The notes: a model not told the origin generated them from the letters alone. 64,000 bases of DNA from Thalassobaculaceae bacterium (GCA_965228875.1 OZ245843.1:372001-436000), one strand, 5' to 3'. Shown: positions 1 through 64,000, counted from the stretch's first letter. Program-made: numbers and translations.

Positions 1-1788
1 TGTCGAGGCCGACGTGTACTCGATCCCCGGCATGGCGCCGAGAACCAGGTCGCCGAGCGGCGCGATGGGAACCACGGTCCCGTCGGCCTGCAGGATGAAC
101 GGCGGGTTGTGGCCGGCATTGGCATAGGACAGGGTCAGCGTCCCCAGGTCGATCACGCCGTAGAAGACCGTGACGAACATCGCCGCGTCGTTCTCGCGCT
201 CAAGCAGCGCATTGACCCGCGTGAGGCACTCGCCGGGATCGCCGCCGTCCAATCCCTCGGCGCGCAGCAGGGTGCGCGAGATCATCATGAACAGGCCGGC
301 GGGAACGCCCTTGCCGGAGACGTCGGCGATCACGACGCCGACCCGGTTCTCATCGATCTGGAAATAGTCGTAGAAGTCGCCGCCGACCTCATAGGCGGCA
401 TGCATCTGACCGACGACGACCACCCGGTCGTTGCGGAGCGGTTCCCGAGGCAGCACCGAGGCCTGCATGTCGTGGGCGATGCGGAGCTCCTGGCGAAGCC
501 GCACCAGGTCGGAATTCTCGCGGAACACCCGCGTGACCGTGTGAAACCAGGGCCGCCACCCGGGCGGCACCCGGGGAAGCCCGGCCGGGCCGACCTCGCC
601 CGCCGCCTTGATGTGCTCCACGAGCTGGCTGGCCGGCCAGACGAACTCGCGGCCGGTCAAGCCGCCGGCGATCAGCAGCATGAGGGTGAGCACCGCGACC
701 AGGGCCAGCATCTCGGGGCCGCGATCGGCGATCAGGCTCGCCAGGATCGTCCAGCGGTCACCCAGGTAGATCAGCACCCACGGGGCGGCCTCCAGGGGTT
801 CGACATAGAGCAGTGTACCGTCCACATCGACGACGCGGCGCAGGGGCACGGCGTCGGCGCGGGCAACGGCCTCCGCGGCGGCAGGCGGCAGCGCCTCGGC
901 GATCCCGGCACCGAGCGGCGCCAGCAGCGTCTCCGTCTCCGGGTGGGCCAGAAGGGTCTTGTCCATCGTGGCGAGCAGCGTGTGCCCGACCGGGTAGTCG
1001 AAGTCGCCGTTGACCCGGTTGAGGTAGCCAAGCGAGATCTCGAACGCGACGACACCGAGATATCGGTCGCGCATATCGACCGGGACCACGAGGTGGAGGG
1101 TGGGTCTATCCTGCGGATCCGTGCCGAACAGCCAGCGGCCCTGACGCTCTGGGTTGGCGGCGGGCATGCCGCTGTCGAGCAGACCGCCACCGCGCACGCC
1201 GGACTGGAAACGATCCGCCTCCGCCTGGGTCGCCGGAAGGATCACGGAAAACCCGAGGCGCGAAACGTAGGCCGCCCGCTCGATGGTCGGCAGCAGCGAG
1301 ACCAGGTAGCGGAACTCCCCGAGCAGGTGCAGCGCCGCGGCCAGTTCGGCGCGCCCGGCCGGACCGACGTCCTCGGCGAGGCCGCCCGCCACCGCCGACG
1401 TGGACGGCACGTCGATGCCGGAGTCCATCCGCAGCGAGATCGCCCCGGACGCGTCCCTGTCGACCGGGGCACCAACCGGGCCCTCGCGCGTCGAATCCCG
1501 AGCCGACTCCAGGGCGGCGGCATAGGCCGATACGGCATCTGCGCGAACCTCCTGGGACCGCTTGGCCACGGCGGAGGCCAGCGCGTCCAGAATAAGGCCG
1601 TGCTCCTTCAGACCGCTCGCGAGAACCTCCCATTCCGCCTTTTCCCGCCGGTCGATCTGGAACATGAAGAACCCGACCGACACCGCCAGAAGGACCGCGT
1701 AGGCGAGGCCCATGACGATGCTGTAGCGCCGTGCCGGCCCGATCCGTCGGGGCGCCGGTTTCCTGGGGGTATCGGTATCGCTGGTCAT
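1..1788 (-). CDS. Membrane-anchored PP2C/SpoIIE (RsbU-type) Ser/Thr protein phosphatase with extracytoplasmic sensor region; 3' end runs off the left edge
   Basis: Not in the ORF track because its stop lies outside the window. Translated by hand from ATG 1788: N-terminal TM (YSIVMGLAYAVLLAVSVGFFMF), periplasmic region, second TM, then ELRIAHDMQASVLP...EVGGDFYDYF...VIADVSGKGVPAGLFM...MFVTVFYG...YANAGHNPP, which are SpoIIE phosphatase motifs. Confidence 0.9.
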   Translation of the reverse strand, partial: MTSDTDTPRKPAPRRIGPARRYSIVMGLAYAVLLAVSVGFFMFQIDRREKAEWEVLASGLKEHGLILDALASAVAKRSQEVRADAVSAYAAALESARDSTREGPVGAPVDRDASGAISLRMDSGIDVPSTSAVAGGLAEDVGPAGRAELAAALHLLGEFRYLVSLLPTIERAAYVSRLGFSVILPATQAEADRFQSGVRGGGLLDSGMPAANPERQGRWLFGTDPQDRPTLHLVVPVDMRDRYLGVVAFEISLGYLNRVNGDFDYPVGHTLLATMDKTLLAHPETETLLAPLGAGIAEALPPAAAEAVARADAVPLRRVVDVDGTLLYVEPLEAAPWVLIYLGDRWTILASLIADRGPEMLALVAVLTLMLLIAGGLTGREFVWPASQLVEHIKAAGEVGPAGLPRVPPGWRPWFHTVTRVFRENSDLVRLRQELRIAHDMQASVLPREPLRNDRVVVVGQMHAAYEVGGDFYDYFQIDENRVGVVIADVSGKGVPAGLFMMISRTLLRAEGLDGGDPGECLTRVNALLERENDAAMFVTVFYGVIDLGTLTLSYANAGHNPPFILQADGTVVPIAPLGDLVLGAMPGIEYTSAST

Positions 1789-1807
1789 GGGAAACCGGGA
1801 GCGGGGA

Positions 1808-3040
1808 TCAGTTGACGAACTCGACCGGCTGGCCGAATGCGCGCACCTGCCTGCCGTCGTAATTGTAGATGAATGTCGCCGCCTCCATGAACCGGAAGGG
1901 AATCCGAAGTCCGATCTGACGCGCGATACGGAAGTTGATGGCCAGATCGGGCGGCGTCACGATCCCGACGGGGAGGGAGCCGGGGTCCACACCTTCGGTC
2001 AGGATGTCGATGGCGTAGAAAGCCGACAGCTGAACCGCGGTGGACTGGTTGATGCCGATCGACACCACGGCGCTGTCGTCGCCGCTGCGGACGACGTCGG
2101 GGAGTGTCGAGATGACCGGCGCATGGCCGGCGAGCCCGTTTATCAGGCCGATCCGCTGATAGACGGAGGTCGATCCCGTCACGATCCAGGCGCTCGCCGA
2201 GAGGTCCGGATCCGACGCCTCCATGTGCTGGCGGGCGGTCGCCATGCCGGCCACAAGGTCCGCTTCCAACGGGTCGCCGTCGCGCACCGCGACGTCGTGG
2301 ACCGTCAGGCCGAACTCGTCCGCCAGGTCGTGGAGGGGGGCGACCTGGGTCTCGACCGCGCTGAGGTTCGACGACGCGTAGAGCACGCCGACGTTCTTCA
2401 GGTCCGGCAACAGCTGAAGCAGGTAGCTGACGAAGAGGCGTATCGGCACCGTGTTCGAGGTGTAGGCGATGTTGCTGCCGCTGCCCGCTTGGTAGTCCGG
2501 CATCTGGCCCAGCAGCACGGGATCCTTCGCCGAATTCGTGACGACGGGTAACCGTGCGCCCGAGTAGGTTTCGTGCAGGAACGCCGCGGCCCGGGAGCCG
2601 ACCGGCATGATCAGGTCAACACCGTTCGTCTCCGCCCAGTCGACCGCCTCCTGCGCGATGGAGTCGTCGTTTCCGTAGAGCCATATCTCGAACTGCGCGG
2701 GGATACCCTGTTGCCGGAACGCCTCCATGACGACATCGACGCCGATCGAGTAGGCGGCGACGGACTTGAAGGGGATCAGCATGAGCAGCCGGAACCGGGC
2801 CGGATCGTCGGTCCAGGCCGGGGCCGCACGCAGGCGCGCCGTATCGCTCGGATCGGCCGATATCCGGTAGTGCTCCTGCGTGGCCGCCTGGAACTCCAGC
2901 CAGTCGAGCACAGGGCGGGTGTCGTCGGCCGTCGCCCTGCCGCCGCCGGTCGCCGCGACGCCAACCAGAACGACGGCACAAATCATCAATTTCCGCGCGA
3001 ACGCGAGCGTCACGGAGACCGTCCTCCCATCGAGACACAT
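1808..3040 (-). CDS. ABC-type substrate-binding protein (ABC_sub_bind-like, type I periplasmic fold)
   Basis: Signal-like N-terminus; VDLIMPVGSRAA, PVVTNSAKDPV, LLPDLKNVGVLY, LAINFRIARQIGLRIP. Start uncertain (3040 or 2986). Confidence 0.75.
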   Translation of the reverse strand: MCLDGRTVSVTLAFARKLMICAVVLVGVAATGGGRATADDTRPVLDWLEFQAATQEHYRISADPSDTARLRAAPAWTDDPARFRLLMLIPFKSVAAYSIGVDVVMEAFRQQGIPAQFEIWLYGNDDSIAQEAVDWAETNGVDLIMPVGSRAAAFLHETYSGARLPVVTNSAKDPVLLGQMPDYQAGSGSNIAYTSNTVPIRLFVSYLLQLLPDLKNVGVLYASSNLSAVETQVAPLHDLADEFGLTVHDVAVRDGDPLEADLVAGMATARQHMEASDPDLSASAWIVTGSTSVYQRIGLINGLAGHAPVISTLPDVVRSGDDSAVVSIGINQSTAVQLSAFYAIDILTEGVDPGSLPVGIVTPPDLAINFRIARQIGLRIPFRFMEAATFIYNYDGRQVRAFGQPVEFVN

Positions 3041-3173
3041 GGGTTTCGTACCGGCCGACTGTTCCACACGCGACCAGCCGCAGCAACTCGTTAGGTCCAC
3101 GCCCGGGGAGACGACTCCGACTTGCATCGCCTTGGGGCTGACCTATTCTGCCGATCCTGAAAGGTGCGCCCGA

Positions 3174-4349
3174 ATGAGCCAGCAGATCCAAGAGAGCTTG
3201 CCGGAATCCGGCCCGAAGTCGCAGACGGGTCCGATCCGGCGCGCGCGCCGACGCCTTGCCGCGGTCTCGTGCCTCCTGCTTGTCGGGTTTCTCGCCCTCG
3301 GTGGCGCTTGGTGGATGCTGGCCTCCGCACGCTTCGACGAGGAACGCGTGCGAACCGAGGCTGAGACCATCCACAACGCCATGGCCGGGATGCTGGCCAT
3401 GGGGCTGCCGGTTTCGGACTTCATCGGTTTCCACGCCGCGAGCGACCGGGTGCTCAGGTTCGATCCGACGGTGCGGGCCGTCGAGATCGCCGACCAGGCG
3501 GGTCGGGTGGTCCTGCGCAATCCCGAGACCTTCGAGGCGTCGACGCTCGGCTGGTACGACGGCGCCGGTCCAAGGGCGGACCCGGCGGCTGCGGATATCC
3601 GCCACCAGGGATGGCAGTCCCGGTTCTCGTTGCCGGTCACCGGCCGGTTCGGGCCGTCCGGCAGCGTCGTCGTCTACTTCGAGCATGAGATCGTCGCCGA
3701 GTTCGGCAGAAGCACGGCAATCGCCGGGCTCGCGGCCATGGTGCTGCTGGCGATCGGGATTGCGGTGCATGCGACCGTCCTGGCGAATCCGGAGGTGTTC
3801 CGCTCGTACCGGGAGATGGCGACCCTCTACGGGGTCACCTGTGTGATCGGCCTCGGCGTGGTCGGCGCAACCATTTTCGGCCTCGGGGCCGCGAAGGCGG
3901 TCGAGACGGCGAACGCCTACGGGGAGTCGCTCGGCTCGCGCATCGGCGACGCCATGGCATTGGGGATCGATCCGATCGATCTGGTCGGCCTCGACGAGGT
4001 GATCCGGGAGTATCGGGAGTCCAACGACATCATCTCCTACGTGGCTCTGCTCGAAGGCAATCGCATCGTCGCCGCCGCCGGCCTGGAGGATGCGACCGAC
4101 CGTTGGCTCAGGCCGGATGGGGAGTTCGACGCCGTCATTGAGGTCCGCCCCCGTCGCCTCTACCGGCCTCAGTACCGGGTCGCCGTCGGGATCCCGCTGG
4201 CGCCGGTCGCCGGAATTCTCTGGCGGAGCGGGTCGGTCGCCATGCTCGGCGCTCTGGCGCTGACCGTCATCGGCTTTGCTCTCCTGGCCTGGATCCGCGT
4301 GCCCGCGCCTTCTGCAAGCCTTCCCGAAGCGGCCCATGCGACGGCATAG
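3174..4349 (+). CDS. Hypothetical multi-pass membrane protein made of two tandem TM-periplasmic-TM modules
   Basis: Four hydrophobic stretches; internal repeat GMLAMGLPVSDFIGF...DPTVRAVEI vs DAMALGIDPIDLVGL...NDIISYVAL; ATG 3174 chosen within ORF 2880..4349. Confidence 0.7.
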   Translation: MSQQIQESLPESGPKSQTGPIRRARRRLAAVSCLLLVGFLALGGAWWMLASARFDEERVRTEAETIHNAMAGMLAMGLPVSDFIGFHAASDRVLRFDPTVRAVEIADQAGRVVLRNPETFEASTLGWYDGAGPRADPAAADIRHQGWQSRFSLPVTGRFGPSGSVVVYFEHEIVAEFGRSTAIAGLAAMVLLAIGIAVHATVLANPEVFRSYREMATLYGVTCVIGLGVVGATIFGLGAAKAVETANAYGESLGSRIGDAMALGIDPIDLVGLDEVIREYRESNDIISYVALLEGNRIVAAAGLEDATDRWLRPDGEFDAVIEVRPRRLYRPQYRVAVGIPLAPVAGILWRSGSVAMLGALALTVIGFALLAWIRVPAPSASLPEAAHATA

Positions 4350-4452
4350 CACGGGGAGCCGTCCCGGTACGCTGGGTCCAAGACGCGTTCAAGGGCGGTG
4401 GCACAGAGGCTGAACCAGGGTTCGGATCAGTTCGATCTGAAGCGATCGCACT

Positions 4453-5628
4453 CTATGCGCCGGCACTTTCGGCCCATGCGGCAAGCATGCCCTCGAGATC
4501 CGTCCAGAGATCCTCGGGGTCCTCGAGACCGATGCTGATCCGTACGAGCGGCCCGTCATGGGGCCACGGGTTGACGGTCCGGTCGGACGCCACCGATGCC
4601 GGAGCGACGAGACTGCGGGTGCCGCCCCAAGAGGCCCCGATCGCAAACACTCCGAGAGCCGAGAGCGCCGACTTCAGTCCGTGATCCGGCCCGTTTCTCA
4701 GGACGATGCTGAACACGCCCGACGCGCCGGCGAAGTCGCGGCGCCAGATCGCGTGCCCCGAACAGGAGGGCAGGGCCGGGTGCAGGACCAGATCGACCGC
4801 GGGGTGACCCTCGAGGCGCCGTGCGAACTCCAGCGATACCCGGCCGACATGGGCGAGGCGTACCCCCATCGTCTCCAGCCCGCGGAGTGCCAGCGCGGCC
4901 TCGTCCGGCGACACGCCGACGCCCAGGTCGCGCAGGACCAGCTTGATCTTCTCCCGCAGCGCGATGTCGGTGACGGTGATCGATCCCATGAGCAGGTCCG
5001 AATGGCCGCCGACATACTTGGTCAGCGCTTCGACCGCGAAGTCGGCGCCGTGGGCCAATGGTTTGAACAGCAGCGGCGTGGCCCAGGTGTTGTCGCATCC
5101 GACCAGGACGCCCCGGCGTTTGGCCGCCGCGGCGATCGCCGAGACGTCCTGCACCTCCATCGTCCCGGATCCGGGGGACTCGACCCAGACCAGCCTGGTC
5201 GTGGGCTGGATCAGCGCGTCGATCTCCTCGCCGATCATCGGATCGTAGATCGTATGGGTGACGCCGCGCGGCGCCAGGTAGTTCCGGCAGAGGCTGCGCA
5301 CCGGACCGTAGGCATTGTCCGGAACCAGCACATGATCTCCCGGCTCAAGAACGCTGAGCATCACCATGCTGATCGCCGCCTGACCGGACGGCACCAGGAT
5401 GGTCCGCGCACCACCGTGCAGCGCCGTCAGCTGCGCTTCCAGGGTGCGGGTGGTCGGGGTGCCATGGAGGCCGTAGGTGTAGTCGTCGAAGCCGCGGCCG
5501 CTGCGGGAAAGAAATGACTCGGCGTCGTCGTAGACGATGGTCGACGCGCGGTAGGTCGGCACAGCGAGGCTGGCGAAGCCATCGAGCGGGGCGGGCGGGT
5601 GCTGGACACAGCGGGTATGGTCACGCAT
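4453..5628 (-). CDS. metC: Cystathionine beta-lyase (Cys/Met PLP-dependent family)
   Basis: PTYRASTI, YTYGLHGTPT, PSGQAA, VWVESPGS, DNTWATP, EALTKYVGGHSD (PLP lysine), GASWGG, RISIGLED; GAGGAG RBS before ATG 5628. Confidence 0.88.
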   Translation of the reverse strand: MRDHTRCVQHPPAPLDGFASLAVPTYRASTIVYDDAESFLSRSGRGFDDYTYGLHGTPTTRTLEAQLTALHGGARTILVPSGQAAISMVMLSVLEPGDHVLVPDNAYGPVRSLCRNYLAPRGVTHTIYDPMIGEEIDALIQPTTRLVWVESPGSGTMEVQDVSAIAAAAKRRGVLVGCDNTWATPLLFKPLAHGADFAVEALTKYVGGHSDLLMGSITVTDIALREKIKLVLRDLGVGVSPDEAALALRGLETMGVRLAHVGRVSLEFARRLEGHPAVDLVLHPALPSCSGHAIWRRDFAGASGVFSIVLRNGPDHGLKSALSALGVFAIGASWGGTRSLVAPASVASDRTVNPWPHDGPLVRISIGLEDPEDLWTDLEGMLAAWAESAGA

Positions 5629-5842
5629 GGCTGACTCCTCGGTTGCCGGGAGGAGGTATCGCTGCGTTGCCGTGCCGTCCACTGACCCGCGCACATGGGT
5701 TCATGCGGAAACCTGATGGCCGGCGGATCTCGGAGCGGGATTGATTCGGGCCGGATCGATGCGTGTCTTGGGTTGTGATATAAGCATATGAAAATAAGCA
5801 GTAATTTTGCGGTCAGAAGTCTCCATCCGATCGTGGTCCGGT

Positions 5843-6718
5843 CTAACGCGCGGCCATGAGAGCATCGATGAAGTCGCGCAGGATCGCCGATTTCGGTCGG
5901 TCTGCGGGCAGGATTAGCAGGCTTCGCACCTGCACGCCCGGCTCGAACCGGCGCAGGGCGACGCGGGCGGGATCGAGTCCTTCGACAGACACGGGGCTCA
6001 CGATGCCGACGCCGACGCCTTCCGCCACCAGCGCGTACAGTGTCGAGGCGTAGATCGTCTCCACGACCACTCTCGGTCTCACACCGGCGGTCTCGAGTAT
6101 GGCACCGAGCCGCTGGCGGCCGCGATCCTCGGGCACATAGGCGACGAAAGGCATGTCATGCAGATCGGCCGGTTCGATCACCTCCTTGTCCGCCAGGGGA
6201 TGACCGACCGGCATCGCGCACAGGGCGTCCCGCGACAGGAACACCTGGTGATCGACGCCGCTCACGTCGATCTCGTCGGCGGCCAGTCCGACATCGAACT
6301 GTCCCGACGCAACCAGATCGCGGACCTCGCGCGACGGCAGGACGAGCAGCGTGATCCGCACGTCGCGATGACGCTCGCGGAACCGCGCGATGGCTCTCGG
6401 CACCAGCGACCCGCCCAGGGCGGAGAGCGACGCGACCCGCAATTCGCCCGACCCGCGGTCGCGAATGCGGGCGGCCGACGCTCGGATCGTATCGACCCCC
6501 AGGAACGCCGCCTCAACGTCCTTGTACAGAAGGCGCGCCTCCGGCGTCGGAACGAGGCGGTTGCGGATGCGGGCGAACAGGTCGAAGCCGATCGCGCGCT
6601 CCAGTTCGGCGATGGTGCGGCTCACGGCGGGTTGCGTGACGCCAAGCGTCTCCGCCGCGCGCGATGCGCTTCCGCAACGCATCACCGCGGCGAACGTCTC
6701 GATCTGACGCAGGTTCAC
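5843..6718 (-). CDS. LysR-family transcriptional regulator
   Basis: GTG start, NLRQIETF...SASRAAETLGVTQPAVSRTIAELE HTH, LFARIRNRLVPTPEA. Confidence 0.92.
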   Translation of the reverse strand: MNLRQIETFAAVMRCGSASRAAETLGVTQPAVSRTIAELERAIGFDLFARIRNRLVPTPEARLLYKDVEAAFLGVDTIRASAARIRDRGSGELRVASLSALGGSLVPRAIARFRERHRDVRITLLVLPSREVRDLVASGQFDVGLAADEIDVSGVDHQVFLSRDALCAMPVGHPLADKEVIEPADLHDMPFVAYVPEDRGRQRLGAILETAGVRPRVVVETIYASTLYALVAEGVGVGIVSPVSVEGLDPARVALRRFEPGVQVRSLLILPADRPKSAILRDFIDALMAAR

Positions 6719-6845
6719 ACGCCACTCCGTCCTGGATCCCGCCCAACCGGGACACTGTACCGTGGAGCGTCGTCCAGGGGCCATTCAGAGTGCTGGGAAC
6801 CGCTGTCGACGGGCCGTCGCCCGCGACCGGTGGCTTCGGGACGGC

Positions 6846-7748
6846 TTACCCGTCCTCGCTCAGATGCGCGCCCCCGGTCCCATCGGCGGCGATGAACCAG
6901 TCGCCGAGGGTGGAGGAGGTGACGAACACCGTGTCGGACCGGGCCTGAATCAGGTCCAGGGTGCGCTCGAAATAGTGCGCCACATGGGGCACGCCGATCA
7001 GGTGCGGATGAAGGGCGAGGGTCATGACCCGCGGGTTCTCTTCAAGCTCCCGCTCAAGGGTCGCGAGCGTTGCCTCGACCCGCTTCAGGAACTCGTCGGT
7101 CGAGCCGTTCTGCACCGCGTAGATCGGCACGTCGTTCAGCTCCATCGTGTAGGGCAGGCCGACCATGGGGCCGTGGGCGGTGCGCATCCAGACCGGCAGA
7201 TCGTCGACCACCCAGTCGTGCAGGAACTCGATCCCCTCCGCCTTGAGATGGTCGACCGTGTCGAAGCTCTCGCCGAGGCCGGGGCCGAGCCAGGCGCGGG
7301 GCCGGTTGCCGCCGACTTCGGCCAGCCGGTCGAGGCTCTTGGCGATCACCGCCCGCTCGTCGTCGGCCTGCTTCAGCGACTGCTGGAACCAGCCATGGCC
7401 GACCAGTTCCCACTTGGCCTCGACCACGGCGTCCATCAGCGCCGGATAGGCGTCGGCGACCTGGGCGTTGATCAGGGCCGAGGCGGGCAGGCCTCGCTCG
7501 CGCAACATCCGCAGGAGTCGGGGCATGCCACAGCGCAGCCCGTACTCGACCCAGGAGAAGTTGGGCACGTCCGGCGGCGCGATCTGGGCGCCGTGGGGCG
7601 GCGGGATGATGCCGCGCGGCATCGGCCGGTCGATCGGCCAGTACTCGATGTTCACGGCCACGTGGACCATGAGCGGCTTGCCGTCCAGCGGCTCCAGGCG
7701 CTTGCGCTGGTTGGACAGCTCGAAGGGAATGCGCGGATTCGGCCACAT
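6846..7748 (-). CDS. Polysaccharide deacetylase/PuuE allantoinase-like hydrolase (CE4 fold)
   Basis: VAVNIEYW, EYGLRCG, ELVGHG, PRAWLGPG, DDLP, LPYTMELND, LALHPHLIG. Confidence 0.85.
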   Translation of the reverse strand: MWPNPRIPFELSNQRKRLEPLDGKPLMVHVAVNIEYWPIDRPMPRGIIPPPHGAQIAPPDVPNFSWVEYGLRCGMPRLLRMLRERGLPASALINAQVADAYPALMDAVVEAKWELVGHGWFQQSLKQADDERAVIAKSLDRLAEVGGNRPRAWLGPGLGESFDTVDHLKAEGIEFLHDWVVDDLPVWMRTAHGPMVGLPYTMELNDVPIYAVQNGSTDEFLKRVEATLATLERELEENPRVMTLALHPHLIGVPHVAHYFERTLDLIQARSDTVFVTSSTLGDWFIAADGTGGAHLSEDG

Positions 7749-7770
7749 GGCGGCGGTCTCCTGTCGGCGG

Positions 7771-8868
7771 TCAGTTTACGTGGAGGCGCAGGGCACCCGG
7801 CTTCCACCGCAGGTGCACGGGCGTGCCGGCATCGGGGGACGGTGTGTCGCTCTCGCCGATCACGCGCGCGACCACTTCCGTCCCGTCGGCCAGCGCCACG
7901 CGGTGCGAGGTGGTGAGGCCGAGGTAGACGCTCTCGGTATATCTGCCGGACAGGGTGCCGCCGGCGGATGAGCCGTTGCCGTCGCCGCCGGTCACCATCT
8001 CGGCAAGCTCCGAGCGGATCGACAGGGCTACGGTGTCGCCGGCCCGCACCGCGAGGCCGCGCCGGTCGACCGTCAGGCCCTGGCCGCAAACCTCCACCGC
8101 CACCACGTCGCCGTCGACCGCCGTGACGGTGCCGGAGAGCAGGTTGTTCTCGCCGACGAAGCTGGCGGTGAATCGCCGCTCCGGCGTCCGGTAGATGTCG
8201 CGGGCCGCTCCATGCTCCACCAGTTCGCCGTTGGCGATCAGGGCGATCCGGTCGGCCACCGTCATCGCCTCCTCCTGGTTGTGGGTGACATGGATGAAGG
8301 TGATGCCGACCTTCTCCTGCAAGTGTTTCAGTTCCAGGCACATGTCCTTGCGGAGTTGGGCGTCGAGCGCGGCCAGGGGCTCGTCGAGAAGCAGGATATT
8401 GCGCCCCAGAACCAGCGCGCGGGCCAACTGCACGCGCTGCTGCTGGCCACCGGAAAGCTCGTGCGGGCGGCGGTCCTCATAGCCCTTGAGACCGACCATC
8501 TCGAGCATGGCCATGCTCTTGTCCCGCACCTCGGCCTTGGGCAGACGGGCCAGGCTGAGCCCGTAGCCGACGTTGCCGAGCACGGTCATGTGGGGAAACA
8601 GCGCATAGGACTGGAACACCATGGCCGTCGGGCGCTTGTCGGGCGGCAGGTGCGAGACCTCCGCCCCGTTCAGCCACACCTGACCGCTGGTCGGCTTGTG
8701 GAAGCCGCCGATGGTGCGCAGCAGCGTCGTCTTGCCGCCACCGGACGGGCCGAGCAGCACGAAGTACTCCCCTGCCGCGATCGTCAGGTCGACCGACTTC
8801 AGCGCCTGGACGCTGCCGTAGTGCTTGGAAAGCTGCCGCACCTGCACGGCGGGAATGGTCTCGTTCAT
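7771..8868 (-). CDS. ABC transporter ATP-binding protein, PotA-like
   Basis: GPSGGGKTT, MVFQSYALFPH, LSGGQQQR, LLLDEP, VTHNQEEA, C-terminal TOBE-like region. Confidence 0.93.
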   Translation of the reverse strand: MNETIPAVQVRQLSKHYGSVQALKSVDLTIAAGEYFVLLGPSGGGKTTLLRTIGGFHKPTSGQVWLNGAEVSHLPPDKRPTAMVFQSYALFPHMTVLGNVGYGLSLARLPKAEVRDKSMAMLEMVGLKGYEDRRPHELSGGQQQRVQLARALVLGRNILLLDEPLAALDAQLRKDMCLELKHLQEKVGITFIHVTHNQEEAMTVADRIALIANGELVEHGAARDIYRTPERRFTASFVGENNLLSGTVTAVDGDVVAVEVCGQGLTVDRRGLAVRAGDTVALSIRSELAEMVTGGDGNGSSAGGTLSGRYTESVYLGLTTSHRVALADGTEVVARVIGESDTPSPDAGTPVHLRWKPGALRLHVN

Positions 8869-8881
8869 CGACGCTCTCTCA

Positions 8882-9769
8882 TCAGGCGGGTGCGTTGGGT
8901 TCGGCGACGGGCAGGGTCTTGCGGGCCTCGGCCTCGGAGCGCAGCAGCGTAAAGACGATGATGCTGCCGATGATCGCGATGGCGACGAAGCTCACGAAGC
9001 TCGACATGGCGTAGGACTGCTCCGACATGCCCTCGTTCAGCATCTGACTGACCAGGACGGTGGTGAAGGTGTCGAATCCGCCCTTCAGCAGGCTGGTGCG
9101 CGTGTACTCGTTGAAGGACAGGATGATGGTGAAGGCGCACGCGCTGAACACGCCGGCGCGGATCTGCGGGAACTCGATATCCCAGAACGCCCGCCAGCCC
9201 GACGCGCCGCAGGACCGCGCCGCTTCCGTCTGTTCGATGTTGTAGCGGCCCATGGTGATCAGGATCACCACGAAGGCGTAGGGGATCGTGTAGATGATCA
9301 GCCCGACCAGGGCGGTGCCGAAGCCGAGTTGGAACCAGCCGTCGAGGAAGGTCACTCCCCCCAGATCGCCGATCCATTTCATCACGAAATTCAGGTTCTT
9401 GAAGAACACCAGCAGGGCGGCGCTGAGGATGTCCGGCGCGACGAACAGCGGGGCGAGCATCAGGAAGACGACGGGAACCTTGGCCCGCGTCGCCTTGTAG
9501 AACTTGGCCGCCAGCAGGGCCATGGGGATGGTCAGCACCATCGTCGCCACCGCCAGCGACAGCGTCCAGCGCAGCGCGTTCATGAGCTGAGCATCGGCGA
9601 AGATCAGCCCGTACCAGCGGGTGGTGAAGACATAGTGCGCCGCGCCGAACCCGTTCTCGTTGAACGAGATGTACATGACGTAGAACACCGGGCTCATCAG
9701 TGTCGCCACGACGAGGAGCAGGTAGGCCCACTTGGCCCGATGCAGCCAGACATTCGCGTAATCGTCCAC
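8882..9769 (-). CDS. ABC transporter permease, PotC-like
   Basis: Multiple TMs; EAA loop EAARSCGAS. Confidence 0.88.
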   Translation of the reverse strand: MDDYANVWLHRAKWAYLLLVVATLMSPVFYVMYISFNENGFGAAHYVFTTRWYGLIFADAQLMNALRWTLSLAVATMVLTIPMALLAAKFYKATRAKVPVVFLMLAPLFVAPDILSAALLVFFKNLNFVMKWIGDLGGVTFLDGWFQLGFGTALVGLIIYTIPYAFVVILITMGRYNIEQTEAARSCGASGWRAFWDIEFPQIRAGVFSACAFTIILSFNEYTRTSLLKGGFDTFTTVLVSQMLNEGMSEQSYAMSSFVSFVAIAIIGSIIVFTLLRSEAEARKTLPVAEPNAPA

Positions 9770-9780
9770 GATCCCGCCTC

Positions 9781-10695
9781 CTAGTTGATCGGTGCCAGGA
9801 TCTTGGTCAGGTCGAACAGCCGGTGGCCGATGTAGAGCAGGCCCATCAGCGTCGCCATCATGATCGCGCTGACCGCCATGGCGAGCGGGTAGTCCAGCGC
9901 GGTGATCGCCTGGGTGGCGATCAGTCCGGCGTTGACCGCTCCCGGTCCGCCCATGATGTTCGGGATCAGCGCCACGCCGATGCCGTTCACGAAGATGAAC
10001 ACCGCGCCGGCGAACACGCCCGGGGCCGCCAGCGGCAGGATCACGTCCTTGAACCGGCGAACCGGTCCGGCACCGAGGTCGTCGCAGACCTCGAAGATGA
10101 ATTTCGGCACCGCCTCCATGGCGAGGAAGCCGGCGAAGATGATGAACGGCATGAAGGACATGACTTCGCCGATGACCACGCCCGTGTGGGTGTAGATCAG
10201 CGCCGTGACCGGCTCGTCGATCAGGCCGAGGCTGATCAGCGTGTCGTTGACCAGGCCGTTGCGCTGAAGCACCGGACGCAGCGCGAAGATGCGGATGATC
10301 TCGGACACCATGAACGGCAGGATGAACAGCAGCACCACCCGGTGCTGGGCGACCTGCGGCACCGACTTGCGCACGAACACGGCGATCGGGAAGCCGAGGC
10401 AGAACGACACCACCACGGAGATCAGCGAGTACCCCATCGATGACAGGAAGTTCTGTAGCCGCGCTGAGAAGAAGAAGTTCTCGTAGGCCGCCAGCGTGAA
10501 ACCCGGCTCCATCCAGAACATCGTCCGCTCGAACACGCTAAAGACCGCGGTCAGCGACATGGGCAGTGCGAAGAACAGCACCATGAAGACCACGGGAATC
10601 CAGAAGGCCGCACCGGACAGGCGTTCGCGCAGAGTCGGCCGGAAGGGCTCGACGGGGGGAAGCCCGTCGAGCCCGTTCTCAGTCTTGTCGGTCAT
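9781..10695 (-). CDS. ABC transporter permease, PotB-like
   Basis: Multiple TMs; NGLVNDTL, EVCDDLGAG loop, VILPLAAPGV. Confidence 0.88.
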   Translation of the reverse strand: MTDKTENGLDGLPPVEPFRPTLRERLSGAAFWIPVVFMVLFFALPMSLTAVFSVFERTMFWMEPGFTLAAYENFFFSARLQNFLSSMGYSLISVVVSFCLGFPIAVFVRKSVPQVAQHRVVLLFILPFMVSEIIRIFALRPVLQRNGLVNDTLISLGLIDEPVTALIYTHTGVVIGEVMSFMPFIIFAGFLAMEAVPKFIFEVCDDLGAGPVRRFKDVILPLAAPGVFAGAVFIFVNGIGVALIPNIMGGPGAVNAGLIATQAITALDYPLAMAVSAIMMATLMGLLYIGHRLFDLTKILAPIN

Positions 10696-10701
10696 CGGCG
10701 A

Positions 10702-11868
10702 TCAGGCTGCCTGAACCCGGGACCACCAGTCCTGATAGGCGCGGATATTGGTCGGGAACACGTTCTGCCAGGAGTTCCCCGGAACCGCGAGCCGCTCCTG
10801 CTTGCGGGCGAGGCGGTCGTTGATGACCGCCTTGGTCGCCGCGTCGAAAGCGTCGGGGGTGGCGTCGACGTACTCCAGGACGCCCTTCATCTGCGGCGTG
10901 AAGCCAAGGGCGGCCAGGGTGCGCGCGCCGAACCACGGCGACAGATACAGGTTCACCAGCTTGTAGAAGGTCTCGTCCATGCCGCGCTCGCGGCCGCCGC
11001 GGGTCAGCATGACGATATTGTTCCAGGCCTGGTGGCCTTCTTTCATGGTTCCGTAGCGGATGTCCTTGCCGCTCTTGCGCCCGGCGACGATCTGCACCGG
11101 CTCCCAGCACGAGGCGACGAGAACCTCTTCGGAGGCCAGCAGGTCGACGCCGTTCTGGAAACCGTCCCAGAAGGTGCGGAACTGACCGGCCTTCTTCTTT
11201 TCGATCAGGAACTGGCACACGCCCTTGACCTCGGCCTCGGACATGTCGGACGGGTTGTCGATGTCCTGCTTGCCCGACTGCTTGAGGTAGATCGCTGTGT
11301 TCGTCAGGGTCGGCCCGAAGTCGTTCTGCAGGGCGGCGCGACCCTTGAACTGGCTGTCGAACAGCACTTCCCAGCTGTCCGGCTCGGCGCCGATGACGTC
11401 GTGGTTGAAGGCGAGCGCGTCGGCGTTCGAGATGTACGGAATGGCGACGACCTTGCCGTCATAGCGGATCGTGTCGGCGGCGGCCCCGCCGTCGAGATAA
11501 CGATCCTCGATGATCGACCAGTTGGGGATCTTCGCGACATCGAGCTCGACGATCGCGTCCTGGCTCGCCAGCGCGTCCTCCATGCCGCCACCGTTGTCGG
11601 TCATGGCGTCATAGAGCGCGTTGCCGTCGCCGACCACCATTTTCTGGATCGCCTCGTCGGCGCGGGCGCTCTTGGCGATCGGGGCGAGCTTGAACCCGCC
11701 TTCCGTCTCCATGTCGCTCCAGTCCTTGGCGCCGACCCGCGCGATGCCGGGGGCCCAGAACTTCAGGGCGGTCTCCTGTGCCAGAGCGGAGGCGGGCAGG
11801 AGGCCGGCGGTCGCGGCGGACCCCATCAGCGCCAGCATCTGGCGTCGGTTGAATTCGATCTGGTTCAT
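10702..11868 (-). CDS. ABC substrate-binding protein, PotD/PotF-like, Tat-exported
   Basis: Twin-arginine signal MNQIEFNRRQMLAL; PDSWEVLFDSQFKGR; first gene of the Pot-like operon. Confidence 0.85.
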   Translation of the reverse strand: MNQIEFNRRQMLALMGSAATAGLLPASALAQETALKFWAPGIARVGAKDWSDMETEGGFKLAPIAKSARADEAIQKMVVGDGNALYDAMTDNGGGMEDALASQDAIVELDVAKIPNWSIIEDRYLDGGAAADTIRYDGKVVAIPYISNADALAFNHDVIGAEPDSWEVLFDSQFKGRAALQNDFGPTLTNTAIYLKQSGKQDIDNPSDMSEAEVKGVCQFLIEKKKAGQFRTFWDGFQNGVDLLASEEVLVASCWEPVQIVAGRKSGKDIRYGTMKEGHQAWNNIVMLTRGGRERGMDETFYKLVNLYLSPWFGARTLAALGFTPQMKGVLEYVDATPDAFDAATKAVINDRLARKQERLAVPGNSWQNVFPTNIRAYQDWWSRVQAA

Positions 11869-12044
11869 GGCAGTCCTGTCCCCCTGTTGCTCTCGCCCGC
11901 GTGTTACGTTCCCCCCACCCATCGTTTCCACGCCGACGGCTTCTGTGTCCATCAACGCCAAACCCGCGCAAGAGAACGTTGAGTCTCTACGCGTTCAGGC
12001 TTGCTTGCCCCTATAGCTTGGGCAGGGCCGCCCGGGATCCGCAA

Positions 12045-12101
12045 GGGCGAAACGACATGGGGCGAAACGACAGGGGGCGAAACGACAGGGGGCGAACGGA
12101 C
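12045..12101 (+). repeat. 15-bp tandem repeat GGGCGAAACGACA(T/G)G, three full copies plus a degenerate fourth
   Basis: Read directly: gggcgaaacgacatg gggcgaaacgacagg gggcgaaacgacagg gggcgaacggac. Confidence 0.9.
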
Positions 12102-12134
12102 CGGTCGGTTCCCGAGCCGGCAGCGCCGTGTCGG

Positions 12135-13241
12135 TTAGTCGCTAACCTGGGAGCGCGCCGCGACCTCCGGGTCGAGGGCGAGGCCGAGGCCCGGCGCGGT
12201 GGGAGCCGCGAGGTGCACGCCGTCCTCGTCGATCACCTCCTCGAAGGCGGCACCGGCGAACAGCATCGTCTGGAACTCCAGCAATGCGTTGTCGGCCATG
12301 AAATACTCGATCCACCGCACGTTCGGCAGCCCCGCCGCCAGGTGGATGTGGACGTTTTGCAGGTTCCACGGGGAGACCGGGACGTTCATCGAGGTCGCAT
12401 AGGCGTGGATGCGCAGCCAGTCGGTGATGCCGCCGGTGATCATCACATTGGGCTGCACCATGTCGACGCCGCCCTGCTCGACCAGGGCCCGGAACTCCGA
12501 CAGTCCGACATTCTGCTCGCCGCCGACGATGTAGGTGCGTCCGGCCCGCGCACGCACCCGGGCGTAGCCGGGGATGTCGTGCGGCGGCACCGGTTCCTCC
12601 AGCCAGTAGATGTCGTACGGTTCCCAGATCTTGAGCTGCTGGACGGCGGTGTCGACATCCCAGGTGCCGTTGACGTCGACCATGATCTTGACCTCCGGCC
12701 CGACCGCCTCGCGCACGGCCCGGACCCTGTCGGTCGCCTCGCGCGGAGTGACGTAGCCCCTGGTCCCGCGGATCTTCAGGGCGCGGTGGCCGATGGCGAC
12801 GTAGGACGCCGCGCGCTCGGCCAGGGCGTCGGGGGCCATGTGGTGGGCGCAGTTGGCATAGGTGGGAACCAGCGGGCGATGCCCGCCGAGCAGGGCGCTC
12901 ACCGGTTGGCCGGCGGCCTTGCCCTTGATGTCCCAGACCGCCATGTCGAGCGCCGCAAGCGCGTAGCGGGCGATGCCGTCGCCGCCGCGGCGGGGCACGG
13001 TCTCGCCCTGCAGACGCCGCCAGAGATCTCCGTTCAGCCGGGGATCGGCACCGACCGCGGCCGGCCCGAAGACCGTCTCGATCAGCTGCGCGATGATGGT
13101 GCCCATGCGCGGCGGGGCGTTGGCGAACCCCATGCCGGTCACATCGGCATCCGTCGCCAGTTCGACCACCACCATCTCGGCCGAGTAGGGGTTGGAGCCC
13201 TCGCCGCGATAGCGCTTGACGGTCACCTCGGTGATCTTCAT
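12135..13241 (-). CDS. Mandelate racemase/muconate lactonizing enzyme (enolase superfamily) with atypical catalytic residues
   Basis: AALDMAVWDIKGKAAGQPVSALLGG, MVDVNG, WLEEP, GGEQ, PTAPGLG; ATG 13241. Confidence 0.9.
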   Translation of the reverse strand: MKITEVTVKRYRGEGSNPYSAEMVVVELATDADVTGMGFANAPPRMGTIIAQLIETVFGPAAVGADPRLNGDLWRRLQGETVPRRGGDGIARYALAALDMAVWDIKGKAAGQPVSALLGGHRPLVPTYANCAHHMAPDALAERAASYVAIGHRALKIRGTRGYVTPREATDRVRAVREAVGPEVKIMVDVNGTWDVDTAVQQLKIWEPYDIYWLEEPVPPHDIPGYARVRARAGRTYIVGGEQNVGLSEFRALVEQGGVDMVQPNVMITGGITDWLRIHAYATSMNVPVSPWNLQNVHIHLAAGLPNVRWIEYFMADNALLEFQTMLFAGAAFEEVIDEDGVHLAAPTAPGLGLALDPEVAARSQVSD

Positions 13242-13254
13242 CGATCTCTCCAGG

Positions 13255-14745
13255 TCAGTCGGTGGTCCAGAAGCGGGCCCGAATCCAGCCGTAGATGGCG
13301 GATCCGAACAGGCCGAGGAAGGCGAAGAGCAGGAACAGCGCGGCAAGCGGCTGGGTGAAGATCAGCCACCAGTCCCCCTCGAACATCTTCAGCGAGTTCT
13401 GCAGGTTGGTCTCGACCATCTCGCCGAGGATCAGGCCGACGGCGATCGGGGCGACGGCGAAGCCGTGCCGGCGCGCCAGGAAGCCGACCACCCCGAAAAT
13501 CAGGGCGATCCATACGTCCAGCATCGACGCGTGCAGCGCATAGGCGCCGATCACCGCCAGGGCGAAGACGATCGGCCAGAGGATCTTCGACGGCACCAGG
13601 GAGATCCGGGCGAACAGCTTCGCCGCGTACAGGCCCATGGCCAGGAACATCAGGTTGGCGATCAGCATGGCGCCGAAGATCTGGTAGACCTGATAGACCT
13701 GCTCGGTGAACAGATAGGGACCGGGCCGCAGGCCATGGACCAGCAGGCCGACTAGGATGACCGCCGTCGTGCCGCTGCCCGGGATGCCGAGCACCATGGT
13801 CGGGACCATGGCGCCGCCGGTGGCCGCGTTGTTTGCGGCCTCCGCGCCGGAGATGCCCTCGATCGACCCCTTGCCGAACTCCTCCTTGTTCTTCGACCAC
13901 CGTCGGGCCTCGGCATAGCCGATCATCGAGGCGACGGTAGCACCCTCGGCCGGCAGCACGCCGATGAAGGTGCCGATCCCGCACGACCGGAGCACCGTCT
14001 TCCAGATCCGCTTGTAGTCCTCCCGGCTCGGCAGCTTGACGGCGTTCAGGTGGATCGCGGCGATGGCGCGGTTTGCATGCTTCGACTGGACCAGCAACTC
14101 CGAAATGGCGAACAGGCCGATGAAGACCGGCACGAAGGACAGGCCCTCGTAGAGCTCGTAGTTACCGAACATGAAGCGTTCGATGCCGGTGGTCGGCTCG
14201 GCGCCGATGGTCGCCAGCCACACGCCGAACACGCCGCCGATCAGGTTTCGGACGGCGCCGCCGGCGCTGATCGAGGCGAGCATCGACAGGCCGAATACGG
14301 CGAGCGCAAAGTATTCCGGCGGGCGGAACTCGTAGGCGACGCGAGCGAGCAGGGGGGCGGCGATGCAGAGGACGAGGATCGAGAAGATGCCGCCGACGGT
14401 GCTCGACACGACGGCTATGCCAAGGGCCCGGCCGGCTTCGCCCCGCTTGGCCAGCGGATATCCGTCGAAGGTCGTTGCCGCGGCGGCGGCTGTGCCCGGC
14501 GTGTTGATGAGGATCGCGGTGATCGATCCGGCGAAGGTGGCGGAGACGTAGATCGTTGCCAGCACCGCGATGGCGTGTACCGGATCCATGGTCAGGGTGA
14601 ACGGCAGCAGCAGGGCCGCGCCGGTCGTTGCGCCGAGGCCCGGCAGGACGCCGATGACCACGCCGACGATGGTCGTCAGAAAGATCAGCAGGAGGAGATA
14701 GGGGTCGAAGACGACCGACCCCATTGCGTGCAGGGCTTCCAGCAT
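13255..14745 (-). CDS. tctA: Tripartite tricarboxylate transporter large permease
   Basis: GVLPGLG, AILINTPGT, DGYPLA, GAEAANNA, LGIPGS. Confidence 0.92.
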   Translation of the reverse strand: MLEALHAMGSVVFDPYLLLLIFLTTIVGVVIGVLPGLGATTGAALLLPFTLTMDPVHAIAVLATIYVSATFAGSITAILINTPGTAAAAATTFDGYPLAKRGEAGRALGIAVVSSTVGGIFSILVLCIAAPLLARVAYEFRPPEYFALAVFGLSMLASISAGGAVRNLIGGVFGVWLATIGAEPTTGIERFMFGNYELYEGLSFVPVFIGLFAISELLVQSKHANRAIAAIHLNAVKLPSREDYKRIWKTVLRSCGIGTFIGVLPAEGATVASMIGYAEARRWSKNKEEFGKGSIEGISGAEAANNAATGGAMVPTMVLGIPGSGTTAVILVGLLVHGLRPGPYLFTEQVYQVYQIFGAMLIANLMFLAMGLYAAKLFARISLVPSKILWPIVFALAVIGAYALHASMLDVWIALIFGVVGFLARRHGFAVAPIAVGLILGEMVETNLQNSLKMFEGDWWLIFTQPLAALFLLFAFLGLFGSAIYGWIRARFWTTD

Positions 14746-14756
14746 CAGGGGGCGTC

Positions 14757-15212
14757 CTAACCGTAGTACCAGTTGGTGAAGAGACCCCGGGGGAACCGAA
14801 CCTGCAGCACTTTGTCGAACAGCAGGAAGACCGAGGAGGGGGTCAGGATTGCGATGGCGAGGGCCACAGGGATGCGCCGCTCGCCCCACAGGAGGCACAT
14901 GAGGAACACGACGACCGCGATGGCGATCATCATGTCAACGTAGACCGTCAGCGGGTAGAAGATCGCGAACAGGGCGATCGTGCCCCAGGTCGGGATCCCC
15001 TCGAGACGGATCTCCTTCGGCGGCGCCGTCCGGTACTGCAGGGCGAGCGCGACGGCCAGGCCGAGGTTGATGATCATCAGGACGATCGGAAACACGCGGG
15101 GCTGCATGCTGTCGCCGACGATCATGTCCGGAGACAGGTCGAGGTGCAGCGACGCCCAAATGACGACGACCGAAAAGCCGACGATCAGGGCTGGTATCGT
15201 GAGATGGCGCAT
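14757..15212 (-). CDS. tctB: Tripartite tricarboxylate transporter small permease
   Basis: About four TMs, PRVFP and LFDKVLQVRFPRG; lies between tctC and tctA. Confidence 0.85.
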   Translation of the reverse strand: MRHLTIPALIVGFSVVVIWASLHLDLSPDMIVGDSMQPRVFPIVLMIINLGLAVALALQYRTAPPKEIRLEGIPTWGTIALFAIFYPLTVYVDMMIAIAVVVFLMCLLWGERRIPVALAIAILTPSSVFLLFDKVLQVRFPRGLFTNWYYG

Positions 15213-15271
15213 GATCGGACGGTCGGTGCGTCCCGCGGGACGCACCGCCGCTCCCTACTGTGATGGCGTGT

Positions 15272-16252
15272 CTACTTGACTAGGCCCATTTCCTTCAGGG
15301 CCGGGCCGAACTCGGCGACCATCGACTTGATCTGCTTGCCCCAGGGGCCGGACGGCTGCGGCGAAGTCGCGTCCAGGCCGGAGTTCATCAGATAGGCCTG
15401 GTAGAGCGAGTGCTGCATCGCCTTGGAGAGGCCGTCCTCGAGTTCCGCCCGCCGCGCCTCGTCGACGCCGGTATGGGTGACGAACCCTCGGGTCGTCGAC
15501 AGCACCAGGTCGATGCCCAGTTCCTTCGACGACTTGGCCGCCGGGATCGGTTCCATACCCGATTCCGCCAAGACCACCAGCGGGCAGATATCGCCCGCCT
15601 CGACCGGAGCGGAGGCTTCCGACAGGTTCAGCACACCAACATCGACCGCGCCGGCGACCAGCTGCGTGGCCAGCTCTCCACCGCCCTTGAACGGAATGTA
15701 GGTCGGCATCGGCACGCCGAGGCGCTTGGCCCAGAGATAGACCGTGATGTGGTCGATCGTGCCGGTGTGGGTCCCGCCGAACTTCAGCTTGTCGCCGCCC
15801 TTCATGCCGGCGACGAACTCCTCAGGCGTCTTGTAGGCGGTGGTCTTGCAGTTGACCATGAGGATCTGCGGGTCGTTGGTGCCGCGGGCGATCGGCGCCA
15901 TGTCATCAACCGTCAGCTTGGTCTTGCCCATGGCCATGGCGATGGCGTGACCGACGGTGAAGGTCATGATGGTGTTGCCGTCGGCGGGCCGGGTCAGGAA
16001 GTAGTTCATCGCCGCAGCACCGCCGCCGCCGCGCTTGTTGACGACGACCATGTCCTGCTTCAGCAGCCGGCGGGCTCGGATCATCATCATGCGAGAATTC
16101 ACGTCGGTCCCGCCGCCGGCACCGGCATGGGTGACCACTTCGATGGCCGGCTTGTCCTGGGCCAGCGCGGACGTGCCGCCCGACGCGACCAGGCCGAACC
16201 CGGCCACGACCGCCGCCAGCAGCGTCGTACTCTTGAGAATAGAACGCGTCAT
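15272..16252 (-). CDS. tctC: Tripartite tricarboxylate transporter substrate-binding protein (Bug/TctC)
   Basis: Signal peptide; AGAGGGTD, VVNKRGGGG, YIPFKGGGE. Confidence 0.9.
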   Translation of the reverse strand: MTRSILKSTTLLAAVVAGFGLVASGGTSALAQDKPAIEVVTHAGAGGGTDVNSRMMMIRARRLLKQDMVVVNKRGGGGAAAMNYFLTRPADGNTIMTFTVGHAIAMAMGKTKLTVDDMAPIARGTNDPQILMVNCKTTAYKTPEEFVAGMKGGDKLKFGGTHTGTIDHITVYLWAKRLGVPMPTYIPFKGGGELATQLVAGAVDVGVLNLSEASAPVEAGDICPLVVLAESGMEPIPAAKSSKELGIDLVLSTTRGFVTHTGVDEARRAELEDGLSKAMQHSLYQAYLMNSGLDATSPQPSGPWGKQIKSMVAEFGPALKEMGLVK

Positions 16253-16358
16253 GGTTCCTTCCCTCCCTAATGGTTATTTCCGCGTCGGCGATTGGGGCGC
16301 CGCGCAGATTCATTGCTTGTCCGGCCATAGTGCTGGAGCCGCGGGAGGAGCGTCAACG

Positions 16359-16380
16359 GCAATTTGGTATGCCAAATTGC
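16359..16380. promoter_or_regulatory. Palindromic operator GCAATTTGG-TATG-CCAAATTGC upstream of tctC, probable GntR/FadR site
   Basis: Perfect 9-bp inverted repeat; the 13-bp core TGGTATGCCAAAT recurs at 17206-17218. Confidence 0.7.
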
Positions 16381-16381
16381 T

Positions 16382-17104
16382 TCAGGGATCGCTGGCGTAG
16401 ACCTTGACCCAGGTGTGGCCGAGGTGGTCGCGCAGCAGGACCGACAGGCGCGCCTCGTCCCGCGCCTTGAGCGCTTCGGCGATCTGCTCGTGCTGCTCGA
16501 CCGCCTCGTGCCAACGGTCGCTGCGCTGGTTGGAGATGTAGCGGATGCGGTAGAGTCTCGCGTTGAGCTGCCTGTGGGTGTCGACCAGGACCTGGTTGCC
16601 GCTGGCCGCGACGATGCTCTTGTGGATCGCCTGGTTGAGCTTGAAGTAGGCGAGCTTGTCCGCGCGGTAGTAGGCCGAAAGCATCTCGTGATGCAGGGCG
16701 AGAATCTCCTGAATCTGCTCGTCGGTCGCCATCCTTGCCGCGAGCTCGCCGGCAAGAGCCTCCAGCGAACTCAGAACCACGAGAAGCTGTCGGACCTCCT
16801 CCATGTCGGGGTCGGCGACGACCGCGCCGCGATTGGGCACGCTGTAGAGCAGCCGTTCGCCGACGAGGATGCGGATGGCCTCGCGCAGCGGCGTGCGCGA
16901 CACGTTCAGCCGGTCGGACAGCTGGCGCTCCCGGATCCGGGTGCCCGGTTTCAGTTCGTCCTGAATGATCATGTCGCGCAGGGCCGAGGCGACCTGGCTG
17001 ACCAGAAGCCGGCCGGCGAGGTCGTCGTTGCTTGGGACGCCGGAGGCGGGAGCCCCGTCGTCGACCGCGACCTGAGCAAGTGGCTCGGACCCGGGGTTTG
17101 CCAT
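16382..17104 (-). CDS. GntR/FCD-family transcriptional regulator
   Basis: LKPGTRIRERQLSDRLNVSRTPLREAI wHTH; FCD C-terminus (NQAIH, EHEQI, LRDHL). Confidence 0.92.
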   Translation of the reverse strand: MANPGSEPLAQVAVDDGAPASGVPSNDDLAGRLLVSQVASALRDMIIQDELKPGTRIRERQLSDRLNVSRTPLREAIRILVGERLLYSVPNRGAVVADPDMEEVRQLLVVLSSLEALAGELAARMATDEQIQEILALHHEMLSAYYRADKLAYFKLNQAIHKSIVAASGNQVLVDTHRQLNARLYRIRYISNQRSDRWHEAVEQHEQIAEALKARDEARLSVLLRDHLGHTWVKVYASDP

Positions 17105-17198
17105 GCACGTCCCTTTCCACGCTGCGGCCGGATCCGGCCGGCCGGCGCTGTCATACCGTTCCGGCGAACGGGAGTATAGCGGAGGTCGATTGACGAGG

Positions 17199-17218
17199 GC
17201 AAAAATGGTATGCCAAAT
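17199..17218. promoter_or_regulatory. Second copy of the putative GntR operator in the divergent gntR/CoA-transferase promoter
   Basis: GCAAAAATGGTATGCCAAAT shares an identical 13-bp core with the 16359 site. Confidence 0.65.
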
Positions 17219-17298
17219 CTCTCGGCCGCGTTGCCGATGGTTGAAATCCGGCGCTGCCCACTCCCGGGGAGCGCAGAGCAGCAAGGGATCGACAGGAC

Positions 17299-18477
17299 AT
17301 GGGCTCCGGACCGCTTTCCGACCTCTTCGTACTCGACCTCACCCGCGCCCGCGCCGGGCCGACGGCGGTGCGCCAGCTCGCCGACTGGGGCGCCGACGTG
17401 GTGAAGATCGAGCTGCCGCCATCGGTCGGGAAGGACTCTCTCGGGGGCGAGCGAGACGGTTTCGACTTCCAGAATCTGCATCGCAACAAACGCAGCCTGA
17501 CCCTTGACCTGAAGTCCGAGGCGGGGCGAGGCATCTTCCTGCGGCTGGCCGAGAAGGCCGACGTGGTGATCGAGAACTTCCGCCCGGACGTGAAGCACCG
17601 GCTGAAGATCGACTACGAGACGCTGGCGGCGATCAACCCGCGGCTGATCTACGGCAGCATCTCCGGTTTCGGCCAGGAAGGGCCGTACAGTGGCCGTCCC
17701 GGACTCGATCAGATCGCGCAGGGGATGAGCGGGCTCATGTCCGTGACCGGCCTGCCGGGCCAGGGTCCGGTGCGTGCCGGTATCCCGCTGGCCGACCTGT
17801 CGGCCGGCTTCAACCTCGCCATGGGTGTGCTGATCGCCCTGCATGAGCGGGAGCGTTCCGGCAAGGGACAGTGGGTGCGCACATCGCTGCTCGAGGCGCA
17901 GATCGCGATGATGGACCTGCAGGCGGCACGCTATCTGATGAACGGAGACGTGCCGAAACAGGCCGGCAACAACCACCCGGTCCACATCCCGACCGGGGTT
18001 TTCCGGACCGCGGACGGCGCCATCATCATCCAGGCGTCGGCGCAGAACCTTTACAAGCGCATGTGCGACGCGATCGGCGCGCCGGAACTGTTCGATCACC
18101 CCGACTACGTCGACGGCAAGGGCCGGCTGGCGAACCGCGATGCGCTGAACGCCGAGATCGAGGCGCGCACGTCGACGCAGAGCACCCAGCACTGGATCGA
18201 TGTCCTGGCCGAGGCCGGCGTGCCGGCGGGGCCGATCTATTCCGTCGATCAGACCTTCGCCGATCCGCAGGTGCAGACCCTGAACATGGACCCGACGGTC
18301 ACCCGGCCGGACGGGACCGACGTCCGGGTCGTCGGACAGGCGGTCAAGATGTCCCGCACCCCGAGCGAGATGCGCAGCGCCACGCCGGGCCTCGGTGCCC
18401 ACACCGACGAGATCCTGCGCGGCGCTGGGTATTCGGACGACGAGATCGCCGCCTTCCACGAGGCCGGCACGGTCTGA
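17299..18477 (+). CDS. CaiB/BaiF family III CoA-transferase
   Basis: VLDLTRARAGP, LADWGADVVKIE, RNKRSLTLDLK, ENFRP, INPRLIY, LADLSAG, PGLGAHTDEIL. Confidence 0.93.
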   Translation: MGSGPLSDLFVLDLTRARAGPTAVRQLADWGADVVKIELPPSVGKDSLGGERDGFDFQNLHRNKRSLTLDLKSEAGRGIFLRLAEKADVVIENFRPDVKHRLKIDYETLAAINPRLIYGSISGFGQEGPYSGRPGLDQIAQGMSGLMSVTGLPGQGPVRAGIPLADLSAGFNLAMGVLIALHERERSGKGQWVRTSLLEAQIAMMDLQAARYLMNGDVPKQAGNNHPVHIPTGVFRTADGAIIIQASAQNLYKRMCDAIGAPELFDHPDYVDGKGRLANRDALNAEIEARTSTQSTQHWIDVLAEAGVPAGPIYSVDQTFADPQVQTLNMDPTVTRPDGTDVRVVGQAVKMSRTPSEMRSATPGLGAHTDEILRGAGYSDDEIAAFHEAGTV

Positions 18478-18484
18478 CCGACCG

Positions 18485-18522
18485 CCGCCGGCCACCGGTC
18501 TACCATGGACCGGGGCCGGCGG
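18485..18522. terminator. GC-rich hairpin between convergent genes, possible bidirectional terminator
   Basis: CCGCCGGCC-ACCGGTC...GACCGG-GGCCGGCGG stem; no clear U tract. Confidence 0.45.
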
Positions 18523-18551
18523 CCGTCAGTCGGCCCCCCGACACGATTGCG

Positions 18552-19664
18552 TCAGTCCGATTTCGCGGGAAACGGCGCGTCGGAGAACTCCGGCAGGGCC
18601 AGGTCCACTGAGTCGGCAACCTCTCGGATGTCCTCGACCACGTTGACCGGAAGGGGGACGCCGCTCCTGCGGTGGGTCTCGGCTTTGCGCAACTCGGGCT
18701 CGCCGGGCATGAGGATTTCCGGGACACCCTCGGCCAGGGGGGCGGCCTTGAGCAGATCGATGAAACCGTCCATCCGCGTGGCGAACTGGTCCGGCGGCAT
18801 GAAGGACGACACGTCCAGCGCCATGGTGAACTGGCCGTTGTTCTGCGGCTTCTCGAACTCGGCGTACAGATTGTTGATCAGCGTCGAGTAGGCGGCACCG
18901 GAGATCACGCCGGCGAGAATGTCGACGAGGATCGCCACCGCCGACCCCTTGGCACCGGCGAAGGGCAGCACAACACCGGCTTCCGCCGTCGGGGAGTCGG
19001 TCGTCGGCCTGCCGTCGGCGTCCAGCGCCCACCCCTCGGGGATCGGGTCGCCGCGCTTCGCCGCCTCGACGATCTTGCCGCGCGCTACCACCGACGAGGA
19101 CATGTCGATGACGATGGCCGGATGCTTTCCGGCCGGCACCGCGAAGGAGATCGGATTGGTGCCCAGCGCCCGTCCGCGACTGCCCCACACCGCCATGGAG
19201 ACCGGTGAGTTGCTCGCGGAGACGCCGATCAGTCCCTGGTCCGACGCCTGGGTCACGTAGAAGGAACCGGGACCGTTGTGGTTGCTGTTCTTCACGGTGG
19301 CCACGCCGACGCCGTTCTCGCGGGCGAGGCGCATGGCCTCCTTCATGGCCGCGTCGCCGGCAACGGCGCCCATGCCGTTGTCGCCGTCGACCAGCGCCAC
19401 GGTGGTGGAGCCGTGCTCGATGGTGATGTCCGGGTTCGTGTTCACGACCCCGCAGGCGAGCCGCTGGGTGTAGATCGGGATGCGGGTGACCCCATGGGCG
19501 CCATGGCCGCGCAGGTCGGCATGGACCAGATTGTCGGCCACGATCGCCGCCGCGTCGGCTTTCAGGCCGAAGCGCTGAAAGATTTCCGTCGTGAAGGACT
19601 GCAAGGCTGCGTGGTCGCAGTAGAGCACGCCTCCCTTCGCCACGACCGCCTGTTCCGTTGCCAT
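18552..19664 (-). CDS. Ldh_2-family (malate/L-lactate/ureidoglycolate-type) NAD(P)-dependent oxidoreductase
   Basis: ADLRGHGAHGV, VDGDNGMG, SNHNG, GTNPISFA, DMSSS, IPEGWALD, AKGS, MPGEPE. Confidence 0.9.
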   Translation of the reverse strand: MATEQAVVAKGGVLYCDHAALQSFTTEIFQRFGLKADAAAIVADNLVHADLRGHGAHGVTRIPIYTQRLACGVVNTNPDITIEHGSTTVALVDGDNGMGAVAGDAAMKEAMRLARENGVGVATVKNSNHNGPGSFYVTQASDQGLIGVSASNSPVSMAVWGSRGRALGTNPISFAVPAGKHPAIVIDMSSSVVARGKIVEAAKRGDPIPEGWALDADGRPTTDSPTAEAGVVLPFAGAKGSAVAILVDILAGVISGAAYSTLINNLYAEFEKPQNNGQFTMALDVSSFMPPDQFATRMDGFIDLLKAAPLAEGVPEILMPGEPELRKAETHRRSGVPLPVNVVEDIREVADSVDLALPEFSDAPFPAKSD

Positions 19665-19752
19665 TGCATCCTCCCGATTTTTTCTAGGGCCATCGGACCA
19701 GACCGGTCCCGATGGTCGACCTTGGTTGGCCAAGATTTTTCTAACGAGGGTT

Positions 19753-19766
19753 AATTGTCAACAATT
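19753..19766. promoter_or_regulatory. Palindrome AATTGT-CA-ACAATT, probable GntR/FCD operator in a divergent promoter
   Basis: Perfect 6-bp inverted repeat in an AT-rich spacer, with related GATCGACAA and TGTAGACA motifs nearby. Confidence 0.55.
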
Positions 19767-19937
19767 CTGATCTGAATGGCAGCAACGCGAATTGACAGAT
19801 CGACAATACGGTTGATAGCCTCGGCTTTACTGCCTTTTTGTGTAGACAGAATGGATCGCGCGCAGGTGACCGCATTTTCCGGATCGGTGGCCCGGACTAT
19901 CCTCCCGACGGAGAGCGAAGCGTCGGAAGGAGAGTCG

Positions 19938-20606
19938 ATGGATGGGATCAAGGATCCCGGCCGTCCGCCGACCGCCATGGTGCGCCAGCGGATCGAGCAC
20001 ATGATTCTGAGTGGCGAGCTCAAGGCCGGTGACCGCCTCAACGAGAATGCACTCGCCGCCGAACTGGAGGTGAGCCGGGGGCCGGTCCGGGAGGCGACGC
20101 GTATCCTGGCCGAAGCAGGTCTGCTGACGATCATTCGCAACCGTGGCGCCTTCGTGCGCGAGATCAGTCTCGAGGATGTTCTGCACGTCTACGACATCCG
20201 CGCCGGGCTGGCCCGCGTCGCCGGCCGGCTGGCGGCGCTGCGGGCGACGCCGGAGGGTGTGGCCGAGTTGCGGGCCCTGTGGGAAGCGATGGAGGACGCG
20301 CGGATCAACCGCGACTCCGACCGGTACTACGACATCAATCGACGCTTCCACGCCCGCATCGTCGAAGTGACGGGCAATCCGAAGCTGATCGCCTTTCATG
20401 AGGAGACGGAACGCGAGGTGTTCCTTTTCCTGCGCCGGGGAGTGACCGGGCCGAGCCGGATCGACACCTCGAACAAGCAACACAAGGAAATGCTCGATGC
20501 CATCGCGGCCGGCGACGAACTCGCTTCGGCGCGGGCGTTCGAGGCGCACGTGGTGGCGGGCAAGCAGCGCATGCTCGACACGCTGGTAAGCAATACGACC
20601 GGATGA
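19938..20606 (+). CDS. GntR/FCD-family transcriptional regulator
   Basis: GELKAGDRLNENALAAELEVSRGPVREA, RNRGAFV, NRRFHARI; GAAGGAGAG RBS before ATG 19938. Confidence 0.92.
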   Translation: MDGIKDPGRPPTAMVRQRIEHMILSGELKAGDRLNENALAAELEVSRGPVREATRILAEAGLLTIIRNRGAFVREISLEDVLHVYDIRAGLARVAGRLAALRATPEGVAELRALWEAMEDARINRDSDRYYDINRRFHARIVEVTGNPKLIAFHEETEREVFLFLRRGVTGPSRIDTSNKQHKEMLDAIAAGDELASARAFEAHVVAGKQRMLDTLVSNTTG

Positions 20607-20876
20607 GCCCGGGGCCCGCCTGGCGCGGAGCCCGACAAGACGGGATAGACGGGAGGAGGAAACGCTTGAAGGAGACAGAGGCCTAGACTGACGGTCCGGC
20701 TGATCGCGTATCGCAAGCGATCATCGGCCCGGATGCCGTCCCCACGACAGTCCGACATCGACGCAACGGAGCGCCACTCGACGTTCCGTAAGGGACGGAT
20801 TTGCCCGAAGCGTGGAGTAGCCGCATGAGGCCAACGATCCGCGTCGCCAATCAACCGATTACGGGAGGATAACCAG

Positions 20877-21824
20877 ATGAGACTATCCAGGATTTCCACG
20901 CTGTTCGCGCTCGCCGCGGCGGTGCTGTTCGCAGCGCCGGCCGCCGCGTGGGAGCCGACCAAGCCGATCAAGATCTACGTCGGCTTCTCGCCGGGAGGTG
21001 GCACGGACATCGTCGCGCGCACCCTGGTCGCGGCAAGTCAGGAATTCTTCCCGGTGCCGCTGGTCGTCGTGAACAAGCCCGGTGCCGGCGGAACGCTGGC
21101 CGCCGACTTCGTCGCCAAGCAGCCGGGCGACGGCTATTCGCTGCTGGTCGCGGGCGGCAGCGAGAGCACCTCGGTACCGAACCATCGCGAGGTCTCCTAC
21201 AGCCTCGACGACTTCCGTCCGGTGCTCCGCAACATCCGCGCGCGCATCATCCTCGTCAGCAAGACCGGCAGCGGCATCGACAGCATCGAGGACCTGATCG
21301 CCAAGGCCAATGCCGAGCCCGGAAAGCTCGCCTACTCCTCGTCCGGGACGGGCTCGCTGTATCACTCGACCATGCTGCTGTTCAACAAGGCGGCCGGAAC
21401 TGAGATGAAGCACGTCCCCTATAAGGGCGGCGCGCCGGCGATGGCGGCCCTGCTCGGCGGTCACGTCGAGATCACCATGGCCGCGCCGGAAGAGGCGCAG
21501 GCGCAGTATGCTGCGGGTCAGATCAACCTGCTGGCCCTGACCTCCGACGAACGCACCGATCTGTTCCCGGACGTGCCGACGTTGAAGGAACTCGGTCATG
21601 ACGTCTATCTGGAGAACCAGAAGGGTATCGTCGGCCCCGCCTCGATGCCGGACGACGTCTATCAGTACCTGCACGACACCTTCAAGAAGGGCATGGACTC
21701 GCCCGTCTGGCAGAAGATGGCGGCCAAGCTGAAGCTCGAGACCTCGTACATGAACGGGCCGGACTTCAAGCAGGCGATGACCACCATGTCGAAGACCATC
21801 GGTGACGCGGTCTCGGGCCTCTAA
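20877..21824 (+). CDS. tctC: Tripartite tricarboxylate transporter substrate-binding protein (Bug/TctC)
   Basis: WEPTKPIKIYVGFSPGGGTDIVAR, VVNKPGAGG, HVPYKGGAPA, PDVPTLKELG. Confidence 0.93.
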   Translation: MRLSRISTLFALAAAVLFAAPAAAWEPTKPIKIYVGFSPGGGTDIVARTLVAASQEFFPVPLVVVNKPGAGGTLAADFVAKQPGDGYSLLVAGGSESTSVPNHREVSYSLDDFRPVLRNIRARIILVSKTGSGIDSIEDLIAKANAEPGKLAYSSSGTGSLYHSTMLLFNKAAGTEMKHVPYKGGAPAMAALLGGHVEITMAAPEEAQAQYAAGQINLLALTSDERTDLFPDVPTLKELGHDVYLENQKGIVGPASMPDDVYQYLHDTFKKGMDSPVWQKMAAKLKLETSYMNGPDFKQAMTTMSKTIGDAVSGL

Positions 21825-21869
21825 GGCCCGGACCACGGACCGCATACGGAAAGGTAAGGGAGCACGGCC

Positions 21870-22343
21870 ATGGTAACCGATCGTATCTTCGGGGCGGCAT
21901 CGGCCGTGCTCGCCCTTCTCTTCATCCTCTTCGCCGTACCGTCGATCACCGGCGACTGGCAGCAGGGACAGGAGGCGCGGTACTTCACCGTGGGCCCCCG
22001 CCTGTTTCCCTATATCGCCGGCATCCTGGTCGGGGTGTTCGCGGCGCTCATCGCCCTGCGACCGGACGGCGAGAACAACATCGCCGGCGTGCGGGCTCCG
22101 GGCGCCCTGCGCAACGTGTCGATCGCGATCGGGCTCTCGCTCCTGTTCGTGATCCTGCTTGAGCCGCTCGGCTTCATCGTCGCCAGCGCGCTGGCGCTGT
22201 TCGGCTTCCTTGTCGGGTTCCGTGAGCGGCGATGGACACTGATCGTTCCGATCGCGCTGATCGCTCCGATGGCGATCGCCGCGATGTTCTCCGTTTTTTT
22301 CCGCGTCACGCTGCCGACCGGCATCTTCGCGCTGCCGTTCTAG
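21870..22343 (+). CDS. tctB: Tripartite tricarboxylate transporter small permease
   Basis: GPRLFP, LEPLGF, VTLPTG; four TMs. Confidence 0.87.
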   Translation: MVTDRIFGAASAVLALLFILFAVPSITGDWQQGQEARYFTVGPRLFPYIAGILVGVFAALIALRPDGENNIAGVRAPGALRNVSIAIGLSLLFVILLEPLGFIVASALALFGFLVGFRERRWTLIVPIALIAPMAIAAMFSVFFRVTLPTGIFALPF

Positions 22344-22352
22344 GATCGAGCC

Positions 22353-23858
22353 ATGGACATCTTCCTGAATAGTGCGGCCGAGGTCTTCGCGCCCATCAAC
22401 ATCCTCATCCTGCTCGCGTCCACGGTGCTCGGGATCGTCATCGGGGCCATCCCCGGGCTGACCGTGACCATGGCGGTGGCACTCGCCGTGCCGCTGACCC
22501 TGTGGATGGACACCACGCCGGCGATGATGATGCTGCTTGGCCTCTACGGCTCAGGCATCTACGGCGGCAGCATCTCGGCCTGCCTGCTGAATGCGCCGGG
22601 AACGCCGGCCTCGGCGGCGACGGCCCTCGACGGGTACGAACTGGGCAAGCAGGGCAAGGCACTCAAGGCGCTGAGAGTGGCGCTCTGGGCGTCGGTCTAT
22701 GGCGGACTGTTCTCCATCGTTCTGCTGGTGCTCATTGCCCCCCAACTCGCCCAGGTCGCGCTGAAGTTCGGCCCGGCGGAGATCGCCTGTCTGCTGATCT
22801 TCGCGCTGACCGTGGTTGCCGTCCTGTCGGGCGAGTCGATGCTGAAGGGACTGTTCGCCGCCGCGCTCGGCATGCTGCTGGCGACCATCGGCGCCGATCC
22901 AATGCTGATGATCCCGCGCTTCACCTTCGGGTTCGACGAGCTGTTCGACGGCCTCGCCTACATCCCGATGCTGATCGGCCTGTTCGCCATCGCCGAAATG
23001 TTCGCGCAGTCGGAACAGTCGTTCCGGGTCGGCGCCACGATCCTCGACCTCAAGGCCAGTGGCCGCGACGAGAACAGGATCGACGCCGACGACGTCCGGC
23101 GCTGTGCGGTGCCGGTGATACGCTCCGGCTTCCTCGGCGCCTTCATCGGCATGCTGCCGGGACTGGGGGCGGCGGTGGCTTCCTTCGTCGGCTACGCTGA
23201 GACCAAGCGGGCGTCGAAGACTCCCGAGAAGTTCGGCAAGGGCGCCATCGAGGGCGTCGCCGCCTCGGAATCCGCGAACAACGCGGTGACCGGCTCGGCC
23301 ATGATCCCGATGCTGGCGCTCGCCATCCCCGGCGACCCGCCGACGGCGATCCTGCTGAGCGCGCTGATGATCCAGGGCGTGACCGTCGGGCCGCTGATCT
23401 TCGTGACCAACCCGGACGTGGTCTACACGATCTACATCGCCCTGTTCCTGGCGCTGGTCGCCACGGCCGGCGTCGCCGCCGCCTTCATGCGGCCGATCGC
23501 CCAGGTGCTGCGGATACCGAAGGTGTTCCTGTATCCGGTGATCCTGTCGATGTGCGTCGCCGGCAGCTACGCCATCCGGTTCAATACCTTCGACGTCTTC
23601 GTGATGCTGGGGGCGGGCGTGCTCGGCTACGTGATGCGGCTGTTCGGCGTGCCCGTCGCGCCGTTGCTCATCGCCTTCATCCTCACGCCGCCGTTCGAGG
23701 AGTCGCTGCGCCAGGCGCTGATCCGCTCCGAGGGCAGCCCCATGATCTTCGTCGAGCACCCGATCGCCCTGTTCTTCCTCGTGATGGCGGTGGCGGCGGT
23801 CAGCTTCACGGTCTGGCGCGAGAAGCGCGGCGGGGCCCGCTTCGCCAACGCCGACTGA
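22353..23858 (+). CDS. tctA: Tripartite tricarboxylate transporter large permease
   Basis: GAIPGLT, YGGSISACLLNAPGTPAS, ASESANNA, LAIPGD. Confidence 0.93.
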   Translation: MDIFLNSAAEVFAPINILILLASTVLGIVIGAIPGLTVTMAVALAVPLTLWMDTTPAMMMLLGLYGSGIYGGSISACLLNAPGTPASAATALDGYELGKQGKALKALRVALWASVYGGLFSIVLLVLIAPQLAQVALKFGPAEIACLLIFALTVVAVLSGESMLKGLFAAALGMLLATIGADPMLMIPRFTFGFDELFDGLAYIPMLIGLFAIAEMFAQSEQSFRVGATILDLKASGRDENRIDADDVRRCAVPVIRSGFLGAFIGMLPGLGAAVASFVGYAETKRASKTPEKFGKGAIEGVAASESANNAVTGSAMIPMLALAIPGDPPTAILLSALMIQGVTVGPLIFVTNPDVVYTIYIALFLALVATAGVAAAFMRPIAQVLRIPKVFLYPVILSMCVAGSYAIRFNTFDVFVMLGAGVLGYVMRLFGVPVAPLLIAFILTPPFEESLRQALIRSEGSPMIFVEHPIALFFLVMAVAAVSFTVWREKRGGARFANAD

Positions 23859-23891
23859 CGTTCCGATCAACCGACGTCCCGGAGGACACTC

Positions 23892-24788
23892 GTGACATCC
23901 AGCAGTACCGACATCCAGGTCGGCTTCATCGGCCTCGGCGTGATGGGCAAGTCGATGGCCCGCAACCTTCTCGCCGCCGGCTTCCCCCTGACCGTGCACA
24001 ACCGCTCCAGCGGCAAGGTGCAGGAACTCGTGAAGGAGGGTGCGAAGGACGGTGGGTCCGCCGCCGGTGTCGCCCGCGCCGCCGAGGTGGTGTTTCTGTG
24101 CCTGCCCGACACCCCGGACGTGGAGCGGACCCTGTTCGGCGAGGACGGTGTCGCCGAGGGCATTCGCGAGGGATCGGTGGTGATCGACTGCTCGTCGATC
24201 TCGGCGACCGAAACCCAGGGCTTCGCCGCCCGTTTGGCGGAGCGGGGCGTGGCGATGGTCGACAGCCCGGTCAGCGGCGGTCCGGCCGGGGCTGCCAAGG
24301 GAACGCTGTCCTGCATGCTCGGCGGCGACGCCGAGGTCATCGCCCGGGTCCAGCCGATGCTGGATGCGATCGGCGAGAAATTCGTCCATGTCGGTCCTAA
24401 CGGCGCCGGCCAGCTCGTCAAGTCCTGCAATCAGATGGTGATCTCGGCGACCCTCATGGGGGTGTCCGAGGCGGTGGCGCTGTGCCGCAAGCTCGACGTC
24501 GATCCCAACGCCATGCGCGAGGCGCTGATGGGCGGGTCGGCCAACAGCTTCGTCATGCAGAATCACGCCAAGCGCCTGATCGACCGCACGCTGGAACCGG
24601 GATTCCGGGCCGAGCTAATGCTCAAGGACATGAAACTGGCGGTCGGGACCGGACGCGATGCCGGCGCCTTCATGCCGGCGACGGCGCTCGCCACGCAGCT
24701 TCTGACGGCGCTCTGCCAGACGGGTCGCAACGGCAAGGACAGCGCCGCCCTCGGCCTGCTGATCCAGGATCTCTCCGGGTGTGAATGA
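23892..24788 (+). CDS. Beta-hydroxyacid dehydrogenase (GarR/GlxR tartronate semialdehyde reductase or 3-hydroxyisobutyrate dehydrogenase family)
   Basis: GFIGLGVMGKSMARNL, DSPVSGG, GAGQLVKSCNQM, LKDM. Confidence 0.9.
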   Translation: MTSSSTDIQVGFIGLGVMGKSMARNLLAAGFPLTVHNRSSGKVQELVKEGAKDGGSAAGVARAAEVVFLCLPDTPDVERTLFGEDGVAEGIREGSVVIDCSSISATETQGFAARLAERGVAMVDSPVSGGPAGAAKGTLSCMLGGDAEVIARVQPMLDAIGEKFVHVGPNGAGQLVKSCNQMVISATLMGVSEAVALCRKLDVDPNAMREALMGGSANSFVMQNHAKRLIDRTLEPGFRAELMLKDMKLAVGTGRDAGAFMPATALATQLLTALCQTGRNGKDSAALGLLIQDLSGCE

Positions 24789-24866
24789 CTGACCCCCGGC
24801 GCCCGTCGGGCGCCGCGAACCTCTGATGAAACCCGACCCTACCCATCCCCTTTCCAGGAGACGGCC

Positions 24867-25655
24867 ATGCCGGTTATTGAGAACACGATGAAGAAGAAGC
24901 TCGAGGCGGGGGAGAACGTGTACTCCTTCAACCTCATCGTATCGCGCTACCCGGCCGCGCCGTGGATCGCCAGGGAGTGCGGGTTCGACTGGCTCTTCAT
25001 CGACACCGAACACAATTCCATGGATCTCGACACGGTGTCGGCCCTCTGCCTCGGCGCCCTGCCGTTGGGGATCACGCCGATCGTGCGGGTGGCAGGCCAC
25101 GAGCACTTCCATGCGACGCGCGCTCTCGACGCGGGCGCGATGGGTGTCGTCGTGCCGCATGTCGACACGCCCGAACAGGCCCGCCGGGTCGTGCAGAACT
25201 GCAAGTTTCCGCCCGTCGGCGAGCGGTCGCTGACCGCCCCGGTGCCGCAGCTCGGTTTCGAGGGAATGCCGGCGGCCGAGGCGCTGCCGGTGCTCAACGA
25301 CAACACCTTCCTCATCGTGATGGTCGAGTCCGAGATCGGCGTCGCCAATGCCGAGGCGATTGCGGCGGTGGAGGGCATCGACTGCATCCTGATCGGCTCG
25401 AACGACCTGGCGGCCTCGATGGGCATCCCAGGGCAGCTCGGCCACGACCGGGTCGCCAAGGCCTACGAGACGGTGATCGCCGCCTGCGAGAACCAGGGCA
25501 AGTATCCCGGTATGGGCGGGATCTACGACCACGCGCTGATGGAACGGTACATCGCCATGGGTGCCCGGGTCTGCCAGGGGGCCGGCGACACCGCCCTGAT
25601 GTTGAGCGCGGGCAAGGAGCGCGCGGCCTTCCTGCGGTCGCTGAAGCGGGCCTAG
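24867..25655 (+). CDS. HpcH/HpaI class II pyruvate aldolase
   Basis: GFDWLFIDTEH, PIVRV, LDAGAMGVVVPHV, MVES, IGSNDL. Confidence 0.9.
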   Translation: MPVIENTMKKKLEAGENVYSFNLIVSRYPAAPWIARECGFDWLFIDTEHNSMDLDTVSALCLGALPLGITPIVRVAGHEHFHATRALDAGAMGVVVPHVDTPEQARRVVQNCKFPPVGERSLTAPVPQLGFEGMPAAEALPVLNDNTFLIVMVESEIGVANAEAIAAVEGIDCILIGSNDLAASMGIPGQLGHDRVAKAYETVIAACENQGKYPGMGGIYDHALMERYIAMGARVCQGAGDTALMLSAGKERAAFLRSLKRA

Positions 25656-25661
25656 AGGCAA

Positions 25662-25700
25662 TCACCATCGGGTGGAAACATCCGGTCGGGTGAATTTTCT
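25662..25700 (+). terminator. Probable intrinsic terminator after the aldolase gene
   Basis: ATCGGGTG-GAAA-CATCCGGT stem with GNRA loop and extended CACC/GGTG pairing, followed by AATTTTCT. Confidence 0.55.
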
Positions 25701-25939
25701 CTGTCTCTGAAGACATAGAGCGCGACGGGGTTCGCCTGAGCCGATCGCACTCTATCGCCGGAGGTCGGACGCGGAAGGTCCGGCCACGCCATGTGATTGT
25801 GGCGTCCGACCCCCGGGCCGGCGAGGCACTGGAATTGATGCGCGACGTCGATCGGCGGTCGTCGTAGAAGACTCAGCACACGCGGGCGGCGTGCGAGGGT
25901 GCGCGGCCGGCCAACCGATCACCGCACGAGGGACCGACC

Positions 25940-26809
25940 ATGCGCATCCTGAGTTTCGAGAGTGAGGGCCAGACCCGGCTCGGCGTGAGGATGGGCGACC
26001 GGGTCGTCGACCTGTCGCTCGCCGCGCCCGATCTGCCGCGGGACCTGCTGTCCCTGCTGCGCGCCGGCCCCGATGCGATGACCCGGGCAGCCGAAGCGGC
26101 GGCGGGGGCGACGCCGACCCTGGCATTCTCGGAGCTATCCCTGGCGGTGCCGATCGCCGATCCGCCGAAGATCCTTTGCGTCGGACGGAACTATGCGGCT
26201 CACGCCAAGGAGGGCGGGGCCGAGCCGCCGACCTACCCCGACATCTTCATGCGCAGCCGCCTTTCGCTGATCCCGCACGGCGCGCCGATCGTCCGTCCGG
26301 CCCTGTCCGCGAACCTGGACTACGAGTGCGAACTCATGGTCGTCATCGGCCGCCGCACCTCCAAGGTATCCGAGAGCGAGGCGCTCGACGCCGTTGCCGG
26401 CTACTCGCTGTTCAACGACGCCACGCTGCGCGACTACCAGCGCCGGACCACCCAGTGGACGATCGGCAAGAACTTCGACGATACCGGCCCGTTCGGCCCC
26501 GAGATCGTGACGCCGGACGAACTCCCGGCCGGATGCGTCGGTCTGCAGATCCAGACCCGGCTCAACGGCGAGGTCATGCAGAACGCGAACACCTCCGACA
26601 TGATCTTCCCCGTGGCCACGGTGATCTCCCTGCTCAGCCAGACGATGACGCTGGAACCCGGCGACCTGATCGCCACCGGCACTCCGGAAGGCGTCGGATA
26701 CGCCCGCAAGCCTCCGGTTTGGATGAAGCCCGGCGACATGGTCGAGGTCGAAGTGGAGGGCATCGGCGTGCTGAGCAATCCGGTCCGCGACGCAGAAGCC
26801 GCGGACTGA
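25940..26809 (+). CDS. Fumarylacetoacetate hydrolase (FAH) family protein
   Basis: KILCVGRNY, LDYECEL, NDATLRD, GKNFD, LEPGDLIATGTPEGVG. Confidence 0.92.
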   Translation: MRILSFESEGQTRLGVRMGDRVVDLSLAAPDLPRDLLSLLRAGPDAMTRAAEAAAGATPTLAFSELSLAVPIADPPKILCVGRNYAAHAKEGGAEPPTYPDIFMRSRLSLIPHGAPIVRPALSANLDYECELMVVIGRRTSKVSESEALDAVAGYSLFNDATLRDYQRRTTQWTIGKNFDDTGPFGPEIVTPDELPAGCVGLQIQTRLNGEVMQNANTSDMIFPVATVISLLSQTMTLEPGDLIATGTPEGVGYARKPPVWMKPGDMVEVEVEGIGVLSNPVRDAEAAD

Positions 26810-26828
26810 AACGGAGACCGAGCTGTAG

Positions 26829-28019
26829 TCAGCCCCGAACGAAGGTCATCTGCCGCACGTCGATGAAGCCGCCCCGGAACCCACCCTCGCAATAGGCGAG
26901 GTAGTAGTCCCACATCCGGCGGAACCGATCGTCGAAGCCCAGGCGCTCGATCTCCGTCCAGTTCTCGAGAAAGCGGGCGCGCCAGATCGCGAGGGTGCGG
27001 GCGTAGTCGAGGCCGAACGCCCGCTCGGTGTCGAGATGCAGGCCGTGGTCGGCGGCGAGATCGAGCAGGTGACGCCGGGTGGGCAGCATGCCGCCCGGAA
27101 AGATGTAGCGCTGGATGAAGTCGGGGTTCGCCCGATATTCCTCGAAACCGTCCTCGTCGATGGTGATGACCTGCAGCGTTGCCCGGCCGGCTTCCACCAG
27201 TCTGCCGCGAAGCTGCGCGAAGTAGTCGGGCCAGTACGTCTGACCGACTGCCTCGAACATCTCGATGGACGCGATGGCGTCGAACTGGCCGGTGACGTCG
27301 CGGTAGTCGCGGATCTCGAAGCGGACCCGATCGGCGAGGCCGGCGCGGCGCGCGCGTTCGACGGCATAGCCGTGCTGCTCGCGCGAGAGGGTGATGCCGT
27401 GCACCTCGACATCGTGACCCCGTGCCGTCTGCACCGCGAAGCCGCCCCACCCGCATCCGATGTCCAGAACCCGCTGACCGGGACTCAGCGCGAGGGTTTC
27501 GGCGATCCGGCGGTTCTTGGTGGCCTGCGCGACCTCCAGATTTTGTTCGCCGTCCTCGAACATCGCGCTCGAATAGGACATGGAGGGATCGAGCCACTGC
27601 GCGTAGAAGGCGTTGCCCATGTCGTAGTGGAAGGCGGCGTTCCGCCGGCTGCCGTGGCGGCTGTTGTTGTTGAGCCAGTGCAGCAGGCGACGGACGAAGC
27701 GGCGCGCTAGGCTGTCCGGGTTGCCCTGGTTGAAGGCGTATTTGTTGCGCTCGAACAGCTCGACGACGGCCACCGGGTCTGGGCTGGACACGGCCCCGTC
27801 CATGTAGGCCTCGGCGAAGGCCAGGTGGCCACCCAGGATGAAGCGCTTCGTCACGCCTGGATCGTGCAGGTGCAGGGTGGCGTCGGGGCCGTCGGCCGCG
27901 CCGGCGAAGACCACCGTTCGGCCGTCGGCCAGCACGATCGTCAGTCGGCCGACGGCGAGTCCTTCCAGCATGGCAAAGGCGGCACGTGTCCAGCGGTCGA
28001 CGGCGGGGATTGGGCTCAT
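26829..28019 (-). CDS. Cyclopropane-fatty-acyl-phospholipid synthase family SAM-dependent methyltransferase
   Basis: HYDMGNAFY, WLDPSMSYSSA, VLDIGCGWGG, ITLSREQ, SIEMFEAVG, FIQRYIFPGGMLP, YLAYCEGGF. Confidence 0.92.
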   Translation of the reverse strand: MSPIPAVDRWTRAAFAMLEGLAVGRLTIVLADGRTVVFAGAADGPDATLHLHDPGVTKRFILGGHLAFAEAYMDGAVSSPDPVAVVELFERNKYAFNQGNPDSLARRFVRRLLHWLNNNSRHGSRRNAAFHYDMGNAFYAQWLDPSMSYSSAMFEDGEQNLEVAQATKNRRIAETLALSPGQRVLDIGCGWGGFAVQTARGHDVEVHGITLSREQHGYAVERARRAGLADRVRFEIRDYRDVTGQFDAIASIEMFEAVGQTYWPDYFAQLRGRLVEAGRATLQVITIDEDGFEEYRANPDFIQRYIFPGGMLPTRRHLLDLAADHGLHLDTERAFGLDYARTLAIWRARFLENWTEIERLGFDDRFRRMWDYYLAYCEGGFRGGFIDVRQMTFVRG

Positions 28020-29545
28020 CGCGGCGCTCCCCCGCCGTCGGCGGTCCGGCGACCGATCTCCAGGGTCGCCCGGCCGGCGCCGTCGGTCACGTAGAGCGGT
28101 TCGAAGTCACGGGCGAACTTCGCGGCGAGGCGGTGGGTCGGCCTATAGCTGACGCTCAGGGGATCGGTCATGGCGCAAAAGGTCCGCGGTTGTTCCCGCC
28201 AGCCCTGGCGCATCTGGCGAAGGCTGCCGACCCGGACGCTCCCGCCGAACCGGACCAGGGGGCCGAACAGGCTGATCATCGACTGGATGGCGTCGAACGA
28301 TCCCCTCCGCGACCAGGCATGACGGACGGCGTGACGGACGAGCGCGGATTTGCGGCCGCGGAACCGCATCAGGTCGGCGACATAGGGAACCACCCGGTCG
28401 AGCGGTTCCTTCGGCCACTCGACGACCTTCTGTCCGTCCAGGTCGCTGAGCCGGAGATTGGGCATGAGGCGGCCGGCGCGGGCGGCCTCGTCGAAATACG
28501 GCGTTCCGAGGATCGGGATGGTGAGCGACAGCAGCGCCGGCAGCGGTGTCTGCGGACTGTCGAGCAGGGCGTCCATCTGGTCGTCGACATCGGCCACCGT
28601 CTGCTGGGTGAAGTCCAGCATCATCCCGTAGTCGAAGAGTACGCCGTATTCGGCGCACATCCTTGCCAGCGACAACGGATCGGAGGCCAGACTCTGGCGC
28701 TTGTTGAAGCTCTTCAGGATCACCGGATCGAACGATTCGACACCGGAGAACAGCGCCTTGCAGCCGTTCTTGGCGACCCGCGCGAGGTTGTCGGGGTTCT
28801 TGAAGAAGTCGCCGGTCACCAGCGCCCCCCAACCCCTGAAGTCGCCCCGCCGCCAACGCTCGCCGAGCAGGTCGACGCGCCGCTCGAAATCAGTTCGGTT
28901 GCTGCCGAAGAAATTGTTGTCGAGCACCATCAGCATCTGAACCCGGCCCATGGCCTCGAACTGGCGCGCGATCTCGTCCGTGGAATAGGGCTTGTAGGGA
29001 CGGTTCTCCCCCGTCAGCGAGCAGAACGCGCAGCGGAAATTGCAGTACCGCGTCGTCTCCACGAAGCCGAGGCCGAACGACCATCCGGCGAGATCGAAGC
29101 GCGGTCCGGGGTCTTCGGCCAGATGGCCGGTGCCGAGCGCGTCGTCGATCACCCCGTCCACGTCCTCCACGTCGCCCTGGCAGACGTGATCGAAGGAGGC
29201 CGCGCACAGTTCCGGCAGGGCGCGCGCGATCGGGCCGCCGATGGCGACGGTCACGCCCGGATTGGCGTCGCGGAAATAGGCCGACAGTTGTCGCGCCCGG
29301 TCGAACGCTGCCGTCAGGCCGGTGAGGATCACGAGATCCGGCCAGTCGAACAGGCGTCGGTCCAGCAGGGCGCCGTGATAGACCTCGTCGTAGACCCGGA
29401 CCTCGGTGCGCGCCGGACACAGCCGGCCGGCCAGGTAGTACGGAGCCATGGCGCGCGGAATAAACATCCGCATCGGGGCCGCCGAACGCCACGGGTCGAC
29501 ATAGGCGTTGACGATCAGAACTCTCGGCTTTGCGTTCGCGTTCAT
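28016..29545 (-). CDS. B12-binding-domain radical SAM protein (class B methylase-like)
   Basis: N-terminal Rossmann-like segment DLVILTGLT...VAIGGPIA; CxxxCxxC motif ETTRYCNFRCAFC; LDNNF, FSGVES, PILGTP. Confidence 0.88.
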   Translation of the reverse strand: MNANAKPRVLIVNAYVDPWRSAAPMRMFIPRAMAPYYLAGRLCPARTEVRVYDEVYHGALLDRRLFDWPDLVILTGLTAAFDRARQLSAYFRDANPGVTVAIGGPIARALPELCAASFDHVCQGDVEDVDGVIDDALGTGHLAEDPGPRFDLAGWSFGLGFVETTRYCNFRCAFCSLTGENRPYKPYSTDEIARQFEAMGRVQMLMVLDNNFFGSNRTDFERRVDLLGERWRRGDFRGWGALVTGDFFKNPDNLARVAKNGCKALFSGVESFDPVILKSFNKRQSLASDPLSLARMCAEYGVLFDYGMMLDFTQQTVADVDDQMDALLDSPQTPLPALLSLTIPILGTPYFDEAARAGRLMPNLRLSDLDGQKVVEWPKEPLDRVVPYVADLMRFRGRKSALVRHAVRHAWSRRGSFDAIQSMISLFGPLVRFGGSVRVGSLRQMRQGWREQPRTFCAMTDPLSVSYRPTHRLAAKFARDFEPLYVTDGAGRATLEIGRRTADGGGAPR

Positions 29546-29578
29546 GCGGCCCTGTCCCGTTCGGTCATCGCCACGGGG

Positions 29579-30715
29579 TCAGACCTGGTCCAGGCCGGCG
29601 AACAGCCCGAGGACGAAGATGGCATACACGCCGATGATCGCGTGGGAAATGATCGGCGTCACCACGCTTCCGGACCTCATGAACAGCCAGCCCCAGAGCA
29701 GGGATGGCAGGATCACCGCGATCGATACGATAGGGTTGAGATGGGCGTGCAGCACCGCGAACAGCAGCGTCGCCAGCCCATTGGCGATCCACCCGGCGTG
29801 ACCGACGACGCCCGTGAGAAAGCTTTCCATCGGCGCCTGCAGGGCGCATCGGGCCGCTACCTGCTGGAACAGCACGGAAACGAGATAGATCGACAGCCCG
29901 GCGGCGTAGACGCCGACGCTGTCCACCTTGGTGCCGTCGTCGAGGACGAAGAAACCGAACAGGGGGGCGTCCATCCCCTCGGGGCCGGGAACAAGCTTCA
30001 GCCACAGCACCTTGGCAGCCGTCATCGCGACGCAGAACCCGAACGACCACACGACCGCCTCGACCACGTGGCGGGGCGCCGGGCGCAGGTTCAGGCCCAT
30101 GGCCTTGGAGGAGGGGGCGATCCATCGGTGGATGATGAACACCATCACGACAAGCGTCAGCAGCGCCAGAACCGGGCCAAGGTCGTAGAATCTGGCCCGC
30201 GCCAGTTTCTGGATCGGCTCCAGCAGCAGCGTGAAGACGCTGAAGATCGTCAGGATGACGACGATGAAGCGGCCGGTCGCCGCCCGTTCGCGTTCCTGCT
30301 CCGCCGTCCTCGTCAGCAGTTCGACCCGTTCGCTCTCGTCGGACATCATGACCAGAACGCCGATCCGCTCGTCGGAGTCCTTGCGGTGCAGCAGCACCGT
30401 CCGGACGCTCAGGTGAAGGGTCCTTCCGTCATCGCGCTCCAGGCTGATGTTGGCGATGTGCTCCTCTTCCGGCTCGTGGACGGCCTGAAGCACGCAGTCG
30501 GTGAAAGCGTCCAGCCCCTCGATCGGCAGGAACACCTCGGCCACGGAACTGCCGACGACATCGGCGGCCCGCAGCCCGAAGATCGCCTCGGCCCCGGGGT
30601 TGAAGGAGGTCAGCCGGCCCCGGGGGTCGATGGTCACGATCCCGTCGCGCGACGAGGCGACGATGTCGTCCGTCATAGCCACTGGGAGGCTCTGGGCTGG
30701 GGGCAGGTTGTCCAT
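29579..30715 (-). CDS. PAS domain fused to a CPBP/CAAX-protease-like membrane domain with QQ in place of the catalytic EE
   Basis: PAS: DGIVTIDPRGRLTSFNPGAEAIFG...VVG; membrane part with FQQVAAR, LFAVLHAH, WGWLFMRSGSV, SHAIIG. Start uncertain (30751, 30715 or 30676). Confidence 0.8.
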   Translation of the reverse strand: MDNLPPAQSLPVAMTDDIVASSRDGIVTIDPRGRLTSFNPGAEAIFGLRAADVVGSSVAEVFLPIEGLDAFTDCVLQAVHEPEEEHIANISLERDDGRTLHLSVRTVLLHRKDSDERIGVLVMMSDESERVELLTRTAEQERERAATGRFIVVILTIFSVFTLLLEPIQKLARARFYDLGPVLALLTLVVMVFIIHRWIAPSSKAMGLNLRPAPRHVVEAVVWSFGFCVAMTAAKVLWLKLVPGPEGMDAPLFGFFVLDDGTKVDSVGVYAAGLSIYLVSVLFQQVAARCALQAPMESFLTGVVGHAGWIANGLATLLFAVLHAHLNPIVSIAVILPSLLWGWLFMRSGSVVTPIISHAIIGVYAIFVLGLFAGLDQV

Positions 30716-30843
30716 TCGCGCTGTCACCGGTTTCGGGCCGCCGCCAGCCACGTCGACCGCCGCCAGCCGCGGCCCGACCGCGAGCGGGCCTCACACTCTT
30801 AGTCTGAGAACGGGACGCACGTCCATCCCACGGCCGCCGGCGG

Positions 30844-31665
30844 CTACTGGCTGGCGACGACGCCGCCGTCGACGTAGACGACCTGGCCGGTCATGTAGTC
30901 GCCGGCGGGGGCGAGGAAGGTGATGATCTGGCCGGCGACCTCCACCGGCTCTCCGATCCGGCCGAGCGGGTTGCGTTTCAGAATGAAGTCGCGGAACTCC
31001 GTACGTTCCAGGTGCGGGCGGATGCGGTCGGACTGGATGAAGGTCGGGGCCACGCCGTTCACGGTGATCCCGTGGGGGGCGAGTTCCATCGCGTGCTGCT
31101 TCACCAGCATGAGAAGCCCGCCCTTCGTGGCGCAGTAGGCGGAGTATCCCCGCCCCCGCAGCGCCAGGTGCGACCGGACCGAGAGCAGGTGCACGTGGCG
31201 GCCGCGGCGTCCGGTGTCGACCTGGTGGCGGGCGACCGCCTGTCCGATGAACATGGCCGACCGCAGGTTGGTCGCGTAGACGGTGTCGAACACGTCCGGC
31301 GTGACGTCGAAGATCGACTGCTCGCGCTGGATGCCCACGCAGTTGACCAGGAAGTCGATGCCACCGGCGCGGGAGACCGCGTCCGCTACCGTACCGCGGA
31401 TGGCGTCCACATCCGTCGCGTCCAGCGCCAGGCCCCAGGCCCGTCCGCCGCTCTCGGTGATCTGCGCGGCGAGCGCTTCGGCCTTGGCGCCGGTGGGACC
31501 GGCGACGACGACGGCCGCCCCGTGGGCCGCCAGTGCGACGCAGATCGCCTCGCCCAGCGCGCCGTAACCGCCCGGCACGAACGCCGTCCGGCCGTCTAGT
31601 CGGAACAGCCCGGCAAGGCGTTCGGCGTCGATCGGCGGCGTCAGGCTGTCCGCGTCCTGAGTCAC
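30844..31665 (-). CDS. Short-chain dehydrogenase/reductase (gluconate 5-dehydrogenase-like)
   Basis: PGGYGALG, LVNCVG, YSAYCATKGG (YxxxK), VNGVAPT, PLGRIG, VDGG. Confidence 0.9.
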   Translation of the reverse strand: MTQDADSLTPPIDAERLAGLFRLDGRTAFVPGGYGALGEAICVALAAHGAAVVVAGPTGAKAEALAAQITESGGRAWGLALDATDVDAIRGTVADAVSRAGGIDFLVNCVGIQREQSIFDVTPDVFDTVYATNLRSAMFIGQAVARHQVDTGRRGRHVHLLSVRSHLALRGRGYSAYCATKGGLLMLVKQHAMELAPHGITVNGVAPTFIQSDRIRPHLERTEFRDFILKRNPLGRIGEPVEVAGQIITFLAPAGDYMTGQVVYVDGGVVASQ

Positions 31666-31666
31666 C

Positions 31667-32662
31667 TCAGACCTCCACGCCCGCGGCGGTGTAGACGCTT
31701 TCCATCAGCCGCAGGGTCTCCAGATTGTCGAGGCGGTCGGTCTCGAACGGGGTGCCGTCGCGTACGCCGGCGACGAAGGCGGCGACCGCGTGGTCGAAGC
31801 AGTCCTGGTACCGGGCGATCAGGTCGACCTCCTCGGCCGAGTCCTCCGCCCCGACGAGATGGATGCGGTTGTAGTCCATCATCACCGTGCCTGCGGTGCC
31901 GACGATCTCCAGCCGGTCGCCGTGCAGCGGCGGATACCCCGGGGCGCAGATGCAGCCGTCGGCGGTCGCGATCAGCCCGTCCGGTCCCTCCATGAGGATC
32001 GACGCGGTGTCCTCCCCGGGCAGGCCCTCGGCCAGGCGGTTTAGGCGCGCCGCCACCACCGTCAGCGGGCCGACCAGCAGACGCAGCACGTCGAGATGAT
32101 GGATCATCGTCTCGAACACCAGGTTGCGGCGGAAACCGGTGAGATAGGGCTGGCGCTCGACGAGGAACGGCGGGGCGCCGTCGCGCGGGCAGAGTCCGGA
32201 GCCGCGCACGGCGATGGCGGCGTGACGGGGGCGGCCGATCCGCCCCTCGGCCAGCCAGCGGCGCACCGTCATGTAGTGCGGGCGGAACCGGTAGTTCTCG
32301 TGGACCATGAAGCGGATCCGCTCCCCGATGTCGTCGACCAGGGCTTCGGCCTCGGTGACGGTCTCCGTCATCGGTTTCTGCAGCATGACATGGACCCCGT
32401 GATCGGCGGCCATGCGCGTCAGCGGAGCGTGTCCGCCCACCGATGCGGCGATGTCGACTAGGTCGAACCCGCCGTCGGCGAACATCGCCTGCGGGCTGTC
32501 GTACACCCGGTCGATGCCGAACTCGGCCGCCCGCGCCTCGGCCTTGGATCGGTCGAGGTCGCAGACGGCCACCACCGGAACCCCGGATGCCCCCCAGGCG
32601 CGCAGGTGGTAGACACTGATCATTCCGGCGCCGATCAGGGCGACGCGCATCGTGCCGCTCAT
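31667..32662 (-). CDS. Gfo/Idh/MocA family oxidoreductase
   Basis: MRVALIGAGMIS, VCDLD, MLQKPM, HENYRFRP, IHHLDV; ATG overlaps the upstream stop. Confidence 0.88.
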   Translation of the reverse strand: MSGTMRVALIGAGMISVYHLRAWGASGVPVVAVCDLDRSKAEARAAEFGIDRVYDSPQAMFADGGFDLVDIAASVGGHAPLTRMAADHGVHVMLQKPMTETVTEAEALVDDIGERIRFMVHENYRFRPHYMTVRRWLAEGRIGRPRHAAIAVRGSGLCPRDGAPPFLVERQPYLTGFRRNLVFETMIHHLDVLRLLVGPLTVVAARLNRLAEGLPGEDTASILMEGPDGLIATADGCICAPGYPPLHGDRLEIVGTAGTVMMDYNRIHLVGAEDSAEEVDLIARYQDCFDHAVAAFVAGVRDGTPFETDRLDNLETLRLMESVYTAAGVEV

Positions 32663-33282
32663 GCCGCGTTCTCCGCCAGCAGGGCGCCGAGATAGCTGCG
32701 GACCGGCGGGTGGCCGATCAGGCTCGGATAGTCGGCGATCGGCATGACGCTGCCGTTCTGGACGAAGATGAACTGCTCGCAGATCTCCTGCAGGATCTCC
32801 AGGTGGAAGCGCTCGTTCGGATGGACGCAGAGAAACACCAGCCTGCCCTCGGCGCGAAGCCTGCGGAAGAAGTCGAGCATGAAGCCGATATAGCCATCCT
32901 GGGTGTTGAACTGGGGTTCGTCGAAGAGGTGGACGACGGGGTAGTCGCTCCTCGCCCGCTCGAGCATCAGGTTGGGCGTCAGCGAGCGGAAGTGCCGCAC
33001 CTGATAGGACTGGTGGTAATGGATGGCGAGCCGGTCGCGCTCGTCTGTGCGGATGCGGTGGATGTCGCGGCCCTGCACCAGCACGCGGCCACCGGTCGGC
33101 GTGTTGGAACCGGTGATGAGTTCGAACAGGGTCGTCTTGCCCGAGCCGTTCGGCCCCATGAGGCCGACGATTGCCGGCGCCTCGATGGTGAAGTCGGCGG
33201 CCAGCGTGAAGGTCGGTTCCCGCTTGGGGAAGCCGGTGGTGTAGACCTTGGTCAGGCGATCGACGGTCAGCATGGCTGTCAT
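32659..33282 (-). CDS. Atypical short ABC ATPase lacking the helical subdomain and signature motif
   Basis: Walker A GPNGSGKTT, Q-loop HYHQSYQ, Walker B VVHLFDEP and switch His LCVHP present; no LSGGQ-like motif. Confidence 0.8.
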   Translation of the reverse strand: MTAMLTVDRLTKVYTTGFPKREPTFTLAADFTIEAPAIVGLMGPNGSGKTTLFELITGSNTPTGGRVLVQGRDIHRIRTDERDRLAIHYHQSYQVRHFRSLTPNLMLERARSDYPVVHLFDEPQFNTQDGYIGFMLDFFRRLRAEGRLVFLCVHPNERFHLEILQEICEQFIFVQNGSVMPIADYPSLIGHPPVRSYLGALLAENAA

Positions 33283-33285
33283 GGC

Positions 33286-33981
33286 TCAGATCCCGATCAG
33301 GTTGCGGCGCAGGTCGCCGTCCTCGGCGAGCGCCCGTGCCGGGCCCTGGTGGACGACGCGCCCGCGGTCGAGCACATAGGCCCGGTCCGCGACCTCGAGC
33401 GCCGCCAGGGCGTTCTGTTCGACCACCAGGACCGAGAGACCCTCGTCCTTGAGGCGGCGGATGGTCTTCATGACGTCCTGAACGATCTTCGGCGCCAGGC
33501 CCTGGCTCGGCTCGTCGAACAGGACGAGACCGGGGGAGCCGAGCAGGGCGCGGGAGATTGCGACCATCTGCATCTCGCCGCCGGATAGGTTCTCGGCGTC
33601 CCGGCGCATCAGGTGCTCGAGGGCGGAGAAGATCTCGAACATCTCCTCCATGCGCCACGAGCGGAAGCGGGTGCTGCGCCGCGCGATGGCCAGGTTCTGC
33701 GCGACGCTGAGGGTCGGGAAGATCCGCCGGTCGTCCGGCACCCAGCCGATGCCCCGCCGGGCGATCTCGTGGGTCGCCGCGTCGGTGATGTCGACGCCGT
33801 CGAAGCGGATGGTGCCCGAGCGCGCCGGCGTCAGACCGAGGACGGTACGGATCGTCGTCGTCTTGCCGACGCCGTTGGCGCCGAGCACCGCCACGACCTC
33901 GCCGGCGCCGACGTCGAGCGACAGGTCGAACAGCGCCTGGGTCTCGCCGTAGAAGGTATCGACGTTGCGGATCTCAAGCAT
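33286..33981 (-). CDS. Branched-chain amino acid-type ABC ATPase, LivF-like
   Basis: GANGVGKTT, VPDDRRIFP, LSGGEMQM, LFDEPSQGLAP, VVEQN. Confidence 0.92.
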   Translation of the reverse strand: MLEIRNVDTFYGETQALFDLSLDVGAGEVVAVLGANGVGKTTTIRTVLGLTPARSGTIRFDGVDITDAATHEIARRGIGWVPDDRRIFPTLSVAQNLAIARRSTRFRSWRMEEMFEIFSALEHLMRRDAENLSGGEMQMVAISRALLGSPGLVLFDEPSQGLAPKIVQDVMKTIRRLKDEGLSVLVVEQNALAALEVADRAYVLDRGRVVHQGPARALAEDGDLRRNLIGI

Positions 33982-34738
33982 CGCTCGCTCCCTGGGCGGC
34001 CAGTTCGCCGATCGCCGAGCGGCGGACCCATCGGTTCGCGCGCAACTCGTCCGGCGTGCCTTCGGCGATGACCTGCCCCCAGTGGATCACCGAGATGCGG
34101 TCGGCGAGGTCGAAGAGGAAACGCATGTCGTGTTCGATCACGACGATGGTGGTGTAGCGCTTCAGCTCGCGGATCAGGTCGGCGAGGCGGGCCGTCGCCT
34201 CGGTTCCGAGTCCGGCGGTCGGTTCGTCGACGAACAGCAGTCGGGGCTCGGTCGCCAGCGCCACGCCGATCTCCAGCGCCCGACGTTCGCCGTAGGACAG
34301 GCTGGCGGCGTTGGCCGTCTCGCGGCCCTTCAGTCCGACCCGGGACAGCAGATCCTCGGCCCGATCCCGTGCCTCGGTGTCGGCATCGAGCGCGTGTAGC
34401 ACGTCGAGGCCGCGCCGGCGGGTCGAGGGCAGGGCCATGACGACGTTGTCGAGCACGCTGAACTCGTCGAACAGGGTCATGATCTGGAACGAGCGGGAGA
34501 TCCCCTTGGCCACGATCCGGTGAGGCGCGGCGCCGGTGATGTCCTCACCGTCGAAGGTTACCCGGCCCCGGTCCGGCCGGTAGCGACCGGTGAGGACGTT
34601 GAAGCACGTCGTCTTTCCGGCGCCGTTGGGCCCCATGATGCCGGCCATCCGCCCTTCCTCGAAGGTGAGGCTGATGTCCTCCAGAACCACCTGATCGCCG
34701 AAGCGCTTGTGCAGGTTGCGGGCCTCGAAAAGTGCCAT
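33974..34738 (-). CDS. Branched-chain amino acid-type ABC ATPase, LivG-like
   Basis: GPNGAGKTT, ISRSFQ, LSYGERR, VDEPTAG, IEHDM. Confidence 0.92.
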   Translation of the reverse strand: MALFEARNLHKRFGDQVVLEDISLTFEEGRMAGIMGPNGAGKTTCFNVLTGRYRPDRGRVTFDGEDITGAAPHRIVAKGISRSFQIMTLFDEFSVLDNVVMALPSTRRRGLDVLHALDADTEARDRAEDLLSRVGLKGRETANAASLSYGERRALEIGVALATEPRLLFVDEPTAGLGTEATARLADLIRELKRYTTIVVIEHDMRFLFDLADRISVIHWGQVIAEGTPDELRANRWVRRSAIGELAAQGASDA

Positions 34739-34741
34739 GGG

Positions 34742-35785
34742 TCAGCCCTCGGAGACGGCCGGCCGGGCCGGACTCGATGATGGGGAGGTGGGCCGGGAGA
34801 ACCGTGGGGCGACCCAGTCGCGCCACATCCCGGCCAGCCCGTCGGGCTTGAACATGACCAGGACCACGAACATCAGGCCGAACCAGAGCAGCCAGGTCTC
34901 GGTATAGGCGCCGAGCACGTCGCGGGCGACGAAGTAGAGAATGACGCCGAGGACCGGACCCCAGAAGCTGACGAAGCCACCGCCGATCAGAACGATCAGC
35001 ACGATGGTGCCGGACCACTGCAGGCTCATGATGTTGATGTAGGCGCCCTCCTGGGCCATCGCGAACAGTCCGCCGGCCAGGCCCGCGATGGCGCAGGACA
35101 GGGTGAAGGCCGCCCACTTGTAGAACCGGACCTGGTAGCCGATGAAGGAGACACGGGTCTCGTTCTGCTTGATCGCCCGCAGCACCCGGCCGAACGGCGC
35201 GTTCGTCAGTCGCCACAGCAGGACGATCAGCCCCATCATCAGCGCGAAGCACAGATAGTAGAGGCCGATGTTCGACTCGATCCCGATTTCGGTCACGCCG
35301 AGGTCCACCGGTAGACGCCGGATGTTCAGCAACCCGTCCTCGCCCTGGGTGACGTCGGTCCATTTCGACGCGATGAAGTAGAAGATCTGCCCGAAGGCGA
35401 TGCTCATCAGCGCGAAGTAGATGCCCCGGCGGTGGGCGAGGAACAGGGCGGTCACGGCGCCGAACGCCGCCGTCACCAGGATCGCCGCCATCAGGCAGAA
35501 CCACAGGTTGGCCCAGACCTCGAACTGGGCGAGGCCGAAGGCGTAGGCGCCGATGCCGAAGAAGGCGCCGTGGCCGAAGGACGGCAGACCCGAGTACCCG
35601 AGCAGCAGGTTGAACCCCAACGCGAAGATGATCCAGATCAGGATCTCGACGCCGAGATACTGGTACAGACCGACATACTCGATCCAAAGCGGCAGGGTGG
35701 CGAAGACCAGCGCCGTCAGCAGGATCGGGCGGGTGATCCAGGCCGTCGTCTCGCGCCGGTCGTAGTGCATGGCGGGCAGGGTCAT
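34742..35785 (-). CDS. Branched-chain amino acid-type ABC permease, LivM-like
   Basis: NLLLGYSGLPSFGHGAFFGIGAY, GIYFA, PFGRVLRAIKQNE. Confidence 0.92.
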   Translation of the reverse strand: MTLPAMHYDRRETTAWITRPILLTALVFATLPLWIEYVGLYQYLGVEILIWIIFALGFNLLLGYSGLPSFGHGAFFGIGAYAFGLAQFEVWANLWFCLMAAILVTAAFGAVTALFLAHRRGIYFALMSIAFGQIFYFIASKWTDVTQGEDGLLNIRRLPVDLGVTEIGIESNIGLYYLCFALMMGLIVLLWRLTNAPFGRVLRAIKQNETRVSFIGYQVRFYKWAAFTLSCAIAGLAGGLFAMAQEGAYINIMSLQWSGTIVLIVLIGGGFVSFWGPVLGVILYFVARDVLGAYTETWLLWFGLMFVVLVMFKPDGLAGMWRDWVAPRFSRPTSPSSSPARPAVSEG

Positions 35786-35795
35786 CCCGTGCTCC

Positions 35796-36719
35796 TCAGG
35801 ACTCGAGCACGCTGGCCTTGCCGGCGAGCCCGCGGGAGCGGAACGTCACCACCGCCAGCAGCAGCAGGTACATGGACAGGAGCGACCAGTCGGTCGCGAA
35901 GGCGGCGCTCAGGCCGACCACCAGGCCGACGAGCAGCCCGGCGCTGACCGCGCCCCAGAAGCTGCCGACGCCACCGAGCACGATGACGACGAAGGCCGGC
36001 ACCACCGCGTCGACGCCGACCACCGGGCGTATGCCCCAGATCGGCGCCATGATGATGCCGGCGATCGCCGCCAGACCCGCCCCGAAGGCGAAAACGAACA
36101 GCCGCAGACGGGCGAGGTTGTGGCCGAGAGCCCGGACCATCTCGCCGTCATGGGCGCCGGCCTTGATGATCGCGCCGTATGGCGTGCGGTTCAGGAACAG
36201 CCACAGCAGGCCGATCATCGCGGCGGCGAAGACCGCGGCGTAGATCCGGTACGTCGAATAGATCAGGTCGCCGGCGATGAAGCCGCCGGAGATCTCGCGC
36301 GGAATCGGCAGGTAGTACTCGCTGCTGCCCCAGATCTCGCGGATCGCCTCCTCGAGGACCAGGGCGGCGCCGAAGGTGAGCAGCAGACCGTAGAGCGGGT
36401 CCTGGCCGTAGGTGCGGCGCAGGCAGAGCTCCAGCCCCATGCCGACCACGGCGACGACGACCGGCGCGACGATCAGGGCGATCGCGTAGCGCGGAATCGC
36501 CGGCAGGGCGTAGTACGGCTCCATGAAGGCGAAGGGCAGGCCGCCATCCGGCGCCATCACCGCCAGCGCGATATAGGCGCCGAGCGCGAACAGCGAGCCA
36601 TGGGCGAGGTTGATCACCTCCATCACGCCGATGATCAGCATGAATCCCAGCGCTAGCAGCGCGAACAGCAGGCCGAGGGCCAGGCCGTTGATGATGTGTG
36701 GAATCAGGTCGTACAGCAT
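35796..36719 (-). CDS. Branched-chain amino acid-type ABC permease, LivH-like
   Basis: NGLALG, VINLAHG, FVVIVLGGVGS. Confidence 0.92.
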   Translation of the reverse strand: MLYDLIPHIINGLALGLLFALLALGFMLIIGVMEVINLAHGSLFALGAYIALAVMAPDGGLPFAFMEPYYALPAIPRYAIALIVAPVVVAVVGMGLELCLRRTYGQDPLYGLLLTFGAALVLEEAIREIWGSSEYYLPIPREISGGFIAGDLIYSTYRIYAAVFAAAMIGLLWLFLNRTPYGAIIKAGAHDGEMVRALGHNLARLRLFVFAFGAGLAAIAGIIMAPIWGIRPVVGVDAVVPAFVVIVLGGVGSFWGAVSAGLLVGLVVGLSAAFATDWSLLSMYLLLLAVVTFRSRGLAGKASVLES

Positions 36720-36760
36720 GGTCCCTCGCCGCTGGTGCGGCGCCGATCTGCGGAGTGCGG

Positions 36761-36800
36761 AAAAAGAGTGGGGGAGCCCGGATCGTGCAGGACTCCCCCA
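36761..36800 (-). terminator. Intrinsic terminator/attenuator between the SBP gene and the LivH-like permease
   Basis: Minus strand TGGGGGAGTCCTG-CACGAT-CCGGGCTCCCCCA followed by CTCTTTTT. Confidence 0.7.
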
Positions 36801-36836
36801 GGGACGGACCCATGGGGAGCATGGTCCCGGAACGCG

Positions 36837-38132
36837 TCAGCCCTGGTCGTAGTTCGGCGTGTCCGCGTAGCTCTCCAGACCGCACTCGTCGCCGGCCGAG
36901 GACCGGATCGCCTCCGGATCGGACCAGCTCAGGATCTTGAAGTAGTCGGTATCGTCGCGCGGCGTGTCGTTGCCCTGGGCGAGATAGATCGTCTGCTGCA
37001 CCTGGTGGGAGTTCGGGTCGATCACCGCGTCGAAGTGCTGCATGCGGTCTTCCGCGGTCATCACCCGGCCTTCCAGGGCCTTGATGATCTTGATGTTGTC
37101 GGTCGAGCCGACTTCCCCGACCGTGCGCAGCAACTCGCGCATGGCGACGTAGCCGTTATAGGTGACGTTGCCCGGCACGCTGATCCGGGTGGTCGGATAC
37201 ATCTCCTGATACTGCTTCACGAACTCCGGAACGCCGGGCAGATCCAGGTAGTGATACCAGGTGGTGCCGAAGACCCCGAACGCGGCGTCGGCGCCGAGGC
37301 CGAAGATATCGGGCCAGTCCTGCTGGTTGTTGATCCAGGCCGGGCTGCGGTCCAGGCCCATGTCATGGACCTGCTGGCGCATGACCTTGAAGTCGTCACC
37401 GCCGACGGCCGCCGCGACCACGTCGGGCTTCGTCTGCTGGATCTTCAGCAGCACGCTCGACCAGTCGCGGGTCCCGACCGGGATCGGGATCTCGTCCATG
37501 ATGTTGGCGCCATAGTCACCGGCAACCTTCTTGGTGGCGGCGTTGGTGTTCTGGCCCCAGACGTAGTCGTTGTAGATCAGCAGCCAGTTCTTGCCGAAGG
37601 CGCTGATCGCGTTGCGGGCGGCGGCCTTGGAGAAATTCTCGCCGTTGCCGTCCCACACGAACTTCACCCGGTGGCAGTTCTTGCCGCTTTCGGTCGGCGA
37701 GCTCGAGTTGGTGTTGAAGTAGATGCAGCCGTACTTCTGCGCCACCTGGCTGATGGCGTTGGCGGTGCCGGACTGGACCGCGCCGCACAGGAAGTGGACG
37801 TTCTCGCGCGTGATCATGCGCTCGGCCACACGGGTGCCGGTCTGCGGGTTGGTCTCGGTGTCCATCCACACCGTCTCCACCTTGCGACCCAGCACGCCGC
37901 CCTTGGCGTTGAACTCGGCGACGGCCATTTCCGAGCCGCGCTTCTCCGCCTGTCCGGAGTTGGCGAACTGTCCGCTGGCGTCGTGGGTCAGACCGATCCG
38001 GATCGGCTTGTCGGACGCCGAGGCATAGACGCGGTTATGCGTCCATGGGCCGAACAGAGCGGCGCCGCCCGCCGCACCGCCCAGAAGCGAGGTCTTCAGG
38101 AAGCTGCGTCTGTTCACTGCCTTCTTGGACAT
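36837..38132 (-). CDS. LivJ/UrtA-type ABC substrate-binding protein, Tat-exported
   Basis: MSKKAVNRRSFLK Tat signal; IRIGL, NAKGGVLGRKVE, DYVWG. Confidence 0.9.
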   Translation of the reverse strand: MSKKAVNRRSFLKTSLLGGAAGGAALFGPWTHNRVYASASDKPIRIGLTHDASGQFANSGQAEKRGSEMAVAEFNAKGGVLGRKVETVWMDTETNPQTGTRVAERMITRENVHFLCGAVQSGTANAISQVAQKYGCIYFNTNSSSPTESGKNCHRVKFVWDGNGENFSKAAARNAISAFGKNWLLIYNDYVWGQNTNAATKKVAGDYGANIMDEIPIPVGTRDWSSVLLKIQQTKPDVVAAAVGGDDFKVMRQQVHDMGLDRSPAWINNQQDWPDIFGLGADAAFGVFGTTWYHYLDLPGVPEFVKQYQEMYPTTRISVPGNVTYNGYVAMRELLRTVGEVGSTDNIKIIKALEGRVMTAEDRMQHFDAVIDPNSHQVQQTIYLAQGNDTPRDDTDYFKILSWSDPEAIRSSAGDECGLESYADTPNYDQG

Positions 38133-38203
38133 GGGGTTTCCTCCTGCTCTCTGTTGTTCGCCCGGTCCCTTTGATTGGCCGGTGCGCTGGGTCTCCGTGC
38201 CCG

Positions 38204-38626
38204 TCAGGGCGCGACGGAGACGGTCTCCGGGTCCGCCGGGACCAGGATCTCCATGGCGGTGTAGTCGTCGGAATACTCGATCACCCGATGGTGGATGCCG
38301 GGCTCCTGGTACATGGCCGTCCCGGGCTCCATCAGGATCTCTCCGTGGCCCTCGAACTCGACGCGCGCCCAGCCCTGAAGCACGTAGACCATCTGGAAAT
38401 CGACCTTGTGGTAGTGCAGGTCGCCGCGTCCGGGGCAGGGCGCGTTCGGACGATGGATGTGGGCGCGGAACTTGCCGCCGGTCTTCTCGGCCATGCCGAG
38501 GTCGCGGTAGTCGAAGAAGCCCCTGAACCCCGCCTTCCACTCGGCGTCGCGTGCGTGCTGCACATGGAAGGCGCCGCGGCCGAAAGCCTTTGGCTCGAAC
38601 TCGTCCGAGCGGTCCGTCGCTGTCAT
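38204..38626 (-). CDS. Cupin domain protein
   Basis: YRDLG, LHYHKVDFQMVYVLQGW, PGIHH metal-binding motifs. Confidence 0.85.
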   Translation of the reverse strand: MTATDRSDEFEPKAFGRGAFHVQHARDAEWKAGFRGFFDYRDLGMAEKTGGKFRAHIHRPNAPCPGRGDLHYHKVDFQMVYVLQGWARVEFEGHGEILMEPGTAMYQEPGIHHRVIEYSDDYTAMEILVPADPETVSVAP

Positions 38627-38643
38627 GGCATCCTCCCCGACCC

Positions 38644-38738
38644 TGAATGTGCGTTCTGATTTTTTCATAGAAAGAAAATTCATTTAAATCGTCAAGATGG
38701 AAATTTCTCGAAATCGATATATAGTGAAAAAAAATTCA
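38644..38738. promoter_or_regulatory. AT-rich divergent promoter with three GAA-N6-TTC boxes (IolR/RpiR-type operators)
   Basis: TGAATGTGCGTTCT (38644), AGAAAGAAAATTCA (38669), TGAAAAAAAATTCA (38725). Confidence 0.6.
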
Positions 38739-38813
38739 ATTCGTTGCCCGACCGGGCGCGCGCCGGCTATTAGGCAGGGGCGGGATCGGTAGGAACGATG
38801 GAAGGCGTCTGGA

Positions 38814-39683
38814 ATGGGTGTGGACATGGCGGCGAGCCCGCAATCCTTCGACGCGCTGCGCCACGCCCTGCAGGAGCATTACGACGATCTCAGTCCCCAC
38901 CTGCAGCGCCTGGCGCGCTTCGCGCTCGACGACCCCAACGCCTTCGCCCTCGAGACCGTGACGAAGCTGGCGGAAACGGCCGAGGTCCAGCCGTCGACGC
39001 TCATCCGCTTCGCCAAGGAGTTCGGATACTCCGGCTTCTCGGACATGCAGAAGGTGTTCAAACTCCGCCTGATCGAGGGGGCCCCGGTCTACCGCGAGCG
39101 GATCTATCACCACCGCACCTCCCTCGAGGCGGCGGCGAAGGACAATCCCACGGCCATCCTTCACGAGTTCACCGACGCCTCGATCATGTGCCTGGAACGG
39201 CTGCGCGACACCGTGCAGCCGGAGACGCTGGCCAAGGCGATCGCCATGCTGGACCGGGCGGACACGATCTATGTGATCGGTCAGCGGCGGGCGTTTCCCA
39301 TCGCCGCCTACCTCGCCTACGGCCTGACCCGTCTGGAGCGGCGCTGCCAGCTGCTCGATTTCGTCGGCGGCATGGTTCCGCAGCAGATCGCGACCCTGCG
39401 CAAGAGTGACCTGCTGGTGGCGATCGCCTTCGCCGAATACACGCCGGCCGTGGTCGACGCGGTGACCGACGCCCATATCCGCGGCGTCCCGCTGCTGACG
39501 GTGACCGACGTCCCGACCAGCCCGCTCGCCCGGCACAGCGACGCCTATTTTTGCGTCGACGACGCCGATATCCACCGGTTCAGGCCGATCGCCGGATCCA
39601 TCAGCCTGATGCAGTCGATCATCATCGGCCTTAGCTACTTCCTCGACGCCGACAAGGGGGCCGAGGAAGACGGGGCCGGGTAA
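38814..39683 (+). CDS. MurR/RpiR-family transcriptional regulator (IolR-like)
   Basis: LSPHLQRLA, VQPSTLIRFAKEFGYSGFSDMQ HTH, SIS domain IYVIGQRRAFPIA, TDVPTSPLA. Confidence 0.92.
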   Translation: MGVDMAASPQSFDALRHALQEHYDDLSPHLQRLARFALDDPNAFALETVTKLAETAEVQPSTLIRFAKEFGYSGFSDMQKVFKLRLIEGAPVYRERIYHHRTSLEAAAKDNPTAILHEFTDASIMCLERLRDTVQPETLAKAIAMLDRADTIYVIGQRRAFPIAAYLAYGLTRLERRCQLLDFVGGMVPQQIATLRKSDLLVAIAFAEYTPAVVDAVTDAHIRGVPLLTVTDVPTSPLARHSDAYFCVDDADIHRFRPIAGSISLMQSIIIGLSYFLDADKGAEEDGAG

Positions 39684-39739
39684 GGGCGGCCCTTCCTGCG
39701 CGGGGCGGAGCGCGTGGAGTTCCGGTCGGGTCGTGTCTT

Positions 39740-40597
39740 CTAAGTCCGTCGGACGAGATGGTCCTCCAGGAAGGCCGCCAGGTGGCTGACTGCCGGCGAT
39801 ACCGCCGCCGGGGCGCGGTGCAGGGTGATCTGCGATGTCGGCAGCGGCGGCAGTCCGTCGGGCGCGCCCAACAGGCGCAGGTCGTGGCGGGCCGTACTGC
39901 GCTTGACCACGGTCAGGGCCATCCCGGCGGCAGCGGCGGACTCGATCGCCGAGATGCTGGTGCTTGAGTAGACGATCCGCCAGGGGATGCCGGCCTCGTC
40001 CAGCGCCGACGTGGCCCAGTTGCGGAACAGGTTGCCCCGCGACAGCAGCGCCAGCGGCACCACGTCGAAGTCCGGGAGCGGCTGGCGGGTGGCGAACGCC
40101 CAGCACGTGTCCTCGCTGCGCAGGAACCGCCCGCCCCGGTCGCCCATCGGCTGCGTCGCAAGCACCAGGTCGAACCGTTCGCCGAGATCGCCCAGCAGGT
40201 CGGCCGTCATGCCCGTCGTCACCTCCAGGACGATACGCGCGAAGCGCCGCTCGAACGCGACGAAGACCTCCGGCAGGACGTGGGTGGCGTAGTCGTCCAT
40301 CACGCCGATCCGCACAGTGCCTTCGACGTCTTCGCCGCTCATGGTCCGCACCGCCTCGTCGTGCAGGTCCACCATGCGCCGCGCGTAGCCGATGAGTTGC
40401 TCGCCCCGGCGGGTCAGTAGGACCCCCTGCGGCGTTCGCTCGAAGAGCGGCCCCCCGACCGCGTCCTCCAGCTTGCGGATCTGCATGCTCACCGCCGACT
40501 GCGACCGGTGAACCCGGTATGCGGCCGCCGTGAAGCCCCCGCTCTCGGCGACCGCGAGGAAAGACCTCAGTGTCAGGGTGTCGATATCGGTCGACAA
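39740..40597 (-). CDS. LysR-family transcriptional regulator
   Basis: C-terminal part of the track ORF 39740..42700; TTG start after GAGGAAG; LRSFLAVAESGGFTAAAYRVHRSQSAVSMQIRKLE. Confidence 0.9.
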   Translation of the reverse strand: MSTDIDTLTLRSFLAVAESGGFTAAAYRVHRSQSAVSMQIRKLEDAVGGPLFERTPQGVLLTRRGEQLIGYARRMVDLHDEAVRTMSGEDVEGTVRIGVMDDYATHVLPEVFVAFERRFARIVLEVTTGMTADLLGDLGERFDLVLATQPMGDRGGRFLRSEDTCWAFATRQPLPDFDVVPLALLSRGNLFRNWATSALDEAGIPWRIVYSSTSISAIESAAAAGMALTVVKRSTARHDLRLLGAPDGLPPLPTSQITLHRAPAAVSPAVSHLAAFLEDHLVRRT

Positions 40598-40708
40598 AGC
40601 TTCCTCATTCGAAATTCGAATGCATCCTATCAACCAAATTCGTTTTGTTGAATATCCGGGTCTGCCTACCGTTCCGCCCATCGCCACCGGAACGCAAGGA
40701 GAGAACCC

Positions 40709-42553
40709 GTGCCCGCACTGAGATCCAGGACATCGACATCGGGGCGGCGGATGGCGGCCGCCCGCAGCCTCTGGCGCGCCACGGGCATGACGGACGAAGA
40801 TTTCGGCAAGCCGATCGTGGCCGTCGTCAACTCCTACACCCAGTTCGTGCCGGGCCACGTCCACCTCAAGGAGTTGGGAGCGCTGGTCGCCGGCGAAATC
40901 TCGGCTGCGGGGGGCGTGCCGCGTGAGTTCAACACCATCGCGGTCGACGACGGCATCGCCATGGGCCACCACGGGATGCTCTACAGCCTGCCGTCGCGCG
41001 ATCTGATCGCCGACTCGATCGAGTACATGGTGAACGCCCACTGCGTCGACGCGATGGTGTGCATCTCCAACTGCGACAAGATCACGCCGGGCATGCAGAT
41101 GGCGGCGATGCGCCTGAACATCCCCACAGTGTTCGTCTCCGGCGGACCGATGGAAGCGGGGCGGGTAACTCGCGACGGCGTGACCCGCAAGAGCGACCTG
41201 ATCGACGCGATCGCCGCCAGCGCCAGTCCCGACGTCTCCGACGCCGACATGGCCGAGATCGAGCGGGCGGCCTGCCCGACCTGTGGGTCGTGCTCCGGGA
41301 TGTTCACCGCCAACTCCATGAATTGCCTGGGTGAGGTGCTTGGCTTCGCGCTGCCGGGCAATGGCTCGTTGCTGGCGACCCACGCGCTCCGCCGGGACCT
41401 GTTCCTGCAGGCCGGGAGGACAGTGGTCGACCTCGCCCGGCGCTGGTACGAGCGCGATGACGGAACCGCCCTGCCGCGCGGAATCGCCACCCGGGAGGGC
41501 TTCGAGAACGCGCTCACGCTGGATATCGCCATGGGCGGGTCGACCAACACGGTCCTGCACACCCTGGCCATGGCGGCCGAGGGGGAGGTCGACTTCACGA
41601 TGGCCGACATCGATCGGCTGTCGCGCCGGATCCCGCATCTCTGCAAGGTCGCGCCGTCGACCCAGCGCTTTCACATGGAGGATGTCCATCGCGCCGGTGG
41701 CATCGTCGCGATCCTGGGCGAACTCGGACGCCTCGGACTGCTGCATCTCGACGTCCCGACGATCCATGCCGAGACGCTGGGCGACTTCATCGAGCGGTGG
41801 GATGTCCGCGTGACCGACGACCCGAAGGTGCACGCCTTCTTCCGTGCGGCGCCGGGCGGCGTGCGCACCACCGAGGCGTTCTCGCAGGGGCGCTACCACG
41901 ATGCCCTCGATCTCGACAGGAAGGCCGGCTGCATCCGCGATCTGAATGGCGCCTACAGCCGGGACGGCGGGCTCGCGGTGCTGTTCGGCAACCTCGCGGA
42001 GGATGGCTGCATCGTGAAGTCGGCGGGCGTACCCGCCCACATGCTGACGTTCAGCGGGCCGGCGGTCGTGTTCGAGTCGCAGGAGGCCGTTACCGCGGCG
42101 ATCCTGGAGGGCCAGATAGCCGCGGGCAGCGTCATCGTCGTGCGCTACGAAGGGCCGAAGGGCGGGCCCGGGATGCAGGAGATGCTGTACCCCTCGACCT
42201 ACCTGCGCTCCGTGGGCCTGGTCGACAGTTGCGCGCTGATAACCGACGGCCGGTTCTCCGGCGGTTCCGCGGGTCTGTCGGTCGGTCACATCTCTCCCGA
42301 GGCGGTGGAGGGCGGCCTCATCGGTCTGATCGAGGACGGCGACGAGATCGTGATCGACATTCCGTCGCGCCGGATCGACCTCAGGGTCGACGCGGAGCGC
42401 CTGGCCGAGCGTCGGGCGGCGATGGAGGAGGTTCATGGCTCCGTATGGCGACCCAAGGAACGCCATCGTCCGGTGTCCGGCGCCCTGGAGCTTTACTCCC
42501 GATCCGTTGCCAGTGCCGCGCGCGGCGCGGTGCGCGATCTTTCCCAGCTTTGA
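40709..42553 (+). CDS. ilvD: Dihydroxy-acid dehydratase
   Basis: [75 protein letters not shown]. Confidence 0.93.
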
Positions 42554-42560
42554 GCCACGC

Positions 42561-42604
42561 CCCGGATCGCGGTCCCGGCGCAGGGTCCGGGGCCGCGATC
42601 CGGG
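42561..42604. terminator. Hairpin immediately downstream of ilvD
   Basis: CCCGGATCGCGG...CCGCGATCCGGG inverted repeat. Confidence 0.5.
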
Positions 42605-42716
42605 CACGGATGTCTTTCCGCGATTGGCGGGATGCCGGCGCGCCGGCCGGGGCGATACTCTGCACCGTGAGGAGACCGGATCCCGCCTCCGGGCGGCCAT
42701 GGCGGAGGATACGGGA

Positions 42717-44024
42717 ATGGCGCAACGGCGGATGCATCTGGTCGCCTATCTGAAGACCGGACCGACGGCGCTGCATGTCGGCGGCTGGCGCCATCCCGAA
42801 GCGACCCTCGACGACATCCTGAAGCCCAGTCGCTACGAACACATCGCCCGGACCCTCGAGGCGGGCTGCTTCGACGGCTGCTTCTTCGCCGATCTGTTCG
42901 GCCTCTACGACATCCACGGCGGCAGCTACGATCCGTATGTGCGCCGTGGCGGACAGATCAGCTATCTGGACCCGACCGTCGTCCTGCCGGTCATGGCGGC
43001 GGCGACCACGCATCTCGGCCTGGGCGCAACCCTGTCGACCAGTTTCCATACGCCCTACCATCTCGCCCGCTGGCTCGGCTCGCTGGACGTGATGAGCGGC
43101 GGGCGCGTCGCCTGGAACGTGGTGACCTCGGCGACCGACCTGGAGGCGCGCAACGCCGGTATGGCGGAACTGCCGCCCCGCGAGGAGCGCTACGACCGCG
43201 CCGACGAGGTCCTGGAGGCCTGCTTCGCCCTCTGGAACGGCTGGGACGAGGACGCTTTCGTGCTGGACAAGGAAGCGGGCGTCTTCGCCGATCCGTCAAA
43301 GGTACGTTACGCCGACTACGACGGCCGGTGGATCCGCACGCGCGGACCACTGTCCATCCCGCGCAGTCCCCAGGGCCACCCGGTCATCATGCAGGCCGGC
43401 AGTTCCGATCGCGGCCGCGCCTTCGCCGCACGCTGGGCGGAGGTCGTGTTCACCGTCCAGCGCGGGGTCGACGAGATGCGGGCGTTCTACGAGGACCTCA
43501 AGGCCCGCATGGACCGCATCGGCCGACGGCCGGAGGACTGCGCCGTCCTGCCGGCGGTCTCGGTGGTCCTGGGTGAGACCGAGTCGATCGCGCGCGAGCG
43601 GGCCGACTATCTGGACAGCCTGATCGACCCGGAACTCGTGGTCGCATCGTCGTCGAGCAGCGTCGGCGCCGACCTCACGAAACTGAAGGACGGCGGCAGC
43701 CTGGCCGAGTTGCAGGGAAACCAGGGGATGAAAGGAACGGAACAGATCCTCGAGCAGGCGATGAAGTCGGAGGGCAAGACCCTGGCGGAAGCGGCCGTCA
43801 GCCGGCACCGGCGGCGCGAGATCGTCGGCACGCCGGCCGTCGTCGCCGACCGGCTGCAGGAGCTGTTCGAGGCGGGGGTGTGCGACGGCTTCGTTCTGGC
43901 GCCGACCATGTTTCCCGGCATGTTCGAGCAGTTCTGCCGCGCCGTCGTTCCCGAACTGCAGCGCCGTGGACTGTTCCGCACCGCCTACACCGGTCGGACC
44001 CTGCGCGAGAACCTGCGAAGCTGA
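42717..44024 (+). CDS. NtaA/DmoA/DszA-family FMNH2-dependent monooxygenase (luciferase-like)
   Basis: GGWRHP, FFAD, LDP, TTHLGL, SGGRVAWNVVTS, RYDRADE, SPQGHPVIMQAGSS, VPELQRRG. Confidence 0.92.
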   Translation: MAQRRMHLVAYLKTGPTALHVGGWRHPEATLDDILKPSRYEHIARTLEAGCFDGCFFADLFGLYDIHGGSYDPYVRRGGQISYLDPTVVLPVMAAATTHLGLGATLSTSFHTPYHLARWLGSLDVMSGGRVAWNVVTSATDLEARNAGMAELPPREERYDRADEVLEACFALWNGWDEDAFVLDKEAGVFADPSKVRYADYDGRWIRTRGPLSIPRSPQGHPVIMQAGSSDRGRAFAARWAEVVFTVQRGVDEMRAFYEDLKARMDRIGRRPEDCAVLPAVSVVLGETESIARERADYLDSLIDPELVVASSSSSVGADLTKLKDGGSLAELQGNQGMKGTEQILEQAMKSEGKTLAEAAVSRHRRREIVGTPAVVADRLQELFEAGVCDGFVLAPTMFPGMFEQFCRAVVPELQRRGLFRTAYTGRTLRENLRS

Positions 44025-44050
44025 AGCCCCGAGCTCAAGAGTCCCGACCG

Positions 44051-44845
44051 TCAACGCTCGGAGATCAGACGCTCGTAGAGATGCCAAGTGGCGTGGCCGA
44101 GGACCGGGAAGATGAAGATCACGCCGATCAGCAGTGTGGCGATAGCGATCAGCGTCAGGGCACCCACCGTCGCACCCCAGCCGAGCATCACCACGGGGCT
44201 CTTCAGCACGGTCTTCACGCTGGTGATCATGGCGGTCACGAAGTCGACGTTCTTGTCGAGCAGCAGCGGCATCGAGATGACGGTGATGGAGAACAGGACG
44301 GTCGACAGCACGGCACCGATGGCCGAGCCGATCAGCAGGAACGTTGCGCCCTCGACGGTGGTGAACAGGGCGGCGGCGAGGTTCTCCAGCGAACCGAACC
44401 CCTGATAGTGCAGGGTCAGCGCGAGGACGACGCGCACCTGATACGCCCAGATCCAGAAGACGAACAGCACGACGAACGACATCCAGCCGAACTCGCGTCG
44501 TTGCTGGTTGAAGACGACGAGGAAGATGTCGGAGGCCGAGAACGCCTGTGCCCGGCTCAAGCGGCGGGACATCTCGTAGAGGCCGGCCGCGAGGAACGGC
44601 GCCACCAGCGGAAACCCGACGCCGACCGCGATCGCGATCCAGACCTGATCGAAGACCGGGAGTGCCGTCAGCAGCGCCGCACCCAAAAGCGCATAGACCA
44701 GTCCGAAGAACAGGCTGAGCAACGGGCGGGCCATGGTGTCGCGCACGCCGGCCCGCAGCGCAGCCGTGATGTCGCTGACGTTTGCTGCCGCGATCTCCAG
44801 TTGGATCGGCGGCGTCAATCCCACCTGGCTCCGGTCCGCTTGCAT
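44051..44845 (-). CDS. DUF2189-like integral membrane protein
   Basis: LRAG, GFPLVAPFLAAGLYEMSR, SMPLLLD, PVLGHATWHLY. Confidence 0.8.
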   Translation of the reverse strand: MQADRSQVGLTPPIQLEIAAANVSDITAALRAGVRDTMARPLLSLFFGLVYALLGAALLTALPVFDQVWIAIAVGVGFPLVAPFLAAGLYEMSRRLSRAQAFSASDIFLVVFNQQRREFGWMSFVVLFVFWIWAYQVRVVLALTLHYQGFGSLENLAAALFTTVEGATFLLIGSAIGAVLSTVLFSITVISMPLLLDKNVDFVTAMITSVKTVLKSPVVMLGWGATVGALTLIAIATLLIGVIFIFPVLGHATWHLYERLISER

Positions 44846-44977
44846 GGCGCGACGTCTCTCAGGCTGATCCGACTGGCTCCCTGACCGGCCTCCCTGACCG
44901 GCCATGAGGGAATGGTAGGGCAATTCGGTCGGGCAGGCCAAGCGGCATGGCTCGCCGGTCGAGCGTCGCGTGCTTCG

Positions 44978-46405
44978 CTAGGCCACCGGTTTGACCGCCA
45001 GCCCCTGACCCGTCGGCAGTTCGAGCACTGGGACGCCGAGCCGGTCGAGTACGGCGCGGTGCGCCGCCTGGCTGTCGGCGTAGCGCTGGAAGCCGAAGTC
45101 GTCGAGCACCAGCATCCCGCCGGGCACCAGGCGCCGGACAAGAACGTCCAAACAGGCCTGCTCGGCCTCGGCGCTGTTCAGGTCCAGGTGGGCGAAGGCG
45201 ATGTGGGGCGGGCCGTCGGCGAGCATCGCATCCGGCAGACGCCCCTGGATCACGCGGGTCCAGGGTCGGTCGGCGAACAGCGCCTCCACCCGCCCCTTGA
45301 GGGCGGGGCCGTGCCTCTGCTTGCGGCTTTCCTCCGGCGGATCCTCGAACAGGTCGTAGAGCCAGTAGCGGCGGCTGAGACCGACACCGGCGGAATACCG
45401 CGAGACGATGTCGAACGTCTGACCGTCGTAGCAGCCCAGATCGACGAAATCCCCGTCGAGATCCCGGCAGGCACGGGCGGCCCAGCAGAGAGTGTGCAGT
45501 CGCCACAGCCGGGCGCGCAGCACGGTGTCGTCTCGATAGGGCGCCACCGCCGCCCGGAAGTCCGTGTCGTCGAGGAACCCGAGCCGCCGGAACCACGTGA
45601 TCATCTCGTCGCCCATGAAGGCATGGCCGCCGGGTGCGTTGGCGCGCAGCTGCATGCCGAGGGACTGGAAAGTATGGGCCAGAACGCCGAGCTGGCGGGG
45701 GTCGTCGAACGGCGCCTCCCGGTACTGCTTGTTGAGCAGGCCGAAACTGGCGACAACCGGATCGCCTGCCGGCGCTGGAAGCGGCAGGGTCGGCGTTCTC
45801 CAGGCGATGGAGAGCGCGGGATCGCGGCGCTCGGCGAGATCGCTCAGCGCCACGGCAAAGAGCATCTCTCCCGCCAGCGACCGCCACGGACGGAAGGCGG
45901 GATCGTTCAGTACCCGATCGACGGCCGCCGCGGCGCCGGCCAGCGCTTCCGCCAGGGCCAGGGACCTGCGGACGACAAGCGCCGGCGCGTTCAGGACGGC
46001 CGTTGCCGTCGGCGGAGCGAACAGAACCAGGTCGGCGCCGTCCGGTACCCGGTCCGGGTGCGCCGGCGGCGGGGCGTCGCCAAGGACCAGGGTGGGGCTG
46101 CCGTTCTCCGCGGCACGGGCGAGCAGCATCAGTCGGGCCGCCGGGTCGACGTATCGCGACGATGGAAGCGGGTGGACCGCCGCCCCTGGAAAGGCCGACC
46201 GGGCCTCGCCGGTCCGGCGGTCGGTTTCGCTCGAAGGGATGTCGCCGCCGGTGAGGAGCAGCACCCTTGGGCAACCCTCATCGATGTCTAGGGCTTGAAC
46301 CTCGGGCCGTGGCGCGTCGCCCGCCCGCAGCGCCTCGCTGTACAGGTTCTTCGCCACCCGGCGCATCTGTTCCGGTATCGAGGCGACGCCCGAAGTCCCC
46401 GTCAT
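44978..46405 (-). CDS. TylF/MycF/NovP-type sugar O-methyltransferase with a large N-terminal extension
   Basis: LDGDFVDLGCYDG, WLYDLFE, AFAHLDLN, LVPGGMLVLDDFG, LPTGQG; ATG 46405 overlaps the asnB stop. Confidence 0.82.
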   Translation of the reverse strand: MTGTSGVASIPEQMRRVAKNLYSEALRAGDAPRPEVQALDIDEGCPRVLLLTGGDIPSSETDRRTGEARSAFPGAAVHPLPSSRYVDPAARLMLLARAAENGSPTLVLGDAPPPAHPDRVPDGADLVLFAPPTATAVLNAPALVVRRSLALAEALAGAAAAVDRVLNDPAFRPWRSLAGEMLFAVALSDLAERRDPALSIAWRTPTLPLPAPAGDPVVASFGLLNKQYREAPFDDPRQLGVLAHTFQSLGMQLRANAPGGHAFMGDEMITWFRRLGFLDDTDFRAAVAPYRDDTVLRARLWRLHTLCWAARACRDLDGDFVDLGCYDGQTFDIVSRYSAGVGLSRRYWLYDLFEDPPEESRKQRHGPALKGRVEALFADRPWTRVIQGRLPDAMLADGPPHIAFAHLDLNSAEAEQACLDVLVRRLVPGGMLVLDDFGFQRYADSQAAHRAVLDRLGVPVLELPTGQGLAVKPVA

Positions 46406-48192
46406 TCGACCAATCCTCGTTCCGCGAGCCAGCCGTGCAGAACGACGATGGCCCAGATTCCGTTGATGTTTCCGGCCGCCGCATCGAACAGGCGCTTGTT
46501 GGCGGCGGGAGACGGCGCCAGCCACCGGGCCCGGGCAAGCGCCAGGTAGCAGTGGCGGAACCGGTCGGCGAAGTAGGTCTCGTCGGCCTTGAACACGCTG
46601 GCGGGAACGCCGAAGCCGCTCTTCGGCCGGTCGGTCAGGGCCCGCGGCAGGTAGCGGTCCAACAGGTGGCGTAGCGGCCGCTTCCCGATACGGTCGTCGA
46701 GCGGGAGCGCACCGAACAGCGCGTCGACGGCGCCGGAAACCTCCGGCGCCAGATAGGGTGTCCGAACCTCCAGGCCTGAGCGCATGCTCATACGGTCGAC
46801 CTTGGCCAGAACCGCGTCCGGCAGGTACGAGGCGCGATCCACCGCGGCGAATCCGTCGACGCCGGGCGCGGCGTCGAGGGTCGCGGCCATACGGGCGATG
46901 GCGTCGTCGAGAATGGCGGTTGCTGTCGGGTCGCCCTCCGCCATGGAGCGGCCAACCGTGTCGATCGGCACCACCGGCAGGCATGAGGCCAGGTAGGCGC
47001 GCACGCGGGCCTCCGGTTCGCCTCCGTCATCCCCGACCGGCCGCGGCAACCGCCTGTAGCGGGTATAGCCGAGAAACAGCTCGTCCGCCCCGTCGCCGCC
47101 GACCGCGACCTTGACGGATCCGGCGACCCGTTCGCACAGCAGGTCGACCGGCAGGCAGGAGCGGTCGGCCAGCGGTTCGTCCAGGCTCGACCCGATCCTG
47201 TCCGTCCGGGCGCGCGCGGTGGCCCGGTCGACGCGGATGACGTTGTGCTCGATCCCCAGGTGCCCGGCGATCGCGCCCGCGCGCTCCGCCTCGCCGGCCT
47301 CGTCGGCATCGAACTCCAGGGTATGGGCGGTGAACCCGGATCCCAGCCTTCGAGCCGCCAGCGCGGCGATGAGTGTCGAGTCGGTTCCGGCCGAGAGGAA
47401 CAGACCGACCGGCACGTCGGCCGCCTCGAACCGGTCCCGCACCGACCGGGTCAGCAGGGCCTCGAGCCGGTCGAGAGCTTCCTCCTCGTCAAGGTTTTCG
47501 TAAGGCGGCGTGTTGACCGGTGTGAGACGGCGGCGCTCCCGACCGTCGCGGGAGATCCGCAGCACCTCGCCCGGCATGAGCTTGCGAACGCCGTCGTAGA
47601 TCGAAAAGGGGGCCGGTACGTAGCGGAGCGCGAGATAGGCGGTGATCGCCGCCCTGGAGACCCGCGGCTCGAAACCCGGCGCGACCTCGATCGCCTTCAA
47701 TTCGGACCCGAACGCCACAACGCCGTCCCGGTCGGCGTAGTGGAGCGGCTTCTCGCCCCAGCGGTCGCGGGCGAGGGTCAGGGTGTCGGTCTTCGTGTCG
47801 ACGATGGCGAGGGAGTACATGCCGTCGATGCGGTCGAGAATTGCATCGCCGTGGCGCGCGAACGCCTCGACCAGAACCTCGGTGTCGCTGTGACCGACGA
47901 ACCGGACGCCGGCCTCGACCAGCTCGCGTCGGATGTCCCTGTAGTTGTAGACGCAGCCGTTGAAGACACAGAGATATCGACCGGACCCGTCGGCCATCGG
48001 CTGGGCTCCGGCGGGGGAGGGGTCGACGATGGCCAGACGGCGATGGCCGAGGGCGAAGCCCCTCCCGGTGACGCAGTGCTCCGCGTCCGGACCGCGATGA
48101 GCGAGGCGGCGCGTCATCGCCCGCACGCCGCGCTCCAGTCTGTCCGGGTCCCACCGTTGCCCGGGGTCGAATATGCCCGCCAGACCGCACAT
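46402..48192 (-). CDS. asnB: Asparagine synthase (glutamine-hydrolysing)-family amidotransferase
   Basis: MCGLAG (Ntn Cys), HRGPD, LGHRRLAIVD, SDTEV, ARDRWGEKPL, FLSAGTDS, GDGADELFLGY, DRMSM, EVRTPY, KSGF. Family call; the substrate is probably not aspartate. Confidence 0.88.
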   Translation of the reverse strand: MCGLAGIFDPGQRWDPDRLERGVRAMTRRLAHRGPDAEHCVTGRGFALGHRRLAIVDPSPAGAQPMADGSGRYLCVFNGCVYNYRDIRRELVEAGVRFVGHSDTEVLVEAFARHGDAILDRIDGMYSLAIVDTKTDTLTLARDRWGEKPLHYADRDGVVAFGSELKAIEVAPGFEPRVSRAAITAYLALRYVPAPFSIYDGVRKLMPGEVLRISRDGRERRRLTPVNTPPYENLDEEEALDRLEALLTRSVRDRFEAADVPVGLFLSAGTDSTLIAALAARRLGSGFTAHTLEFDADEAGEAERAGAIAGHLGIEHNVIRVDRATARARTDRIGSSLDEPLADRSCLPVDLLCERVAGSVKVAVGGDGADELFLGYTRYRRLPRPVGDDGGEPEARVRAYLASCLPVVPIDTVGRSMAEGDPTATAILDDAIARMAATLDAAPGVDGFAAVDRASYLPDAVLAKVDRMSMRSGLEVRTPYLAPEVSGAVDALFGALPLDDRIGKRPLRHLLDRYLPRALTDRPKSGFGVPASVFKADETYFADRFRHCYLALARARWLAPSPAANKRLFDAAAGNINGIWAIVVLHGWLAERGLVE

Positions 48193-48200
48193 GCCGGCGG

Positions 48201-48956
48201 CTAGGCGCGGCGGAAGAACAGATTACCGGATCCTTCCCGGTCCACGGTCAGGCCGGCCCCGGCCATCGTCGCGACGATGTCGCGACGGTGGCGCTCCTCG
48301 ACCTCGACGCAGACCGAGCGGAGCGCCGGGTCGGCAAGCGTGTCACTGCCGCCCGCCAGGATCTCCGGTTCCAGCCCATCGACGTCGATCTTGATATGGG
48401 CCGGCAGGACGCCCGTGAGCGCGACGACGCGGTCCAGCGACAGGGACATCGCAGCCTGAGGGATGACGGCGTTGTGCAGTGGGTCCTCGGTCTCGGTGCG
48501 GCGGCCGAACTGGTTCAGGCTCTTGCCGGCGTAGGTGTCGCTGAGGAACAGGGTGGCGATGTCGTCCCGGCCCGCGAGGGCAATCGGCAGGACGTTGATC
48601 TGACCCTCGAGGCCGTTGGCATAGACCGTGCGGCAGAGCGTGTGATAGCTGGCGAAATGCGGCTCGAAGGCATAGACCGGCGCCCCGGTCCGCAGAGCCG
48701 CCAAGAGCGCGTAGACGCCATTGTTGGCTCCGATGTCGAAGAACACCTCCGCGGGCTCGAACCCGGCGATCCACTCGTTGGTGGCCGGTTCCCGCTTATG
48801 GAACTCGCGCGCGAAGTAGAGGCACTTGGCGTTGGGCACGGCAAGCCTCAGGGTCCGCTCGCCGACCCGCACCTTGAAGAACGGCAGGGACGACTCGTAC
48901 TTCTCCACGCGCTCCAGAGCCTGCTCGACCGAGCCGGGAACCGCCGCTTCGCTCAT
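48201..48956 (-). CDS. FkbM-family methyltransferase
   Basis: FFDIGANNGVY, VYAFEP, HIKIDVDGLE. Confidence 0.9.
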   Translation of the reverse strand: MSEAAVPGSVEQALERVEKYESSLPFFKVRVGERTLRLAVPNAKCLYFAREFHKREPATNEWIAGFEPAEVFFDIGANNGVYALLAALRTGAPVYAFEPHFASYHTLCRTVYANGLEGQINVLPIALAGRDDIATLFLSDTYAGKSLNQFGRRTETEDPLHNAVIPQAAMSLSLDRVVALTGVLPAHIKIDVDGLEPEILAGGSDTLADPALRSVCVEVEERHRRDIVATMAGAGLTVDREGSGNLFFRRA

Positions 48957-49942
48957 CCGGTGGCTTCCCTGCGCTGGTCCGGTTCGAAGTGGCTGCGGAT
49001 GAAGGCGCCGACGATCGACTCAACCACCTTTGGCCGGATGTGCACCAGATCCGACGGCTCGTAGGCGTCCACGCCGATACCGGTGACGATCTCATAGGAC
49101 GGAAAATAGATCACGTTGTCTCGGGCCTTCTCCACGGCACCGGCCACCGCGCGCAGCGTGGCCTTGCTCTGCATGTTGGCGACGACCACGTCCTGGCCGC
49201 TGAACGTCCGCTCCAACGGCACCGGAGAGATCGAGATGACGACCCGCGCGTCCGCATTGAAGCGGGCGATCAGGTCGATCACCGCGTTGAGGTTGTCGAG
49301 GTTCTCCTGGAAACCGCTGTCGTGGAAATAGGTTTCCTTCAGTCCGCCGCCGCCGGCATAGACGGGTATCTGGTTCGCCACCCGATCGTCGTTCGTCTTG
49401 CGGAACACCTCGGTCATTCCAAGGGTGATGACGAACACGTCGGCCGACCGGATGCCATCCAGAAACGCGAGGTTGATGGCCTGGATCGCTTCCCATAGAT
49501 CGTCGCGCGTCCTGCCGAAGACCAGGCGCCGGTAGGGATCCTGAAACACCGAGCCCTCGCCGGTGACGACCATGGCGTTGCGGATCTCGCGACCCGGCAG
49601 TTCCCAGACGTCGTCCGGAGTCTGTGTCCACAGACCGGCCGCCCGCTCGAACTCCTGCCGGATCGAGAAGGTGTTGTAGTAGTTCATGTGCTGGCGATGC
49701 GGCAGGGTGTCGACGCGCATTCGGGCGGGATCGACCGCGATGCGCGCGTAGTCGGGCAGGCAGCGGATGCCGTTCGCGGTCAGGGCCTTGCGTATCTCCT
49801 CGGCGAAGCAGCTTCCGATGGTGAAGAAGCCCATGGCGCGGGTGAAGATCGGCCGCTCGGGCAGGGTCAGGGCGCGGGCCTTGTGAACGTTGGCCCACTT
49901 GGCGTTGGCCCGGCTGGGGAAGAGGATCTCGCGAAGCAGCAC
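48953..49942 (-). CDS. GSCFA-domain protein (SGNH-like)
   Basis: FFTIGSCFAEEI, FVITLGMTEV, ISISPVPL, SKATLRA, YFPSYEI, DLVH; GTG start at 49942 after AGGAAAC. Confidence 0.85.
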   Translation of the reverse strand: MLLREILFPSRANAKWANVHKARALTLPERPIFTRAMGFFTIGSCFAEEIRKALTANGIRCLPDYARIAVDPARMRVDTLPHRQHMNYYNTFSIRQEFERAAGLWTQTPDDVWELPGREIRNAMVVTGEGSVFQDPYRRLVFGRTRDDLWEAIQAINLAFLDGIRSADVFVITLGMTEVFRKTNDDRVANQIPVYAGGGGLKETYFHDSGFQENLDNLNAVIDLIARFNADARVVISISPVPLERTFSGQDVVVANMQSKATLRAVAGAVEKARDNVIYFPSYEIVTGIGVDAYEPSDLVHIRPKVVESIVGAFIRSHFEPDQRREATG

Positions 49943-49947
49943 GTTTC

Positions 49948-50994
49948 CTAACTCCCGGTCGCCGCCGCGCGCGTCCACATGGCTTCCACGTCGCCGCCGC
50001 GGCTGCCGAGCTCGGCATCGGGCCGCCAGTTGCGCGGGTTGAGGGCGCAGCCGGCGCAGATCGGCTGCGATTTGGCGATGTACTGCCGGATCCAGCCGTG
50101 GACCGCCGGGTCCGCCCAGATCTCTTCCCAGCTCCGGCTCTTGAGGTCCTGAAATCCGAACAGCGACGCATCGAAGGTCGTGCAGCACGGGGTCAGGTAC
50201 CCGTCGACGGTGATGCCAGGGCGGAACCAGGGCGCGAGGCACAGGCTCTCGGTGGGCCGCCGCATATAGGTCGGCGGATGGATGCGCGGGTCATCCAGCT
50301 CGGCCATCAGGCGTTTGAGGGCATCGAGGAACCACAACCGCTGTTCCAGCGACATTAGCCCCGAGGCGTCCCCGTAGTCCTGGAACTCCTGGAGGTGGAC
50401 CGGCGGGTTCCCGTTGTCATGCAGAATGCGAAGGGTCTCCGGAATCGACCGGTAGTTCTCGGCGCCGACCACCATCGACACCTCCACCGGCAGTCCTTCG
50501 GCCATGAACCAGGCCATTCGGTCGCGCAGCTTGTCGACCTTGGTTCCGTACCGCACGATGTCGGCAATGCCCTGGTCCAAGCTGTCGATCGACACCCAGA
50601 AGGCATCGAGACCCGCATCGACCACCGCACGGTACGCCTCGGGAGCGCGGGTCAGCCCGTTCGTCGTGACCTTGAGGATCCCGAACTTGCCGCTTTCCCG
50701 GGCGATGCGGACGATCTCCGGCAGTTCCGGGTTCAGCATCGGTTCCCCGATGCCATGCAGCGTTGCCGATCCGACCGGCGGCAGGGTATCGACGACCCGC
50801 GCGAAACTCTCCGCCGACATGGTGGCGTTGCGCCAGGTGCCGGAGGCGACGCCGATGGTTCGGGGACAGCCCTTGCACATCAGATTGCACAGGGTCGTCA
50901 CCTCGACGGTCAGCTTGTGCAGCCGGTCGGGGGCCTGGAACGGCTTCAAGGCAAGGGTTGCCTGGCCGGATGCTGTCGTGTCGTGGGGCTTCAC
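49948..50994 (-). CDS. Radical SAM protein with C-terminal SPASM/twitch domain
   Basis: EVTTLCNLMCKGCPR, LHGIGEPMLNP, TTNG, VSIDS; CLAPW...DGYLTPCC...ICAGC. Confidence 0.88.
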   Translation of the reverse strand: MKPHDTTASGQATLALKPFQAPDRLHKLTVEVTTLCNLMCKGCPRTIGVASGTWRNATMSAESFARVVDTLPPVGSATLHGIGEPMLNPELPEIVRIARESGKFGILKVTTNGLTRAPEAYRAVVDAGLDAFWVSIDSLDQGIADIVRYGTKVDKLRDRMAWFMAEGLPVEVSMVVGAENYRSIPETLRILHDNGNPPVHLQEFQDYGDASGLMSLEQRLWFLDALKRLMAELDDPRIHPPTYMRRPTESLCLAPWFRPGITVDGYLTPCCTTFDASLFGFQDLKSRSWEEIWADPAVHGWIRQYIAKSQPICAGCALNPRNWRPDAELGSRGGDVEAMWTRAAATGS

Positions 50995-51953
50995 TGCCCG
51001 TCTCCGCTGCCGGCAAGCGCCCCGGCTGCCGGTTGCTTGCGCTTGCCCTTGAGGTGGACGGCATAGGCTCCGTCCGCACGCGCCTCGTCCAAAGGCCGGC
51101 CGGGTTCTGCGACCCGATTGTAGAGATGCGCCGGCAGGAACGCGACACTTGTCGCATCGCGTTCAGCGAACCGAACGTCGCGGTCGTCGCGGATCAGCTT
51201 CCAGCCCACGGCCATGGAGTTCAGGGCAAGCTGGCCGCCGCGCCAGGCCCAGATTCCGCCGGGGTGCCAGGCTTCGGTCGCCGGATCCTCCGCCAGCGCG
51301 TGATAGTGCGCGAGCAGCTCGGCGAAGAAGCGGCGGGTCGCGCCACTGCGCCGGTTTGAGGCGAAGATCATGCCCTCGTTGGCCGGCATCAGCGCGAACA
51401 GCGTGGTGGTGGCCGCCCGATAGGTCACCGCGACATCGAAATCCAGATCGAACACCGGCGCGAGGTCCTTCAGACAGATCACGTCGGTGTCGAGGAAAAC
51501 GACCGGCCTGCTGAACAGCTTCGAATGCAGCAGCGCGGCAAAGGCCCGCTGACGCTCGTACATCAGTCGCTCGGGATCCAGCCGCATGCGCACGACCCGG
51601 TGCGGGCAGGCCAGTTCGGGGAGCGCGGTCGCGTGATCGGTGGCGATGACGAGGACCGCGCGGGGGTTGGTCTCGGCGATCGACCGGGAGAAGGCGCGCA
51701 GGATCTCGTCCCACGGCTCGCTCGACGGGTCGACGTCGCCCCAGGACAGCCGCCGGACCGCTGACGCCGCCGGCCGGACATAGAAGGCGTAGATCACGAG
51801 CGTGCAGTCGGCATCGACGGTCGGGGCGGCATCGAAGGCGCTCACGAGGTCGGTGATCGCGTCGCGACGATGCCGGTCGGCGATGGCCGGCCCGCCCTGG
51901 AGGTGCCGAAGCAGTCTCAGATCGTCATTGGCGGCCGTTGCCGGGTCGTTCAT
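50991..51953 (-). CDS. Putative GT-A nucleotide-diphospho-sugar transferase
   Basis: VVFLDTDV (DxD), FDVAVTYR, NEGMIF, GGQLALN, YN, VHLKGKRK. Confidence 0.7.
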   Translation of the reverse strand: MNDPATAANDDLRLLRHLQGGPAIADRHRRDAITDLVSAFDAAPTVDADCTLVIYAFYVRPAASAVRRLSWGDVDPSSEPWDEILRAFSRSIAETNPRAVLVIATDHATALPELACPHRVVRMRLDPERLMYERQRAFAALLHSKLFSRPVVFLDTDVICLKDLAPVFDLDFDVAVTYRAATTTLFALMPANEGMIFASNRRSGATRRFFAELLAHYHALAEDPATEAWHPGGIWAWRGGQLALNSMAVGWKLIRDDRDVRFAERDATSVAFLPAHLYNRVAEPGRPLDEARADGAYAVHLKGKRKQPAAGALAGSGDGQ

Positions 51954-52079
51954 CGCAGCGCGCTTCCGCGAGGGTCGGGGGCGAGGGTCTTGGGGCGAAG
52001 GTCGGGGTGGGCGCCACCATACGCGATGCCGGCGGCCCGACGCAAAGCCGGACCCGGGCCGCCGCTCGGTACCCCGGGC

Positions 52080-52718
52080 TCAGTAATTGGTCGGACGGTG
52101 GGCGGCGATGAAGAGATCGGTTGCCGCCCGGGCGATGCTGTCGATGGCATCGGCCGGCCACTGTCCACTGCCGGTGAACATCATCGGCAGGAACTGCGGC
52201 CCGGCGGCCATTCCCTGGAACATCGCCGCGGACAGGTCGGGGTCCGGAACCCGCAGCACGCCGGCGGCATCCTGGCGCCGCAGATAGTCCGCGACATCGG
52301 CCCGCATGTGACCGGGGCCGATGGCCCAGAACCGCTCCCCCATCTCCGGGAACGCGCTGGTTTCGCCGATGATGGTGCGCATCACCGACTGGAAACGCGG
52401 GTCCACCACCTTCGTCAGCATTCGCTTGGCGGCCGCGCAGAGGAACGTCTCCGGCGGTGCGCTCGGATCCGAGTTCTCCGGCAGATCGGCGCTGAAGTGG
52501 TCGCACATCTCTTTCATGACATCGACGAACAGCAGCTCCTTGTTGCGGAAATGGCTGTACACGGTGCGTTTCGACACGCCGGCCTCGGCGGCGATCGCAT
52601 CCATCGACGTTTCCTCGTAGCCCTGCTCGAGGAACAGCCGCCTGGCCGCCTCGGCGATCTGGCAGACCTTGCTCATCGGAGCGGGGGACTCACTTTTTTC
52701 TGATTTTTCTTTCGTCAT
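52080..52718 (-). CDS. TetR/AcrR-family transcriptional regulator
   Basis: ARRLFLEQGYEETSMDAIAAEAGVSKRTVYSHFRNKELLF. Confidence 0.93.
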   Translation of the reverse strand: MTKEKSEKSESPAPMSKVCQIAEAARRLFLEQGYEETSMDAIAAEAGVSKRTVYSHFRNKELLFVDVMKEMCDHFSADLPENSDPSAPPETFLCAAAKRMLTKVVDPRFQSVMRTIIGETSAFPEMGERFWAIGPGHMRADVADYLRRQDAAGVLRVPDPDLSAAMFQGMAAGPQFLPMMFTGSGQWPADAIDSIARAATDLFIAAHRPTNY

Positions 52719-52757
52719 TCGCTCTTGAACCGAGTGGGTACACTCACCAGTTTCCGG

Positions 52758-52776
52758 AAACTACACGGTGTAGTTT
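52758..52776. promoter_or_regulatory. Perfect palindrome AAACTACAC-G-GTGTAGTTT, probable TetR operator
   Basis: 9-bp inverted repeat in the spacer between divergent tetR and the MMPL gene. Confidence 0.75.
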
Positions 52777-52839
52777 ACCGCATATCCGTCCGATCGGGCG
52801 GAATCCTAGCACGACAGCAGGCAGGTAAGGAGTTGGGGG

Positions 52840-55182
52840 ATGTCGGAATCATCCAAGGGACTGGACCGCTACGTCGTCGGTTATGCGCACTGGTTGATCC
52901 GCTGGCGCTGGGCCGTGGTACTGGCGTCGCTGGCGATTACGTTGGCGGCGGCATCCGGGGGACAGTTCCTCGGGTTCTCGACCAACTACCGGGTGTTCTT
53001 CAGCCCGGAGAATCCGCAGCTTCAGGCCTTTGAGTCACTGCAGAAGGTCTATATCCGCGACGACAACATCTCGATCGTGATCCGGCCGCACGAAGGCGAC
53101 GTGTTCCGGGCCGACCTGCTGAGCGACGTGCGGGACCTCACCGAGGAAGCCTGGCAGATCCCGTATTCGACGCGGGTCGACAGCATCACCAACTTCCAGA
53201 ACAGCACGGCCGAAGGCGACGACCTTCTGGTCGAGGATCTCGTGCCCGAGGACAGCCCGCTCGACGCGGCGGATATCTCCCGCATCCGCAACGCCGCGCT
53301 GGCCGAGCCGCTGATCCGCGACCGGTTGATCGCACCCGACGGTCGGACCCTAGCGATCAACGTCACCGTCACCCTGCCGCTGGAGTCCGAGGCCGAAGTG
53401 CCGGAGGCGATGGCCCACGCCCAACAGCTCACCGACGCCTTCCAGGCGGCGCATCCGGAGGTTCGGGTCGCGCTCACCGGGTCGGTCGCCCTGAACCATG
53501 CCTTCTCGGTCTCGGCCGAGAACGACATAGCGACCCTGGTGCCGCTGATGTACGTGGTACTGCTCGTGGTCATGGGACTGCTGATCCGCTCGATCGGCGG
53601 AACCGTCGCCACCCTGGCGGTCATCGCCATGTCGGCGATGACGGCGATGGGCCTGGCCGGATGGCTCGGCATTCAGCTCACCCCGCCGTCGGTCACGGCG
53701 CCAACCATCATCCTGACCCTGGCGATCGCCGACTCGATCCACATCCTCATCACCTTACTGCAGCAAATGCGGCGCGGAACCGGCAAGCGCGAGGCGCTGG
53801 TCGAGAGCCTGCGCATCAACTTCGAGCCGGTGTTCCTGACCAGCCTGACCACGGTGATCGGCTTCCTCAGCCTCAATTTCTCCGATGCGCCGCCGTTCCG
53901 CGACCTCGGCAACATCACCGCCATGGGCGTGGCGGCCGCCTGGTTCTTCTCCATCGTCTTCCTGCCGGCGCTGATGGCGGTCCTGCCGATGCGCGTGAAG
54001 CAGCGGCCGATCGGCTACAGCTCGGCCATGGATCGGCTGTCGAACGTCGTCGTCGCGTTCCCGCGGTCGATCCTGGTTGTCATGGCGGTCATCGTGGTGG
54101 CGCTGACGTCCCTGATCCCGCGGATCGAACTCAACGACCAGTTCGTGAAGTACTTCGATCCCTCGATCCAGTTCCGTCAGGACACGGATTTCGCCATGGA
54201 GCATCTGTCGGGCATCTATCAGGCGCAGTGGTCCCTGCCGGCTCCCGGTCCCGGGGCGATCAGCGATCCGGAGTACCTGCGCCAGGTCGCGGCCTTCACC
54301 GAGTGGCTCCGTGCCCGCGAGACGGTGGTCCACGTCCAGACCCTCACCGACATCTTCAACCGCCTGAACAAGAACATGCACGGCGACGACCCGGACTGGT
54401 ATCGCCTGCCCGAGGAGCGCAACCTTGCGGCCCAGTACCTTCTCTTGTTCGAGATGTCGCTGCCCTACGGGCTGGACCTGAACAACCAGATCAACGTCGA
54501 CAAGTCCGCGACGCGGATCATCGCGACCCTAGAGAACATCACCACCAACGAGCTGCGGGCGCTGGACGAGGAGGCGTCGGCATGGCTGGGGCGGAACCTG
54601 CCCTCGGCGGCGGCGACGGAGGCGTCGGGGCCGTTCGTCATGTTCGCCTACATCGCCAAGCGCAACATCGAGGGCATGCTCACGGGGACGCTTCTGGCCT
54701 TCGTGCTGATCTCCGCCTGCCTGATGGTGGCGCTCCGCAGCGTCCGCCTCGGCCTGATCAGCCTGGTGCCCAATCTGGTCCCGGCGTTCATGGCCTTCGG
54801 CGTGTGGTCGGTGCTGGTCGGTGAGGTCGGGCTCGCCTCTTCGGTGGTGACCGCCACCAGCCTCGGCATCATCGTCGACGCGACCGTGCACTTCCTGTCG
54901 AAGTACCAGCGTGCACGGCGGCGGCATGCGGCCGGGCCGGAGGAGGCGGTGCGTTACGCCTTCTCGACCGTCGGCACCGCGCTCTGGATCACCACCGCGA
55001 TCCTGATCGCGGGGTTCGCGGTGCTGTCGCTCTCCACCTTCAAGATCAACGCCTCCATGGGCCAGCTCACCGCGCTGACCCTGTTCATGGCGATCATCGT
55101 CGACTTCCTGCTGCTGCCCAGCCTGCTCCTGATCGGGCAGCGCCGCCGCCGGGCCGACGCGGTCGCCGAAGCCGCCGAATGA
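52840..55182 (+). CDS. MMPL/RND-superfamily inner-membrane transporter
   Basis: Two TM/periplasmic repeats; AIADSIH and GIIVDATVHF proton-relay motifs; TSLTTVIGFLSL. Confidence 0.9.
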   Translation: MSESSKGLDRYVVGYAHWLIRWRWAVVLASLAITLAAASGGQFLGFSTNYRVFFSPENPQLQAFESLQKVYIRDDNISIVIRPHEGDVFRADLLSDVRDLTEEAWQIPYSTRVDSITNFQNSTAEGDDLLVEDLVPEDSPLDAADISRIRNAALAEPLIRDRLIAPDGRTLAINVTVTLPLESEAEVPEAMAHAQQLTDAFQAAHPEVRVALTGSVALNHAFSVSAENDIATLVPLMYVVLLVVMGLLIRSIGGTVATLAVIAMSAMTAMGLAGWLGIQLTPPSVTAPTIILTLAIADSIHILITLLQQMRRGTGKREALVESLRINFEPVFLTSLTTVIGFLSLNFSDAPPFRDLGNITAMGVAAAWFFSIVFLPALMAVLPMRVKQRPIGYSSAMDRLSNVVVAFPRSILVVMAVIVVALTSLIPRIELNDQFVKYFDPSIQFRQDTDFAMEHLSGIYQAQWSLPAPGPGAISDPEYLRQVAAFTEWLRARETVVHVQTLTDIFNRLNKNMHGDDPDWYRLPEERNLAAQYLLLFEMSLPYGLDLNNQINVDKSATRIIATLENITTNELRALDEEASAWLGRNLPSAAATEASGPFVMFAYIAKRNIEGMLTGTLLAFVLISACLMVALRSVRLGLISLVPNLVPAFMAFGVWSVLVGEVGLASSVVTATSLGIIVDATVHFLSKYQRARRRHAAGPEEAVRYAFSTVGTALWITTAILIAGFAVLSLSTFKINASMGQLTALTLFMAIIVDFLLLPSLLLIGQRRRRADAVAEAAE

Positions 55183-55214
55183 TCCCCCGTTTTCCGTTCC
55201 GAGGAGTGACGACC

Positions 55215-56024
55215 ATGTTGCGACCGAACACCGCCCTCGCCGCCGCCCTGACCCTGGGAGCAGTCCTGGGTGTCTCAACCCTGCCGGCGTTGGCCGAGAC
55301 TCCGCAGGAGAAGGGCCGCTGGATCGCCGAGGAGACCGACCGGAGGGACCTCGGCTGGGGTGACAGCGAAGTCCGTCTGAAGATGACCCTGCGCAACCGG
55401 GAGGGCGAGTCCAGCGAGCGCGACCTAACCCTGTCCTCCCTCGAGGTCGCCGACACGGCCCTCGGCGATCGCAGCCTCACCCTGTTCCATGAGCCGCGGG
55501 ACATCGAGGGCACCGCCTTCCTGTCCCACACCCGCATCCTCGACCCCGACGACCAGTGGCTGTTCCTGCCGGCGCTGAAGCGGGTGAAGCGGATTTCCTC
55601 GAAGAACAAGTCCGGCCCGTTCGTCGGCTCGGAATTCGCGTACGAGGATCTGGTGAGCCAGGAGGTCGACCGCTTCACCTACACCTATCTGCGGGATGAG
55701 CCGTGTGGCGATCGGACCTGTTTCGTCTCCGAGCGGTTCCCGGTCTACGAGCATTCCGGCTACTCCAAACAGGTGGTCTGGGTCGACCACACCGATTTCC
55801 AGCCGCGCAAGCTGGAGTTTTACGACCGCAAGGGGGACCTGCTGAAGACCCTGGAGATGCTCGATTACCGTCAGTATCTCGACACCTACTGGCGGGCCCA
55901 CCGGTTGGAGATGGAGAATCACCAGACCGGCAAGTCGACGACGCTGAGCTTCTCGGACTACACCTTCCGCACCGGCCTGGACGAAGGCGACTTCGAGAAG
56001 AGCCGCCTGGCGCGTCTGCGCTGA
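55215..56024 (+). CDS. LolA-like periplasmic outer-membrane lipoprotein-sorting protein
   Basis: Signal peptide; PRDIEGTAFL, DDQWLFLPALKRVKRIS, SGPFVGSEFAYEDL, YDRKGDLLK. Confidence 0.87.
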   Translation: MLRPNTALAAALTLGAVLGVSTLPALAETPQEKGRWIAEETDRRDLGWGDSEVRLKMTLRNREGESSERDLTLSSLEVADTALGDRSLTLFHEPRDIEGTAFLSHTRILDPDDQWLFLPALKRVKRISSKNKSGPFVGSEFAYEDLVSQEVDRFTYTYLRDEPCGDRTCFVSERFPVYEHSGYSKQVVWVDHTDFQPRKLEFYDRKGDLLKTLEMLDYRQYLDTYWRAHRLEMENHQTGKSTTLSFSDYTFRTGLDEGDFEKSRLARLR

Positions 56025-56033
56025 GGGGAAGGC

Positions 56034-57275
56034 ATGACCGCACTGACCCGCGTGCACCGCGCCGCACTGGGAGCGGGGGCCGGCATGATCGCCGGCCTCG
56101 CGCTCGCCGTACCCGCCGCCCCCTCCGTTGCCGGCGATCTCGATCTCTCAGGCTCGCTGCAGCTTGAGACGCGGTTCTTTCCCAGCGACCCGGCCTACGC
56201 CGGACAGACCGATGCGGCGGTCTCGCCGTCGGTCGCCGTCGAGCCGGAACTGATCTACGACACCGACTCCCGCGACGACCGGTTCACTCTCGTCCCCTTC
56301 GCCCGCCTCGACGCGCACGACGACCGGCGCACCCATGTCGACCTGCGCGAGGCCAACTGGCTGCATTTCGGCGACGGCTACGATCTCGTCGTCGGCATCG
56401 ACAAGGTGTTCTGGGGGGTGGCCGAATCGCGCCACCTAGTCGACATCGTCAACCAGAGCGACCTGGTCGAGGATATCGATCTGGAGGACAAGCTGGGTCA
56501 ACCCATGGTCCAGCTACAGGTCGACACCGATCTCGGCGTGTTCCGCGGATTCGTGATGCCGTATTTCCGCGAGCGCACGTTTCCGGCCGACAACGGCCGC
56601 CTGCGCGGGCCGCTGCCGATCGCCGACGACGCCGTCTATCAGTCCGATGCCGAGGAGTTCCATCCCGACCTCGCGTTGCGCTGGTCGGACACGATCGGCG
56701 ATTTCGACGTGGGCGTGTCGCATTTCCACGGCACCGGCCGCGAGCCGCGCCTTGTCGCCACCAGCCGTGCCGGTGCGATCGAATTGGTGCCGACCTACGA
56801 CCTGATCGACCAGACCGGCGTCGACGTCCAGTACACCACCGATGCCTGGCTCTGGAAATTCGAGGGCATCGGTCGCGGCGGGCAGGGGGCGTATTTCGTC
56901 GCCGCGGTCGCCGGCTTCGAGTACACGCTCTACCAGGTCGCCGAGAGCGACACTGACCTCGGATTGCTGCTCGAATACCTGTACGACGGTCGCGACGAGG
57001 ATGGCGACGCGCCATCGACGATCTTCCAGAACGACGTCTTCGTCGGCACGCGGCTGACCCTGAACGACGAGCCGGACACCACCTTCCTGGCCGGAGCCAT
57101 CGTCGACGTGGAGGACCGATCCACCTCGCTCTCCCTGGAGGCCAGCCGGCGCCTGGGCAGCGACATGAAGATCGAACTTGAGGCCCGGATGTTCCCCAGG
57201 GTCGAGCCCGACAGCGGCCTCTACGGCATCCGTCGGGACAATCAGGTGACGCTTCGACTCAGCCGGTTCTTCTGA
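56034..57275 (+). CDS. Putative outer-membrane beta-barrel protein
   Basis: Signal peptide, amphipathic strands, DLREA, VGIDKVFWG, C-terminal Phe (LRLSRFF). Confidence 0.72.
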   Translation: MTALTRVHRAALGAGAGMIAGLALAVPAAPSVAGDLDLSGSLQLETRFFPSDPAYAGQTDAAVSPSVAVEPELIYDTDSRDDRFTLVPFARLDAHDDRRTHVDLREANWLHFGDGYDLVVGIDKVFWGVAESRHLVDIVNQSDLVEDIDLEDKLGQPMVQLQVDTDLGVFRGFVMPYFRERTFPADNGRLRGPLPIADDAVYQSDAEEFHPDLALRWSDTIGDFDVGVSHFHGTGREPRLVATSRAGAIELVPTYDLIDQTGVDVQYTTDAWLWKFEGIGRGGQGAYFVAAVAGFEYTLYQVAESDTDLGLLLEYLYDGRDEDGDAPSTIFQNDVFVGTRLTLNDEPDTTFLAGAIVDVEDRSTSLSLEASRRLGSDMKIELEARMFPRVEPDSGLYGIRRDNQVTLRLSRFF

Positions 57276-57459
57276 CGGGGAACCGAGTGCGGTGGGCGCC
57301 CTCGTTGCTCTTCCGGGTCGCTTTGGTGCGACCGGACAAGGGCTGCTTTGGCTCTGGCGTCGCCCGCGGGTTCCCTGTCAGGATGCCGGATCGACGCTGC
57401 GCCGGCCCTTTGGCCGGAGACGGCGGAAACCCTCATCATACGAACGACAGAGGACCAGC

Positions 57460-58905
57460 ATGCTGCGCAAGACAGACTTCTATATCAACGGAGCATGGGT
57501 TCCCCCGACCGCGCCCAACGACTTCGAGGTCATCAACCCGGCCGACGAGACCGCGTTCGCAGTGATCTCTCTCGGCAGCGAGGCCGATCTCGACAAGGCG
57601 GTCGGTGCGGCCAAGGCCGCTTTCGGCGACTGGAGCCGGACCGCGCGCGACGAGCGCGTGGCTCTGCTGGAGTCGCTCGCGGCCGTCTACGAGCGTCGCG
57701 CCAAGGAGATGGCCGAGGCGATCTCCAGCGAAATGGGCGCGCCCATGAAGCTGGCGGTCAACGCCCAGGCGGCTGCCGGTCTCGGCCACATCAAGGCGTT
57801 CATCCGCGCCATCCGGGAATTCAGTTTCGAGCACAACCTGCGGGACGACACGCCGGACGAGTACCTCATCCACGAACCGATCGGCGTCTGCGGCCTCATC
57901 ACGCCGTGGAACTGGCCGATGAACCAGGTCACCCTCAAGGTGGTCCCGGCGGTCGGCGTCGGCTGCACCGTGGTTCTGAAGCCGTCGGAGATCGCGCCGA
58001 TCTCGTCGCTCCTGTTCGCCGAGTTCATGGATGAGGCCGGGTTCCCCAAGGGCGTGTTCAACCTGGTGAACGGCGACGGACCGAGCGTGGGCGAGGCGAT
58101 GAGCCGGCACCCCGACATCGACATGATGAGCTTCACCGGCTCGACGCGCGCCGGCATCGCCGTGACCAAGGCCTCGGCCGACACGGTGAAGCGCGTGGCG
58201 CTGGAACTCGGCGGCAAGGGGGCGAACATCGTCTTCGCCGACTGTGACGTGCAGAAGGCGGTGAAGCGCGGCGCGCTGCACTGCTTCAACAACTCCGGCC
58301 AGTCCTGCAACGCCCCGACCCGCATGCTGGTCGAGCGCTCGGTCTATGACGACGCGGTCGAGGTCGCCCGGGCGACGGCGGAGAGCACGGCCGTCGGCCT
58401 GCCGAGCGAGGACGGCAACCACATCGGTCCGGTGGTCTCCGAGATCCAATTCAAGAAGATCCAGGATCTGATCCAGGCCGGCATCGACGAAGGGGCACGC
58501 CTGGTCGCCGGCGGCACCGGCCGCCCGGAGGGCTTCAACCGCGGCTACTTCGTGCGTCCCACGGTGTTCGCCGACGTGAACAACGACATGCGGATCGCCC
58601 GCGAGGAGATCTTCGGTCCGGTTCTGTCCATGATCCCGTTCGATGCCGAGGACGAGGCCGTCGCCATTTCGAACGACACCAGCTACGGCCTGACCGACTA
58701 CGTGCAGAGCGGCGACAGCGCGCGCACCCAGCGTGTCGCCCGCCAGCTCCGTGCCGGCATGGTCCAGGTCAACGGCGCCGGCCGCGCCCCGGGCAGTCCG
58801 TTCGGCGGCTACAAGCAGTCCGGCAACGGCCGCGAGGGCGGCAGCCATGGCCTGATGGAGTTCCTGGAGGTCAAGGCGGTGTCGGGCTGGACCACCACCA
58901 GCTGA
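57460..58905 (+). CDS. NAD-dependent aldehyde dehydrogenase
   Basis: ITPWNWP, LKPSE, SFTGST, LELGGK, SGQSCNAP (catalytic Cys), EEIFGPV, PFGGYKQSGNGREG. Confidence 0.94.
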   Translation: MLRKTDFYINGAWVPPTAPNDFEVINPADETAFAVISLGSEADLDKAVGAAKAAFGDWSRTARDERVALLESLAAVYERRAKEMAEAISSEMGAPMKLAVNAQAAAGLGHIKAFIRAIREFSFEHNLRDDTPDEYLIHEPIGVCGLITPWNWPMNQVTLKVVPAVGVGCTVVLKPSEIAPISSLLFAEFMDEAGFPKGVFNLVNGDGPSVGEAMSRHPDIDMMSFTGSTRAGIAVTKASADTVKRVALELGGKGANIVFADCDVQKAVKRGALHCFNNSGQSCNAPTRMLVERSVYDDAVEVARATAESTAVGLPSEDGNHIGPVVSEIQFKKIQDLIQAGIDEGARLVAGGTGRPEGFNRGYFVRPTVFADVNNDMRIAREEIFGPVLSMIPFDAEDEAVAISNDTSYGLTDYVQSGDSARTQRVARQLRAGMVQVNGAGRAPGSPFGGYKQSGNGREGGSHGLMEFLEVKAVSGWTTTS

Positions 58906-58934
58906 GTGCCGGTACCGGCCGCAGCCAACAAAAT

Positions 58935-58967
58935 GACGCCGGCGGGGCAATGAGCCTCGCCGGCGTC
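58935..58967. terminator. Hairpin between convergent genes, probable bidirectional terminator
   Basis: GACGCCGGCGGGGC-AATGA-GCCTCGCCGGCGTC flanked by AAAA and TTT. Confidence 0.65.
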
Positions 58968-58995
58968 GGCATTTCTGGGCGACGGAGGGCGCGCC

Positions 58996-60261
58996 CTACT
59001 GCTTCATGCCGAGCTTGCCGCGCACGGTCTCGGCCAGGGCCTCGATCGTGGCCTTCGGCTCGGCACCTTCGGAGATCTCGACCAGGGCGGCGCCGATCAG
59101 GTCGGTGACGGCCACGCCCTCGGAACCCGGATAGGCGTACCAGGGACCGGCATGGTTGGCGACCTGGCGGTGGGCGACCCGGGCATTCCGGTTGGCTTCG
59201 TAGAAGGCGCCGAGATAGGAGTCGTCTTCGAGCACGATGGTGTTGGTCGGCGCGTAGCCGGTGTTCTCGACGATGATCTTGGCACCTTCGGGGCCGGTGA
59301 CGAAGCGCATGTACTTCCACACCGCCTCCTGGACCTCCTTGTCCTCGGCCAGCATGACCAGGGCGGAACCGCCGGTCGGGAAGTAGGCCTTGGACGTGTC
59401 CTCGACAACGACCGGCGTCGGCAGGACGGTCACCTCGAACCGGTCGCCGGCGGACTCGGTGAACTTGTTCAGCAGCGACGAGCTCTCGAAGAAAATGCCG
59501 AGCGTGCCGGCCGGATAGGCCTGGCGGGCGTCGTTCTGGCCGTAGGTCGGCATGCCGCCTTCGGTGTAGAAGCGGCTGTACAGGGTAGCGGCGGCGACGC
59601 CGGCGTCGCTGTCGAAGGTGATATCGCTCTCGTCGGCGTTCAGCGGACGGCCGCCATGGGAGCCGAGCAGGCCCTGGAAGCGCCAATCGTGACGGCCGAT
59701 CCAGATGCCCTCCACGTCGTCACCGAGCGCGTCGATTTTCGCGGCGAGCTCGATGATGCCGTCGAAGGTCTTCGGGAACTCGGCCATCGAGCCACCGGCG
59801 CGTTCCACGAGATCCGGATTGACGTACATCACCATGGTCGAGGCGGAGGTGCCCAGCGCATGCTGCTTGCCCTGATACTGGCCGAGCGAGCGGATGGCCG
59901 GCGAATAGCCCGCTTTCTCGAAGGCAGCGGCGTCGCCGATGAAGCCGTCGACCGGACGGGTCAGGCCGCGGGCCTCGAGGATGCGCCAGCGGTTCAGGCC
60001 GACGAAGGCGACGTCCGGCAGGGTACCGGCGACCGCCTCGCGCAGCAGACGCTGCACACCGTCGGCATAGCTCTCGGCGGGGCCGTCGATGGTGACCTTG
60101 ATGTCGGGATTGGCCTTCATGAAGGCTTCGGCCAGCTTGTCCTGGGTGTCGGCCCAGATCGTCGGAATGGCGTAGTGGACGCGGATGTCGGTCGCGTGTG
60201 CCGTGGTCGCCGCGAGCGTCAGGCCCAGGGCGGCAAGGGCGGACGTGAGGGTCAGTCTCAT
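58996..60261 (-). CDS. CUT1/UgpB-like ABC substrate-binding protein
   Basis: Signal peptide; FMKANPDIKV, LPDVA, MYVNPDL, PTGGSA, WKYMRF, TGYAP. Confidence 0.88.
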   Translation of the reverse strand: MRLTLTSALAALGLTLAATTAHATDIRVHYAIPTIWADTQDKLAEAFMKANPDIKVTIDGPAESYADGVQRLLREAVAGTLPDVAFVGLNRWRILEARGLTRPVDGFIGDAAAFEKAGYSPAIRSLGQYQGKQHALGTSASTMVMYVNPDLVERAGGSMAEFPKTFDGIIELAAKIDALGDDVEGIWIGRHDWRFQGLLGSHGGRPLNADESDITFDSDAGVAAATLYSRFYTEGGMPTYGQNDARQAYPAGTLGIFFESSSLLNKFTESAGDRFEVTVLPTPVVVEDTSKAYFPTGGSALVMLAEDKEVQEAVWKYMRFVTGPEGAKIIVENTGYAPTNTIVLEDDSYLGAFYEANRNARVAHRQVANHAGPWYAYPGSEGVAVTDLIGAALVEISEGAEPKATIEALAETVRGKLGMKQ

Positions 60262-60334
60262 CTGAGGAACTCCGTCTGGTTGGGGACGAGGTCGGTGGAG
60301 AAACCGTCTTGCCGGCGGTCTTCTTGTTGTCGGG

Positions 60335-61174
60335 TCATCCGCGCAGACCTCCCGAGGCGACGCCGCGCATGAAGGTCCGTTGGGCCAGCAGGAACAGGAT
60401 CACCAGCGGCGCGGTCACGATGACCGAGCCGGCCATCAGCGGACCGAGATCGGTTCCGGCCTCCTCGTCGCGGAAATACAGGATGCCCCGCGGCGGCGTG
60501 GCGATCTCCGGCGACGTCGTGGCGATCAGCGGCCAGAACAGGTCGTTCCAGTGGGCGGTGACCGAGAAGACGGCGAACGCGGTCGCGGCCGGCCATGCCA
60601 GGGGAAGGGCGATGCGCCAGACGATCGCTGCCTCGGACAGCCCGTCGACCCGGGCGGCGTCGAACAGCGCGGCCGGCAGGCGGGCGAAGAACTGACGAAA
60701 CAGGAAGATGCCGAAGACGGAAGCGACAAAGGGCAGGATCAGCGCGGTGTAGGTATCCAGCAGGCGCAGTTTCGCAAGGCCGATGAAGATCGGGATCGCG
60801 GTGACGTGGAACGGCACGAGCAGTCCCGCCAGGACGCAGCCGAACAGCAGCGTGCGGCCCGGAAACCGGCGGTGCGCCAGGGCATAGGCGCAGGGCACGG
60901 TGAACAGGATCTGAAACACGAGGATGCCGACGCAGACGATCACCCCGTTGAGCAGAAAGCGGGCCAGCGGCACCGTGGTCAGCGCCGTGGCGTAGTTCTC
61001 CCAGGCGAACCGGTTCGGGATGAGGTGGACGTCGGAGGTGAAGATCTCGTCCGCCGGCTTGAGCGAGACCGAGAGCATCCACAGGAACGGCGCAAGCACG
61101 ATCAGGGCGCCGACGATCAGGAGCAGGGTGCCGACCGCGCGAGAGGTCGGAATGGGGCGCGATCGAACGGTCAT
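60335..61174 (-). CDS. CUT1 ABC permease, UgpE/MalG-like
   Basis: PFLWMLSVSLK, WENY, FLFRQFF, DAARVDG, HWNDLFWPL. Confidence 0.9.
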   Translation of the reverse strand: MTVRSRPIPTSRAVGTLLLIVGALIVLAPFLWMLSVSLKPADEIFTSDVHLIPNRFAWENYATALTTVPLARFLLNGVIVCVGILVFQILFTVPCAYALAHRRFPGRTLLFGCVLAGLLVPFHVTAIPIFIGLAKLRLLDTYTALILPFVASVFGIFLFRQFFARLPAALFDAARVDGLSEAAIVWRIALPLAWPAATAFAVFSVTAHWNDLFWPLIATTSPEIATPPRGILYFRDEEAGTDLGPLMAGSVIVTAPLVILFLLAQRTFMRGVASGGLRG

Positions 61175-62076
61175 CGGTAGTGAACCCGCTTCTGCAGCAG
61201 CCCGTACTGGGCGAAAGTCAGCAGGGCGACGCACAAGAAGAACACCACCGTGATCGCCGAGGCGTAGCCGACCTTGAAGTAGACGAACCCCTCCCGGTAG
61301 AGCGCGTAGACGAGCGTGTCGGAGGCGAAGGCGGGCCCGCCCCGGGTCAGGGCGGCGACGGTCTCGAACACGCGGAACCCGGTGGTCGCCGTGATGACGG
61401 CCACGAACAGCGTGGTCGGACCGAGCATCGGCCAGGTCACGGTCCAGAACCGGCTCCACCCACTCGCCACGCCGTCGACCTCGGCGGCGTCGTAGAGGTG
61501 GCGGGGGATGACGGCGAGCCCCGCGAGAAACAGGACCATGTTGTAGCCGACGGTCTGCCAGATCCCGATCAGGGCCAGGGTGTAGATCACCAGGCCGCGA
61601 TCGGAGAACCACGCGGGGGCCGGCAAGCCGAGGCCGACCAGGGTCATGTTGACCAGGCCGATGGAGGGGTGCAGCAGCATCTGCCAGGCCAGGGCCATGG
61701 CCACGAGCGTTGCCGCCACCGGCAGGAAATAGGCCGCCCGCAGGATCCGCGACAGCGTCGGCGACCACATGGCCATCTCGTGCAGGCCGAGCGCCACCAG
61801 CAGGGCCAGCACGATCGAGGCCGGCACCATGACGCCGACATAGATCAGCGTGTTGGTGATCGCCCGCCGTCCGATCGGGTCGGTGAACAGGGTGACGTAC
61901 TGGTCCAGGCCAACCCAGGTCACGTGCCGGTCGCCGAGCTGGTAGTCGGTGAAGGACAGGGCGAACACCGCCAGTACTGGCAGGAAGATCAGCACGGCGA
62001 GGACCAGCGTCGTCGGTCCGGCCAGATAGAGGTCGGTCAGCCCCTCCCGCCAGGCGCGCGTCGACAGCCGCTTCAT
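61171..62076 (-). CDS. CUT1 ABC permease, UgpA/MalF-like
   Basis: LSFTDY, WVGLDQY, WQTVGYNMVLFLAGL, YDAAEVDG, GYASA. Confidence 0.9.
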   Translation of the reverse strand: MKRLSTRAWREGLTDLYLAGPTTLVLAVLIFLPVLAVFALSFTDYQLGDRHVTWVGLDQYVTLFTDPIGRRAITNTLIYVGVMVPASIVLALLVALGLHEMAMWSPTLSRILRAAYFLPVAATLVAMALAWQMLLHPSIGLVNMTLVGLGLPAPAWFSDRGLVIYTLALIGIWQTVGYNMVLFLAGLAVIPRHLYDAAEVDGVASGWSRFWTVTWPMLGPTTLFVAVITATTGFRVFETVAALTRGGPAFASDTLVYALYREGFVYFKVGYASAITVVFFLCVALLTFAQYGLLQKRVHYR

Positions 62077-63236
62077 CGCGGGCCCCCGGCGGTGACGTCG
62101 AGCCGGACGCCCGTGCCGGCATCGAACACATGGAGGTGTTCGGGCCGGCTGGCGAGCGCCACCCGGTCTCCGGCACCGACCGGGCGTTCGCGCTCTCCGT
62201 CCTGGGCGTCCTGCAGCACGTCGACCGGGGCATCGAATCCGTCGACGCGCACCGTCACCAGAGTGTCGCGGCCGTGATACTCGAGGCGTTCCACCGTCCC
62301 CTCGGCTAATCCTTCGCCGCTTCGCGTGGCGATCCGCAGGTGTTCCGGGCGAATGCCGAGCGCGACGCCGCCGACGTTGCGCTCGACGGCGATGCCGAGG
62401 CGGGACATCGGGTGCGTGGCGTCGCCGCCAGGCGCGGGCAGATCGATCAGGTTCATGGGATGGGCGCCGATGAAGGCGGCGACATCGCGGGTCGCCGGCC
62501 GCTCGTAGAGGGCGCGGGGCGGGCCGTCCTGGATCACCCGGCCGGCCAGCATCAGCAGGACCCGGTCGGCCATGGTCATCGCCTCGGTCTGATCGTGGGT
62601 GACATAGACGAAGGCTTTGCCGGAACGGCGGTGCAGGGCCGAGAGCTCGGCCCGCATCTGGATCCGCAGCTTGGCGTCGAGGTTGGAGAGCGGCTCGTCC
62701 AGCAGGAACAGCGCCGGATCGCGCACCAGCGCGCGGCCGACGGCCACCCGCTGCTGCTGGCCGCCGGACAGGGCGCCGGGTTTGCGCTCGAGCAGGCTCT
62801 CGATCTCGAGCATCCGGGCGATCGCCGTCACCCGCTCGGCGATCGACGCGCGCTTGGCGCGGACGCCGGGCAGCAGGGTTCCGACGGCGGGAAGCCGCTC
62901 GAACGCACCGCACTCGCGCATCACCAGGGGCAGGGCGATGTTCTGGGCGACGGTCAGGTGCGGGTAGAGGGCGTAGGACTGGAACACCATGGCGATGTTC
63001 CGCATCGCCGGCGTGTCGTCGGTGACGTCGCGTCCACCCATGTGCACCGTTCCGGACGTCGGCCTGTCGAGGCCGGCCATGAGCCGCAGCGTCGTCGACT
63101 TGCCGCAGCCCGACGGGCCGAGGATCGCCGTGAACTGCCCGTCGGCCACCGCCAGCGAGAGATCGGTCAGAATCCGGTTGCCACCCAGCGTCTGACTGAC
63201 CTGGCGGAGATCGAGGATGTCGTTTGAGGGTGCCAA
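62073..63236 (-). CDS. CUT1 ABC ATP-binding protein, UgpC/MalK-like
   Basis: GPSGCGKST, MVFQSYALYPH, LSGGQQQR, DEPLSNLDAKLR, YVTHDQ; TTG start chosen but uncertain. Confidence 0.9.
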   Translation of the reverse strand: MAPSNDILDLRQVSQTLGGNRILTDLSLAVADGQFTAILGPSGCGKSTTLRLMAGLDRPTSGTVHMGGRDVTDDTPAMRNIAMVFQSYALYPHLTVAQNIALPLVMRECGAFERLPAVGTLLPGVRAKRASIAERVTAIARMLEIESLLERKPGALSGGQQQRVAVGRALVRDPALFLLDEPLSNLDAKLRIQMRAELSALHRRSGKAFVYVTHDQTEAMTMADRVLLMLAGRVIQDGPPRALYERPATRDVAAFIGAHPMNLIDLPAPGGDATHPMSRLGIAVERNVGGVALGIRPEHLRIATRSGEGLAEGTVERLEYHGRDTLVTVRVDGFDAPVDVLQDAQDGERERPVGAGDRVALASRPEHLHVFDAGTGVRLDVTAGGPR

Positions 63237-63290
63237 GTCCGCCCTTTCAGATCGCCCGATTTTGCTCGGGTTTGTGGTTCGTGGATGTAA

Positions 63291-63332
63291 GTTATCTTCT
63301 GATAACATATCACAATGTAATATTTATGACGC
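63291..63332 (-). promoter_or_regulatory. AT-rich promoter of the Ugp-like operon with a Pho-box-like direct repeat and a 6-4-6 palindrome
   Basis: Minus strand GCGTCAT-AAAT-ATTACAT (63332-63315) resembles CTGTCAT-N4-CTGTCAY; GTTATC-TTCT-GATAAC at 63291-63306. Confidence 0.45.
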
Positions 63333-63354
63333 GTCTTCGATTTCCGGCCGACGA

Positions 63355-64000
63355 TCACCCCGGTGACGGGTGGCCGCCGCCGGAGAGCAGGTGATCGGCG
63401 ACAATGGCCGCCGCCGCGTCCGCATCCGCGGCCTGCACGACGCCTGGCAGTGCCGCCGTGTCAGGAAGGACGACGACGAGGCGTCCGAAGTGCAGGCCGT
63501 AGGCGATTTCCGTCATTGTTCCGGTCGATCCGCCGACGGCGATCAGCGCGGTGGAGGATCGGGCGATCACGACGTTGCGGGCCTCGCGCAGGCCAGTGGC
63601 GATCGGCACCAGGATGTCGGGGTTGGCCGCCTGCCACTCGGAGTCCGGCAGCAGTCCGACGGTCAAGCCTCCAGCCTGTCTGGCCCCGGCGGCTGCAGCG
63701 GCCATGACGCCGGTCTTGCCGCCACACACGGTCGTCAGGCCCATCCGCGCGACGGCGGCGCCCACGGAGAAGGCGGCGGTTTCCTGGGTCTCTGTCGCGT
63801 CGCGCGGACCGATGACGCCGACGGGGAGGGGGCGTAACACGCCGGCGCCCGTCAGCGCACCCAGGGCTGCGGCGGCACCGATCGGACGTGCGTCCTCGGG
63901 GATCGCGGCCGGTGACGCGTTCCAGATCCACTGCCACGGGTCGAACCGCCGGCCGTCTTCGGTGAACAGCGCGCCGTCGCGCTCGGAATACAGAAAGGGG
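63355..64000 (-). CDS. LOG/SLOG-family (TIGR00725-like) Rossmann-fold protein; 5' end runs off the right edge
   Basis: VGVIG, VCGGKTGVMAAAAAGA, VGLLP, IATGLREARN, IAVGGSTGTMTEIAYG; the frame stays open to the window end. Confidence 0.8.
   Translation of the reverse strand, partial: PFLYSERDGALFTEDGRRFDPWQWIWNASPAAIPEDARPIGAAAALGALTGAGVLRPLPVGVIGPRDATETQETAAFSVGAAVARMGLTTVCGGKTGVMAAAAAGARQAGGLTVGLLPDSEWQAANPDILVPIATGLREARNVVIARSSTALIAVGGSTGTMTEIAYGLHFGRLVVVLPDTAALPGVVQAADADAAAAIVADHLLSGGGHPSPG

Follow-up and report, generated by a model that had tools for sequence, protein, structure and literature searches.

A candidate signal-controlled membrane-lipid modification operon combining a radical SAM enzyme, a sensor-fused CPBP-like protein and a CFA-family methyltransferase in a Thalassobaculaceae bacterium

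What purpose would a radical SAM (rSAM) enzyme serve when its gene lies between those of a sensor-bearing membrane protein and an acyl-chain methyltransferase? This arrangement is found in a Thalassobaculaceae bacterium (GCA_965228875.1 OZ245843.1:372001-436000), in the 64,000-nucleotide stretch of DNA that was analysed (the window), where three minus-strand ORFs follow each other in the order CPBP-rSAM-CFA (Table 1). A sequence-only reading had proposed here a new membrane-lipid modification system, and the layout it described is indeed present: the genes are co-directional, a short spacer separates the first two, and an ATGA stop/start overlap is expected to couple the translation of the rSAM and methyltransferase genes. 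The link to membrane lipids finds its basis in the lipid-rich neighbourhoods of the rSAM family elsewhere and not in the flanks of this locus, which encode unrelated metabolism (FAA hydrolase, SDR, GFO/IDH/MocA protein and Liv-type ABC transporter).

Table 1. Features of the locus, in positions of the 64,000-nucleotide window
Feature	Position	Strand	Basis
PAS + CPBP-like (Rce1-like) polytopic membrane protein gene (P0001)	29579..30751	-	ORF, Pfam, AF2 model
Cytoplasmic PAS sensor domain, residues 28-143	30323..30670	-	Pfam PAS 3.3e-14; Foldseek
QQVAAR, CPBP motif 1 with both Glu changed to Gln (Q296, Q297, R301)	29849..29866	-	alignment to canonical CPBPs
Intergenic spacer, CPBP-like gene / rSAM gene	29546..29578	-	33 bp
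Radical SAM (rSAM) gene (P0002)	28016..29545	-	ORF, Pfam, AF2 model
CNFRCAFC, CX3CX2C motif for [4Fe-4S] cluster (C168, C172, C175)	29021..29044	-	alignment
ATGA stop/start overlap, rSAM gene / methyltransferase gene	28016..28019	-	sequence
CFA-family (CMAS) SAM-dependent acyl-chain methyltransferase gene (P0003), Ser/Gln subtype	26829..28019	-	ORF, Pfam, alignment
YSSA (E. coli YSCA), bicarbonate-site Cys changed to Ser	27564..27575	-	alignment
LQVI (E. coli LHTI), bicarbonate-site His changed to Gln	27165..27176	-	alignment

The ORF of the PAS-CPBP protein opens with GTG (30751), and an alternative ATG lies at 30715, which we favour as the likely start because the resulting 378-aa protein matches the form on record (P0124). 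Foldseek matches its PAS region (53 bits in Pfam) to PAS/LOV domains that carry a long output helix, and the protein also matches the Rce1-like family PF02517 (35.1 bits, cut-off 22.4). In the AF2 model, the PAS domain is followed by a long helix (residues 140-187) and a helical bundle, and hydropathy predicts several transmembrane segments beginning at residue ~160. Although the family profile is matched, the catalytic motif of CPBP proteases is lacking: QQVAAR (QQxxxR) aligns with EELMFR, EEVLFR or EEFYFR (EExxxR) of four canonical CPBPs and HAIIG (HxxxG) with their HxxxN, while FxxxH is retained, as is the second His motif. Q296, R301, H335, H370 and G374, which are E, R, H, H and N in canonical CPBPs, are invariant in 44/44 aligned partners, so that the Glu-to-Gln deviation is not decay; Q296 and R301 are also invariant in 37/37 transmembrane domains, and partners of the cNMP type carry QExxxR in place of EExxxR. 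The roles of the EExxxR, FxxxH and HxxxN residues are presumably those seen in the MmRce1 structure, and judged by its motifs the protein appears to be a catalytically disabled CPBP, without the catalytic Glu, in line with the pseudo-protease first proposed. Its N-terminal sensor fusion (PAS or, in relatives, cNMP-binding) and its rSAM partner further distinguish it from CPBP/Rce1-like proteases. Non-catalytic CPBP relatives, such as S. aureus LnsB (lipoprotein N-acylation) and GBS CflP, are reported precedents for a CPBP fold that serves not in proteolysis but in lipid transfer or regulation (PMC7387801, PMC13692083).

The second protein is a member of the radical SAM superfamily, as seen from its motif, its Pfam match (Radical_SAM, 45 bits, cut-off 29.5) and its fold matches. 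C168, C172 and C175 are invariant in 59/59 aligned homologues, as are C262 and C297, and the AF2 model (pLDDT 91.5) comprises a Rossmann, B12-binding-like N-domain, an rSAM barrel and a C-terminal helical domain. With Pfam B12-binding (PF02310) the N-domain reaches 28.7 bits, under the cut-off of 32.1. The best structural match is AprD4 (PDB 6fd2; Z 21.1 vs 18.4 for the next; Foldseek E 3e-13; 377 residues aligned, rmsd 3.9, 16% identity), which we take to be cobalamin-independent and to act on a sugar; the cobalamin enzymes MgmA, OxsB, CysS and TsrM match with Z ~18 and MiaB with Z 17.7. CobS and MetH are encoded in the genome, and CbiC and CobN were not found in it; C-methylation by this enzyme could occur provided that the modelled N-domain binds cobalamin. 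With the lipid-acting class B enzymes (HpnP/HpnR, GrsA/B, Gmm) it shares the Rossmann N-domain, the barrel with CX3CX2C and lipid-gene neighbourhoods, but it differs from them by its B12-binding score and by having no hopanoid or archaeal-lipid genes nearby. We regard it as belonging to an unnamed, uncharacterised radical SAM family, which is absent from the consulted part of a 2026 review of lipid rSAM enzymes, where hopanoids, archaeal ethers, ladderanes and a polyketide are given as substrates (PMC13459092). Of note, the likeness to a cobalamin methylase such as HpnP/HpnR, drawn in the sequence-only reading, is not supported by the equivalog models: HpnR gives 21.4 bits (NCBIfam cut-off 650), HpnJ gives 25 bits (cut-off 578) and the HpnP model is absent among the profile matches.

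The methyltransferase matches CMAS (PF02353) over its full length (profile positions 6-273 of 273; 278.5 bits, cut-off 27) and aligns with E. coli CFA synthase 6bqc over residues 46-396 (E 6e-57). This alignment (MSYSSAMF vs MQYSCAYW; LQVIT vs LHTIG) upholds the changes of C139 to Ser and of H266 to Gln, seen earlier in the sequence, by which it differs from E. coli Cfa. Five residues are reported to form the bicarbonate site of the latter (C139, E239, H266, I268 and Y317; PMC3132707), of which the equivalents of E239, I268 and Y317 are kept. Since active cotton cyclopropane synthases carry the same Ser and Gln, these changes do not exclude activity, and E. coli C139S is reported to retain 31% efficiency (PMC3132707). 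The Ser/Gln signature does not tell which product forms, nor is it distinctive of this gene, being present besides the cotton enzymes in every aligned CFA-like gene of ufaD-ufaO operons. In R. palustris and Halomonas, the genes of such operons are published as UfaM (PMC7380195, PMC12089945), and a 402-aa R. sphaeroides gene at that position gave no fatty-acid phenotype (PMC7380195). The likeness to UfaM/CFA synthases extends from the CMAS fold to the Ser/Gln subtype, but the methyltransferase gene is here coupled to an rSAM gene and not placed beside ufaD/ufaO. UfaM, from the furan fatty acid pathway (ufaD-ufaO-ufaM), is a cis-vaccenate 11-methyltransferase whose product on phospholipids is 11-methyl-12-trans-18:1. 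In the methyltransferase tree, rSAM-linked CFA genes form a tight separate lineage, sister to the ufaD/ufaO-linked group. The reported absence of FAD oxidoreductase and DUF1365 genes holds for the flanks of the locus but not genome-wide: an FAD oxidoreductase-DUF1365-CFA (ufaD-ufaO-like) operon with a 61%-identical paralogue is located at 4.915-4.918 Mb.

Comparison across genomes defines which genes belong together. A sensor-CPBP gene adjoins the rSAM gene in 46/46 loci with an rSAM of 57% identity or more, with 18 partners of the PAS type (17 co-directional, one divergent) and 28 of the cNMP type (all divergent), and in a quick rSAM tree 27 cNMP-partnered rows (of 56) are gathered on the same side of one branch (SH-aLRT 99). 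A CFA-like gene directly follows the rSAM gene in seven of the 46 close loci, all Thalassobaculum-like, and in 7/60 loci overall. As the trio recurs in six other genomes and the pair is found in all 46 close loci, the linkage is beyond chance. The conserved unit is however the pair of rSAM and sensor-CPBP, the trio being a lineage-specific form, which narrows the three-gene system initially proposed. Among the carriers of the rSAM family are Thalassobaculum, Nisaea, Roseibium/Labrenzia, Thalassospira and roseobacters, and sister forms occur in Nitrospina, Woeseia, Gemmatimonadota and Myxococcota. Literature searches returned no published description of the system.

It appears improbable that the three genes are functionally independent, the methyltransferase being a second UfaM/CFA synthase unrelated to the rSAM pair. 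The rarity of the CFA-like gene among close loci would fit such independence, as would two relatives in which the rSAM gene is apparently broken (into three pieces in G001 and two in G012) and the CFA-like gene is intact, so that the methyltransferase may work alone. Against it stand the predicted translational coupling, the gene order retained in seven genomes at 63-82% protein identity, the separate lineage of the rSAM-linked CFA genes and the distant Nitrospina locus L064, where the rSAM gene is also followed by a CFA-family gene.

Lipid genes recur around the rSAM family. In 27/28 cNMP-type loci a GT4 glycosyltransferase gene is convergent and in 24/28 a metallophosphoesterase gene is present; many of the compared loci are kin, and these two genes are convergent and not co-transcribed with the rSAM gene. 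At loci L053-L056 the pair is accompanied by genes for a ufaD-like FAD oxidase, DUF1365 and CFA, and at L012/L036 by one for a PlsC-like acyltransferase. In a sister clade (rSAM 37-43% identical), 6/14 loci have a fatty-acid (FA) desaturase gene directly after the rSAM gene and a CDP-alcohol phosphatidyltransferase gene divergent upstream, with patatin in two. Other Q-variant cNMP-CPBP genes stand beside lipid genes in 6/7 places examined (5 genomes), in arrangements such as overlapping genes for, in this order, GDPD, FA desaturase, CPBP and a CDP-OH transferase/cytidylyltransferase fusion (G067); CPBP, MT, CFA, an MGDG-synthase-like gene and FA desaturase (G006); two rSAMs, DUF6962, epimerase, GT, FA desaturase and CPBP (G005 and G009, the latter with a methyltransferase between desaturase and CPBP); CPBP and GDPD (G240); and FabA/acyltransferase (G069). 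No recognised lipid gene was found near the pair at 10 Roseibium PAS-type loci and L026. Based on these gene neighbourhoods, the lipid link of the rSAM family is strong but circumstantial.

Some of these neighbours would also suit glycolipid head-group tailoring, to which we assign a small probability: the neighbouring GT4 would make a glycosyl-diacylglycerol whose sugar the rSAM enzyme would modify, for instance as an AprD4-like diol dehydratase, and the CFA-like gene would have been inserted later and have nothing to do with it. GT4 and metallophosphoesterase, which we assume from their domain content to be a PlcP/Agt-like pair of phosphate-stress remodelling, occur in 33 and 24 of the 46 close loci, GT4 directly beside the rSAM gene; AprD4 is a sugar 1,2-diol dehydratase, and the B12-binding score under cut-off points in the same direction. 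However, GT4 is always convergent with the rSAM gene and never co-directional, 11 PAS-type loci have no GT4 nearby, the GT4 pair of the present genome is 3.5 Mb away, and the sister clade partners an FA desaturase and not a GT. Moreover, NCBIfam gives the neighbours weak LpxH-like and generic GT4 matches alone, the 16%-identity match to AprD4 concerns overall architecture alone, and AprD4 belongs to aminoglycoside biosynthesis, a pathway that no neighbour resembles.

Modification of a peptide or protein, either RiPP-like or on the tail of the CPBP-like protein itself, which would then be a maturation or immunity factor, is quite unlikely. Bacteriocin maturation and immunity are known to involve CPBP proteins, the rSAM enzyme scores highest in NCBIfam with the RiPP enzyme ApyD (45.6 bits, far under the cut-off of 750), and PAS-type partners possess a conserved LDQV/LDQI tail right ahead of the rSAM gene. 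Yet a precursor gene would not fit into the 33-bp spacer, whose counterparts measure ~28-44 bp between tblastn alignment ends in 13/17 co-directional PAS-type loci (more in L038, L040, L041 and L074), no conserved small ORF cluster was seen at the loci, the catalytic Glu is Gln in all aligned CPBP partners, and the genes nearby are those of lipid metabolism and not of transporters or leader peptidases. Very unlikely, finally, is a signalling or defence module akin to cyclic-nucleotide defence systems, with a cNMP- or PAS-triggered membrane effector and an accessory rSAM: the cNMP-binding domain of the partners resembles Pycsar effectors (PADLOC PycTIR 3.8e-12, at domain level only), sister-clade rSAMs lie beside cyclase-STAND or kinase-STAND proteins and patatin, and the distribution within the genus is patchy, but the PAS-CPBP and rSAM proteins have no PADLOC match and the methyltransferase has one via a generic methyltransferase domain only, the pair is kept by the same GT4/metallophosphoesterase genes across several families, and the locus has no mobile-element genes in a window of even composition.

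We thus prefer, at roughly even probability, to see the operon as a signal-controlled membrane-lipid modification module whose core is the rSAM enzyme and the sensor-CPBP. From the observed gene order, domain content, motif changes, pair conservation and lipid-rich neighbourhoods, we infer its substrate and reaction, a role for the CPBP-like protein and physical contact between the proteins. In such a module, a soluble rSAM enzyme would work with a membrane protein in which a sensor domain (cytoplasmic PAS here, cNMP-binding in most relatives) is joined to a CPBP/Rce1-like bundle. Being disabled, this bundle would not cleave proteins and would instead serve the rSAM enzyme as its partner in the membrane: under sensor control, it would tether and/or gate this enzyme or offer it a lipid chain. 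The rSAM enzyme would perform radical chemistry on a membrane lipid, namely C-methylation if it binds cobalamin and, if not, desaturation, cyclisation or other C-H functionalisation. Within the Thalassobaculum lineage, a duplicate of a UfaM/CFA-type methyltransferase gene would have become inserted downstream of the rSAM gene, with its translation coupled to that of the latter; the enzyme would use SAM to alkylate a cis double bond in the acyl chain of a phospholipid, yielding a methyl-alkene or cyclopropane, and either its product would be the substrate of the radical step or it would act after this step. A wider and doubtful proposal, which we advance tentatively, is that sensor-fused Glu-to-Gln CPBPs form a new class of ligand-gated membrane adaptors recruiting or gating lipid-modifying enzymes (rSAMs, desaturases and CFA-type methyltransferases), and that the operon, controlled by the PAS domain, combines a polar with a radical alkylation to make an acyl chain with two modifications, of a kind not described before.

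Action of an rSAM enzyme on ordinary bacterial acyl lipids has, to our knowledge, no precedent in aerobic marine Alphaproteobacteria. The core of the operon, found beside membrane-lipid genes in many bacteria, probably makes or controls a lipid modification and, given its spread across the genera listed above, the rSAM family could be a source of the unassigned methyl-branched or otherwise modified lipids of marine samples. The invariant Glu-to-Gln CPBP joined to a PAS or cNMP sensor points to a post-translational, signal-dependent control of membrane chemistry, a mode of which we know no earlier description, and a large class of 'dead' CPBP proteins also gains a testable role.

The best-supported reading of this locus is a signal-controlled membrane-lipid modification module, whose core would be formed by the radical SAM enzyme P0002 and a sensor/pseudo-CPBP partner (here the PAS and CPBP-like membrane protein P0001), and to which the Thalassobaculaceae lineage would have added a coupled UfaM-type methyltransferase (P0003, of the CFA family). 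The genome carrying it (G000) is a single contig of 4.96 Mb with 67% G+C; among genomes in public records, it is closest to those of Thalassobaculum and other Thalassobaculaceae (marine Alphaproteobacteria). The three genes are minus-strand ORFs with a high third-position G+C. As the sequence-only reading had described, they are co-directional, and both the 33-bp spacer between P0001 and P0002 and the ATGA overlap between P0002 and P0003 are read directly from the sequence. The form of P0001 on record has 378 aa, from the ATG at 30715, the start given in that reading.

Features of the window (plain coordinates), of its genome and of relatives' genomes (G###, with loci L###)
Feature	Location	Strand or orientation	Description
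P0001	29579-30751	-	PAS at residues 28-143, then polytopic region, Rce1-like/CPBP match at 284-373
P0002	28016-29545	-	Pfam Radical_SAM 45 bits; B12-binding 28.7 bits, under the cut-off of 32.1
P0003	26829-28019	-	Pfam CMAS 278 bits
Liv-type ABC transporter, GFO/IDH/MocA oxidoreductase, SDR	upstream of trio	co-directional	flank genes
FAA hydrolase	downstream of trio	convergent	flank gene
Metallophosphoesterase + GT4 pair	G000:C1:3909328-3911110 (3.91 Mb)		3.5 Mb from trio, outside window
FAD amine-oxidase-like + DUF1365 + CFA-like operon	G000:C1:4914709-4918140	-	ufaD-ufaO-ufaM layout; outside window
Q-variant cluster	G067		GDPD, FA desaturase, CPBP, CDP-OH transferase/cytidylyltransferase; genes overlap
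Q-variant cluster	G006		CPBP, methyltransferase, CFA, MGDG-synthase-like gene, FA desaturase
Q-variant cluster (L104)	G005:C1:1360000-1376000		two rSAMs, DUF6962, epimerase, GT, FA desaturase, CPBP, HlyD, RND
Q-variant cluster (L105)	G009:C1:592000-608000		as G005; one rSAM seen, at stretch edge; methyltransferase between desaturase and CPBP
Q-variant cluster	G240		CPBP, GDPD
Q-variant cluster	G069		FabA/acyltransferase protein beside CPBP
Q-variant gene, second copy	G069		context unclear

The flank genes are unrelated to the trio, and conservation does not extend to the FAA-hydrolase end of the locus, since only ~40% paralogues of this gene were found elsewhere in congeners in a flank synteny check. 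Of note, a 663-aa ORF at 31667-33658 (minus strand) is an over-extension, its GFO/IDH/MocA match being restricted to the C-terminal 327 residues (31667-32650) and the rest of its span holding ABC-transporter ATPase genes in other frames (32659-33282 and 33286-33981). Between 26500 and 32000, scans returned no promoter-like site and two terminator-like sites, both on the wrong strand and without excess over shuffled sequences. Rfam had no match in the whole window, which thus contains no cobalamin or SAM riboswitch.

Regarding conservation, the gene order proposed for the trio does recur in relatives; the conserved unit is however the radical SAM gene with its CPBP partner. We searched one genome per species for radical SAM loci (59 loci, 60 with the window), clustered the neighbouring ORFs, named the clusters by Pfam and scored their presence by tblastn (E <= 1e-6, at least 40% query coverage). 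In all 46 loci with a radical SAM protein sharing 57% or more identity with P0002, a CPBP gene is immediately adjacent. The partner is of the PAS type, co-directional and upstream in 17 of them (Thalassobaculaceae and part of Roseibium/Labrenzia), of the PAS type and divergent in one, and of a divergent cNMP-binding type in 28 (Nisaea, other Roseibium, Thalassospira, Pacificispira, two roseobacters and Rhodospirillales MAGs). In a quick tree of the radical SAM proteins (56 rows), a single branch (SH-aLRT 99) sets the 27 cNMP-partnered rows apart from the rest, and another (SH-aLRT 100) does so for those lacking a CPBP partner; as kin share partner labels, this tree shows co-inheritance and not independent events. 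A CFA-like gene directly follows the radical SAM gene in just 7/46 loci (the window, G001, G003, G004, G006, BAL199 (G012) and L074), so that the trio amounts to an elaboration, specific to Thalassobaculaceae, of a two-gene unit found more widely. Orthologues occur in 4 of 10 other genomes of the genus and in 8 of 24 of the family. Two of the seven loci carry genes that look broken: the radical SAM matches fall in three pieces in G001 (L007/L018), where the CPBP gene is also in two and both look frameshifted, and in two pieces in BAL199 (L009/L017), with one in-frame TAA in these split matches. Either sequencing error or decay into pseudogenes would account for them. Both genomes retain an intact CFA-like gene, and P0003 may be functionally independent of the pair.

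The genes surrounding this radical SAM family point repeatedly to lipids. A convergent GT4 glycosyltransferase follows the cNMP-type pair in 27 of 28 loci and a metallophosphoesterase accompanies it in 24 of 28; by domain content, these neighbours may resemble the PlcP/Agt phosphate-stress remodelling pair, and NCBIfam gave weak matches only. The GT4 gene is kept after the CFA-like gene in six of the seven trio loci, the window being the exception, and G000 encodes elsewhere a metallophosphoesterase and GT4 pair 51-57% identical to the one adjacent to the radical SAM gene in Nisaea and others. The pair block of L053-L056 has ufaD-like, DUF1365 and CFA genes next to it. In a sister clade (radical SAM proteins 37-43% identical, no CPBP), an FA desaturase directly follows the radical SAM gene in 6/14 loci, with a divergent CDP-alcohol phosphatidyltransferase upstream and, in two of these six, a patatin next; in Nitrospina, a CFA gene follows. 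Large cyclase-STAND-TPR proteins precede the radical SAM gene in four sister-clade loci (L046, L065, L066 and L069), and at L068 a Ser/Thr kinase and AAA_16 (STAND) protein follows it, which hints at control of the family by signalling. The four upstream proteins are 1135-1471 aa long and combine adenylate/guanylate cyclase, AAA_16 (STAND) and TPR domains, L069 having AAA_16 only.

CPBP genes of the same kind also occur independently of the pair. Genes for cNMP-CPBP proteins with Gln in place of the first Glu of EExxxR (Q variants) were collected by a Pfam search of relatives and a profile search of Alphaproteobacteria (251 genomes, drawn evenly), in which six genomes matched, G000 included. 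Seven places were examined, and at six of them these genes lie in other lipid clusters (see table). G005 and G009 are congeners without the trio and their cassette CPBP is a QE variant; in G009, the ABC-GFO-SDR genes found ahead of the trio in the window have orthologues immediately before the cassette, and this site may be a variable hotspot.

P0001 is the sole PF02517 gene of G000. An alignment with four canonical CPBPs of relatives shows that it has QQVAAR at EExxxR and HAIIG at HxxxN and retains FxxxH. Among 44 partners, the first position of EExxxR is always Gln, the second is Gln in the PAS type and Glu in the cNMP type, and the Arg, both His and the Gly of the CPBP motifs are invariant. 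The structure of MmRce1 assigns the role of catalytic base to the first Glu. The conserved Glu-to-Gln replacement points to a function that would be retained, probably a non-proteolytic one. All PAS-type partners end in a tail G-L/I-F-x-G-LDQV/I (29579-29593 in P0001), which is lacking in the cNMP type. The AF2 model of P0001 (pLDDT 76) predicts, in order, a PAS domain, a helix of 48 residues and a bundle, a layout that, as modelled, is that of a signalling protein. Foldseek with this model gave PAS/LOV matches only, and a search of the PDB with a profile of the partner alignment gave, among the 60 matches listed, cNMP-binding-domain proteins and no CPBP structure. The pair may alternatively be a signalling or defence module; PADLOC had no match for P0001 or P0002. 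Complex prediction for the radical SAM and PAS-CPBP proteins (score 0.00 in both runs) has no bearing either way.

In P0002, the CX3CX2C cysteines (C168, C172 and C175) are invariant in 59/59 homologues, as are C262 and C297. In all sources the family's members go under 'hypothetical' or 'B12-binding domain-containing radical SAM protein'; no curated NCBIfam model came near its cut-off, the PDB sequence search had no match at E <= 0.1 and the ESM Atlas returned unnamed radical SAM clusters only. Its AlphaFold model (pLDDT 91.5) is most similar to AprD4 (Z 21.1), followed by MgmA (18.4), OxsB (18.3), CysS (18.0), TsrM (17.9) and MiaB (17.7), and shows a predicted Rossmann-plus-barrel architecture common to cobalamin-dependent enzymes. 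The cobalamin-independent AprD4 has this architecture too, which therefore does not decide cobalamin use by P0002. G000 encodes CobS and a B12-dependent MetH, and neither CbiC (PF02570) nor CobN (PF02514) had a match in the whole genome (100% complete); the organism is probably a corrinoid salvager rather than a producer, as is E. coli. The likeness to AprD4, together with the GT4 neighbour, supports a rival in which the enzyme may tailor the head groups of glycolipids; it may also act on a peptide or protein substrate.

Regarding P0003, alignment to the E. coli CFA synthase (6bqc, E 6e-57) bears out the C139S and H266Q changes that had been singled out, with E239, I268 and Y317 kept. These changes are real, yet not special to P0003, because they are shared by a paralogue in G000, ufa-operon genes and cotton enzymes. 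Indeed, of the three full CMAS genes of G000, the one at 1.876 Mb retains Cys and His, and the one at 4.915 Mb, 61% identical to P0003, has likewise Ser and Gln. Ser (or Ala) and Gln are found in 7/7 aligned CFA-like genes that are ufaD/ufaO operon-linked or operon-adjacent. Cotton cyclopropane synthases also have S and Q, and E. coli C139S keeps 31% efficiency (PMC3132707). The signature was thus dropped as a mark of a new catalytic type. The FAD oxidoreductase and DUF1365 genes are, as had been stated, not in the flanks of the locus; they are however present at 4.915 Mb, in an operon whose last gene is the 61% paralogue. In R. palustris and Halomonas, this layout is ufaD-ufaO-ufaM, and the CFA-like gene of these operons forms 11-methyl-octadecenoate (PMC7380195, PMC12089945); the ufaM operon position of R. 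sphaeroides holds a 402-aa gene with no fatty-acid phenotype (PMC7380195). G000 is likely to produce 11-methyl-18:1 and/or furan fatty acids without any involvement of the trio. When 16 CFA sequences were placed in a quick tree, a branch with SH-aLRT 99 split the radical SAM-linked genes (n=7) from the ufaD/ufaO-linked ones (n=7), both groups being distant from canonical Cfa. Judged by sequence, the paralogue, the Ser/Gln comparison and this tree mark P0003 as a duplicate that has diverged inside the UfaM-type subfamily. Its candidate product would be a methyl-alkene or a cyclopropane, between which sequence cannot tell.

For the lipid-modification module, we infer substrate and reaction alike, as well as the use of cobalamin and direct contact among its proteins. 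In the literature returned by searches on radical SAM/B12-binding/CFA synthase and on CPBP/cNMP-binding with lipids, neither the pair nor the trio is described. A 2026 review of lipid-modifying radical SAM enzymes covers Tes, Mss, Gms, GrsA/B, Gmm and Cds as well as HpnH/J/P/R, Jaw5 and ladderane candidates (PMC13459092). Tailoring of lipids by enzymes of the CFA and radical SAM families is known in kind. The CPBP-like partner belongs to an uncharacterised family, perhaps the more interesting side of the system.
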